64,000 nucleotides of DNA, from assembly GCF_037042905.1 (NCBI RefSeq), contig NC_087261.1:18662001-18726000 (forward strand), given 5' to 3'. Each line of letters opens with the position of its first letter. Positions within the stretch are counted from its first letter, which is position 1. Positions 1 through 64,000 of this stretch are shown here, piece after piece. The translations under genes and the position numbers were made by a program. This stretch comes from Lytechinus pictus (Eukaryota). The notes beneath the pieces were generated by a model. It searched no databases and was not told where the DNA came from. It was given only the letters and a program-made list of their open reading frames with translations.

Positions 1-3000
1 TCACAATGCCGGTTTCCTTCGTCTGCTTGCAACGTGTGCGTTAACCAACGACAATGACCAATATTGTGTTAAATCATATAATTCGATAGTTTGCTCGTAA
101 AGCATAATTATAAATAAGGTGAACGTCACCAAAATACTATCGATTACTGTCACTTGATCTTACAAAACAAAGGAACCCGTAAGCAACGTTTTTTTAATAC
201 TCAGTAATTTTCAAAAATTACAATTACCCCTTTTCATCCAAACTTTAGTTGTGTAATCGGCAGGGTTCTTAATCTGCAACCTATCATCACGCTTTGGGTA
301 ATATTTAAAAAAAAATCCGATTAAATTTGCCTCTACAACAGTGCTACCAAAGGAATCAAAATATGGCCAGACTGCTGCAGCCTTGTCAGTTTTGATTATT
401 ACTATGAGCATGCATCCATTGAAGGGTAGGAGAGTGGGGGGGGGGGGGGGATCGCCCAAAATATGATAATTAGGCCACACTGTCCAGGACTAGCTCATTG
501 CTCTAACTGATGAAAAGGCGAGCGGAGTAATAAATTAAGTGGCAGATGTGGTGGGGTTGCGAGCGCGATGGCACGAAGCGAGGTGTCATATTACAAGCGT
601 TTTGGCGACTTGTACGATGCATACGGTAGTACTGTCAATGTCTTGAAATAGGAAAATGTGAAAAATATAAATGGCGATTGAATAGACTACAGTTCAACCC
701 GAATGACGTGAATATTACTTATTATCGGATATAATGAGTTGGCCAAAGCGGGCTCCACCCTGTGACGCATTTACACTTCGTTCCCGAATTTCGTTCCTTT
801 ATCATTTTTAATTTCATATAATATAACTAATTTATTCATTTATTCTGAAAGAACCATACAAGTATATGGAAAGGTATATGTCTATTGTTTTATTACAGAA
901 CTACCTGAAATTATATTCTATAACCTTCAAGTTGGAAAAACAATGAGTTGTGTTAGAAGAGAAAAATTAGAATAACAGAATAATCGGAGTTTAAAATCAA
1001 ATGTATAGATGATAAAAATTTCACTTAAAAAATCAAAACTTGGGAATTTAGTAGGTTGATCGTAAAAAAGTAGTAAGGAAAACTATCGAATATATCGTAG
1101 CTCTATAGGCCTACCTGATAATCGTTAATTTCTAGTTTATATTTTATCTATCAAAAAGAAAATATAATTTTTAACCAAATTTTAGCCAATGTGTGCACTG
1201 CAATGAATTTGAATGAATGAATTTAGAAATTGTCCCTATCTTACTGACATCATAATGACACCGGGTAACAGTGGTGTTAAAAAGTTAGTGAACCCCACCA
1301 GAAAATGCACTCCTTCATGCCGAGTGTTAAATTTAGACAACGCTAAAATGTCCAATGAGCGCAGAAAAACAAACTTCGTAGAATGTGTTATATTATCATC
1401 TGATTATCCAGAACTTTAAATTTACAATTAAAAATCTAAAATATGGCAGAACTTGAACTCTTTTATGTGTACATTTCTGGTATTTTTTTCGAAAATAAAT
1501 CTTCATTTATGTTGAATTCCCTGATATATGTTTAAAGAAACAATTTTAAATGCTTCTTATAAAGAATAATAAAACAAATGAAGACACTGGGAAATGTTTT
1601 ATTTAGTTAATATTCGGTATTTTCATTTTTACTTGTTATAATTTTCGAGCAAGTCCTCTCTCTCCCTCTCTACGTGTGTGATGTGTGTAGTGGTAATAGT
1701 GTGTGTGTTTATATTTCCATCACTCTTTCTTTTTTTATTCTTCCTATCTTTCACCCATTTATCAGTTCCATCCTGACATGACCATGAATATAACAGCATC
1801 GTTGCTTGAATCCTGCTCGAAAAGAGCAATAAATATTCAATTACTTTTCACACGGTCTCCTTGTCCCCGGTCGGGTCGGTCCGCGCTCACTCATCCGTCT
1901 GGTGTCGCTGCCAATTTGCAACGCTTACTGATTACGCGAACACCTGCCCCTGTATTTGACAACCTTCCTTTAAAACAGAGCGGATTAAACGGCGATAGAA
2001 TTATATGAAAAGTGCGGTCACAATCATGCATTATTTCCCGTGAAGGTTGATTCCGTTATTTCGGATGAGCCCTGCATAATGATAACTTCACCGCTAAACA
2101 TACCGTCTTTCCACCCGGCGTCGCGCTGTCTCTGTCAACCGTAGACAACAAATGTAACTCCTGGATAACACTTGTCAGGTACATATTACAACTGACAAAA
2201 TGATACTTTTTTCAATAGTCGGGGGAAACTGCTGGTATACAAAATCTGATTAAATGTGTTCAAAGGTAAATGTTCTTTTTTTTTTTTTCCAAAAGATACT
2301 CGAAAAATGAAAAGCAGTTTACAAAGTACCACACAACAAGTCACGTGATCTCTCTAAAAAAAGATGACGGTTGTCGATATCACCAGTGGCACAAGGGCGT
2401 TGCTTACGCAGATGACCCTACGCTAATAGCTTAGGGGTAACATGAGCTCAGTTGGTAGATGAGCTAAATCCAGACCAAGTATAAAAAATTGATTCTGTCA
2501 TCTTGATTTGCGAAGGTATCGCTGTCAGAAGGCGGAAATTACAAGAGAACATTCAATCCGTGAATATCGTATCACCTTTGGAAATGCGCTGCTACCTTCA
2601 CTCCCAGAAGACCGAACGAAAATGGAAAGCGAAAATTGGATTTACGGGAAAGTTTCTCTCGTTTTCTCTCTCCTTTTAACCATTAATATTCATGGTAATG
2701 ACACCATGCCACCAAACAGATATTTAAATCTTTGGAACAATCATGGAAACTTTGTGCACGTTTCTCTTTGGTGGTGAAGGTGTTCTTGTTTCTGGCTTAC
2801 AGCTAAAAATCACGTGGTTTATTATTCCGACTCTCTCAATGTGACGTAACGTTTTAATTTGTTATGAATATCCATGCTGTAGCATCGCTATCCAAGTTAT
2901 GAATGTTGATGCTGTATCATCGGTATTCAACAAATCAGAAGCGAAAATGCCCACTCTGCCTCGACGTTGCGATTGTACAAATTTTTCGGAATTATCCCGT

Positions 3001-6000
3001 ACAAATTTAGCAGCTAAAAATCGACTTTTACCTTTTTAATATAGCAGCACTGGAACCTGTTCATAATAGGTTAAAAGCTTTCGTAAATTGAGCGTGAACC
3101 ATCCTCTGCATGCCGAGGCAAATTCCTCTTTCCCTTTCTCTCTCTCTCTCTCTCATCCCTTTTTGTCAATTCTCCTTTTTAGTTTTGCATATCCGTTGAA
3201 TAATAATGGGGTCAACTCAGCAAATATGATTCGGCGTTCTCAATACTCCAGATTATGTATGGTCATGGAATAACAAATACCTATTGACTGGAAAAGGGAA
3301 ATTACATCTTAAAAGGAAATTTACATAATAATTCACTTTATCATTTTGATTACACTTCCTTCAACAATATTGGCCAACACCCTTCAAACATCAATTCTGT
3401 TGTTGCTGTTTGTTTTTTTCTTTTGTATTGGGCTGAAAAAATGAATGAAACCTATTTTTATTTGGGTGACGTATAATGCTAACCATTCACCAAATAAGAA
3501 GTGAAAGGAAAAATTGTTTTGTCAACTCCAATATCAATCTCAAACTACATACTTCGCTCATGTTAATTCCATCAACCTTTCATTGTCATACCACACCATT
3601 CATGCCAATGTAAGCTACACACAATCACCAAAGTTATATTGACTCGGTTACATAGGCCCATACATGCATTGCCGCGTCCGCCATTCAGTTGATGCAGGTT
3701 TAACGTTGTTGAGCACTGTAATGACAGGCGAGTAGAAGGAATTGGCAATGGTTTGCACGTTTTAATAAAGGGACTACGTGCTGTGGCGTAGAGCGTCACA
3801 TCGTTAAGAAACAGGAAATGCAAGGCCATGGTCATGCAGGCGATGTGATTTGATTATGTCCTCCCAATCGATACACATCGATACAGCGCTAAGTCAACAT
3901 CTACCATAGATTAAAGAGTGTATGGAACGCTGAGTGTTGAATATTAATTTAGTTCGCACAACGCATAGACCAGAGAAAGTATTGCAGACATAATCCAGGG
4001 CACAATTTGCCTTTTATTTTCCTTTTTTTAGTTTTTATTTAAATTTTAATTAAGGTTGGCAGATTAATGATTCATTCATTTATTAAGATTGTGTCTGCAT
4101 CATTTGTATTGTTTTTCTTTGTTGTTATGTTCGTTTATTAAATGTTCAAATTGGTACAACCATGGAATTGTATAACAATGATTATGATGATAGTGTAGAA
4201 TATTTCTTATTATGAAATCATTAACTGTTAAACTTCAGATTGGTATTAAAGGGTAAAGAAGGATTTTCACACGGAATATAATAAATATATAGGAAAATAG
4301 CTCGAATCTTAGAACAAATTAGGGAGTAAAACAATCATTGATCAAAATCTTTTCGGTGGGGTATGCATCTCCATATTGCCTCTCCTTCTGTCTAACTTAT
4401 AACGTTGTAGGCCTATGTATTATTCCTTTCGATCCATCTATCTCTTTGATAACTAACTTACACTCATCTTATTCTTTCTCTCTTTTCCCTTTGCTACCTC
4501 CTCGCTTCTTTTTTTTCACGTTCGATTTTCATTATCTCCATCTCTTTCTGGAAATGAAATTCTATTTTCAAAAAGATCTATGACGTTCGTAGTATCATTT
4601 CCTTAATCTTGGCTTCCCTACGAGGACGCAAGAGGTGCTCTTATGTAAAGCATCCCACACCGGACGGATTTTGTGATAATTGTGCTTAAGTTATGGCATA
4701 ATCTGAAATAAAATACCAACCGCCTGGAGAAAGCTTGGCTCATATCGCTGAAATGAAGTAAAACGGGCAAGGTAAAGAACGGCAAATCATATTGCAGAAA
4801 TGAAAAAAAAAATGGACTCACAGATTGTTGGAGTGATCGAAAGCGTTATGAATAATATGCATAACTGCTGCTTACCGTACCCATAAAGTTAATGCTAATT
4901 GGGGCTTTTTTTTAATGTAAAACAAAAAATCAACCTTTCTTGTACCATGAATTTATGTAAGCAAGTGTAATTCTATCTGAAAGCAACTTCGCGGTTTCGA
5001 CAATGATGACGATACGATCTCGCTTCCTAGTAAAAAAACACTTGACTAAAACACTTTCAGCTCGAGAACGATAAATGCTGCCGTGCACTTGAAATAATTT
5101 TGAGAGGAAGAACGGGGCCAGTCTGATCTTAAAAAAGGAAGAGACTACAAAATATCATACAAAATTAAAGTTGAAAACCCTCATTTCAAATATATAACAT
5201 AGAGAGAGAGATAGAGAGGGGGGAACACCATTAATTTTCATGATTGTCATCGGGACATGATATTTTCCTTGAAATTAAATCGAACATGCTGACTGAAAAT
5301 TTATGTAAATGCATATATTGTGACCTTGGGGGCATGAACCTCTAAAATATTTCACGGCCAAGAAAAAAGGGAGGAGAGAAAGAATACAAAAGGAAAGGAA
5401 AGGGGTAAAATATAAAATTAATTTTAATTTCATGCCAATATCTATTGCAAAATTTTATCTTTGTATAAAAAGATATCTTTACTTGATTCCAGTTTTTTCT
5501 TTTTATTTGAATCATACGCCATGTCGGACGGAACCCCATCATATTTTTACCTTTTTTTTTCTTCTTCTTCCTTTTTTTTTGCCTATTACGACACTCATTG
5601 AGGCTCTGTCGCAAATGATTGCCTCTTCACAATCATGACAATGATGGTTTTTATCACCAATTATTCTGCAACCAAAGACAATAGGAATCATGGGAATAGG
5701 CACTTCATACTTGAAATAATTACACTCGATCAGCATAATAGCATGCTTCAACGCGCTCTCCCGTGATTAGATATTCTATACGGCGGGGAGAAAAAATGAA
5801 TGATGGCGAAAAGAAGGCAATGGCGAAGGAAAATTGACAGGATAAAATTATTAGCAGCGTGTTTGGAGTAAGGTGGTATTATTTGGATGTAATCACGCAA
5901 ACTCGAATCCTTGAACAGAATTATTGGCTGTATTCTGGCCCTTGGCACGATTGGATGATCATTTTGATTCGGGATTGATATATTAAAACGGGCGGACGTT

Positions 6001-8282
6001 GCGAGAGCAAAAATGGGGAGGGAAATAAATGCAATGATCAATAGCCGATAAGTGAATAATACAAGGAGAAAGACTCGAGGCTGGAGAAGATGAGAATGAT
6101 GTAATAGTTGGTAGACAGTTATTTAATAGAAGCAATAGCGGTGGGTGTAGAAGTAGAAAAAGAAGAAGAAAATTATAAACAAGAAATATAAGGAAGTGAA
6201 AAGGAAACAGAATGGGAAACAACATAGTAGTAGTTGTAATAATAATGATAAACATGATACACAAATTAAAAATGGGAGATGTATGTTTAGAATTAGAAGC
6301 TGATGGTAAGGTGTCAAAGAGATAGGGAAGATTAAAATAATAATATCCGGTATAATAAATAGAAAATCACACTTTCGCTACCTGTTAGCTTATTATATCT
6401 AATTCAATAGGGGCCTTTTATAAGGATGCATTTACGCTTATGCATGTTTTATCATGTGTATATAGCTTGCATAAATCGGAGCGGTGAGTCATAGAACGAA
6501 GATACATCCAGGTCGTATCTCTGTTTTTTTTTTTCATTTTCCCTCATGTTTTTTTCTTCTTTTTTTTTGTCCTTCTCACTCTCTCTCTATCTCTCTTTGG
6601 CTCTGTCCATCCCTTTGCCACTCCCCCCACTCGTCCCCTCTCCTGGACTCTCTATTTCCCCGTCTCACTTGTCCCTGTTTGCTCATTTTTGTGACTTGTA
6701 ACCGAACTAGATCAACGTTGAAATTACTAACGCATGGTAAATCACGAAGCTTAGGAAATTAGTCGATTGTCGTGAGCGGCCATTTTGATCGATGAGCTTG
6801 GCTGCGGAGCCCATTCATCCTACGTAACAGCATATTATCAACACTTACGATTCTGAAAACTCCTCGATTAGATTATAATAAAACGTTTATCATTGACCTT
6901 GTCTTATTGATGACAAGGATAGGATCGATTTAATGAAAGTTTCGTTGATCGCAGCTCTTTCTAATACAACGGGCTTAGCTTATGGTCACAGTTTCTGTAG
7001 CAAAAATAGATTTCCTTGAAAACGCTTTTAAAAAAGTTTTCCCTTTCTCAGTGGACCTCAAAGCTTGACGTTTTCTTTGGTCACACATCTGGATGATTCT
7101 AACGCGCTTGGATAGATTATTTTCCCAGAGTATCACTATCAAACAACACCACCCCACTAAAATTCGCCATCATATCTGTTAAACATTATAGTCTCGCTAG
7201 ACGACGTCCCATGCCACAACCAAAATATGAAAAATGGCGGACTCGCATGTCCCAGACCGATTCAAATGTCTCCTTCTTTTCCCCAGCCGAAAGAGCAGGC
7301 GACAATAAACGTAAATGAAACCCTCGCGGACCAATACCATACTTAACCTCTTAGAAAACCACCGGAGAGGGGAAATGGAAACGCCCGCCGCATGTTTGTT
7401 CGCCATTTTGCTTACCGCTATCTTTTCTTTAGTCTTTAGATTATTCACCCGGAGGCCCTCGAATCCATTTTCATTCCTGAAAGGCAATTAGACTCTTGTG
7501 AAGATTTTTAGCAGAAGGGCAGGCAGGCCAAAGACAAAAAACGTCCCTTCAGCGCGAATATAGTGTAAGATGTCAGTGAGCCGGCTCTAGACGCTTTGAC
7601 CAGCCGCCAATGGTAGCACAGAGGCTCAGGAGGTCACTGGTTGATTATTATCTCCATTGATTTTATTCAAGACATTTTTTTTTAATTACAAGGTATTAAC
7701 TGCCATATCATCCTGACATTTTCTTACACAATTAGTGGAACAAGTTCTAATTCCAAAGCTTAAATTGAAAGCTCTTTTTATATAAAAGAAGATATTCAGT
7801 GGTTCCTCGAGTAAGAGTTCAAAGAAGGACACATGTTTCCACATACGCACATTGGCGTTTCATATTTAATACTTTATTGTTGCAATTTTAATATATGCTA
7901 ATATGTTTTGTTTTAATGTCTATACTACAAACGCCATTTATTCTCCTACAGATACACTACCATAATTTCACATTTCCATCGCTAACCTCAAGTGGTACGC
8001 TCCGACGAACCCTAATGTTGTGTTGATACATAGGTATGACACTATTAGATAATTTTGTAGACATGCATGCAGTAACTTCTGATCATAATTTCTTGATGAA
8101 AAGGTTCAAATAATTCATTTTTTCAACGATGAAATTACTAAGGCTGCACAAAAGGTTAAAATGAGATTTGTGATTATCATATCGTTTTTTTTTTCTTCAT
8201 ATATTTTACTAATATCTTTATAATTATTCTGAGGCCGGAGAAAAAAATAAATGTGCATACCAATTCACAACTATCGCCGGCA

Positions 8283-8434
8283 CACTGTACAAAATGAAGA
8301 ACTAACTTATGCTTGTATAGTGACTGCACTACGAGTGCTGATTTTCTAGTTTAAAATTTGAACTAGAAAATCAGCACTCGTAGTGCAGTCACTATACAAG
8401 TAAGTGCTAAATTAGCACTTCATTTTTTACAGTG
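8283..8434. mobile_element. Palindromic MITE with CACTG termini (CACTA/EnSpm-like)
   Basis: Termini CACTGTACAAAATGAAG / CTTCATTTTTTACAGTG with a 2-bp TSD CA. Perfect internal 40-bp inverted arms at 8312-8351 and 8361-8400. Confidence 0.8.
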
Positions 8435-10859
8435 CATTGACTTTTACCTCACCTTCACCATTGTACGCAACCAACAAAAACCGAACTTTTCAGTCAGGCG
8501 AGTTATTGGGTGAATATTTGACCTTCTTTTCATTTCAGATCAGGGAAATAGGATTACAGTTTTATGAATATATTTTCACCCTCTTTTGAATAAAACAGTG
8601 GGAGGACTGCCTAACCACAACCGCTGATAAACAGAAGTAATCACGTTCAAATTGAACCTTTTATTCGAAATCTTTTATTCATCAAATTTGATCGATGTCG
8701 TCCCATGTTCTTTAATGTACACAAAAAGGTATAAACTTCCAAGAACAAAAGTATGGTTTGCCATAAATAAGGAAATGTTTTGTGTTCATTTTGTGTTTTG
8801 AACAGAGCAATCATATTTATCCGAAATCGTTTGACCTTTTTTATTTTTTTTCATTCAGATCATATACAGGTTATACACAGCTGCACACGGAATAAAACGA
8901 AAATTTGTAACTTGACATGTTTTACCCGTTTCCATAAAGCCTTTAGCAGAGCCTATAGCTGAGCCTTTGTCCACCTGAAACAAACAGTTCAGCAGATCAG
9001 TGAGTCCGCATAGTCTCAAAGTTCAGACACCCAATGCAACCGTCCAATTCCGCAAGATATTTATTGTAAGCCATGCGCTATGGGAGGAGACACGTAATAT
9101 GCTGTGACATTCATTGTAATTAAGTGATGCATATCGAGTTAACGCTGGCTAGAAATCTGCCTCCGACTGATTAAATCAGACATTTTAATTTGATCATATT
9201 TCAAATCATCTTTTTCTCGTTCCCCCCCCCCCCCCCTCTTTTTGCGTGGGCTGGTCGGGAATACAAACTAAAGGGAAAGTGGAGAGATAGGGGATGGAGA
9301 TTTATCACCGGTAGTGTATAGATTACCGTAAGTGTAACGTTGTCTTCGACGCAGTGACATTTAAGGTGCTCTGCAGGTAAGGAAGAAATCGTGTCTCTTT
9401 ACAATGTTCGGAGAGTATGAAGATTCGCGATTGAAGGAAGTGTGAAAGAGGAAATATGAGAGGAAGTATAGACTAGATCAATCTATGTAATCTATTGTGC
9501 ACTCTCTCCCTCTATCTATCTCTCTTGCTTACTATCTCCCTCTTTCACATATCTATATTCCCGTCATGCAATGTACACTAGATAAAAAGATAGTATCGAG
9601 TTGCGCTGGTAAAATTGAGATTAGAGTGTCTTCACGTCGTCTTTCTCCCGGCCTTGTACATAATGTCACTACTGAATATCACCCACAAGCCTATGTAGAA
9701 AAAGAAAATACAGAGAGGACAGGGGATTGTGGAAGCCTGGCTCTTTACGCGAAAGAGAGGAAGGATGAAATTGTACCTACAGTATGCGCGTATGGTCGTT
9801 TTCTATGTGTGAAGTCACTATCCCGTACGGATAGAAAATACAACATAGATAATATATTGTAAAAGAAGAAGAAAAGGAATTCAGGGTATACGCGTTTAAT
9901 CGTGCAAGGGCTAAACCATAGTGTATTATGCTCGTATTCTGCTTGTGAAAGATTTTTAAGTTGAAAGAGCGTATCAAATATTTGCGTAAATATTTTGGTT
10001 TGTACGGAATATCGTTGAAGAATCAATCTAAATACTATGAGCCTTTACTACTTAAACATGTTAAAAGGAGGTTTGATTGAAGCGGAAGTTGGCCGCTGTG
10101 GTTTTGAAATGAATGTTTATTCAGAATTGACGAGACGAAATCTTAAATGTCTTTGTTATATGGAGAATCACCTAGGCAGTATATATCTTCCCATCGCTTC
10201 TTCAATTTATGCGTTTAAGGGAAGACATGGGAGGAAAGAAAGGGGTTGATTTAAGATAGATTATCTCAGAGTCGACCGCAACTGGCGTTTGATTATTGGC
10301 AAAGTAGTGTGCGGGATTCAAGCCCGCCTGGGCCGAGAGGCGCTCATTAAGGAGACGGCAATATGCACGATGGCGATGCATTTACTTGCGGAGCAGGTTT
10401 GAAAATAAGCATGGGGATTGGAGAGGGAGAGAAAGAAAAAGAGAGAGGGAGAATCGGGGAGAGTGGTTGAGTGAAGCAGATTGCCTTCAAATACGCCACA
10501 CGCTCCACAGCGTGCCTCATTTTGTCGCCGGTCAGTGTTCGCGCATGAGATGGTGTTTCTTGGAGCGTGGCATTCTACTGCCTTCTTAGACGTTTCTTCT
10601 CCGGCGCGCCCATCGTTCCCGTATCACCATACCAGACAGCCATATCGCTGCTGCCTGCTTCAGGTAGTGAACGGGGAAACGCTTTGCAGGCCTCTCCCAA
10701 CGGTTAGAACTCCATCTCATATTACACACATACGCTTGCATCGACCAATCACCACGGCTTACTAACTCAAGCAGTATATTTTTTCCTCCATTTTCAACTC
10801 GCTTTATCTTTTCTCTCTTTCCCTTGCTCTTCACATTTCTGTCTTTTTTCGTCTTTCAG

Positions 10860-11607
10860 ACGTCGTGAATTTTAATCAAGTACGCACCTGCTCGCCTAAG
10901 GGGTGAAATTTACGTCCGTCGATTTCCAAGCGAAGGCGAGCTGAACGAGAGTGAAGCACAAGCGGAGGAGACAAGGGGGAAACGGCTTTCTCTTTTGCAT
11001 AAAGGACGACATTCGATTAGGAGAGTGGGTGTGTTTTCCCCATCTCTTAGTTTGGTTCTGTGTTTCTGATGGTGCGGAATACGAATGCAGATGAGCTTTC
11101 TACTTCTCCATACTCGCGGTCGATGTTTCATGGAGACCCTCTTAGGGTAATGCATAAAAAGGGAAATCTGCATTCTGCATGCATGTCTTGCATATTGAAG
11201 TCCGTGTCGCCGAGCCTCGAATGGACTACTATTCACGTCATTCAATGACGTAAGACTCGGCCGGGCAGTAATGGTTTGTTCTTTCGGTGCATTACGGAGA
11301 ATCCCAGCTGCCTATTTTATGAAGACAAGGAAGAAGAAAGAAGACGAGTTGTGCATCTAAAATACCATCGCTGTGTATGAGATAAAAATGCTAGGTACTA
11401 GCAATATTCTGAGGAGAAGAGGACTGGAAATAGACAGTGGATTCTCTGCGGAACGAGAGGAGAAAACAAAACCACGGAATTTCATATCTAACAAAGATAA
11501 CACACAAACAGCAGACGACACTTTCACTTTATACATACAGGATGTATGTTCAGTTCGCCCGGCGCCAGATATTAATGGCGACCTACGAGTCCACATTACA
11601 CACCAAG
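10860..11607 (+). ncRNA. Putative non-coding exon of the pri-mir-124 host transcript
   Basis: Perfect branch point TACTAAC at 10760-10766, followed by an AG-free pyrimidine tract at ~10776-10857 and acceptor TTTCAG|A at 10859/10860. Donor AAG|GTTAGT at 11607/11608; upstream donor CAG|GTAAGG at 9376/9377. No credible ORF. Same strand as mir-124, 2 kb upstream of it. No transcript evidence is available. Confidence 0.45.
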
Positions 11608-13684
11608 GTTAGTATAGTTTCAGCATCGTGAATGTAATAGTGTAGGTTCTCTTTCTCGATTTCCCTCTCTCTCTCTCTCTCTGCTTCTTATTCTTCGCTC
11701 CCTTTCCCTCCTCTCCCTATCTCTACATCCACCCCGCTTCCATACGTCTGCGCACACACAATAAACCTCGCCATATGCTTTATCATGAATTCATAACTGT
11801 TCCATAAATAAATGAGTGTCAAGATTGCGTCATAAACGCCTGTTCTCCGAGTTTAATACGCAGGTTATAACGAACATGGAGCCATACAAAGGTACTAGTT
11901 CATTTTCCCCCTCGCTCCATCTTTTTAATGCGTTTTTCTGTAGCTCACAAACCGGGAATGGGTCGAGTGATTATATTGTTTGGATAGTGCATCGACGTGG
12001 AGAAAGCCGAAAGGAACATTATGTTGACATTTTGTGTCTTTGTTGAACCTCGGCTTTCGCCGGCTGGATGCGATGGTAGGGATGAAAAAGAGCCTATGAT
12101 TCATCATTTAGCGTTCTCTTTCCAGCGTCTTCATTAGTCATCATTGATTTCATGGCAAGATAGGTTGCCGCCATTGGGAGTGTTACTGACGTCTGTATTT
12201 TATTTCTATATTCAGTTTGTTCGAGCACAGTAGTGTGGCAATCCAGCATCGGTATATTCTACATTGGAGTTGCTTTTTTAGGGTTGATAAAAATCTTATT
12301 TCTGGTTGTGCCGACCACAATTACGGATTGATATACGTAAGTTGACAAATAGATCTTCTTTAACACCTATTTTCTATATCATTTTTTTGTAATTGTATTT
12401 TCCAGAATGAAAATAAGTGGGTGATTGGTTATACAAATAACATCTAAAATTGTATTCTTTCCCATTTTAAATGCGTATTTTGTGGATTTAAGAAGGTGTA
12501 TTCATTCACCTAACCATCTCTTTCATTGCATGTCGATTTCCTTTATTTCATTGTATATTGCCTTCGGTAATCTTGTGAAAGTCATATCCTAAATTTTGCG
12601 ATTTGAGACTATGAAAACCACAATTGTAACACATGTATTTACCAAATATTAAATTTTAGAAATTTATATTAAGAATAATGAAATACTGTGGTTTTAAAAA
12701 GAAGAAACACTAAACAGGGGAAATTAAGATTGGATTCAGATGTGGACAAGTTGGACTTAGTTTGGATTTCTAATCATGAAACGGAGACAATGTTCACAGT
12801 TTTCTACATTTTGATCCATTGCCGTGGTATAGCTGTTTATTATACAACGGGCCTTTTTTTCTTCCATTTCTTAATATTCACTATCTGGCGTCCGTCAATG
12901 CGCAATATTCGCTCGATTAATCCTTCAACCCGGAAGGCAGCCAACCTTCACGGCCTTGCAGTCCCGTGATCGCGAATTAGCATAAGAGCAAGAATGACAG
13001 AGAGAAAAGGATAATGAGAGCAAGTGCAAGGACAGTGGTATGAACGGGAAATCGTCATGGTTTCCCAATTCCCACCACAACCATGATGCTGAATTTCGTT
13101 TAACCGTACGATCATTTCGTATTTTCTCAGGCCATTGTCATGCACAATGCTAGTGGTGTTTGTTTTTTGGTCGAGCTAAGCACATCGCATCATCTGAAAT
13201 CGTTTATTGAGGATGATACATACATACATCTTTGATAATGCTTCCTTTTTTCTTTTGTTTTCCTCGACAGAATGATATAGATCGACGGATATTACTGGGA
13301 GAGAGTGAATTTCGAATATGTGGTAATACTTTACACTTGTTATTAATGAATTGACTTCAGTCAATATAGAGTGTGTGTGCCAAATATTACCACTATACTA
13401 AGTGCTGTACTATCCAGTGTGCATAACATCTGACTAAATGGATGTAAACCGACTTGGATTAACGTGAACTAGTATTCAGGCAATGTCTTATCAATGCTAT
13501 CAAATCACATGGCTTCCATGTGCCTTAAATGTGATATCTGCGATGGCTCATATTTTGTGTTTAGCAATGAAGTTTAGAAGACGCCATCTTAAAATTGCAA
13601 TATTGGAGAAACGGCGTTGTGTCAAATATCCAATAAACCATGGTACGATGACGTCATCACGGGTTTTCGCTGCTCCTACTTATC

Positions 13685-13769
13685 CATCCCGTTCTTAGTG
13701 TTCACTGCGATCCTTGATTTAAATTCTAAAACAATTAAGGCACGCGGTGAATGCCAAGGCTCGAGGATG
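13685..13769 (+). ncRNA. mir-124: microRNA mir-124 hairpin. Pre-miRNA ~13697-13757; mature 3p 13736-13757; star 5p 13697-13718.
   Basis: Exact bilaterian miR-124 mature sequence TAAGGCACGCGGTGAATGCCAA at 13736-13757. The upstream arm AGTGTTCACTGCGATCCTTGAT pairs with it (13698-13719 with 13733-13754, two central mismatches, 13-nt loop). Predicted Drosha and Dicer cuts give 2-nt 3' overhangs. Basal stem is CATCCCG/CGAGGATG; a CNNC (CATC) motif lies at 13776-13779. Confidence 0.97.
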
Positions 13770-15318
13770 AACTTTCATCCGGAATCGGCGGCTAACTTCA
13801 GTTGACATACGGGACATCGCTTTGAGAAGATCCCCGGATATACGAGGATTACTCACTCTTGTAAGAAACGGAAATTAATAAGTAATGCTTGGAATTCTTG
13901 GAATATTGAATAATTTATGTATTAAAATAGGGAATGACAATGCATTGTAATTGTTGGGTATTTAAGTAGGCATAATATTAAAAAAAAGAACATTAGGATC
14001 TTTTGAATTATGTATAATTCTGTGTTCGTGAAATAATAAAAACCTAATTAATGATACAGGTGATTAAGTTTTTTATGCACCTTGAAAATCACGCTTTCTA
14101 GCAATAGTTTTATTTTGTGCTTAATCTGATCCTAGGACCGCATTATTTACTTCAAGCATTAACCATTTAAAATGATTCACAGATTACTCTTCTAACTGTG
14201 CAAATAGTTTTCATTATCCGTCATTTATCAGCTTTTAATTATATATTCGATAGTATTATACTTGATAATTATACAGAGCAAACAAGATTTATCTTGTGCT
14301 CTTCTCTTAAGACATAGTAAATGTCTTGTTAAGTATCTCTGACTTTGTCATGAAAGTATATCCCCTGTAGAAATAGTTTATTACTTGTGTTGGTTACATG
14401 TATAAAGCCGCTAATGCCCCTTAACTAAGTTAACTATCGCTAGAACGAGGCAGTCACGATTGAGCAATTATTACCTCATGAAATATTAACTTTCATTGCC
14501 AGAAAGAATTGAAGTGATAACACATCTTAGTCTTGTACACCCAGAATGCTGACGTTGTTCAATACAAATTGCATTTAGGATTTTTTTTATGAAGTGCCGG
14601 TTCTTCTAAGTGATCTAGGTTTAGGGTTCAAAATTATTCTTGAAAAGTTTCTAGGGCTATTTTACTACTTCCATTAATGGTCAAACATATATTTTTGTCA
14701 TTAAAAGGTTGAGTAAAAAGACTTGAAACTTACCTTTTTTTCTAATAAAGAAATCGGTGAATATTTTTCAACCCTCCAACCTGTTACAATGCAAAATCAC
14801 CGAAACAAGTAATTTGATATTGTATAATAAAAAATACTTTCATTATTAATAATCAATAAAAGTAACCAAATAATACATCAAGATTGGCTTGTAACTTTTT
14901 TTTTCTTTTAGTCCAAATATTATTATGCTAAATGTGCTGGTAAACATGTATTCCACAGTGCTGGTGATAAAGAAAGTGACGTTGAAATGCGATGAGTCAT
15001 CACAGTAACTTTCTTTTTTTTTCCACAAATAAGTAAAATACAAAACATATAACTCATTTCAAAATAGTATAACTGATTACAATAAGTATAAACCAAAAAC
15101 GATATACAATCTTGAGCGCTACATTTAAAAGTGGGTGGACCTAAAACAAAACAAAAGTTTGTTGTGGATAGGCCCTTAACAAATATATGCACAATCATTA
15201 ACAGCTGGAAAGAAAAAAAATAGAGCAGAGCTCGGAGAAAGTATCAGAACTGCACAAAGACGAAAACAAGAAATGGTACAAACAACATGGATACACGGAT
15301 TAATAGACAATACAAATC

Positions 15319-15783
15319 GCCCTTTCACACGGTACCAAAATCGTAATTTGAATGATAATTCCAGTGAAAAATCATTGTAATGACGATTTTTTAGCACGTG
15401 TGAAACCAAACTAGAATCACGAACGCTAATTACAATCTCGAATTCAAATTCTATTCCGTAGGTGAATTCCAGTTAAGTTTCACTCACGGTACGAATTTTA
15501 CGTCTGAAAGGGTTGACCTCCAAACAACTTTTAAAGGGCAGAGCTTACGTGACCTTTCAAGCACTTCCGTAGAAAATACAATTGTCATGCACCCATGTTT
15601 TTTTTTTTTGCGACGCAGTGCTTTGATTTGGTTTGATTGACCAAGGACACAATACCGCCTTCGCTTAGGAATTCGAATTAAAATCACGGTTTTCGAGTGA
15701 ACGTGTGAATGGTACAATGATTCTAAAGACGAATTGCAATAATCATTACAATGATGATTCAAGATTCTCGTGTGAAAAGGCCC
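15319..15783. mobile_element. Non-autonomous DNA transposon (MITE), family A, copy 1
   Basis: TIRs GCCCTTTCACAC / GTGTGAAAAGGCCC. Colinear reverse-complement homology along its full length to 25961-26441. Confidence 0.8.
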
Positions 15784-17400
15784 AAAGAAACAAAAATGCG
15801 TATTGACAATGTACGAAGGATCATTCACATTTAAGTCAACCAAAGGAATATTTTCAAATGTCACTACCAGCTCCAGAAGCAGATTCTAGTATTACATGTT
15901 CATGTTGAGACGCTCATTATGCTCTCGTTCATGACGATCGGGGGCCGATGGAGTTGAATAAAATAGTATCTGTCATCTATTTTATTATATACAGTATCTA
16001 CCTTTGCCTCGGTTGGAATAATTTGTAAACTTCGATCTAGAAAACTGAAATAAGAACATTAACGTGATTTTCCCAACGTTTAATATTTTAATCACACGTA
16101 GGCTACACGCAAACACGTGCAGTATTCTCATCTATGCTTTGTATGATATAACAATGCTACTCACCCATGTTTTTTTTTACAATCTTTCGATATATTTGGG
16201 ATGGTTGGTGATACAGATTTGTACCGGCTTTGTAGACATTTCGCAAGCCTTTAAGAAATTTGATATAGGTCCCTATTGTCATTTCTTATGTCCGTACACT
16301 GCAAGAACTTTACATGGAAGCTCTTGAAACGTTTAAAGACCACACGCACATGACAAAAATATATCTCTAGTCAGTTCCCAGGTGGCACGGAACTTGAATG
16401 GACTCGATGAGATCAGTTGCCTAATCCGCAAGGTATCAAAGACAGTATCTGGTAACCTAGGAAGGGCTCTACTGCAGAAGCCCTTGGGAAGTTATCTTGG
16501 ACATGAATGGATATTTTGATAAAATTTTGTTTCCTTCTTTAGACATAATGGTTGGAAAAACATGTAGTCGTTTCATTCCACGTGCTCTTGCAATCACGTT
16601 CACTCGAGCTACAGCAAGAATGCTGCATCTCGCAAACATCCATTGCTAATTTCATGTTGTTTTTTCTTGAGATCCCCTAATACGAAAAGTGAATTTCGAA
16701 ACACAACAAACGGATTTGTATTGATTCCTATCGGGTTTCCCCCTCGTGAAATTACAAAATGACAAAATAAATTGCACGGAAATTATTGGTAATCACTGTA
16801 AACATCTTGGGGAATGAAAACCACAGAATAACAACGTTCAAAAGAGAAGTCGATGAAGATTGTTAATAGATCTGAACACTGGTGTCCATATAGGGGGTGG
16901 ACATGGCCTCAAAACGTTTCTTGTCCAAGAAAAAAAAAACGCAATTTCAATTTCAACCAATGAAATACGATTATTTAGGGTTTCGGCTTATTTATTTAGG
17001 TGTGTTTTTAAGAGTTATTTCTGCAACGGGCATCTTCGTGGCTATACGCAATTTGTTTTCTCTAAAGAAGCAGGACGCGTAAACTGGAAAGCGAGGAAGT
17101 GGTGCGACCGAGCTCCCCATTGTGGCGCTTTTGCTTATTGTAATGTGAAATTGAAGATTTCGTGAAGAATTTTGGTAAATAGTGTGAAAATTTTCAGTAA
17201 AAAGTATAAGTTTTAGAATAAATTTGGGGGTTGCAACTGCAACCCGCTGCGTACGGCCAAGAGCACCTGGAAATCAATTGAGATACTTTGACCTATTATC
17301 TTTTATCCGAAGGCGAATTTCAGAAGTATCATTGCCCGAATCCTGATCCATCCCTTCGTTCAAATTTTTTACTATTCTTTGAAATAATGCAGTAGACTCG

Positions 17401-17403
<3 letters not shown>

Positions 17404-17436
<33 letters not shown>
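17404..17436. repeat. (TA)n microsatellite
   Basis: Directly visible. Confidence 0.95.
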
Positions 17437-17440
<4 letters not shown>

Positions 17441-18628
17441 CATGAGAAATTGAATTAAACAATGAGAGTAGAAGAATTTATAATGATGCTAGTCAGGGAC
17501 TGCAGAACGATTATGAAATTATGAGGGGGTGTGCCGAGAAGGGGAAGGGGGGCTGAACATTTAACAACAAAAATCACAATCAGATGATAATGTTTGCCTT
17601 TCGGTCCACATTTGTCTATTTAAATGTGTGGAATATTTTGTCCACTAACAACTCCTCGAACTTATACTTGTTATTTATTTCCAATAAAATGATGATAAAA
17701 TAAAAGGAAATAAATCAGACATAACTATTGTAATTAAGATTTTTATAAGCAATTTTTCTCAGTGAGTATGGTCTGTCGAACTGTGGAATCTGAAAGATTA
17801 TTGGGGGGGGCTTACCATGCAAAAGGCACAGTCAATTAATAATTTTTAACGTTTTGTACACGTGTATTAATATAAATACGAGGAGAGGGACTGGGACACC
17901 CTAGCCCCCGGATCCACCTTTCGGAAAATGAAATGTCGTTCATAAGGTATCACCGCCTCTGAGCAAAAAATTAAAAAAGGCATTAAGTTTTGAGGCATCT
18001 ACTCTTGCAAGAAGAATTCAAAAGTGAATAGGAAATGGCTTAAATAAAACGCTTACACGGAAGTGTAATACGACATGAATTAACACACGTTAGAATGTTT
18101 ATAGTAGACGAATGAGGCATGGTTACAATATTTAGGTGGGTTTTAATGCTTCTTTTCCTTTTCAATGGGAGGTTTAAACTATAGGATGATGGACGGAAGT
18201 TACGTTCCAGATGAAAAAAAAATCTGGAATTATAATGCAATTTTATAAAGGTATTTCTCTGAACATGGCATCTGGAATACTGTAATTTCTATTTTACCGC
18301 AGTCTGGAAGCCGGCATATTTTTCCTATTACAATTATATGATCAATATTGAAGAACAATTTTGTATTAGGGGCTACATTAAAGACTTTGCATTGAAATCA
18401 TAAACAGGTCTTTCTTTAATCATTAAGAAGTGGGGTTTTTTATTCACCTGCATTGCATGCAATCAATACATGATGTAGGGCTTGTGCCCCTGCAACCTGT
18501 CACACCATAGATATTTTTGCATATTTTGGTAACAGACAAAGAAAATAATTAGATGGGAAAATTTTAGTAAGTTTGTTATACAATGACCGACGGACATGTT
18601 ATTATAGCAAGGCGCTTGCTATTTCAGG

Positions 18629-19117
18629 TTTTACTCCTTCAATTTGACCCTAAATAATAGCTTTCGTTTGTTTTCTAAAACAGCAAATATTATTTCATAC
18701 AATCCACTCTTAATCTATTATTATTCTTTTGTAATTGTTAATTTCTGCAGTAATAATTGAACTTTCTTCTCAGAAAAGTCACTGGCTCATAATGTAATAA
18801 CCCCCGTTACATTTATATTTTTGTACAGATGATATTACTTCAACGTCCTTTCATTTTTTTTTTTTTCCTTTTGAGATAATTCTTTATGATTATTATCCAT
18901 GACTCCGTTTCCTACAACTATCATTATTACCATCAACACAATGTTTCTTTAGAATCATTATCAAGCATACCGAGAACAATTCAACCCAGATTACTGTTTT
19001 ACTTATAGAATACATGTTTTCCTCCTTCAATTTGACCCTAATTAATAGTTTTCGTTTGTTTTTAAAAAAGCAAGTATTATTTCATACAATCCACTCTTTA
19101 ATCTATTGTTATTCTTT
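18629..19117. repeat. Spaced direct repeat of ~100 bp (18629-18730 and 19017-19117)
   Basis: CTCCTTCAATTTGACCCTAA...TATTATTTCATACAATCCACTCTT occurs twice, ~390 bp apart. Confidence 0.85.
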
Positions 19118-19695
19118 CAACGTTGCTTGAATATATCTATGTTAAAATGTTCTTCATGTTAAAGGTATATAACTTTAGTCTACTCAAAGTCTTTCCCCAT
19201 TCCTCCCTTTGACATTACTTCTTCCTCTGTATACAGTACATGTCTCTCTGCATCCCCTTTCCTATATTATATATTGACATACGTTGTTATTGTGCTTTTT
19301 ACTATTTGTTTGTTTGTTTACTGAAATTTTACTCTGTACAAATTCATAAAATTCAGCCTTTGGCTGCTAATTGAGTTTTTATCACAATAAATACCATTTA
19401 TCTATCTACGTTAATCCTCTTCAAGAACATCAGCTAAAACTGTGCGCTCGAAATATGTTTTGTATGTCACCGAGGTCAGATGGATTAGTTAAAAAAAGCC
19501 TCTTTCATGATTAAAGAGATGCTCTGACACATTTTGTTTCATACAAGTTAGAGGGTTATGAAAATAATTTATTGCTAGTTTGCGACTACAGGGAATTGTT
19601 TCATTGAAGCACTTCTCGGATGTTTTACTCGACGAGTTATACGTTTTATCCGACAGTTAACATAGGAAATGCGTTTCACAGGTTGAAACGCTCTT

Positions 19696-20058
19696 GGGCG
19701 ATTCCATGCTTGAAAAATCAGTCATTTTCACAACATTTTTTTTCAACGTGCTGTCCAAACATATGATGAACTTCAATTACTATTGTGGTAATGATAAAAC
19801 ACTACTGGGTAGTCATGTGAAAAAATGACAACCAATTATGTTTTCCATGGGTGAATTAGAGGTGAAAATGTTCTGTGTCCCGGACGACAGGCATTATTTT
19901 AACCTTTGCTTCACCCGTAATCCAATTTTTTTCGTTGTTTTTCACATGACTACCCACTATAACTTTATCATTGACAAAAATAAATTATTGCTCAAGCATT
20001 CAGCTGAGAGACTAGAATTTGTTGTCAAATGTCTCGTACGACACGTATGGAATCACCC
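19696..20058. mobile_element. Foldback MITE
   Basis: Termini GGGCGATTCCAT / ATGGAATCACCC and internal inverted match GGGTAGTCATGTGAAAAA / TTTTTCACATGACTACCC. Confidence 0.7.
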
Positions 20059-20299
20059 TCTTCATACTTTACAAGGTGCTAAGACGTTTCTGATAAAGTT
20101 TCCAGAAAATTGTGAAGTCTCCGAGTAGTTGCAAAAAACTCGAACAACACACCTTCCACTGCGACAGTCAGGCAGTTCCTGAGAAATCTTGGGATGGTTC
20201 GCTATCGGTTTCAGAAATCATTTTGGTTTTATTAGAAATCACTAATATTTCGCCGCAACTGCACGAGGCATCCTGACCAGCAAATGAGGGGAGGTCTTA

Positions 20300-20702
20300 A
20301 GGCCACCGCACACCTAACGGCTGGTCCACGATCGGAATTTGGAAAACATCGCATTTTGCTAATTTTCTGAAATGAAAAGAATATTTTTTATTTGAGGCTC
20401 GATTATCTGAAATACTAATATAATAATTTTTGATGATTACAAGTCTTTCTTTTGAGTTAAGGGCAAAATTTGATTGCTGCCAATTGTACAATTTATATGA
20501 CGTCATTATACGAATACATGTAGATAATACGCTTTTATTCTTAAAAGGATGATAGCATAGTCACAGATTTGCAGATAGGTATTCATACTATCATTGATGC
20601 ATTACACAGTAAGATATTCCATGTCTCAATATTAGCATCAAATTCTACTACGATTTATTCCTGAAAATTGTAGCAGACCTGTCGTAAGGTGTGCGGTGGC
20701 CT
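20300..20702. mobile_element. PIF/Harbinger-type MITE, family B, copy 1
   Basis: Perfect 16-bp TIR AGGCCACCGCACACCT / AGGTGTGCGGTGGCCT with 3-bp TSD TTA (20297-20299 and 20703-20705). Confidence 0.85.
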
Positions 20703-22379
20703 TTAGAGACGTCACTGCGAACCGATGAGGCATCCCAGACGGTTCACCGAGACGTATACGCGAATTCTAAAGAAACCGATTTGACAACTGATTTGGAAGA
20801 TTTGCATTATTCCGGTGAAACAGTTCTAGGATATGTGTTCATGAATTGTTTATTTTATGTTATGTATTGTTCTTTGTATACCAACAGGCGAAATACTATT
20901 TTCATGCCAAGGTAATTTCTTTTTATTTTGAGCATGACAATAAATTTTGAATATCTGAATATCTGAGTGGCAACGCCATGAACGCGTTTGTGAGATCCGG
21001 ACTTCTGTACATCTGCACACTCAAGTTCTAAAATAAAAAAAGTTAATAAAATAGAGAACGTCGTCTATCAATTATTGTCTGCTTAGGCATTTGAACCAGC
21101 TGAAAAGCAGAGGATTTTTTTTTAATTCAGGAATTCTTCCTACTCGATTCTTAGAGAGTAACAATATGGCATTATGTGAGAGGGTCGTACATCAGAAGTA
21201 GTTCTCAACGGTAATCGGATTATTGACAGGAGCCATTTTTAACTTTCACTATTCATTTCCGATGTTCATCCGTGATCAACCCCGAGTTCGTCGATCTTAT
21301 TTATCATTCGACCAGGCCCTTGAGGGCGGTCCGTGCCTCACGAGCAATTGTAGTTGTCAAATGTAGACGAGCGTGATTTTACTGCTCTCTTCTTGTTTCA
21401 TTATCTGATTTTAATTCGCTTGATTGTTGCCGACAGATATTTCACAGGAATGACAAGAAAGAATGTGGGGGCATTTTGTGTTGATGTCATGCAAAGGATA
21501 CATGCTTGATCGCCAGTGGTAACATCCAATGTGACACAGACACATGGCGGATTTGACAAAATTCATTCAGCAAAAAACAAGAACAATTAATCTTTTTATT
21601 GCATTAACATAGTCCATTTCAAAAAGGGATCCCGTTCACTTTTTTAAATGTTAGAAATACAAACCTCTGTTTATCAGATTCTGTGCATCCAAATAGCGAA
21701 ATAAAAGACCAAGCATTACTCTAGATTTCTCCGTTTGTTAAATGACTATTGTTGACATGTCCCCTTTTCGATTTTTTTTTATAATATTTATTTGTTTTCT
21801 ATATTAATTCAAAAAGTCAAATTAAAAAAAAAATCACTTCAATATTTAATGTGGACGTAAAGTCGTTTTCATTTTGGTTATGCGTTATTATGAATGTGTA
21901 TTAGTTTAATATTTGAAGCGGGAACTTGGCAGGACATTTGACTTACCCAAACAAGATATTAAAAGATGAGATAGACAAATCAATTCAACTAGCAAACCAA
22001 TTCAATAAGAAGAAAAAAATAAAATTCACTCAAAAACAAAAATATAGGTTTGATTTTTCTGTATTTGTATTTTAGTGTTTCCTTATACTTTCCTTCCAAA
22101 GTTAAACTTGTATAACTTTTTTTTTCTGGTATCTTTATCTGTTCTAATTGTACCTTCTCTCCCATTCTGTAATACTTCCTTTCCATCCCAGGGTCTTTTC
22201 TGATCTGTTCTGTGTCGATTTTACTTTTCAGCTTGATTTAATTCACTTTGTGTGTTCTTATTATCATTCTGTTTTAGGTCCACTTCAAATCTGCTCGACT
22301 TTTTTCTTTCTTTATATTTGTTATGAATATCCATTTTCTTTGTTTTACACTTTTTTTTATTCTAGGTCTCTTTTCTACC

Positions 22380-24913
22380 ATGACTAACCATCTATCTTTA
22401 TTTCACCAGCTCAGGAAGATCAAGCTGAAGGCCCTCAAGATCTCTGTTCACCAGGACAATTACATAATTTATTACCTCAATCGCATTATACCCACAGGCC
22501 TCCAACTCCATTGCACTCCCGGTCTCGGTACGCTCTCACCTGAACTTCGCAAACGCTGGAACCAGACCTTACATGGAGCTTCAGTTCGACTAAATAACAT
22601 TCTCTCTGAACAGTGTGTTGCTTCTCTTGATTCTCTTTCAGCTGACATCAGTAGCCTTGGAGACGAACTACGTTCTTGTTGTACCCACACCCAGTGGCTT
22701 CAGTATATGATGAAATTGAATCTGATCTCTCTAAACACAGGTCTCTCCTCACTGAACGCAGGAACAAGAAAATAGGCAACCTCACAAAGAAGCGACAACG
22801 GTCAAACAGATTTAGACGACATACCAACAACAATGATGCATCCCCCCATTTGGTTGTTAATCTCTCATCCTCCCCTCTCTCCCAAGCAGAAACCTCTCTT
22901 CTCTCTAAAGGGCTCAAGTTTCGCAGGACACGTCTCAAAGAGTTCTTTTTAGATGCACCCCCTTCTGATCCCGAGCCCTTCTACAAGAAAAGCACATGGA
23001 CTCCACCCAAGAATAGAGTTCCTTCCCTTGAAACTTACATTCAAGCTGTCTCATCCCAAGTTCGCTCCACAGATACCCTCGACATCAGAGCACATGACAA
23101 CCTTCCTCGAGAAGAACGCCAGGCTCTCTCATCACTCAAAACAGGTCCGACATCATCATCAAGCCTGCAGACAAATGATCAGCCGTCGTCGTTATGGACC
23201 GCCAGCAGTACATCGATGAAGCCATGAAACATCTCAATAATCAATCTCACTATGCACTCCTCGATTCTGACCCTACTTGTAATTTCTCCCTACAGATCCA
23301 ATCGACACTGAATGACATGAAAGAACACAAGCATCTCTCCGAGAAGGCCCACAAATTTTCCTTTAACTTTTACTAATGCTACACCGGCCCACTTCTATCT
23401 CCTCCCCAAGATCCACAAACCTGGCAACCTCGGTCGACCCATCCTCTCAGGAAATGGTTCCCCAACAGAGAACATCTCCCTCTTTGTTGATTACCACATT
23501 AAACCCCATGTCTCACGTGCACCCTCTTACATCCACGACACTCCAGACTTTCTCAGGAAACTAAACGACATCAAGGACCAGATACCCGAGACTGCGATCA
23601 TCGGCACTTTCGATGTTTCTTCACTGTACACCAACATTCCCCACGATGAAGGTATCCAAGCATCATGTGAAGCCTTGGCCGCCAGTGGCCATTCCAGTCC
23701 CCCCATATCCGATATCAAATCTCTGATGTCTCATGTACTAACGAAAAACTTCACATTCATGGGCAAGCACTACCTACATATATTCGGTACAGCAATGGGC
23801 ACCCGGATGGCTCCTTCATTCACCTGTCTCTTCATGACCAAGCTGCAACAGCAGATGTTAGATTCAGCCCCCTGTCGCCCATGGATTTAGTGGCGTTACA
23901 TAGACGACAATTTCTTCATCTGGACCAGGGAGGAAGATAGCCTCCATACATTCATTGACCACATCAATTCCTTCCACAGGACCATCAAATTCACTTCTGA
24001 TTTCTCCCAACAGGAAACCCACTTCCTTGATGTCACAGTCCAGAAAAAGCCTAATGGTATCACCACTAACCTGTACACTAAACCCACAGATACCACCAGT
24101 ACCTCCACCCATCCAGCTGCCACCCCCGTCACTGCAAAACCGGCATCGCTTACAGTCAATCACCCTCAGACTTCGCCGCATCTGCTCCGAGGACCCTGAT
24201 TTTTCCCTCCATGCCAGGAATTTGAAGAGACATCTCTGAAGATCTGAAGTTCTCAAACCACAAAGTGAAAAGGAGACTGACAGAATACCGCTTTTGACCG
24301 CCTTCCATCCCAATCTACCCCCTCTCCGTAAAATCCTGTGTGATAACCACCACATTTTACACACTTCTGATCGTCTCCAACAGGCCGTTCCCGATACTCC
24401 TCTCCTAGCATACCGACGCCCACCCAATCTCAGGGACCTCATTGTTCGTGCTGAAGTGCCCTCCCCCACTAACCATTCGTCTCTCACACAGCATGGCACC
24501 TTCAAATGTACCAGCAACAGGTGCATCATATGTGAAATACACATTCACGAGGGCGACACTTTCACCAGCAACTCTACCAGCCATTCTCACCAAACTAAGG
24601 GCAACATCACATGCACTACCACTAATGTTGTATATCTCATCACTTGCAGAGTTTTTAGGGTACACTACATAGGGGAAACCAAGACCACACTCAAGAAACG
24701 ATTCTACGGGCACAGATCAACCGTCAACACAGCAAAGCTGGACACTCCAGTTGGCCGCCATTTTAACCTTCCCAACTACTCCATCACTGACATGATGCTA
24801 CAGGGCATCGAATCTTTAGGTACCCGCCCTGACTCAGTCCGTACTAGCAGAGAGAAGTTCTGGATGAGACGACCCAACCTCATGGCCTGAACATCCAAGA
24901 GGGGAACGACTGA
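22380..24913 (+). pseudogene. PLE polyprotein pseudogene: N-terminal domain, reverse transcriptase, Cys-rich linker, GIY-YIG endonuclease
   Basis: Motifs recovered across frames: IIPTGL, VVNLSSSPLS..LLSKGLKF, FYLLPKIHKPGNLGRPI, FDVSSLYTNIPH (~23609), GTAMGTRMAPSF, WRYIDD (YIDD at 23897-23908), FLDVTV, LYTKPTD, LRLRRICS, YRRPPNLRDLIV, CTSNRCIIC, VVYLITC..HYIGET (24627-24681), RFYGH, GLNIQE. Multiple frameshifts, in-frame stops (e.g. TAG at 23888) and short deletions. Confidence 0.95.
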
Positions 24914-25306
24914 TTAGTCTTTTCCATCCACTTTCTATATATATATATATTTTTCCACCCTCAGCTCTTTTTAGATTAGTTATATTATAGTTTCTTCCTC
25001 TATTTTCCTCAGCTCCTATTTTTGCTTTCCACACTCAGGCGATATAATAATTTTTTTTTTTCATATATTTTTTCTCCACTCACCTCTTTTAGATTTACTA
25101 CATATTTATTTTGTTTAGTTACATGTATACTATAGTTTCTTCGTATACATTCCACCTCTCTCATATAACCTAAGCTTCTATATTTACTCTACCCTTTTAG
25201 GCAATATGCTTCTCCTTTTTTATATAAACATGTCTTATTTCTACTATATAGTATTATGGTATTTTCCCCTCACCCCTCGCGGATTTACAATACTAGTTAC
25301 ACAATA

Positions 25307-25341
<35 letters not shown>

Positions 25342-25775
25342 ATTATTTTTTTTTTGCTTTATCATTTATACTTATATGTCTTTTGCACATTATCAGTTGT
25401 TCCCCTTTCTTTCCTATTTTCCCCACTCTTATGCACCAGTTTATTATGCCTTTCTGTGTTACCTGTTTGACCCACCTCTCACTAATTCTCTTGTTATTCA
25501 TCTCTTCCTCATACCTCCTATCACTGTTTTGTTCCAGATCCTGTTTGATGTTGCCTGCCCAATTATCTTAATCCCTCACAGCTTAAGGTCTTTTACTGGC
25601 CTTACTTAAACTAACTTCCCTTTGTGTCTGCCTACTCCTTTGCTTTCATCCCCTTCTCTAACCTGATTGGTCATCACAACTCTCTAATGCCCTTTTTGTC
25701 TTCTTGTTTCTAGTGTTGCTGTTGTATGTATATGGTCTATATTGTGTTTGTTCCACTTTATATGTTTGTCATTTT

Positions 25776-25814
25776 GCCTCCGACTAAGATTCTGCTAGGA
25801 TCGAAAGCTTAGGC
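25776..25814 (+). ncRNA. Degenerate minimal type I hammerhead ribozyme at the PLE 3' end
   Basis: GCCT-CCGACTA-A-GATTCT-GCT-AGGATC-GAAA-GCTT-AGGC. Stem I GCCT/AGGC, stem II GATTCT/AGGATC, intact GAAA and palindromic AAGCTT in place of stem III. The CUGANGA box is mutated to CCGACUA. Confidence 0.75.
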
Positions 25815-25960
25815 CCCTCTCTAAAAACAAAAATAATAATAATTATATTTTATCAATTGTAAGTCAATTACAGCCCTATTGGCAAAATCTCAGAGCAAAA
25901 TAAAAATAGAATATCAAAATCATGACAAAGACGATTATCAGAAATTAATGCAAAGAGTAA

Positions 25961-26441
25961 AGGGCCTTTTCACACGTGAATTTTGAATCATCATTGTAAT
26001 GATGATTGCTATTCATCTTTAGAATCATCGGACCTTTCAGACGCTCACTCGAAAACTGTAATTTGAATTCGAATTCACGAGTAAAGGCGGTATGTCTCCT
26101 TGGTGACTTGCCAATCAAAGCACATGCATCGCAAATACAAACTACGATGAGTGCATGACAATTGTATTATCTACGGAAGTGCTTAAAATGTCACGCAGGC
26201 TCCACCCCCAAAAGATTTTTTGGAGGTCAAGCCTTTCACACGCGAAATTCGTACCGTAATTTGAGTGAAACCTAACTGGAATTCACCTCCGGAGTAGAAT
26301 TTGAATTCGTGATTGTGATTAGCGTTCGTAATTTTAATAATATTCTAGTTTGGTTTCACACGAGCTAAGAATTCGTCATCAGCCTTATTTTTCACTGGAA
26401 TCATCATTCAATTTACAATTTTTTTTAACCGCGTGAAAGGG
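25961..26441. mobile_element. MITE family A, copy 2 (inverted relative to copy 1)
   Basis: AGGGCCTTTTCACACG ... CGCGTGAAAGGG. Reverse complement of 15319-15783, e.g. TGCATGACAATTGTATT and CTACGGAAGTGCTT. Confidence 0.8.
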
Positions 26442-28966
26442 TGGATAGATTACTTTCATTGTGCCCATTTCTCGCAATTTCCTTATGCTATTTCGTCACC
26501 CAAGACGAAAAGTGATTAGTGTTTGATGTCAAGCATTAACAATTATTTTGTTTGTTTGTGTGTGTGTGTGTGTGGTGTCAAGTCACATATAAAACTTATG
26601 AGCACATCGAGCAATATTTGCCTTAAAGTCTCATTACAATACAAACATTATTTTGATAACTGATTTTATTACGTAACATCAAAATATAATAACTTACATT
26701 CATTTGAGATCCGTCTATCAATTTATTTCAATTTCCTGGTATCAGCTGCTTGTAAAATACACGCACTTATACATGCTGTTCGCTTTTAACTCATCCTTTC
26801 CATATTTTCGTCTCGATAATCATGTTCAGTTTATATAATGTCGCTGTATGCTCTTTGTCTCTTTTAAGTACTTGTATTGTACTATTTGACATGTGTACAC
26901 AATTTTTATGTTGTCAATAATTCAACTGTCATGGTTGCAATAAATAAATAAATTAATTAATAAATAAATAAAAAAATAAAGAAATAAATGAATAAATATG
27001 AATACTCAGTGTATAATCATTCATATTGACATGGTTGGGATAACACTTCTCAAGTACACGATACCGTTTTGGGTTTTCCTTTAGGTTCTGAAGCGACACA
27101 CACACACACCCCAACACAAGCAAAGCAAATTTTATAAATGAAACAGGCTAAATAGTTAAATGAAGCCCAAATGCACTACTTTTTTCCGACAAAGGTTTGT
27201 ATTGATTAGGCCTTGAATGGTCAGGACTTGTCACTAATTGCCGCCATTCTGGTTTGCCTGAGAGTGGATTATGGGAAAAGACCCGGATGAAAATGAATCC
27301 CAAGAAAATAGTTTATCGAGAGTAATCGTGCCTAATAAGGCTTCGTTTATCCTAATTCAGGTAATTCATTAAGCTCAATAAAATGAGTCCCGGCATTCGT
27401 CATTCTAAAGGTCAAAGGGTTAATGCAACACGAGGTATGTAGGCTTACATGTAAACAAGGTAAAGATAGTCTTTGTGTGTAAATATTTTCTTCTCCGAGG
27501 TATAAAAATATTCAACTTTCCTTTTCCTACTGGATTGAGAGAGCAAAACTATTTTTTAACATATACATATTCCGATGGAACGTCAGACATTTTCTGGCCA
27601 CAATTCTGTTTTCCCTTCCCCCATTCTTTACCCATTATTGTTTTCTGTAATCCCACGTATGTATATCCTTGTTTATAGTTTGTGGAATTTTGCGAATTTC
27701 AGTAAACTCGCATTTACCCTTACTACAGTTTGTAATACATTACATTTTGAGTATTTTTTCATCTATTCCTTCTAGACCTCAACGAAGATATGCAGCTTTC
27801 TATCTTTCCAGTAATTAACAAAAGTTATTACCTAGCTTTATGATAAAATTTTATCATACTCGGGTAAATCGTCATCTGCAGAATATAGAATACCTCTTAT
27901 GTACACTCTATCATGTTTATATATCATGTATCCATACGTTATATAATACACCTGGCGTGAAATTCTTTGATGTACAAAACACAGTTTCTATACAAAAAAA
28001 CTACGTAAAAAATTACGTACATGTATATGTATGTCTATACAAAATGGAGGAAAGTGGATTGTGACTTGAATTAACATGAGAATGCAAAATGTAGAGTAGT
28101 TTTTGAGAGGCGATGCATGCATAATGACATGTAACTTGAGTAAGACAAGGAATAGGTTTGAGAGAACACAGGTCAGGAGAGTTGAGTGAGGAGTTTGAGA
28201 AAGTGAAGTTTTAGGGGACACGAGGAAATGAGGGGGAGGGCATCGGGGAGGTATCACGCAACTAAAAAATCTAACATAAGTCCCAATATTTGCGTTTCAT
28301 TGGTTGAAAGTGAAGTAGCGTTTTATTGCAACTCATTACGCTTGATAGGCCTATTAGTGAATGAAATCTCCTATGGTCATTACACCTAGGTTTAATCCTA
28401 ATCTAAACTGGTATGTTCTCATTTACATCGTCACATTGCACCGAAGAACGAAGTATGAAAAGAAACAATATTAGATACATAGTAAGCAAACATAGGCCCT
28501 GATTTGATTTTTCAATCTTCTTTAGGCAATTTTTCCAAAAAAATACTCCTTTTAATATATATTTGCTCTGTAAGTTATTTCTTCTAAGAATTTTTCAATT
28601 ATTTCTTTAAATTTTATATCTTTTTGTTGAAAAAAAAGGAATAAGAAGCTAAATTAAAAGAAAGATATAATGCTCTGTCCATTACCACCGTGTCTACCAA
28701 TCACAATGTCTTTATACGTTATATAAAAAAATTTATACTAAAAATAATGGTAACACAAAATTTACTGGATTTTACCCCAAAGAGTCTAGAATAATGACAA
28801 TCATAAAATAAGTAATAATAATTTTTACAGTTTTACACTTAGAGCAAAGTGGAAATTCTGCCAACTCAACGGAAACAGATATTCATTTGACATCAAAAGT
28901 ATATACACAAATTAAAAATTGAAATCAGCTAAACAAATTTCTTCAGTGAAAGTAACATTTTGTTTA

Positions 28967-29101
28967 CAGGGGTCCGTAACACAAAACTTAGCAATGATCG
29001 TAGAACATTTTTCTACGATTGATTCCTTTGACTACAATGTACAATCAATCGTGAAAATCAAGCGTACGATCAATCGCTAACCTTTGTGTTACGGGACCCT
29101 G
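28967..29101. mobile_element. 135-bp MITE, family C, copy 1
   Basis: TIR CAGGGGTCCGTAACACAAA / TTTGTGTTACGGGACCCTG. Homologous to 43507-43640 and 49467-49601. Confidence 0.85.
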
Positions 29102-30636
29102 ATATCATGGATATTGCTCCCAATGATATTTTCTTTGAAATAAAGTGACCACACGTCTATGAAATGCTAGGCTTCATAATATTTATTCCATGTTCGTGGA
29201 AATTATCATGTATCAACTTTTTTCTGTATTTTCACATGCTTTCGATTTCATGACGCAATTAATATTTTGACAACTTTTTGCAGCCGGATAGGAATGATTT
29301 TTAATTTGGTGAATGAGTCGACAGTTGATACTCCATAGAAGTGTGATCTAAGTCAACCCAGGTTTAACTAAACCATGATTATCAGAATATCATCCTATAT
29401 ATTTATGTTTTTTTTATCTTTTTGAAATCTTTACACTCATTTGGAAATTACATGAATAGCATTATTCCCGTAATAGCCAATAATTTTGAGGTGATGCAAC
29501 GTCAATTCGGGGATATTTGTTTAAAGTCGCGAACGAGTGAAAATTGGAACCTTTATTAAAAATGAAAATCTAAGTTGGTGATAAATGCTGACTTTCAAAA
29601 ATATGTATTTCACCCTTTTCCATTTTCATCCTTGTATACATGTTATTTGTTTTATTCTTTGACCAATTAAATACAATGCTTGGGACATAGTACATTGTTA
29701 ATAACAGAGCACAAATAATGAAGTTAGGAAAAGACAATATTTAATGTCCTATGTGAAGAGGAGCATAAATTTGAGGTAAAAATGAATTAAAAAAGAAGAC
29801 CAGGGGGGAAAAGAAGATACAGCATGGGATATAATGATTTGTAGAAACTACTGGCGGACACGAAAATCAATGGGAGATAGTGCGTCGAAGGTGGAACAAA
29901 GGATAAAGAAGAAATTAAACAAAAAGAGAAACGAAGGACATAAATCAGAAAAAAGGGAAAAAATAACCTCATATCTCAAGAAAGAAACAAGAAAAGAAAA
30001 TAGCTAAAGAAGCGATCGAACCGGTGATAAATGGATAGAAAATGAGGTGGTACACTATTATAAGGGAGGGGGGAAGGAAGGATGTACAATAGAAAGGGGG
30101 AAGGGGAGGGGTGTATACTATGGAGAGAGACGGGCAGATAATTGATCCAACCACTTGACCTATAGAAGAGGTTCTACACGCAGACTTCGCTCTGTTCCGC
30201 CATAATGCAACTCTCTCTTCCATGTGTTATAACCATATCTCCTTAAAAAAGCGTCCCGTCTTGGTACAAGTAGTCTCAAGCCGCAGACTTATTGCAGCTT
30301 CCTTTGTGCATTTTGCATGGGAAAATGATGTGTATTCTGTTGCTTTTCAAAGTCTCGCGAGACATAACTTCAACTATTCCATATTCATACCTTTAATCCG
30401 GTATTACTTTAATTAATGTTTTCCTTCCTCAGATATCATGGATACAATGATGTGTGTATACATGTATATTTCTAGGGCAGTCTCCAGTTCGTCAATTATT
30501 CTGCAGATTGAGCCGAATGCATAAAAAGCAGCATTTCCATTTGATAGCCTTTTGGTAGCCTTGTGCTTATATCAGCAACCTGGGCCTGACATAAGCAATT
30601 GCTTGTGAGGCAAACCTTTTCAAGACAGAACGATAG

Positions 30637-30926
30637 TAATAATAATGATAATAGCGGTACATTTACCCAGGGTAGCCACTTCAGTTCTGAAAACTGTTCT
30701 CTCAGCGGGCCCTGCTATTATTACCCCGGCTTTAGCTGGGCTGCCTTGGCGCTCAAGCATTCAAGGAATTTATCCTGCCGGGTACCCATTCACCTCACCC
30801 GGGTCGAGTGCAGCACAGTGTGGATAAATTTCTTGCTGAAGGAAAACACGGCATGGCTAGGATTCGAACCCGCGACCCGCTGTTTGAAAGGCAAGATTCA
30901 GAACCACTAGACCACGACGCGACCAC
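30637..30926 (-). mobile_element. tRNA-derived SINE, near full length
   Basis: Minus strand: A box TGGTCTAGTGG (30904-30914), B box GGTTCGAATCC (30860-30870), central domain CCTTCAGCAAG...AATGGGTACC, and a 3' tail ending in (ATT)n. Confidence 0.85.
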
Positions 30927-33122
30927 GCGATAGTCCACGCGTGTCTTTGATTTGTTCGCATCAGCGTGACTGTAGTTGCTGCAACCAAAAGAAATAGCAA
31001 AAAAGTAAGGCAAGCAAGAGGGATGCGTTAAGGAAATGCTCATTTGTTTAGCATAAGCATTAACTTGCTCATGCATTTTGGTAGACGTAAGGTAGCATAT
31101 GCTTCAGGTTTGAACAATATTGGTCGCAGCGAGCAACCCTTTATTATCCATGAAGGTCTGGTAGAGAAAAGATGGGCTAGAACATGTTTTTCTTTTTATA
31201 TGAAAACCTTGCAGCTTCTGGTACATGTATGTCAAGTGATCCATTTATTATCAACTTATTCACCTTAGTTTTGCAGAAATTTAATTTTGGTTATCGTTTG
31301 GTATGTTTTAAGAAATTTTGCACTCAATATAAGCGCATGTTTTTGCGAAGTTTTTTTCTATTTCGAAAGTCAATCCTTCCCTTTTCCCCCACAGTGTTTA
31401 CATGCAAATTTCACATACTTTTAGCCATTTGTATCCATTTTCAATTTATTTGCCATATTTGACCAAATTGATATTATATATAAATTAATGTGTTTTCTTT
31501 CGTTCAAATGTCCCATCTGTACTTCAATTCAGGGATATCCTTTATATCCCAATTCATCATTAGGTGATTTTGCGTATTTTTTTTAAAGTAATGTTTGTTT
31601 TAATCCATGTCATGTTTCTTATTTTGAGGCTTTTTTGCTATCAGAAATAAAATCGTCTTACAGGTCTATAAATAGATTTATCATTCTATTATTCAATCAT
31701 TCAATCTACCCATCTATATATCAATAAATCAATCAATCAACCTGACATTCAATCAATCAATCAAACAAAGACCGAGTTCTAATCACTTTCGCTCCGATGG
31801 AAACTACAACGGGTCTGCACTCACAGACTACATCCAGATGAAAAACACACCATGCGCATATCATTATCAGCATACGTCCCGTGGCGTGTTTGGTATATAT
31901 GGTGACGCCAATTCTGCCCCGATGTATATGGCATGGGATGGTTTCTCTATCATCTACAAGATAATAAAGACAAGAGGTTAGAAGATATATATTACACACA
32001 TCTCTTTCGTAACAATATTCTCCATCTCTTTCTAGCCTTACGCCTATGAAGGTGGAAAATGCATATTCCCGAGAGAATATTCAGCATTTCAAAGCTATCT
32101 ATCGACGGGACTTAAAGATAGAAAATGAATTCGTATATTGCTCTCTGACTGTGCCTTAAATCTTAAAAGACGTAGTAAATTATTTTACCTATACTCAAGA
32201 GAATGACATTACCAAAATCAGGCCATTGACTTTTTTAATAGTCATGTAGATTAGAGCCATAATTCTATTTCTCATCATTGTCACTTTTAACGCTTTTCAT
32301 AAATCGGCATTATATTTTTTTAGATTGTGTACTAATCTTAATCATTCCTCTGAAAGAATATCGGTTCACAATGATGAGTGGCATATCAAAATTGCATATT
32401 ATCCCATGTACGTGACTGTATACATTAATGCCAAATCATTTTGTTTGTTTTAATGAAGGGATTTTTTAGTGCATTTACTAGTTTGAGCCTATTGATCGGA
32501 AAGTGTACGCCAATGTATCATTATACAATTTAGTGTTAAATTATGAAAATACATGTCTTCATCTACCATAGTTTTTATTGTGATTTCACACAGCCAACTC
32601 AAAATCTAAATTAGTATGTTCAGGCGATCGTCCTAGCCTATGCAAGCTAATCATGTATATACGCTTGGTCTCTTTAGCCTTGAACTATAATTATTTTAGT
32701 GCATTTTATGCTCTACCACTCATCAAAATTACTAATTCAGGGCACAGATTCTGAATAAACAAACTGGGATGCCGCGTGAAGTTGAGAGAAAAGAGCTCCA
32801 GAGAGAAAGGAAGAGAGGGGGAGGGATGGGAAGGGGGAAGGGGCTAAAGAAGAAGTAGAAAGAGAAAGATAAGAAGAGAAGCAGAGGTTTGCGTGCGTGT
32901 GCGTGACGGTGTGGGTGCGTGTTAAGGTGTGTGTATATGCGCGTATGTCACATAAAGATTGGGTTAGTGTGAGTGTGTGTGTGTGTGTGTGAGAGAGAGA
33001 GAAAGAGAGGTAATGAAGAAGGAAGCGGCGCAATGCTAACGGAATCTGTGGGGCTTGAGCTTCGTACGTTTATTACAAAAAAATGTGTTATATGGTCCTG
33101 CACTGGCAATGAAAAGGCTATA

Positions 33123-33518
33123 TCTATGAAGTAAAGAGTGCCCATGACTAGATAACTGACGGTTGAGATTAATTATAACAGTGATGTGACGCAAGGCTGC
33201 AAAGTTGCACCGGCTCTATTAAAAAAATTTCATAGAAGTTTTGCTTAAGCTTGCAGCCTCCCCGTTTGCTTTGACCTTTGCAGACTGAAAGCTCAGAAAA
33301 AGATCAGGGCCCAGCTGCATGTCTATGAAGTAAAGAGTGCCCATGACTAAATAACTGACGGTTGAGATTAATTATAACAGTGATGTGACGCAAGGCTGCA
33401 AAGTTGCACCGGCTCTATTAAATAATGTCATAGAAGTTTTGCTTAAGCTTGCAGCCTCCCCGTTTGCTTTGACCTTTGCAGACTGAAAGCTCAGAAAAAG
33501 ATCAGGGCCCAGCTGCAT
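33123..33518. repeat. Near-perfect tandem duplication of ~198 bp
   Basis: 33123-33320 is repeated at 33322-33518 with only a few differences. Confidence 0.95.
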
Positions 33519-33662
33519 AAAAGTAACTGATATAGTACATTTTACATCCAGTGGTAACTACCATGGTAATGATGCTTAACAGACAATCAAATCCATGATT
33601 TCATGAGAATTACCATCGGATGGCAAAGTTAAAATTATATACGCATTCATGTAACGGGGCCA
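33503..33662. mobile_element. Small MITE with CAGGGCCC-type terminus
   Basis: CAGGGCCCAGCTGCATAAA ... TTCATGTAACGGGGCCA imperfect TIRs. Internal GGTAACTACCATGGTAA motif. Confidence 0.5.
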
Positions 33663-33809
33663 AAATGATATTCCACGTCAGAAAAGCTCAGTTTGCTGAT
33701 GATTTCCATCGTTGGTGGCAACGCTGGTGACCTGCAAAGACTTCTAACCGTCTAAAATAAATTGGCCGAGCAAATAATGACCAAAAGCTAAAAAAACAAA
33801 ACTGATATC

Positions 33810-34172
33810 GAATTATATATAATTGCGGTAAACACTAATTCTACGAGAAAAGCCTGTAAAACCAACGTTAATTGTCCGTATATCATCATAGATCTAGATC
33901 TGGTACAATTACATAAACAAAACGTAGTTCTAACTAATAGAATCAAAGTTTAAAAAAATATAACAATGAATACCATCAACACAGATAGGCACATATAGGA
34001 CAGTGCACCTTTGTTGCTTGAAAATACAAACAATGCTATGCCAATTTCTCAGCAAATCTTCCTGAATCCATTGGCCCATATTCTATTTATGCAAACAGAA
34101 ACTTGGGTTATCATTTATTATATTCTGTATGAAACTATTTCAAAATCATTACAATGGAAAATTATCTTTGAA
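33810..34172. mobile_element. Decayed non-autonomous DNA transposon (probably Kolobok-like)
   Basis: Resembles a recurrent echinoid repeat (AGATCTAGATCTGGTACA core, end TGGAAAATTATCTTTGAA). Recognised from memory; no second copy in the window. Confidence 0.4.
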
Positions 34173-35882
34173 TATAAGCAGGACCATCTACCTTTTTGAA
34201 AGGCTGAGAAGGAAGAGTAATATTTATTTATTTTTTAAATTTATTTATTCATTCATTCATTTCTTAATTTATTTTTTTTACTGCAGAGGTATGTATCAAC
34301 ACTAGATCTAAGGACTAAAATCAGTGCATTGTATCAATTCTTACAATATACAAGCGAGACGTGGACTTTCTTTAGGGCGATATCAAGGGTTTCTGTGCTC
34401 TAGGATTGGGATTCACGCGATGCACAATATACCAAACCCTCTTTTGTATACAAAAAATACATTTTGACGGAAAATAATGGTAATAATATATGAGACGAAG
34501 ATTGAAATTAAGATTGGAATATTTTCTTGCCTTGATACGATTATAGTGTAAGGATCCCGGAACCGTCTAAAAACAAATTAAGAATAGTTTAAGAATATCA
34601 CTTTAAGCCTCATATATGTTTTATCTAGAACGTCCTGTGTTAACCCATTTATCAGGCAGCAGCTTTATAGGAACAGTACTTTGATTTCATGTGGCGAATA
34701 ATTCTCGAAGAAAATATAAGCAATATACTGATAGACTCAAGGTTAGAAAGCATTTTCATTTCATCTATTCGAATGAAGGAAATAGAATGGCGTCACTAAT
34801 TACCTAAGAGATGTTATTTTATTCAAACTTGGTTCTTTTCTTTCTTTGGAAATAAATTAAACCAGTTTTAAAATATTCATTTGTAAAAGTGCAAATGGCA
34901 AATAAACGTATTAAAATAAATCTGGTTGCCAAAAAGTTTCCCTGTAAAAAAAGAGTTTGAGGATATAAATAGGTATTAACTACGTATTCTTTTATCTTTT
35001 TTTAAGACGCAGAATAATGAAACTTGCCCAATATAACCACAGGGGTCCTTGCCTATTACTTTTCTTGTATATTTTTAACCCTTTTTATCATTTCATCGGC
35101 CGCAGATGAACTGTTGTAAGAAATCAGGTTGATGATATTCATATTTCCTTTTGCGTCACAATTTTCTTTTTTTACATGTCCATTTTAAGATTGGTTTTGA
35201 TATTGAAACCTAACAACTTCAGCTGCAGCGAAGAATCCTTGAAATAATTGTATTCCTGGTTACAAATATCATATCAACAAAGGACTTCTATAAATGTAAA
35301 TCCCTTTTAAATAAAAAATGTATGTATATCCCTCATCAGTTGATTTTCTTGTCAGAAAGGATCAAACAAGTAGGAATAAATTACATACATGTCTATATAT
35401 CTCTATGTGTTTGGGGAGTGTGTGGGTGTGTGAATGTATTTCTGTACCTTTCCCTTCCTATTCCTGATTTTTTTTTTTCTGAAAATATGCAGAAGAGACG
35501 AAGAAGAAAAAGAGAATGGGATATGTAAGAATATTGGTGGGGCAAATATATTGCAAAAGGTAGTATTGGTTTATTAAGCTTTTTGGAATAGTTCTTTAAG
35601 CTTTTTTTTCGGGGGGGGGGTATACCACTAATGGTAGGCTAGCACACCCTTACGCTACATAATGTACCCTTGACTCTTCCCCATTCTAAAAAAATGGAAG
35701 TGAACAATTTATGATTAAAAGAAAGTCCTGTCATGCTTTACAAAATTACAAAGATGGTTTAAATGTTTGATAACAAACTTTTTATACAACTGGTAAAGAT
35801 TGGATTTCAAATGATGTATCAAATCATATTGGTAAGGGCCCCACAAGGCCACCGTAAAATCGAGCGTAAGTGCGTACCTTAA

Positions 35883-36278
35883 AGGACAAGGGAACCCCAA
35901 TAAAGAGTTGATTTGTATGAAAGGTAAAAAACCTCAACAAGCACATAACACAAAACAATAATCAAAACCGGATTTAAAAAAATATGACATTTGTGATCCA
36001 GTCATATCGGTAATTATTGTCAAATAAGTAGAATTGAAATATTGTATCATTCTGACAATTAAAAGACAAAGAAATAATGAGTGAGAGACATCATTCTCAG
36101 ACTCTCTCATTTGCATGCCGCTGAGTTTTGCATGTAACTGTTGTGTGAAAAATAAGTAAAACTTTGAAATGCCATAGCCTTCTTATTTTACATTCGATTT
36201 TGATGAAATGTTTAGTGTTATGCTTGTTTAATTTTACTCTATTGATTTAAATCGACATTTTCTTGGGGGACTTGACCT
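35883..36278. mobile_element. TTAA-target (Kolobok-like) MITE, internally deleted
   Basis: TTAA|AGGACAAG..ACCCC left end and GGGGGACTTGACCT|TTCA right end. Subterminal inverted similarity (ATCAAAACCGGAT / ATTCGATTTTGAT). Confidence 0.7.
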
Positions 36279-37340
36279 TTCAAGAACACCCATCTGGTTA
36301 TATGACTGAACTAGAAAGTACATTTTGACGTCAGATTAGGTATATTGACGGTCGAAGATCCTCGAGGTAAGGTGGGCGACTTAGAAATCGAGTCGTTCAA
36401 AGTACAAGAAAATATTACAATTATACCCTCTATAATACTTTTCATTCCCATTCACAAAAATGAAAATTTAAACTCCAGCAAGTTATTAAATATGGTGATT
36501 TGACTTTGTAAATGGAGCGGGGGTGGAAATGAAGATGAGTGTTTCATTAAACAACGTGGGAAGATGTATCGTATTATTTATGACACAAGAGGAATATAAT
36601 TATAAAGTATTTATGTATAACTGGAAGATTTAAAAATTCAAGGAGGATTTAGTTGTCTTAATGAACGGTAATGGAAATCCTCTTTCTCATAAAGAATCAT
36701 CCACTCGCTTTAGTTTCAATAAAACAATTAATAATATCTAGCATATGGCCTATGCAATTCATGCTGAATATCTGGACTTTTTTTTAAAGGACATAAATTT
36801 TCAATCATTAAAAAAAGTGATGGACAATATGTCCCAAAATCATTTTTTACCTAATTTTCAATTTGTAATATGATAATACTTTACACTGTACATTTCCTTT
36901 CTTGTTTGTTGAATGTTCAGTTATATTAATGTATGCTACTTAATAGTTTTGTAAAGCGCTTAGAAACACCGTGTATAAAGCGCAGCTATATAAAAGAGAA
37001 CAAAGTATTAAACAAAAGAATAGTAAATATTTGAGCAATTTTGTACAATGAATAGGAGAGTTGGATGTTTGAAATACGACTTAGGTTTCGTAAATATCAA
37101 ATTGGCTATTGTTTTTCAGTATATCATGACAGGCGGTATGCATGGCGTGGTAATTCTCGCATTTGTATACTTTTTCATGAGGAATTCGCAGTTTTCATAA
37201 CATTCTGGACGGTAATCAAAATTTGCATTTTTTTTTTCAAATTGATATATATATATACACATATATACCATTGTTCTCTTCATCCATTTCTTTCACAAAA
37301 TATACATATAAATTTATATACATATACATATATATATATA

Positions 37341-37545
37341 TTTATATTTGAGATCAAGAATATGGAGAGGGCCGTAAGAAGGTCAATACCAGTCTTAATC
37401 AAGCTTTCGGGCACATGCCCTTCATCAGGATCTAAACCAATATATAAAATACAAAATATAGGCCTACTAATAACAATGATAAATACAATACAATGCAATA
37501 TATAATTGCGTTAAGCAATTATATTCCATTTCTAATAACCAAATA

Positions 37546-37548
<3 letters not shown>
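37341..37548 (-). mobile_element. Short solo PLE pLTR/3'-end fragment carrying the hammerhead, inserted between (TA)n tracts
   Basis: An ~200 bp segment containing the hammerhead, bounded on both sides by (TA)n/(TG)n microsatellite. No RT sequence nearby. Confidence 0.55.
37397..37433 (-). ncRNA. Minimal type I hammerhead ribozyme with intact catalytic core (PLE/retrozyme type)
   Basis: Minus strand reads AGAUC-CUGAUGA-A-GGGC-AUGU-GCCC-GAAA-GCUU^GAUU. Perfect CUGANGA and GAAA boxes, 4-bp GC stem II, stem I GAUC/GAUU, UH cleavage site, and palindromic AAGCUU instead of stem III. Confidence 0.88.
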
Positions 37549-37597
<49 letters not shown>

Positions 37598-37645
37598 GGG
37601 GTGTGTGTATATATATATGTGTGTGTGAGTGTAATGTGTGTGTGC
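37549..37645. repeat. Compound (TA)n/(TG)n microsatellite
   Basis: Directly visible. Confidence 0.95.
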
Positions 37646-39097
37646 AGCATAAAGTATGTAGCAGTTGAATATAATCTGTCGTCATCAATTTTGTCATGTC
37701 TATGTATTTATATAACTGACTATAATTTGTATGAAAAATTTAGGACTGTATAAGTCTTAACTTGCCAAGAATATTCGTTCTCATACCGAAATTACGGCCA
37801 AGTTTGTACGATTGAGAACAATACACAGCAACAACAAATAAAGTTCATTTACAAATCACTGATTCTTATTAATGGGAATATACATATGGTAAAAGATGGC
37901 ATATATTCACCCACACCCACACACGCATCTCGTCTCCGATTTATATACTACATGGCTTACTGAATCACACGATATTACATTACCTCTCTCGTTCTCTTAC
38001 CTATTCTTCGAACGAGACGATGCCGGATGCCGTGTAAAATGGCACTCGCCCGCTATCATTCGCATCACTCGATTCCACACACACATACACCCACCCACAC
38101 ACGCCCATACAGAAGAAAGAGTTAATGTTATGAAACTTCAACCGGCTTGGAACTTGGGTAGATTATTTCCAAGCCTAAGAGAATGATGAGGAGTTATCAT
38201 TTCAATTTCCTAAATTGATGAAAGCGATAGTCCTCTAGCCCTACACCCCTTGTTCATTTGCAGGCGTCCCGGCATCTCATCCTACGAGTAATTGACCCGA
38301 ACCCAGCCCGGGCGCCCGAGGGAAAAGGCAACGGTAGAAATGTCAGAGGTCCCGAGTTATGGGACTAGAATCTGAAAGCGCAACCAAGACTAGATAATTT
38401 TCCCGCCTTTCCTTTCTATCTCTCCAGTTAATCGTCTCCTTTTACACATTGTTTCCTCTTCCATTCAGTTTGTGCGTCGTAGGCCTATTTTACGGAGGGT
38501 GTGGGGTATTTATTTTTGTCATTATAATTCAAAATTATGATTTATTGGTTCAATATATGGCTCGATTTATTGTTTAATTACATTCAATATATTCACTAGG
38601 CTTGCAATATGCGTTCAGGATGTTCAGGAAAAAAATAAGCAGAAAATGATAATAACGGAGTCATTACCATGTTAATAGAATGACACTAGCTTTGATGAAA
38701 ATATGGTGCCAGCACTTACATTCTGGTTGAAATGAGCATTAGGCCAACCAGGCTAAAGCTGATAAAAACCACAAAAGGCATGCCAACAAAATCACCTAAC
38801 TGACCCCAAAACATCCAAATTTAAATAATCACTTTTCCAAGTATCCATCCTAATTTACCCTATCAAGGACTTTTGGAAGGTCTGATAGCGTACCTTCCTT
38901 GCTCCAGAGGCATTATATAGAACACAAAATTGTTCAAATAAAAGAAAAATCCACAAAAACGCAGAAAACTAGGCCTATATATAAAAAAACATAACACTCG
39001 TGTTATTAATTGAGAAAAATGCAAGCGAGCGAAACGAGTAAGCAAAAATTGTCATTGGTATAGCTTTAACACATGAGAGAATTATTTAAACAATCTG

Positions 39098-39113
39098 TCC
39101 CCCCTCTCTCCCC

Positions 39114-39163
<50 letters not shown>
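39098..39163. repeat. (CT)n microsatellite
   Basis: Directly visible. Confidence 0.95.
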
Positions 39164-39165
<2 letters not shown>

Positions 39166-42100
39166 TACTATCACTACGTTTATTTTCTCTGCCTCTCAGC
39201 CCCCATGTCTTTCCTTTAATGTTTTAATTATAAATCTCGGGTAATTCTAGTGTTACCCTACTCGAGCATTGCGAACTAAACATCAGTCATGTTATACCGT
39301 ATACTATCGTCTATGGGTTTATGAAATATTCCTTTATTCCCGACATTTCATCACCTGCGCGTCACCCATTCATGCTAATTTTATCACCAAATACGGATGT
39401 CATGAAATAACTGAAATCGTTTATTTAATTTTTTTTCAGATAAAAGCATGCAGATTTTTCATTGTATCTTAGAGTTTACACCAAAACACCTGTGCTTAAT
39501 GTGATGAATGAAAGGGATACAACTGGTGCATTGAATTCGAAACCATTACATTGTCTATGATTTTGAGTGATTTTCGATTTTCGTTTGTTTTTCATGGAAT
39601 TTGTTGCTGTCTACGATACCCCTGCCACCCCTCCCTGCCAACATAAGTAGTGCATCTCATTTTGTCTGAAGGAAATCAGCAATATACATTCTACTTTGAT
39701 CGATGAACAGGCTTAGTCCTAAAACATCGTTTGAGTAAACTAAACTAAACATAATTATGTCTCATAACCAAAATGAATGATAATAGTTGACACAAACAGT
39801 CATTGTCGTTAATTTCATAAAACGGAGAATCTCTGCAGTTGTATACTTCATAAAGCCACGGCTAGCTGGTAAGGGAAAACTGTTAAATCTTCGAGCTAAA
39901 AATCTTTATTTTTCGTTTATTATCTGGAAAGCCTTTTCATTAATCATTACATTGGCATCTAGATGGAGAAGTTTCAGGCACTAGCCCCCCCCCCCCCCCC
40001 CCTGGCCAAAAAGCAAAAAAAAAAGGGGGGAGAAGACCAAAAGTAAAAAAATAAAATAGATAAATGGGAAAGAGACAGGGGGAATTTTTGTCTAAATAGT
40101 TGTGAAGACCTATCACAAAATTAGATTTGATTTAAAAAGAGAAAAACAAATCACTCGTTGGCGACATCCCCCCCCCCCCCCCTGATTAGGCCTACTCCAA
40201 TGAATGATTTCATTGGGGTGAATAACTTTTTGTCATCTTTGCAAGGATAATGAACAAAGACTGCTACTGGACCATAGGTGACGTTTCTTTTAATCAAAAT
40301 TGTGCCAGGCACAATGTGCAATTATATCCATCGCTTTTGTCTTAGGATTGCATGGAAACAATATAGACCGTATATCATGAAACATATGTTCCGTCTACAC
40401 GACTACAACAGCATGCAAGAAGAAAAGTGAAATGGGTGCATTTTACATTGTTATCAAAGAAAACAATAATAATTTGGACAGTTGAAGTATATATCGATAT
40501 CCTTTCCCCCAAGTCACTGCTGACTTTGTCAATTTAATGGAATATGATATATGATATATAATCCATATAGTCACAAAAATAGCGTGAAATTTATTGAATT
40601 AATCATGTCGTTTTGACGAGCTTTTCTGGGAAATCTGCTTGAAAACAATGATGCAAAATGCAGAATGTTTCTGCAGTAGATGCTAACGTTAGGGGTGCTC
40701 TCGACGAGCATTGCAAATTTTTACTGAAAGTGGTGACGGGTCCGAACATTTCCTAAAATATTTTGGCAAAATTGTCAGTTAATTCGCAGGCGCCTTTCAC
40801 GAATTAGAAGTGAGCCCTAGCCACAATTTTTATTATCTCGTTTACAAAAAATAAACAAAACATACTTATTTAAATGCACAAAATGTCAATTCACGGTTCC
40901 GAACAAAAAAAAATCATTCGTAATATATTCCCCGGATTCATTAAAAAAGTATATTTTTAAGCATATGTTCTTCACTCTTTCAATTCTAAATATTTTGATC
41001 CTTATTGATGTTAAGTTCTCAAATCGGCAACTCAAAAACCCAAATACATTGGCGTGGCTCGCTGTCACTTTTCCAAAACCCGCCGTCCCGAGAGTATAGG
41101 GTAGTGTCAGACTGCACCGCCCGGTGGTTGCTCATCTGAGTGTCATACACCTTTGCATGCTTTGGTTAGGGGTCACTCGGGGGTTAGTCAGGAGTAGTGT
41201 TGAAATACGTGATTATGTTGTCGTTGTTGTTGTTTTAGTTTTTGCTTTGGGGTTTGGGAATATATTTTTTCTGTTGTAGGTTGTGACCCTTAATATCACA
41301 ATTTCCTTAAACTCTCATTACTTTGGTGTTTTCCATGTTTTCAAAAAATGTCGCCCCATGTTTTTTCCTCTCTCTCCTTCTCCTATCCCTATCCCCATCT
41401 CTCTCTCGCTCACTCACTCACACCCACACCTTCTCTGGATCTCACATACAAGCGCCTACGTACACACGCACATGCCTTCCCCTCTCCCTCCAGCACACAC
41501 ACACACCCTCCCATACCCAAACAAATATAGCAGTCAAGTAAAGCATACAGACCCCTCGGGGGACCCTTGTACGCTTTGCGCTTTACTGCATTTCATCATC
41601 TTAATCTTTATATAATAAAATCTCTTCATCATTTTCCTTACGTGCCTATCGCTCTTCACAATATTAATCATCACGATAATCAATAGTATCGATTTGAAAA
41701 GTAAGATATCTGAAGCCATATTAATTTTGGGGCACCCATGATCATGAATTCTATTTAACTTTTTACCTCATTTCCCCACACCTGACAAATATTCTATTTA
41801 GAACTTGAAATTATTCATGATGAAAAGTGGGGGAGTCGAAGAGTTATTGTAATACATAAATTTGTCTTGAACTTTAATTTATTCCAGGTTCCCCTAGTAT
41901 TCTTTCTCATTTTAATATCTCTATCTCAAATGGATTGTTCCCTTCATCTATACTCCACGCCCCCCCCCCACCCTTCTTGATTTTGTTCATATCAACTAAA
42001 ATGAGATATTGACAAGATAGAAGATAAATAAGATCATTTCAAATAGAATATCCATTTAGTCTTATCAAAAACTCTTTCCTATATTCGTTTCTTTTTAGAT

Positions 42101-42592
42101 ATTCAAATAAACTTCGGATTCAATTCTACAGCTAAGTTCATATCACAAACCATGATATTCTGACGTCATTAATGGTGTCTTCAAAAAGTACAGCAACTTT
42201 GAGAAACGGGAAAAATGATTGATCTCGATTGTTTATCCTTGCCGATCAAAGCACGTAATATAGGAAAATAAATTAATAAAACCCGATCTCGACGGTTTCC
42301 TTCAAGTAGGAGAATCGGGCATATCCCCTCGTCTGTACATCTCTCGGTTGGACAAAGCGAGGGAAGTAAAATAAAAAGAATGAGGGATTTCGAGATGACA
42401 CGAAAGGAGGGCAGGAGTCTCCTCTAGGATTTTTGGTTGGCGGGAAAAAAAGGGATGAGTGTGGTGTTGAAAAAGAGGTTCGGGATCTATCAGCGGTACG
42501 GTAATTTGCATGTTCGTCTAATGAATTACTCGCAGTGAGAGCAACGATGATACATCATTGTTAATCCTTACTAAACTTAGCTGTGCCCCCCT

Positions 42593-42626
<34 letters not shown>

Positions 42627-42859
42627 TACTCTCTATTCATATTACTTTCTCTTTTTGAAAACCACATTTGTTGAGGGTGTGACATAAACTTATTTCCAAG
42701 TAGCAGCTGGGACTACATTAGGCACTGGCGTGCAGATGAAGGGGGGCGGCTTGAAAGTCAACCCCTCCCTCCTAAAAAAACAGTTCTAAAGGCCACTGAC
42801 ATTAGGGGAAAACTGTTGCAAATGAATTGTGTATTATTTGCAGAACATTGGTCGATTTG

Positions 42860-43082
42860 TTGAATTCTCTTCCGCAGAGTTTGAAAACCCAGACTTAAGT
42901 GACCACCTTCAAGGGCAACCTGAAAACATACCTGTTTAAGAGTGCTTTTGATAGACATTGAATTATTGTTCAGACATGTATTATATGTCAATAGCTTCTA
43001 TTGTTCTGCTCTGAAGCGCCTTGAGCATCTAATCAAGATGGAAAGTGCGCTATACAAATCACATGTATTATTATTATTATTT
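42860..43082 (+). mobile_element. 5'-truncated L2/CR1-group LINE 3' end
   Basis: Translates as (L)NSLPQSLKTQT*VTTFKGNLKTYLFKSAF, matching the typical WNSLP...FK..LKTYLF ORF2 C-terminus. Followed by AAGCGCCTTGAG...GCGCTATACAAAT and (TTA)n tail. Confidence 0.75.
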
Positions 43083-43506
43083 AAAGATGTTAGAAATATA
43101 GTATTTTGTGTCTTTTGCGACCATTTTTTTCTTTCTTTACTACTTTATCCTTTAATTTCATTCTAATCAATTCAGCAATATAAGGACTGATCAAGAAGAG
43201 CTTGGTACGCGGAAAACATCCCTATACATTACCAATATTTGTCAAATGATACGGTTAAACTTTTCAAGGAAACAAAGTCCTGGAACGAGTGCGACAAAAT
43301 GCCTGAAAGAAAGAAAAAGAGAGAGTCTTGAAAGCGGAGATATCAAGAAGAAGAGGGTGATAGCAAGAAGTGGCGAGAGAGGAAATGTGTCGACTGCCTG
43401 CATAGCTGCTCCACCAAAACAAGAGGCGCCGACCAGTCGGCCATCTAGAAATCAACGCATAAAATTGAAACAGAGTAAGTGTAGAAGCAAGGAGAGAAAA
43501 AAAGTC

Positions 43507-43640
43507 CTGGGCCCAGTAACACAAAGGCTAACAAATTAATCGTAAGCTTGATTTTGACCATTTGTACATGGTAGTCAATGCAATCGATCGTAAACAAATC
43601 GTTCTACGATGATTGCTAAGTCTTATGATAAGGACCCCTG
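43507..43640. mobile_element. MITE family C, copy 2
   Basis: CTGGGCCCAGTAACACAAAG ... AAGGACCCCTG. Shares GTAGTCAATGCAATC and TTCTACGATGATTGCTAAG-like internal blocks with the other copies. Confidence 0.75.
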
Positions 43641-44228
43641 GTCATTTTGTATGACCGTTTCCACTGTTTAGGAGACAGTACTTTGCAATTCATTCTCGTA
43701 CTCTATTGGGTGCTTTAAAGAGGCCAAGCATTGGAAAGCGATTTGTTTAAATCGTTAAATGAGCGCATTCACATTTGGAATATTTTGGAAGTGTGTGGAT
43801 TTGGAGGTAAAGAGGTTTGAGTTTGAGTTACTATCGTGGGAACATTGCGGGATTCCATATTTATTATACGGCGTTGAGCACTAGTGTTGGTGTCAGCCAA
43901 AACAGGCGTTAAGTCAGCCAAGCACCTGCAATAACACCTAACCCGTAACATGTTTGATGTTGTCATCAATGTCACTCGGTGTTTGAAGCTTACAATTTCA
44001 TTTTCCATCGTAACATTGCAACGCAGTATAGCTCTGAGAACAATGCTATGAGTCCAGGCAAATGATTCTTCTGCGCAGGTATGATTGCTAACGCGTTCCA
44101 GCTTACCAATTTTCATGACATGATCTCGATAGAACAGTGCCGTTCCGTGATCTGGAGGACTGTACGCTCTTTGGAAAACCCAAGTCTGACTCACATGCAG
44201 GAAACACATGGGAGATGTTGGCTAACTG

Positions 44229-44428
44229 TGCTGAAAAAACACAACAGTGTCACAGAGTGTGATCACAGTGTGTTCACATAGTGGACTACGTGAAAATATT
44301 TTCATACTGTGACCATCTCGACAGTGAGACTGTTCACAGCGTCGTCACATGGTCGACTATGTGGATATGTGATTCACACTGTAAACACACAGTAGGACAC
44401 ACTGTAGGAAAACTTCTTTCCAGTAAGG
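44229..44428. mobile_element. Foldback MITE remnant
   Basis: Inverted match CACATAGTGGACTACGTGA / TCACATGGTCGACTATGTG. CACAGTGTG-type subrepeats. Ends TGCTGAAAAAA / TTTCCAGTAAGG. Confidence 0.55.
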
Positions 44429-47002
44429 AAGGTTTAAATCTATCATTGGACTTTCCATTGTTCTCTGCACGACGTACAATCTTGAAAGCTAGCGACGTAG
44501 ATCGTGAGCTTCCGAATAAAAAAAATGGAATCATATTTTCTAGGCCGCGAGGTCGGAAGTAGAACTTAGATTAACCGACGCAGCTTTCTATTTTAGACAC
44601 GTTGGCTATTTCAAAATCATTGTTTTATTTTCCATAACATGACGTCAACTCAACCTACATTTTCTTGTTGACATACCATAAACAATCAAGGAGGAAAACA
44701 ACCGTTTGGGTTGCATTTTCAAAGAATGTAGTTACTGATATACGCGGACACTGATGGGGACATTGGTTTCTTAATGTGTATCCGACAGTTTCATATCTAA
44801 CGAAGATCGTGTATGCAGGCGGGGTATGGGAATTATAGCCATGCAATTCAAAACGGTTTGTCGCCCTCTATTGTGTCATCTTGCCTGTACTGCTTATTGC
44901 ATTGAACGCTGGAGCTCGTGTAAACCTGTGATGAATTTCAACATTTACTATCCCAATGTTCGTTTGTCTGAGTGATTAAATTAAACTTTTCTTTGTTAAA
45001 AGGGCAACGGAAATGGAGGGAGGGATATGGTTGGTTCAGTCCCGCCCAAATTTTTGGCAGAACATACACGAACATGAAAAGGGCCATCACGATGTTATAC
45101 AATGCATGTTCAATCCCCCCCCCCCTCCACAAAAAAACTGTTTGTATAATCCCCCTCTCTGTCTTATTGTTCATAATGTACTTTTTGACACTGTCCAAGC
45201 AAAGCAAATCTTTATGGGACTACTTTAACCACTTTTTCTATCATTATTTGTTTACATCCAATGTTTGATTCTTTAAACATGTGACTGTGATATGCTCGAT
45301 TTGCCTGTATCTTTTTGATTCAAAATTAGTATTGTTAGGGTGAATTTTGAAAATACGACGACAAAAATGAAATATACTAATAAATACTTTGTTCAAAAGG
45401 GTTCACAAGTCATCATAAATAGTTTCCAGTCGACTCCGAATCGACCATGATGATTAGGTCTACGTATCGTTTTGTGCATACATACATCGCATTGATTAGC
45501 CCATTGTAATTGATGGGTTTGTCTGTCATGCTTTTCCGTACAATAAAAATTTTAAGGTTTATCATTTATTTATTTTCTAAGAGCAACCTATTCAAAACTG
45601 AAATGTTGCTGGACTAATTGCATTTTGTGTATGAAAAGCAACATGCTACCAAGACAGATTTTTCGATTGCATTTTAAGTTGACCCTCCTGCATACCCATT
45701 AAATCTCCTAATGAATTTACAAGGATGGTAATATGAGCCATGAAATTGAATTTGAATTACGACATGCACAAATTTGAATTTATACGGATATGACACATAT
45801 TTCTTGACTTTTCTTCAGTAAAAAAACCAATTCGACCTCAATGGCCCAATTTATTTCCTATCGGTGCTGCGGATGTCACATTCGACAGCAGTAAGGCACA
45901 AGAATGGCAGCCATGAACACAAAGCTCATGGTCACTACTTTAATTTTGTGAGCAAACAACCCTACACAATTGACAAGCGCGCTCCCAACTTAATATCGAT
46001 TTTGTCAGTTTACCACCAAATACCTGCAAACTCGCGGGCCCTCGCACTGCCATCACGCACAACACGGCCAGCTGTAACGCGCGCACGCCGATCCACCCCC
46101 CCCCCCCTCCCATGACAGACGCGTATAAGCCAATGGGAACAGAGAGGGGAGGAGGCAAGGGCCTCACGGTATTGTCTAACGAAACACTGGCGGAGATAAA
46201 AACGGAAGTGCATGACAAAGGAAAGAGGAAATTAATTTCCATTTCCGAGGGGAAGGTGACTCATCCGACCATCTACCAATGTCCATCCGTCCCTGCACAG
46301 TCTCCGACAAGGCACCATTAGTAATACTTAAACGAGTTGTAAGAAGAAAGATGGAAAGAGAGAAAGCGGGGGAGGGAGTTACAAACAGATAGAGTGAGAG
46401 AGAGGTTGGGAGAATGGAGAAAAAAAAGGGTGAGGGGGAAAAGTTAGAAGAAAGGTAGATACTGATGCGAGAACATAGCGGGATGCTGCGTAATTCTTGC
46501 CTGTGTGTGCTGATAAAGAAAACAACAGGAGTACGCAGACCTTCTGTTCGTTGGAAATTAGATTTTTTACATTGTTTAACTTTAAAACACAATTCCTTTT
46601 TCAGATTTTGTTTCCATTATGTTTTTTTTTTTTATTACTGATAGTCATTAATGTATTCCATTTATTAATGACCTTTCCACAGTCAGTTGTATTTTTCAAC
46701 ATTTACTTTTTTTTACTATCTTATTATATTAATTGAACCGAATAGAATAAATTCCAAATGGTTAGTAAAAAGTTCTGGACAATGAAGCATAATACCACTC
46801 AAGGGATCCATATATATGTATATATAAATATAAATAAATCATGATTATATTTCAAGTGGTAGATTCAAAGGTTGCATCCTTTTATCAATGTACATGTGTA
46901 TGTAGCTTTTGTTTAAAATATATTTTTCTTTTTTAAAATTATCATTCGTTGAATGTTAATAATTTTACAATCTTAATAATAAAAATAGGCCTAATAATTA
47001 CG

Positions 47003-47219
47003 TTTTATTTACCCAGGGTAGCCACTTCAGTTAGGAAACTACTCTAACAGCGGGCCCTGCATAACATGATATAATGTTATTATTACCCTTCTCCATAATC
47101 TAAATGCTGAGCGCCTAGCAAGAAGGCAGAAGGTCAATTGTTAAGTCTTTGGTATGAGCCGGCCAGGGATCGACCTCCTGTTCATGAGGCGGGCGCTCTA
47201 CCACTCAGCCACAATGCCC
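47003..47219 (-). mobile_element. tRNA-derived SINE of a second family with the same 3' tail
   Basis: A box TGGCTGAGTGG (47201-47211), degenerate B box, different body (CATACCAAAGAC...GGCGCTCAGCATT). A 26-nt tail block at 47007-47032 is identical to 30661-30686. Confidence 0.75.
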
Positions 47220-49466
47220 TGTTACTTTTATAATCTTAGTAACCATTCATTATTTTTATATATATCTAGCAATGTTACGTTCTGACACCAATTTTGTCAT
47301 GATGATATACCGGTTGGGCTAAAAAAAAAAAGAAACAACCTATACCTCCCCCCGGAAAAATATTATTTAATAAAAAGATAAATGATAATGATATGATAAT
47401 TAAATTTTATTATTATTTTCTTAAAATATCTTTATACATGATAACAAGCTCAGATTAACTGTTTTTCAGCATGGTCCTGGTAACATAAAATGAAAATATA
47501 TACATAAAAGATATATGTATAACTTAGGTTCTATACAAGTAATGAATGAATTAAATTACAGTAAAATCAGAATTATCACTAATACAAAAATTGTTCAAAG
47601 ATAACATATTCAATTTATGAGGAATCGATGAAATGAGAATAGTTATCCTGTAGACAACACAATAACATTAAAATATAAACTAAGGTGTATAATATCATTG
47701 ACATAGTAAATAAATTATTCAACAAAATCTATGAAGGAAATTAAGAATCTATCATTAAGCATACCATACTAGATTTCAGTAGAAATATCCAATAACAGTA
47801 GTAATAATAATAGTAAACATCATTATAATAGTAACAGTGACAATAATGAATAAATATTTTGGAATTCAACCCCATTTTGTAAGACGTGAAATTTCCCGAC
47901 AACAACCCACCTGGTTTTGCAACGAATGGGCTTAGATTATCTATCCTCCCTCCAAAAGGAGAAACAAAAATACCACAACTGCCAAGCCAGGCATATTGCC
48001 CAAGATATACTGCTATTAAGAAGGTCGTCATTTTGTTTTCTTATCATTCGAGTCCTACATGAAGTTTGAATACGTGTTTTATTCTCTAAATTGTTCTCTT
48101 CAAGAAGGGAATTCGAGAATCAATTTGAGGCGTGCGTCGGGCTGGGATCTAGCCTTGCTTCCTAAGCAGACGTTTTTAAATCTGGGAAACTCGCTCGATG
48201 AATGTTATATTTAGAGCTCTCTTTTATTAAAATCATTAGAACACCTTCCTTTAGATTTAGAAATAACGATTGAATGTTGTATTGTAAGTGCAACACTTCA
48301 ATAGGCCTACCTTCTGGGGTGCGATTTTGCACCCTAAAAGTATAACACAAAAAGGTAAAGGGATCAGCTTTTGTTATCTTCATTCGAAAAATATTCATGT
48401 ACAACTTATAATGGGGAACTTGAATGTTGCACCTTTTCTTTGCAAGATATTGTAGGTTTAAAATGGTACGAATTGCCATCTTACTTAATTGGAAGGGCTC
48501 TGTACCCTTTATGATGCATAGTGTATTAACTAATTGCATCATTTAACGTGTACAATTTATGAAGGTGTAAAGCAGCCTCTAGGGTGCCGACATTGTACCA
48601 ACTCCAACGGGTAAGTAATTGAACCACTCGGTTACAAAGAGTAAATAGTTATCTTAATTAGATATGAACATTTATTTAGGAAAGTAACAATAATGAACTA
48701 TCATCGCGTCAATTGACATGCATGTATTTATCTGAAAGTTCGGTAGGATAGCAGTTATACTTTTATTTCTAAATCAAAGAGTGGAGGGTTCGAGTTTCAA
48801 GCAATGATGTAAATTTCTGTTTTGTAAAAAAAAATCACAGCACTTGCATATCGAACCACTCATTAAGGTAATGACAATGAAGCCTACGAATTTGGTCAAA
48901 TCTTGAATTGATTCAGACCTTATTTGTGTCTCTATCTAAATTAATTACATTATATTGTGACGCCGAGTAGGTCTGCATTTTCCAGTCGGAAAAATAATGG
49001 GCATGGACATAATAATCTTTTAAATAATGACACACAATGCAATTAAGAATAACATAAGAAAGTTTTGGTAGTTTTGTCAATACGATGATACAGCTCTTCC
49101 TTGGGGTCGAACAATAGAACGTTAAGGCGGTGGGTGCCGGGTGGCGCTAAGATTGAAATCAAAATTGACGGAGCGTTTCAAAATGTCAAGTTATGCGGCC
49201 TTCCCTGGACTGTCTCACCAAGATAGTATTACAATGCAGCAGGCTTTATTACATCCACGCCAGTTACAGCATCTTCCTCGGGTAGAATGCTGCGTAGGCC
49301 ACTTTGTAGAAAGAAACAAAGAAGTGGTGGGATTGGGGAAAGATTTGTTCTTTCCCGATCCAGCATCTGACTCTAAACTTCTTCGGGAGATTTGCTCTAT
49401 GACGCACAAGATCCAGTTTGGATTGATTTGGTAATACATGAAGAGGTTTTACAACTGAAATGACTT

Positions 49467-49601
49467 CTGGGTCCCGTAACACAAAGCTTAGTGATTAATC
49501 GTACGCTTGATTTTCACGATTGATTGTGCATTGTAGTCAATGCAATCAATCGTAGAAAAATGTTCTAGGATCATTGCTAAGTTTTGTGGCACGGGCCCCT
49601 G
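49467..49601. mobile_element. MITE family C, copy 3
   Basis: CTGGGTCCCGTAACACAAAG ... CACGGGCCCCTG. Near reverse complement of 28967-29101. Confidence 0.85.
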
Positions 49602-52559
49602 AATAGTCAATCCAAGCCAGTAACATTAAAACATACGTCCCGATGACGTTTAGCTCTATACTTTAACGTTACAGACCCTTCCGACATACTATGTATAAAG
49701 GAACAAATTATCGATATAAGGAAAACCTATGTATAAAGAAAATGGTATAAATAAAGGGTTCTTCTGGAAAAGAAAACCTTCAATATAGAGGAAAATCTAT
49801 ATATAAAGGGAAAAAACTCAGTATGTAGCAAACCTGTTTATTGGATTTTTTTCCTATTACTTGCAAGTGGCTCTTTACTATCTATGTTTTGCAGTCTTGG
49901 GATTCCCATTGTACGTGAACATGTTTTATACCTGCAGGACCCTAATTTTGAGCGCTGTTTAGGCCAAGTCATGGTCAAAGCGTTGTTTTAAGTACGTGTT
50001 TAAAGTATGGTAAGCCAGGAATGAAAAGTTGAAATGTGTTTACACTTCGTATTACTTGGTGTTGCTGATGCATCACTGTGCGAAAAAAAAGATATGTTGC
50101 AAAAATAGTCTTAAAGAATTTAAGTTTTCGGAGATACTTTCATACTTCATAATTACCAGCATTATGTTTTTGAAACAAAAATATATGCCCTTATAATATA
50201 GTGAATATGAAAGCGTAATTTTCAAATATTAGAAGCCATGTAGACAGTGAGAACTTGCCCTTATAGTGCATTGCCCCTGGACACAGAAGAGATATCTCCC
50301 TATGTATCTTAGTCAAAGCATCTAATATGTGCATTCTTTGCATCTAGCTTCAATCGACTGGGCTTCATTAAACCAGCAAGGGAAGGACTGAAGTTAGCGG
50401 CTATCAGATCGATACACCCCTCCCATGTTTACCCCTTCCATTCCAAATCCTCTCCACGAAGTCTTAGATTGCGAGAGGCTCTGCAAAAGAGAGGGAGAGG
50501 GAGAGAGCTAGGGAGTGTGTGTGGGTGTGCGTGTGTGTGTATGTGAGGAGACGGAGAGGATCTTAAATCCTTCTTGTTACAGTCACATCCAAAGAAACCG
50601 ATCAAGGCCATTACGTTAATTCCGATGACATATCCTTAGTCGATTAGGAGTTGGTCACTTTGATGTGACTGTGCATTAAGAAGAATGAGAGAAGAGAAGG
50701 GAAGGAGGGTCGGGGAAAGAGGCAATGAAAAAAAATTGCTGGCTCGCTGAAGTATGGCTTCTCGCGTCGGTAGTGCCAGCAAACATGGGCCGGACAATTG
50801 CACGGATTTGTCGTAAAGTCGGGATGAAATTGCATCTTTTCAAGGAGTATTTGCTGTGTACATTCATGGGTTCGTTCTCACTGATTGTGCATTGACTTTG
50901 TATTCTTGTGCCCCCAGCGAAGTTGTGCCTCAAACTCTGCATGGGCCCTGGGTACGTATTTTGTAGGGGGTGCTGATGTTAATTTGACAAAATAAGAAAA
51001 AAAGAGATTCACTGAAAATTTAGGTAATTTTGGCTACATTTGTCGAATTTTTCACACCTACTATGCCTACCAGAATTCCAAAGGGTGCTGCCCATGGATA
51101 ATAATACATGCAGCACCATACTAATTTTCAATCTAGTATAGTTCAATTCTTTGTAATTTATTAAGAAGTAAAATAAAAGTGAAAGAACTGCGATCCCTCT
51201 AAAATTATTATATTATGTCATTTGTCTTAAATGAAATCCATGATGATTTTGTTATTGCTGTGAATGTTAAGACTACAGAAAGTTTTCTTCAGTTCTGATT
51301 GAATTAGCAATAAAAAATCCTTTAGCAGAAAAGTCGCATTTAGGTTTGCGGGCATCACACACAAACTCACGTTCATAACTCATATTTCTAACGGTTTTAG
51401 CCAAGAACAGGAAGACGTTTCTCTTCACAAGGAACGAACCAATGGAAGACCCACCCCCCCCCCCTTCCCTCCCTTCATACAAACACACACACACCCTCAC
51501 ACACACATCCTTGTACATTCTCATCATTACCACCGATTGAGGACCCAGAAGTGCATGTAAACATAGAGACAAGGAAATTATGCTCAAAATATTTAGCAAA
51601 TATCGAGGTGTTGGCCAGGAGGATATGGGAAGTGTTTGGACAAACTGTGAAGGTGTAGAGTAAGGTAATCATCCCTTAAATCGCTCACAAATCATCGTCG
51701 TTGAAATCTTTCGGAAGTCTTTACCTTTCCCCATTGAATAAGATAGGAAAGTAAGTTCCTTCTCTGCTTGAAAACGGAAGGACATTTTCCAACTTTTCAA
51801 TTAACAACGTAATGCATTTTTCTCCTCTCTATATATCAAGTCCTTATCAATAATCCTAAATTTGATATTTGCATTTCGCAGCACTCAACCAGTATATCTA
51901 TATATTTCCTGTTTTTACAAATATAAATAGAATGCAACAAAAACTTCGGGTAGCACTATCCGTCCCACAAAACATCTCCCATTCCGATATTTTCATTAGA
52001 CATCCTCGTTTTCAATTTTTTTATGCAACAGTCTCTTTCATATTTGCCTTTGATTATTTAGCAATCAGCATACCACTTAGCACGGTTGTTTTCCAAAGTA
52101 ATCTCCACATTAATGATTATCATCCACTGAAGAATGAAAATAACGCTTTTCCCGAGGGACTTTGTAAGTACAAATTTTGCTTCCAGCTGTAGAAATGATG
52201 TATATTTTGTTTTCCAAATCGTATGCTCTTGTCATCACCGTTTACTGTTTATTCGCTTTGATGTAAGCAGGGTACCCCACCCGCCATTTTCTTTCATTTC
52301 TATTCTTCTCGCTCGATTTCCCTTCACTCTTTCATTTTCGCTATTTCTGCACACACACACGCACGCACGCACACCACCCCACACATAAACATTCTCTCTG
52401 AATTTATTTGTATACATGTGCATGGTATTTCTTTTGAAGGCTTTATTTCTATTGCAACCGTGGTGCATTTGTTCGTGTTTTATGAATTATTCCTTTATCA
52501 CTTTTCGTCTTTCCTTCCATCTCCTCTGTCCCCCTTTTTCTCCTTTGTCTCGTTCAGGG

Positions 52560-52806
52560 TCGTCCTCTTCTTTTTATTCCATTAATTTCTTCTTTTCTCT
52601 TTCTTTTTCTTTTTCTTTCTATTCTTCTTCTTCTTCTTCTTCTTTCTTATTCTTCTTCTCCTTCTTCGTCTTCTTCTTCCTTCTCCTCCTCTTTTTTCTT
52701 CTTCCTTTTCCCTCCCTACATATCTTCTGCTTTCTCTTCCTTTTTTCTTCTCTTTCATCCCATTTCCTCCTTTTCTTATTTTCCTTCTCCTTCTCCTCCT
52801 ATTCCT
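52560..52806. repeat. Polypyrimidine / (CTT)n low-complexity tract
   Basis: Directly visible; explains the spurious F/S/L-rich ORF 52416-53111. Confidence 0.9.
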
Positions 52807-54350
52807 CGATCATTATCTTTCGGAAGACGAGCGGACAGGCAAAGGCAACCTACATAGTAGGAATGGAAAGAGCAAGCGGGCGGTGCAAACGCATGTGTGC
52901 ATCATGTTCATGCATAAAACGAATAGGGGATAGTGGCACAGGAAAAATAAAGGAAACAGAAAGCTGTACATTCATCAAAATTGGAAGGATACATGTATCT
53001 TTAAAAAAAACCACTAAGGAATGTCGCATCCATAGACGGCATTTCAAGATCGATAGGAAAAGTGGAAATCGAGTGCGCTTTTTGCTTTCATCACTAGAAC
53101 ATCAATCGTAAAACCCCTGCGCTTGACAATGAGTCCCATAACTGCAAAAGCATGGAAATTGAAATTTGTACAACTTCCCATACGGTACCCTAGCTCAAAA
53201 ACGTCCACATTGCTATTAAAGCCTTTCCATATTGGAAACTTGGTACTCTCTAAGCTGAGAGTAGTTGTTTCGGCACAAAATGTTCCGCATTGCAGTTTTC
53301 ATGAAAGTGACATGTAAATGCATCTTTGTCATGTTTTTGCTGTTTTATCATGGAACACTTTGTTTTCATCTAAAATCTTACCTTAATCCAAATGTTTCCA
53401 GGGGATTTCGATAGAATGTGGTTCTGTGATAAACAGCTAGCAGACCTGAAGCAGAGATGTCCCGGGTTCGAAACTTCAGTGGATATTCGTAAACTGGGTG
53501 ATTTGACATCAGCTATTGTTCCAGGCACATGTACATTTCGAAGAAACAAACGTATGCACATTGAAACCAATGCACTATTCGTCAAAATGTATAGAGTGTT
53601 TGCCTGGTGTATTACTCATATGCAATCCCCGGCAAAAACCCTCAAATGAATGATAATTCACCAGAAGGTACATGTACTCAGAGATGATGAAGAAGAAGAA
53701 TTGCATGCGAGTCGAGTCCTGGGTTAGTTCTTTTCCCATTGTGACATACCAGGCGTAAATGTTTATATCTGGCTAATACAGTTCTGTCATAAATATCGCA
53801 GATTCAATGAGAAAATCGTGTAACCTGAGGAAGCTTTAATACACTAATTAGATGGCTAGTCCATTCCAAACCCATTATAACAGTAACACCGGTAATAAAG
53901 ACCTCAGTAATGGAGGGATACTACGTTATTTCTAATCAAATACCGCTCGGTTGAGGATTGGAGTCCCGTTGGTGTAAATTTAGAGAGGTGTCATCTTGTC
54001 AAAGTTCCAACAATGCTTGGATTTGGGAATAATCAGAAGTGTCAAATAATAAAGCTCCAAGACTGAGAATCCACGAAAGCTCCAGTCGAACTACACGATG
54101 AATGAAAGACATAACATTGGGAGGGATTACCGATTAGAAAGCAACTTTATTGTAAATAAAGGGGATTAATTCTACCCTTAAAATGGGCACCCCCAACAAG
54201 CATTAGACTGACATTCTTGTCACTCTATTATGCTATTCTTTTTAACTTGAATTGGGCCAGTATTTGAGGCCCGAGGAGCCATTCTAAATATATTACGTAT
54301 AGTGCATACCCTGAAAGAATAGCGACGTGGAAATGATCACTTTCACCTAT

Positions 54351-54772
54351 AGGCCACCGCACACCTTACATTTGATCTGCGACCCGATTTTAGAATAAAA
54401 AGCAGTAGACTTTTATCCTAATATTGCGACATGGAATGTATTACTGTGTAATGTTCTAAATCATCGTACGAATGCCTATGTTCAAGTTTGTGACTATGCT
54501 GTCATTCTCATTAGAATAAAAGTGATTTAATATCTAGCCGCAAATTTAATATCAAGTCGTAATGATGTTATATTTATAGCAATTGCACGATTGGCTTCAA
54601 TTTGAAATTAATTTGGCCTTTACACCAAACCATCCAAAATTGTTATATTAGTATTCTGTTAATTTGAATCTTAAATAAAAAGATGAATTTCATTCACATT
54701 TTCAGAAAATGAACAAAATGCAATTTGTTCTAAAATCGGGTCGTGGACCAGCCGTAAGGTGCGTGGTTGCCT
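54351..54772. mobile_element. PIF/Harbinger-type MITE, family B, copy 2 (inverted)
   Basis: AGGCCACCGCACACCTTAC ... CGTAAGGTGCGTGGTTGCCT. Internal sequence is the reverse complement of 20300-20702 (TGTGACTATGCT, TCGTGGACCAGCCGT). Confidence 0.8.
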
Positions 54773-56417
54773 TAACTTGTACTACGAATCCTGGTTATCA
54801 TTGTTTAGAGCCTTATGAAAACTTAACTGATATATTGCAAAGATATATATTGCTGGTCATTAAAAAACAATAGATAAATCATCATGCCACAATCTGCTTC
54901 ACACGCTGTTGGGCGCCCTCCGCGGTGTTTATTGAATATATTCATCTTCATGTGTAAAAAGTGTAACTGTGGCACTCATTGAGGGGTGTATAGTGGTGGA
55001 ATTAATTTGGTGGGTTCTGTCAAAAAAGATAATTGTATACGCGTTGCTGATTTTGGTGAGGATGATGATAAAATCGGATTGATTCAAGTGGTGGGTTCGC
55101 TAAGGAGGTATTTTACATATTTTACCCCAACTCTATTCCCCTCTCTTCCCCCTCTATCCCCTCTCCCTTCTCTCTCCCCTCTCTTTCCCATTACTTTATT
55201 CTTTGTCTTCCTTCCCACTTTCTGATGTCTACATATTTGATCTACGTAATACAAATACCTCTGAATTTTTAAATGCTTCCTTCTTGTTATCATCCTTTTG
55301 GAATATGTGTCAGTATTTTTATCTCTCATGTGAGGATGAAGGAAATTTAGAAACTTAAATCTTGTCAGTTGAATTACTCTACTAAAAATATTTGTGTTGT
55401 ATACTGTATGAATAAGTTTATATCATGGACCTGCCATGCTAGAAATAATAATAATATGCAACACTTTTATAGCGCTCAATACGAATGCTTATAGGCGCTG
55501 CGTGCTATTACAAAGACATACCTCCTTTTATTTATCGTTCGCTGGCCAAATGTTTCCTTAATTGTCTGTCATCATCTACTGCTATAGTCGTACCAATGGA
55601 ATTGACTCCCAGCCGACCGATGTATTGAAAATTTTGAAATAATGTATTAGCTCTGGTCGGCCTGGCGTCGAATTCACTTAAAGGTGACTATGCATTACTT
55701 CCTAATCCTTTCCCACGAGCATGACATGACACATCAGTCTGTAGCCTTAGAATAATCGTTCCCAACTTGGACAAACCTTTCCTTCATTATCTTCAATCGA
55801 ATCAATCTCATCGCCCAACGTGTCCTTTCCAGTAATTAGAGGGTTTGGACCAAAGTAAGAGACACCTGACCACCCTTCCTACCTCATGTCCTTCAGAATA
55901 ACCACTGGAACCACGCACACAATACAACCACAAGACCAATTCATCAACCTTGCATTAATACGCGACACGAATGCGATGATTAAGCGAAGGATAACCTTTT
56001 TTTATATATACATGTATGTTAGCAATGTTCTTTTGGAACAAATCATGTGAATCATAAAACAGTAATCTAAAAGATAATACAAATATGAAATACATAGAAT
56101 AAGAAAAAGCAAAAATAAACAAGTAAAAGAGAACATTTATATGAATAAGATAGGGAAAGGGAAAAAGGTTTTGGAAAATTTGAACCCCCCCCCCCCACAC
56201 ACACAAAAAAACGTGCGTTTCAAATCTGTTGAGAGTATCATTCACCTTTTCATTACCAGAAATCTTAGTTCTTCATACTTGGTTATTCTTATACTGGCTT
56301 TTAGTTCATGATAATTGTCATTATTTTGTAATATACTACATGAAGGAATTTATTCTCATTCTTCTTTTTCGTTCTCATGTCTTTATTTTGCTCCCGACCC
56401 CCTCCTCCTCCTCGTGC

Positions 56418-56784
56418 NNNNNNNNNNNNNNNNNNNNNNNNNNNNNNNNNNNNNNNNNNNNNNNNNNNNNNNNNNNNNNNNNNNNNNNNNNNNNNNNNNN
56501 NNNNNNNNNNNNNNNNNNNNNNNNNNNNNNNNNNNNNNNNNNNNNNNNNNNNNNNNNNNNNNNNNNNNNNNNNNNNNNNNNNNNNNNNNNNNNNNNNNNN
56601 NNNNNNNNNNNNNNNNNNNNNNNNNNNNNNNNNNNNNNNNNNNNNNNNNNNNNNNNNNNNNNNNNNNNNNNNNNNNNNNNNNNNNNNNNNNNNNNNNNNN
56701 NNNNNNNNNNNNNNNNNNNNNNNNNNNNNNNNNNNNNNNNNNNNNNNNNNNNNNNNNNNNNNNNNNNNNNNNNNNNNNNNNNNN
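56418..56784. other. Assembly gap (N run)
   Basis: Run of n, flanked by simple repeats. Confidence 1.
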
Positions 56785-57880
56785 CAACTACTACGGCTTC
56801 TACTACTATTACTACTACTTTTTCTTCCAATCAGTCCTTCTTTTCCCTCTGCTCCTTAATATTATACGATAACAGCTTGACTGCTGCCGAGATTATAATT
56901 TTGCCTCGATTTGCGACGCAGAACGAAACATTGAACACAGCAAAGCATTGAAAATGCAAGTCGAATCATATGAACAGTTGGGAGGTCTTTGTCGGAAATT
57001 GTAGAATCGGAACAGCAGTCTCGTCCTGCTATTCACAGCTGACAAAAAAAAATCGCAAATACGTCGTTTATCAAGAGTCCAGGCCTAAACTGTTCTTTCG
57101 ATTCACCAAACCCCGACAAAGACTTAATTGTCATGAAGAGCATATGGCAATGCATTCTCTACGTTCCAGAAAGCGTTCTGCGCTGCGGTTGCAAAAGTAT
57201 CCATTATTATTCGAAATAGAAATATGAAATAGAAATACTCAGAAAACCTACAATACCAAAAAATTGATAGGAAACGGACGGCAGGAAAACATTATGATTC
57301 ACTTGTCATATATAATACATCATAGTATCAGATAGATAATGAACAAAGAAACGTATGCTTTCATTGACTCCATTGCTATGAAAATCACCTCTTTTCATCA
57401 AAAATAAATGTACATGAATCGTATACTCATATACGCATATTATAAAGCCATAAGTGACCATAATCACAATGGTTTGTTATATTTTTAAGCTCGGTTTCAA
57501 AATGCGTAATCGCTTCCATGGAAACTTTAGGGTACTTTCCCTGTTTACTTTAATTATTTCTAAAAAACAGAAAATAATTCATCATCCTGTCTTTTTCCCC
57601 ATTCAGCAATCAATCAAAGGTCAATACCTACTCTGGAATACTTGTGTTACAACGAATTGGACAGAAGCTAAACGGGTAAAATATTCATTAGCAGTGAAAG
57701 TGGCCTTTTCGGAGATATCCCCCACCCCATTCTGATGATGGTTCTAGTGCTCAACAAAGAAAGGAAAAAGAGAAAATATCAAGAAAAGTAGAGAGAGGAG
57801 AAGGGGAGTATTGGCAAGGGGCTGACGTGAAGCAATATAATGTCTCTTACGTAAATACACACACACCTACCCACCCCCTC

Positions 57881-57911
<31 letters not shown>

Positions 57912-57952
57912 TATATTTGTTATCTTGAAGCTGCCGTTAATTGGTTTAGTGG

Positions 57953-58193
57953 CATGGTCGTACGCAGAGGGGACAGGGGGAAGATCCCCTCTCCAAATAA
58001 ATGTTGTAACTTTCATTTTTTACTTACAATTAAAAAAAAAGAAACACCAAAAGTGTGCATGATATCATTCCATCTACTTTAGAAAATGCAAACTCATTCC
58101 CAACGACAACTTCGCTCGCGACCTCGCTTTCAAGTTTCTTCGAAAAATTTCACGCGTCCTGCCCCCATGAAAACAATTTCGCGTAAGCCCATG
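57953..58193. mobile_element. Short TIR element remnant
   Basis: Imperfect TIR CATGGTCGTACGC / GCGTAAGCCCATG. No clear TSD. Confidence 0.4.
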
Positions 58194-58514
58194 GGTTAAG
58201 GTGACCGACTGCAGATAATACGTCAGACAAAAAGGCGGCTTCAAAGCCGGCGTCAGAGGCGGCCTTAAACCGTCGCAAGTGCATCAGGGGTCTTGGGGCG
58301 GTGATACACTTACGCTGAAAGTTGACCGAAGCCGGCGTCGGAGGCGGCTCGACTTACTGCATGTGTATCACCTCCCTTTTTTGAAACCCGGACTGACACC
58401 GGCTCGGACTGAGTCCACCTTTGGATGTGGTTCTTCATTCTAACAAACGAAAGGTTAACATTACTAATAATTAAACATGTACGTACGCCTGCCAAACATG
58501 CCTCATATTACATT

Positions 58515-59163
58515 ATATTTGTGACCAACCACCCCCAAACCACCAATAAGTCTGCCGGGAAGAATATCTGTCAATGGCCAAAATAGTAAATTGGTCTTCA
58601 AAGAGCCAAAATTCAAAACTCCGTTTGTCTGAAGGAGTATTTCTTCATCTTTATACTGTAAAAAAAATCGAGTTGTAAAATCAAATAGAAACAAGACACA
58701 AGAGTTTCTTTGACACAAGTTTTTCATGTTTTTGCAGACTGCTAGGAAGTTTCATTGAAATCGCACCGTGGGCACATCTAATTATTGAGTGTATACAAAC
58801 TTTAAACGTTATTTTCTCTCTGCATTCAATCAAGTATTTGAGTAGGTTATTGTTGATTAAGTTTGACAAATTATATATCACTTTTAAAGCTTAGGATGTT
58901 TGTCTAAACTTAATAAATATTTCAAATTCGTTTTGAGTAGGCTATTGTTGATCAAGTTTGACAAATTATATATCACTTTTAAAGCTAAGAATGTTTGTCT
59001 AAACTTAATAAATATTTCAAATTCGTTTTGAGTAGGCTATTGTTGATCAAGTTTGACAAATTATATATCACTTTTAAAGCTAAGAATGTTTGTCTAAACT
59101 TAATAAATATTTCAAATTCGTTTTGAGAGACTTGTTGGTTTTGGGGTGGCTGGTCACATTTAT
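58515..59163. mobile_element. Non-autonomous DNA element containing an internal 95-bp tandem array
   Basis: TIR ATATTTGTGACCAACCACCCCCAAACC / GGTTTTGGGGTGGCTGGTCACATTTAT. Confidence 0.75.
58837..59127. repeat. Three tandem copies of a 95-bp unit
   Basis: TTTGAG(TAGG) recurs at 58837, 58932, 59027 and 59122. Copies 2 and 3 are essentially identical. Confidence 0.95.
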
Positions 59164-59199
59164 TCCCACCAACATGACCAACCTGGATTTAGCCTCTTG

Positions 59200-59437
59200 C
59201 ACTGTAAAAACTGCGGTGTTAAAACTGACACCAGTTGGTGTTAATAGAGGACCACACCCCGAGGTGTTAAACTTACACCCTACAGATTAAAAATAACACC
59301 AAAGCGTGTAAATGTAACAACCAAAGGTGTTGTAATGACACATATAGGTGTAAACTAACACCACCAATTCAACACCGGTGTAGAATAACTGGTGTGGTCC
59401 TCTATGTACACCGGTTAACACCACAGTTTTTGCTGTG
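59200..59437. mobile_element. CACTA/EnSpm-like MITE
   Basis: TIR CACTGTAAAAACTGCGGTGTTAA / TTAACACCACAGTTTTTGCTGTG, 2-bp TSD TG, internal GGTGT/ACACC subrepeats, and inverted AGAGGACCACACC / GGTGTGGTCCTCT. Confidence 0.8.
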
Positions 59438-60875
59438 TGCCATAATGCTTATTGTAAAATAGCATTAAAGCTTTGATCTGATGCGTATACTAGTAATACA
59501 GTGTTATGTTTATTTTCTTCTATGAAATTGAATGTCAGTCATAACATTTTGAAATATTTATATCACATTTTGAAGAAAAAAAAACGTTTTGGGTTATTAC
59601 TTAATATTCTGTCGCCACTGCAAACGACGGATGATGACGTTTGTTTTTGTTCTAAAAGAGAATTGCAGCTCTAACCAGAGCCATTTGTTCACTTTTCTTT
59701 TTGTCTCAGTTAAAGTAGCAACGACCAGAGACTCCCGACAGAAAATACCAAGTGACCTTCACAAACAGCAATTTAGAAGAGTCAAAACGGGGTAAATAAG
59801 TCCAAAAATGAAGCATTTTCTCTCATCTGTTTTGACATAGATTGCTTGTAAATGACGGTACTAAAATCAACAGTCCTGATTTATGTTGCCTTTTACCATC
59901 CACTAGCCTTCCTCTCTCACATTACATACTCTTTCTTTCCTGAAGTTCATACGATAAACTGCAAATTCTAGCCTGATGTGTCTCAGTTATGTGTAAATTG
60001 CCATAATATTGCAGGTACGCCTGGGTTGATGATGGTGCCATTTGACGCCGCATGGGGGCGACACTTCATATTGCAAGAAAATGGACTGTCGAAGAGGGAA
60101 AGAAATTAGAAGACGGAGCCGTGGCAATAGCTCGAGCGAGGGTTTTAACGTAAATTGCAGGGCATTTCGGATGGAATAGTGCATTTTATCTCCACGATTA
60201 CTTCTCGCTTGGAGACTGAAAAAAGACCGGTTGAGAAAAAGAGAAATAAGGATATGGGTAACCGGAGACAGACAAACAGAAAAAGGAAAAGCAAAAAGTC
60301 AAACCTAATTCGTTCATGTAACTGACAAACAGATTTAGGTACAAAAACTATGTGAAATCATATTGTAATTTCAGCCAACGCGTCATGCAAAAACATTAAC
60401 AATCACTGAATTTATTTTTTAATTGATTGCTTTGTTTCGATGTTGGTCGCATTTGTTATTTTCTATTGTGCGTAGATATCATTATGTAGCATTTTTTTTG
60501 GGGGGGCTGTTTTTTATGTCTCGTTAGCCTGTCTCTAAAAGTTTGTTGTTACTCGATGAATTCTTACGATGTTATTTTTTCTCCCATTAGCATATACATG
60601 TAACATGTTGTTCAAATGTCATGAATGTTGAAGAAAAAAAAATAGGAAAACCATCAACTTGCTTCTTTATAAATGAAATAGATAGTAGCGTTGACCGTCT
60701 CCCCCACCCCCCCCCCCCGGCCCCATCCCCCTGTCCCGCCATATTTTTACAATTCTGACATATCTAAGATTATAAAATAAAAGTTATGGACATACTGGTG
60801 TCCCATCTTCACGTCCGTTTTATAACTGAATTCTCTTCCTCTTCCTCCTTTTTCTTTCTTCCTTGTTTTCTGTCT

Positions 60876-61039
60876 NNNNNNNNNNNNNNNNNNNNNNNNN
60901 NNNNNNNNNNNNNNNNNNNNNNNNNNNNNNNNNNNNNNNNNNNNNNNNNNNNNNNNNNNNNNNNNNNNNNNNNNNNNNNNNNNNNNNNNNNNNNNNNNNN
61001 NNNNNNNNNNNNNNNNNNNNNNNNNNNNNNNNNNNNNNN
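60876..61039. other. Assembly gap (N run)
   Basis: Run of n, flanked by simple repeats. Confidence 1.
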
Positions 61040-61465
61040 ATTATAATCATAATAGTATAATTGGAATGATAATAATAATAATAATGCTAATAATAAAAAA
61101 TTTACGAATACTTCTATTTCTGTATCTTCCGTTTGGTTTTTTAAAAGTTCTCTTTCATTTGTTTTCTCTCTTCAGTTTTTTTAATCAATGGTATTAATAT
61201 GCCCTTCGATTATACCTACCTCTGTCAAAACTCGTGGATTTATTCACATTCTACACATTACAGTATCCATTTATATTATGTGAAATAGAATTCACAATGA
61301 ATCCCTTCAGCCAGTCTTTTGGTTGCCTTCGTACATTATTTGTTATTTATATTTAATTCATAGATTCGAAGCGGTATCAGGCTAGTCATTTATTCATGGT
61401 ATGATATGAAGAAAAGCTATCATACGAATAGGACATTTTAAATAATTATGTAGAGTAGGCATATA

Positions 61466-61670
61466 ATTTTTTTAACCCCATATTGGGTAAAATAGAAACA
61501 TGCATGTTTGTTGGTAAGAAGATATTTTGTCAATTTTACGCAATGTTGCGTTGGAAATTCACTCTTCTAACATGCATTTTACTCAATATTGAGAAAAAAA
61601 ATTACACAGCAAATATGCATGTTTCCTTTCTACCCAATATTGGGTAAAATTTTACTCTGTATTTAGAGTA
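61466..61670. mobile_element. Foldback MITE remnant
   Basis: Inverted arms CCATATTGGGTAAAATAGAAACATGCATGTTTG / CAAATATGCATGTTTCCTTTCTACCCAATATTGG. Confidence 0.6.
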
Positions 61671-62203
61671 TATGAACAAAAGCTATCACACTAATAGGAC
61701 AACTGGAGAGTATGCGTATAGTATAAATGATGTATAATTATATTTGATAAGATTAAACGGTTGCATATCTTTTCAATGTTTAAACATGTGTAAACATATG
61801 TAAACATATTAAGCGGTTCCATATCTTTTCACTAATTAAACATACGTAAACTAAAACATTGCTTCAATATTTCCTAATTGCAGATGTATCAATGCCTTGG
61901 ATGTGAAGCCGTATTTCTAATAATAAATTATCGATTAATGAGCATCTGTAACCCTTTTACTATTTGAAGAAATGTGATATTTTGTCTCGGCAAGTATTTA
62001 TCATCAACATGCATGACAGCAAAAGATCAGCGAGGTCTTTGATTATGAGAGAGGACTTTTGATGATTACCGACTGAGTGTTTAATAAAAAGACCCTAACC
62101 CCTTTTAAATATTTTTCAAAATTAAAAAGCATAATATATCTAGAAGATGTCGATTATGGTGGTATATATATACTTAATATCACACAGAGCAAGTAGAACT
62201 AAT

Positions 62204-62590
62204 GGTAATTTGCAAATTCGTCCACCCACCACATAGTCTAACTTTATTTAGTCAAATGCCATTCCGTCCATCAACATTTCGTCTAACAACCATTTGGTCC
62301 AATCATCACTTCGTCTACTCACCATTTGGTCTTTGACCATTTCGTCTCATAACCAGTTGGTCTAATACTCGTTTTATTTTCATTCATTTGCCCAAGTAAC
62401 ACTTAGTCTAATTAGATCAAATGGTACATGGACTAAATGGCTATTGGACCAACTGGTTATTAGACGAAATGGTGGGTGGACGAAATGGCAATTAGACCAT
62501 GCGGATTTTGGATGAACTGATGGTAGACCAAATGATAGTAGACAATTTGGCAATTGGATGAATTGGCATTGGACCAAGTGAAAATAAACC
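62204..62590. mobile_element. Foldback element built from inverted arrays of ~15-bp subrepeats
   Basis: Left half repeats CCATTT(C/G)GTCTAA; right half repeats TAGAC(G/C)AAATGG. Ends GG...CC. 8-bp TSD GAACTAAT / GAACTAAC at 62196-62203 and 62591-62598. Confidence 0.8.
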
Positions 62591-63569
62591 GAACTAACAA
62601 ACTTACACTTCAAATTCGTTTTGCATTCGGTGGGAAGTACGTACTTTTATCCGAAGTTAAAAGAAGAAGAGCAAAAGTATGACTTTTTCATGAATGGACA
62701 GTTTATTTCATAATCAAGATACGATCCATAATGTTGTATTTATTTTCCAAACAGATAATAGGAAATGTTCATTCTACATGACTTGTTATGCTGTACATAC
62801 ATAAAATACGAATATATTTCATAGGAATATATATAATATCATGTATTACACAAATAAGTACCGTACCTGCATGCAGAGAAAATAAATGTTTTTGTGTAAC
62901 TTTGTTTTAAATTAAACTTACACATCTTCAAGAACAACGATTTAATTTGAAATGAAATGGTGCATATGTGACTTAACACTATTCAATGCATCTCAACTCG
63001 CAGATCGATAAACAAAACTATTTTTCTTCAATAGCTTTAACGATGCTCCCCAAGCGTCAATGAAGTGTCACTTAAAATGCTTACGCGATAACATTAACTG
63101 CCCAAATGATTCTTCTATTTATTATGCGCCTGACAAAAATAAGCATTCCGTTTTCATATACTCTTTTCATTCAATGTTGGTCAAAATACATTCTGTTTTC
63201 AGAGTATATATTGAGGGGTTTAGAAAAGGGAAATTTCCTTATCTTCTATCTTATTAAACCTGATAGATGTGATTTTCATTTAAGAATTCATCATCTTTTT
63301 CCTAATATCAGAATTGAATGGTGTTATATTTTCCTTACAAAGGAATAGTTAATCATTTTGTATACACAATCTTATTTTGACTTTATGACTTAAAAATTGT
63401 ATTTAAACACAAAGGTACTGATCCTTTTAGAAACTCTGTTTTTTAGTGCATAATTTCTCAAGATTTCTATACCATGTGTAATCAAGCTATATATTTTGTA
63501 TGTGTATGTAAGATTTATTGCCACTTTGCCGCAATCCTTGTTTAACATCTTTATATTATTGTGGCCTAT

Positions 63570-63711
63570 TATACAGATATTGACTGAAGTGGTGTGTAAT
63601 ATAAACATTCTTTGGACCGTCTGATTAATATTTTCCCGAGAGGTTATATTTATGATCACGAGGGAAAATATCAATCGTTTTTACACATTCCATCAGTCAA
63701 TATCTGTTATA
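63570..63711. mobile_element. Palindromic MITE
   Basis: Nested inverted arms ACAGATATTGACTGA / TCAGTCAATATCTGT and GATTAATATTTTCCC / GGGAAAATATCAATC. Confidence 0.7.
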
Positions 63712-64000
63712 TTAGATAGCCTTTGATGATGGAGATAGATCTAAGTTAGGCCTAGGTCTACGATGCGTGCAGCAGGCTGTTGTTTATGATCTCCACAGTG
63801 ATTGTTGGAACTGGTACAAGTAACGTTAGTCTAACGCAGTGAATGACCCTTTTCTAATCAAATCAAGTTTGTTTTGGCTTAGATCTAGATCTAAGTTAGA
63901 GTCCGGTCCAGGTCCATGATCATGTGCAAATTCCGATCTAATTGGGGATGAGATAAAACCTGAATAGGTCTAGAAGTCTAGATCTAGATCTAGCCTAGAT

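What the first reader, a model, noticed from the sequence alone, without database searches (positions are those of the whole stretch)
13685..13769. A mir-124 gene, invisible to the ORF track, is the only clear host gene in 64 kb
Seen: an exact mature miR-124 in a well-formed hairpin with correct Drosha/Dicer geometry and a CNNC motif. Established: miR-124 is the conserved pan-bilaterian neural microRNA. Inference: the gene-poor window around it is probably the regulatory domain of the pri-mir-124 transcription unit.
Basis: partly seen in the sequence, partly recalled or inferred. Interest (0 to 1): 0.7.

Follow-up and report, generated by a model that had tools for sequence, protein, structure and literature searches.

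The report
Sea urchin mir-124 microRNA gene
This is the genome's single copy of mir-124, the deeply conserved nerve-cell microRNA already described in sea urchins, so the call is correct but ordinary, and nothing here shows how much of the surrounding gene-poor DNA regulates it.

Summary
Window 13690-13762 (+) matches Rfam mir-124 (RF00239) at 72.4 bits against a cut-off of 49. The 23-nt miR-124 sequence sits exactly at 13736-13758 on the 3' arm. The hairpin folds at -38.6 kcal/mol (z -4.3) with a ~35-position stem, a 13-nt loop and 2-nt overhang geometry.

It is the only mir-124 in this 812-Mb genome, and its flanks are single copy. Earlier scan notes call the genome a sea urchin, and an exact match to the urchin-specific miR-2002 supports that. 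miR-124 is already catalogued and functionally studied in sea urchins, so this is known biology.

Two details are weaker than claimed. The CNNC sits at +18 only if Drosha cuts after 13758, and has about 8% chance odds. The lowest 5 bp of the basal stem compete with a small downstream hairpin.

"Gene-poor" is crudely supported. Across 174 kb, the 30 longest open frames scanned gave Pfam matches only to a decayed retroelement.

The "regulatory domain" inference remains untested. Three raw RNA-seq runs show zero depth over 6 kb. One run's contigs cover a single-copy 1-kb block 2.3-3.4 kb upstream, a candidate promoter or exon. The scan's only other note on this stretch is this same finding.

The parts
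13685..13769 (+). pri-mir-124 hairpin from basal junction to basal junction (about 35 stem positions plus a 13-nt loop)
   Evidence: MFE fold, (-38.6 kcal/mol, z -4.27). Pair table. Upper stem pairing probabilities 0.93-1.0 in four sequence contexts; the lowest 5 bp only 0.19-0.53.
13690..13762 (+). Match to the Rfam mir-124 precursor model RF00239 (full length 1-72)
   Evidence: 72.4 bits against a gathering score of 49, E 8.4e-15. It is the only such match in the 811.7-Mb genome. The antisense strand scores only 33 bits and folds less well (z -2.39).
13736..13758 (+). Mature miR-124-3p (23-nt form). The 21-nt form 13736-13756 is identical to published spu-miR-124.
   Evidence: Exact match, 0 expected by chance. 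spu-miR-124 is 21 nt and sko-miR-124 is 22 nt in the PMC3247247 supplement. It is the only exact 20-mer in the genome.
13696..13718 (+). Predicted 5p (star) arm. The 5' end is at 13696-13698, depending on where Drosha cuts; the 3' end at 13718 leaves a 2-nt overhang opposite U13736.
   Evidence: Inferred from the pair table. 19 of 22 positions equal the Rfam consensus 5p arm. No small-RNA reads were available.
13720..13732 (+). Apical loop, 13 nt, with no UGU/GUG motif
13776..13779 (+). CNNC (CATC) in the 3' flank: +18 from a cut after 13758, +20 from a cut after 13756. It lies inside the alternative small hairpin 13765-13780.
   Evidence: Sequence. Background CNNC frequency 0.041 per position. 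The canonical position is 17 or 18 (bioRxiv 10.1101/102921). Alternative pairing.
10304..11348 (.). Tentative: a single-copy, non-coding, GC-richer block 2.3-3.4 kb upstream. It is a candidate promoter, first exon or accessible element of the mir-124 unit.
   Evidence: It is the only sizeable part of 9201-15200 recovered in run X1's contigs (887 and 209 nt, depth about 5, about 97-98% identical). It is single copy in the genome. It has no ORF over 133 aa and no Pfam hit. GC is 0.43-0.49 and CpG o/e 0.96-1.14. X1's molecule type is only guessed, and the three raw RNA-seq runs do not cover the block.

Best explanation
This is the single, functional mir-124 gene of a sea urchin.

Inferred pathway, from the established canonical route: an RNA polymerase II primary transcript folds into the 13685-13769 hairpin. 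Drosha/DGCR8 cuts about one helical turn above the basal junction, near 13695/13696 and 13756-13758. The resulting pre-miRNA of about 61-63 nt is exported. Dicer cuts next to the 13-nt loop, at 13718/13719 and 13735/13736. The 3' arm, starting at U13736, is loaded into Argonaute as miR-124-3p (seed AAGGCAC) and represses mRNAs that carry GUGCCUU sites.

In S. purpuratus the same miRNA is enriched in the larval ciliary band and directly represses Notch and NeuroD1.

Shown here: sequence identity, family membership, fold, arm geometry, single-copy status. Inferred: every processing step and expression from this locus. The transcription unit is most likely a stand-alone non-coding one with control elements within a few kb, lying in a transposon-littered gene desert.
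For: - Rfam RF00239: 72.4 bits against a cut-off of 49, full-length model.
- Exact 23-mer with 0 chance expectation. The first 21 nt equal the published spu-miR-124 (also the probe table in the PMC11076791 supplement).
- Hairpin z -4.27. The miRNA duplex region pairs with probability 0.93-1.0 in every context tried. Geometry fits a ~35-position stem with 2-nt overhangs (the ~35-nt stem rule is cited in bioRxiv 10.1101/2021.08.03.454879).
- The sense strand folds better than the antisense (Rfam 72.4 against 33 bits).
- One copy per genome: one Rfam match and one exact 20-mer. The two 2-mismatch 20-mers have no mir-124 fold.
- Flanks 13400-14100 are single copy, unlike the foldback repeats elsewhere in the window.
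- The genome also holds one exact copy of the urchin-specific miR-2002, which fits the earlier notes that this is a sea urchin.
- Since urchins express miR-124 and this is the only locus, it must be the source.
Against: - No expression evidence from this locus. Three raw RNA-seq runs (about 12.9 million records read from each, roughly 25% of each run) give zero depth over 9201-15000. Their tissue is unknown, and pri-miRNAs are short-lived.
- No small-RNA reads could be laid, so both arm ends are predictions.
- Basal UG and apical UGU motifs are absent, and the CNNC position depends on the assumed cut site.
- The lowest part of the basal stem competes with a downstream mini-hairpin in silico.
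- "Single copy" depends on the assembly being complete.
Confidence: 0.95

Rival explanations
1. One reading: the whole gene-poor window (tens of kb) is a dedicated cis-regulatory landscape for pri-mir-124, kept free of genes by that constraint.
For: - No coding signal or other RNA gene in 174 kb around the hairpin.
- A single-copy block 2.3-3.4 kb upstream shows up in one run's contigs.
- In S. purpuratus and L. variegatus, predicted factor sites up to 10 kb upstream of miR-124 overlap ATAC-seq signal (PMC11076791).
Against: - Much of the window is transposon debris and dispersed repeats: a Penelope-like remnant at 22.3-25.6 kb, repeat pairs at 15.3-15.8/26.0-26.4 kb, 20.3-20.7/54.3-54.8 kb and 29.0/49.5 kb, and foldback repeats at 8.3 and 62.3 kb.
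- The apparent excess of CRE sites is only the genome-wide rate.
- In Drosophila, 4.2 kb upstream drives the correct pattern and 19 kb rescues.
- No conservation or chromatin data were available here.
Confidence: 0.25
2. The hairpin lies in an intron of a long host gene (protein-coding or spliced lncRNA) whose exons are short or lie outside the region examined, and is co-transcribed with it.
For: - ORF scanning cannot see short exons.
- Another first-stage note proposes a spliced host lncRNA at 9371-11740.
- The X1 contigs over 10304-11348 could be an exon.
- SpmiR-1 was mis-annotated as intergenic and proved intronic (PMC11076791).
Against: - The 30 longest open frames in 174 kb gave no Pfam domain other than transposon remnants.
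- No splice joints appear in any run (table 5).
- Known mir-124 loci, such as mouse RNCR3 and the fly locus, are non-coding units of their own.
Confidence: 0.15
3. A silent relic or chance look-alike: the hairpin is not processed into miR-124, and the expressed copy lies in unassembled sequence.
For: No reads from the locus in the three RNA-seq runs. The basal stem is partly unstable in silico.
Against: - Both arms and the internal-loop positions are intact relative to the family model.
- The mature sequence carries zero substitutions.
- It is the only copy in a chromosome-scale assembly.
- A 23-mer match has no chance expectation.
Confidence: 0.02

Closest known systems
spu-mir-124 / SpmiR-124 and LvmiR-124 (sea urchin mir-124 as catalogued in miRBase and Echinobase)
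   Same: The mature sequence is identical over the published 21 nt. It is a conserved miRNA in an echinoid genome. In S. purpuratus it is enriched in the larval ciliary band and represses Notch and NeuroD1. The upstream 10 kb has already been mined for factor sites and ATAC overlap.
   Different: I could not obtain the published precursor sequences or this genome's species name. Whether this is the very same annotated locus or its orthologue in another urchin is therefore not shown. The published site distances could not be matched to this window.
Drosophila mir-124 (single locus)
   Same: One copy per genome, the same mature sequence family, and its own transcription unit with neural expression. 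4.2 kb upstream recapitulates expression (PMC3276548).
   Different: From my own recollection, not tested here, the fly 5p arm differs far more from the Rfam (vertebrate-like) consensus 5p arm than this one does. Here 19 of 22 5p positions equal that consensus.
Mouse miR-124a-1 / RNCR3 non-coding precursor
   Same: The hairpin is carried by a dedicated non-coding transcript of a few kb (PMC9418502). The hairpin shape and both arms closely resemble this one (Rfam consensus).
   Different: Mammals have three paralogous loci; this genome has one. No transcript has been demonstrated here.

Membership tests
mir-124 (Rfam RF00239 / MirGeneDB Mir-124) | Mature 3p sequence with seed AAGGCAC, identical or nearly identical to UAAGGCACGCGGUGAAUGCC | tested here: met
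   Exact 23-mer at 13736-13758. It equals spu-miR-124 (21 nt) and sko-miR-124 (22 nt) from the PMC3247247 supplement.
mir-124 (Rfam RF00239 / MirGeneDB Mir-124) | The precursor scores above the curated covariance-model threshold in sequence and structure | tested here: met
   72.4 bits against a gathering score of 49, model positions 1-72 of 72, E 8.4e-15.
mir-124 (Rfam RF00239 / MirGeneDB Mir-124) | The mature strand lies on the 3' arm of a stable hairpin | tested here: met
   z -4.27, and duplex pairing probability 0.93-1.0.
canonical (Drosha/Dicer) animal miRNA gene | Stem of about 35 positions, single-stranded flanks, and 2-nt 3' overhangs implied at both cuts | tested here: met
   About 11 positions of lower stem plus about 24 of upper stem and a 13-nt loop. 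Caveat: the lowest 5 bp have pairing probability 0.19-0.53.
canonical (Drosha/Dicer) animal miRNA gene | Processing motifs: basal UG at -14, apical UGU, CNNC at +17/+18 (helpful, not obligatory) | tested here: inconclusive
   UG and UGU are absent. CNNC is at +18 only if the cut follows 13758, with about 8% chance expectation (positions).
canonical (Drosha/Dicer) animal miRNA gene | Small-RNA reads from both arms with precise 5' ends and 2-nt offsets | not testable with these tools
   No small-RNA raw reads were offered. The one read-laying run used long RNA-seq and gave zero depth at the hairpin.
mir-124 (Rfam RF00239 / MirGeneDB Mir-124) | Neural expression | not testable with these tools
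   Known for S. purpuratus from the literature only (ciliary band). Nothing was measured for this locus.

The most novel reading that the evidence does not exclude
The single-copy 1-kb block at 10304-11348 is the promoter or first exon of a stand-alone pri-mir-124 non-coding RNA. In addition, the 10-bp palindromic CRE (ATGACGTCAT, 13647-13656) about 30 nt upstream of the hairpin base, next to a CCAAT at 13630, makes mir-124 transcription respond to CREB/ATF. This would close a feedback loop with a miRNA known in Aplysia to repress CREB1.
Probability: 0.12. Interest if true: 0.35.

Novelty: already known. Interest (0 to 1): 0.1.

Why it matters
It matters little beyond annotation. The result pins the only mir-124 locus of this urchin genome to C17:18,675,685-18,675,769, which an ORF-based gene track cannot see. 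It also gives exact coordinates for knock-out, reporter or small-RNA mapping work in a system where miR-124 function is already under study. The gene-desert setting and the upstream single-copy block are starting points for finding the still undescribed urchin pri-mir-124 promoter.

Tried and rejected
1. CRE enrichment. TGACGTCA occurs 5 times in the window against 0.67 in shuffles. The genome-wide rate is 56,106 sites in 811.7 Mb, or 4.4 per 64 kb, so there is no local enrichment. Rejected as support for a regulatory domain.

2. Paralogues. Two 20-mers with 2 mismatches (L005, L006) show no mir-124 fold, and the reversed control pattern also gave one hit. Judged chance.

3. Other "miRNA" hits in the window (plant MIR161, MIR2912, MIR2630, MIR7533; all below threshold). 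These are high-copy foldback repeats, not miRNA genes.

4. Expression. The single read-laying run gave zero depth from three raw RNA-seq runs. This is uninformative rather than negative.

5. Published precursor sequence. A text search for the 5p arm and for "spu-mir-124" found no precursor sequence.

6. Published factor-site distances for Sp and Lv could not be matched to this window, and the paper's supplement lists no CRE or CREB site.

7. spu-miR-2007, as printed in one supplement (24-mer), has no match at up to 1 mismatch. A second paper prints a different spelling, so this says nothing.

8. Mismatched GHG motif. G-A-G with an unpaired A lies at 13763-13765, which is +5 to +7 from a cut after 13758. 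That is not the register given, so it is not claimed.

The N runs at 56418-56784 and 60876-61039 were left untouched.

Full report
**Observation**

The 23-nt miR-124 sequence lies at 13736-13758 on the + strand with no mismatch. There is no other match at up to three mismatches, and none in 100 dinucleotide-preserving shuffles.

A scan of the whole window against all 4,227 Rfam families gives exactly one hit above a curated threshold. It is mir-124 (RF00239) at 13690-13762 (+): 72.4 bits against a gathering score of 49, E 8.4e-15, covering the full model.

The energy is -38.6 kcal/mol, z -4.27, and none of 200 shuffles folds as well. The reverse strand folds less well (z -2.39) and scores 33 bits, below threshold. 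The + strand is therefore the gene.

**Anatomy**

From the pair table:
- U13736 pairs with G13716, so a Dicer product with a 2-nt overhang puts the 5p 3' end at 13718.
- The 3p 3' end at 13756-13758 puts the 5p 5' end at 13696-13698.
- The loop is 13 nt (13720-13732).
- The upper stem has a 1x1 mismatch and a 2x2 internal loop at the internal-loop positions of the Rfam consensus structure.
- About 11 further positions reach the basal junction.

This fits the ~35-position stem rule for Drosha substrates, as cited in bioRxiv 10.1101/2021.08.03.454879.

- The only CNNC, CATC at 13776-13779, is at +18 only if the 3' cut follows 13758. With the 21-nt form cloned from urchins it would be at +20. The canonical position is 17 or 18. 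CNNC occurs at 4.1% of positions here, so it has roughly 8% odds by chance. The basal UG and apical UGU are absent.
- In partition-function folds of four context lengths, the miRNA duplex pairs with probability 0.93-1.0. The lowest five base pairs (13685-89 with 13765-69) reach only 0.19-0.53, because GGAUG 13765-69 can instead pair with CAUCC 13776-80. That small hairpin would also bury the CNNC. This is an in-silico caveat, not evidence against function.

**Copy number and organism**

The window is G000:C17:18,662,001-18,726,000 of an 811.7-Mb assembly.
- The Rfam model finds one match in the whole genome, this one.
- The 20-nt core occurs exactly once. Two 2-mismatch look-alikes have no mir-124 fold, and the reversed control pattern also scored one hit.
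- The 700 nt around the hairpin are single copy.

Earlier notes of this scan call the genome a sea urchin. I partly checked this. The 23-nt miR-2002, described as sea-urchin specific (PMC11076791), occurs exactly once in G000. Its sequence was taken from the PMC3247247 supplement.

**What is known**
- spu-miR-124 (21 nt) and the hemichordate sko-miR-124 (22 nt) are published and identical to 13736-13756/7.
- In S. purpuratus the miRNA appears from the morula stage, is ubiquitous in blastula and gastrula, and is enriched in the larval ciliary band. It directly represses Notch and NeuroD1 (bioRxiv 10.1101/2021.12.10.471989).
- Upstream regions of SpmiR-124 and LvmiR-124 have been scanned for factor sites against ATAC-seq (PMC11076791).

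The finding is therefore a correct rediscovery of a known gene.

**Mechanism**

The canonical pathway is inferred, not shown here. A Pol II primary transcript is cut by Drosha/DGCR8 about one helical turn above the basal junction. The product is exported, Dicer cuts at the loop, and the 3p strand is loaded into Argonaute to repress mRNAs carrying the seed match. Because urchins express miR-124 and this is the only locus in the assembly, it must be the source, provided the assembly is complete.

**Expression test**

No listed holder of the stretch is on record as RNA, and no small-RNA raw reads were offered. I laid three raw RNA-seq runs of 2026 and one older run's contigs on 9201-15200.

The raw runs give zero depth from 9201 to 15000, with about 12.9 million records read from each (roughly a quarter of each run). 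Their tissue is unknown and pri-miRNAs are short-lived, so this is uninformative.

The older run (X1, molecule type only guessed) has contigs of 887 and 209 nt covering 10304-11348 at about 97-98% identity and depth about 5, and nothing else of substance. That block:
- is single copy in the genome
- is non-coding
- is the most GC- and CpG-rich part of the neighbourhood

It is a candidate promoter, exon or accessible element 2.3-3.4 kb upstream of the hairpin. It overlaps a separate first-stage note that proposes a host lncRNA. No splice joints were seen.

**Surroundings**
- The window has no other gathering-level RNA family and no tRNA.
- Its 20 longest open frames give no Pfam hit except weak RVT_1 and GIY-YIG matches at 23321-24890, a decayed Penelope-like element.
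- Frames that seem open at 56.2-56.9 and 60.8-61.2 kb are artefacts of N runs, which I left alone.
- Dispersed repeat pairs and foldback repeats are frequent.
- Eighty kb upstream and 30 kb downstream look the same. The longest stop-free frame is 197 aa, the ten longest frames give no Pfam hit, and there is one odd tRNA-like sequence.

"Gene-poor" therefore holds at this crude level over 174 kb, although short exons would escape the test.

Whether this desert is a regulatory domain cannot be decided here. An apparent five-fold excess of CRE palindromes disappears against the genome-wide rate of 4.4 per 64 kb. Precedents point to compact units: 4.2 kb upstream suffices for the fly pattern and 19 kb rescues the mutant, and a 4.5-kb deletion removes mouse RNCR3, the precursor of miR-124a-1.

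**Verdict**

"mir-124 gene" is right. "Only gene in the window" is plausibly right. "Regulatory domain" is untested. Novelty: already known. Interest: low.

Noticed in passing
window 13630-13656: A 10-bp palindromic CRE/ATF site (ATGACGTCAT, 13647-13656) lies about 30 nt upstream of the hairpin's basal junction, with a CCAAT at 13630-13634. At the genome-wide rate of one TGACGTCA per 14.5 kb, a site within 100 nt upstream has under 1% odds, but I noticed it post hoc. It could be a proximal promoter or enhancer element.
   Followed up: partly
window 8310-8405: A perfect palindrome of about 45 bp (fold -93.8 kcal/mol, z -19). It belongs to a high-copy foldback (MITE-like) family: at least 89 scored matches and 1,187 candidates genome-wide. 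It causes the sub-threshold hits to plant MIR161 and MIR2912.
   Followed up: yes
window 62300-62510: A long imperfect foldback (z -9.3) from another high-copy family with 2,148 candidates. It causes the sub-threshold MIR2630 and MIR7533 hits.
   Followed up: yes
window 22300-25600: A decayed Penelope-like retroelement on the + strand: weak RVT_1 (E 8.5e-4, 23321-23887) followed by weak GIY-YIG (E 2.7e-4, 24294-24890). It coincides with a strong negative GC skew.
   Followed up: partly
genome-wide (G000): TGACGTCA is about five times commoner than its reversed control (56,106 against 10,701 sites) and far above dinucleotide expectation. This suggests either a repeat family carrying it or genome-wide selection for it.
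   Followed up: no
L011:8442-8515 (G000:C17:18,620,442-18,620,515): A tRNA-like sequence: Rfam tRNA at 44.8 bits. ARAGORN reports an undetermined tRNA with a 4-base anticodon, tcta. It is probably a pseudogene or a tRNA-derived repeat.
   Followed up: partly
window 37397-37433: Another first-stage note calls this a minimal hammerhead ribozyme inside a microsatellite. The permissive Rfam scan of the whole window (E up to 1) lists no hammerhead family hit.
   Followed up: partly
window 58837-59127 and 33120-33518: Short tandem arrays: a 95-nt unit in 3 copies at 96% identity, and a unit of about 199 nt in 2 copies at 97-98%.
   Followed up: no
window 8501-18500: A run labelled with a different organism code (X2, organism B) holds 25% of the sampled 31-mers of this 10-kb stretch. 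It is either a close relative with conserved sequence here or the same species under another label.
   Followed up: no
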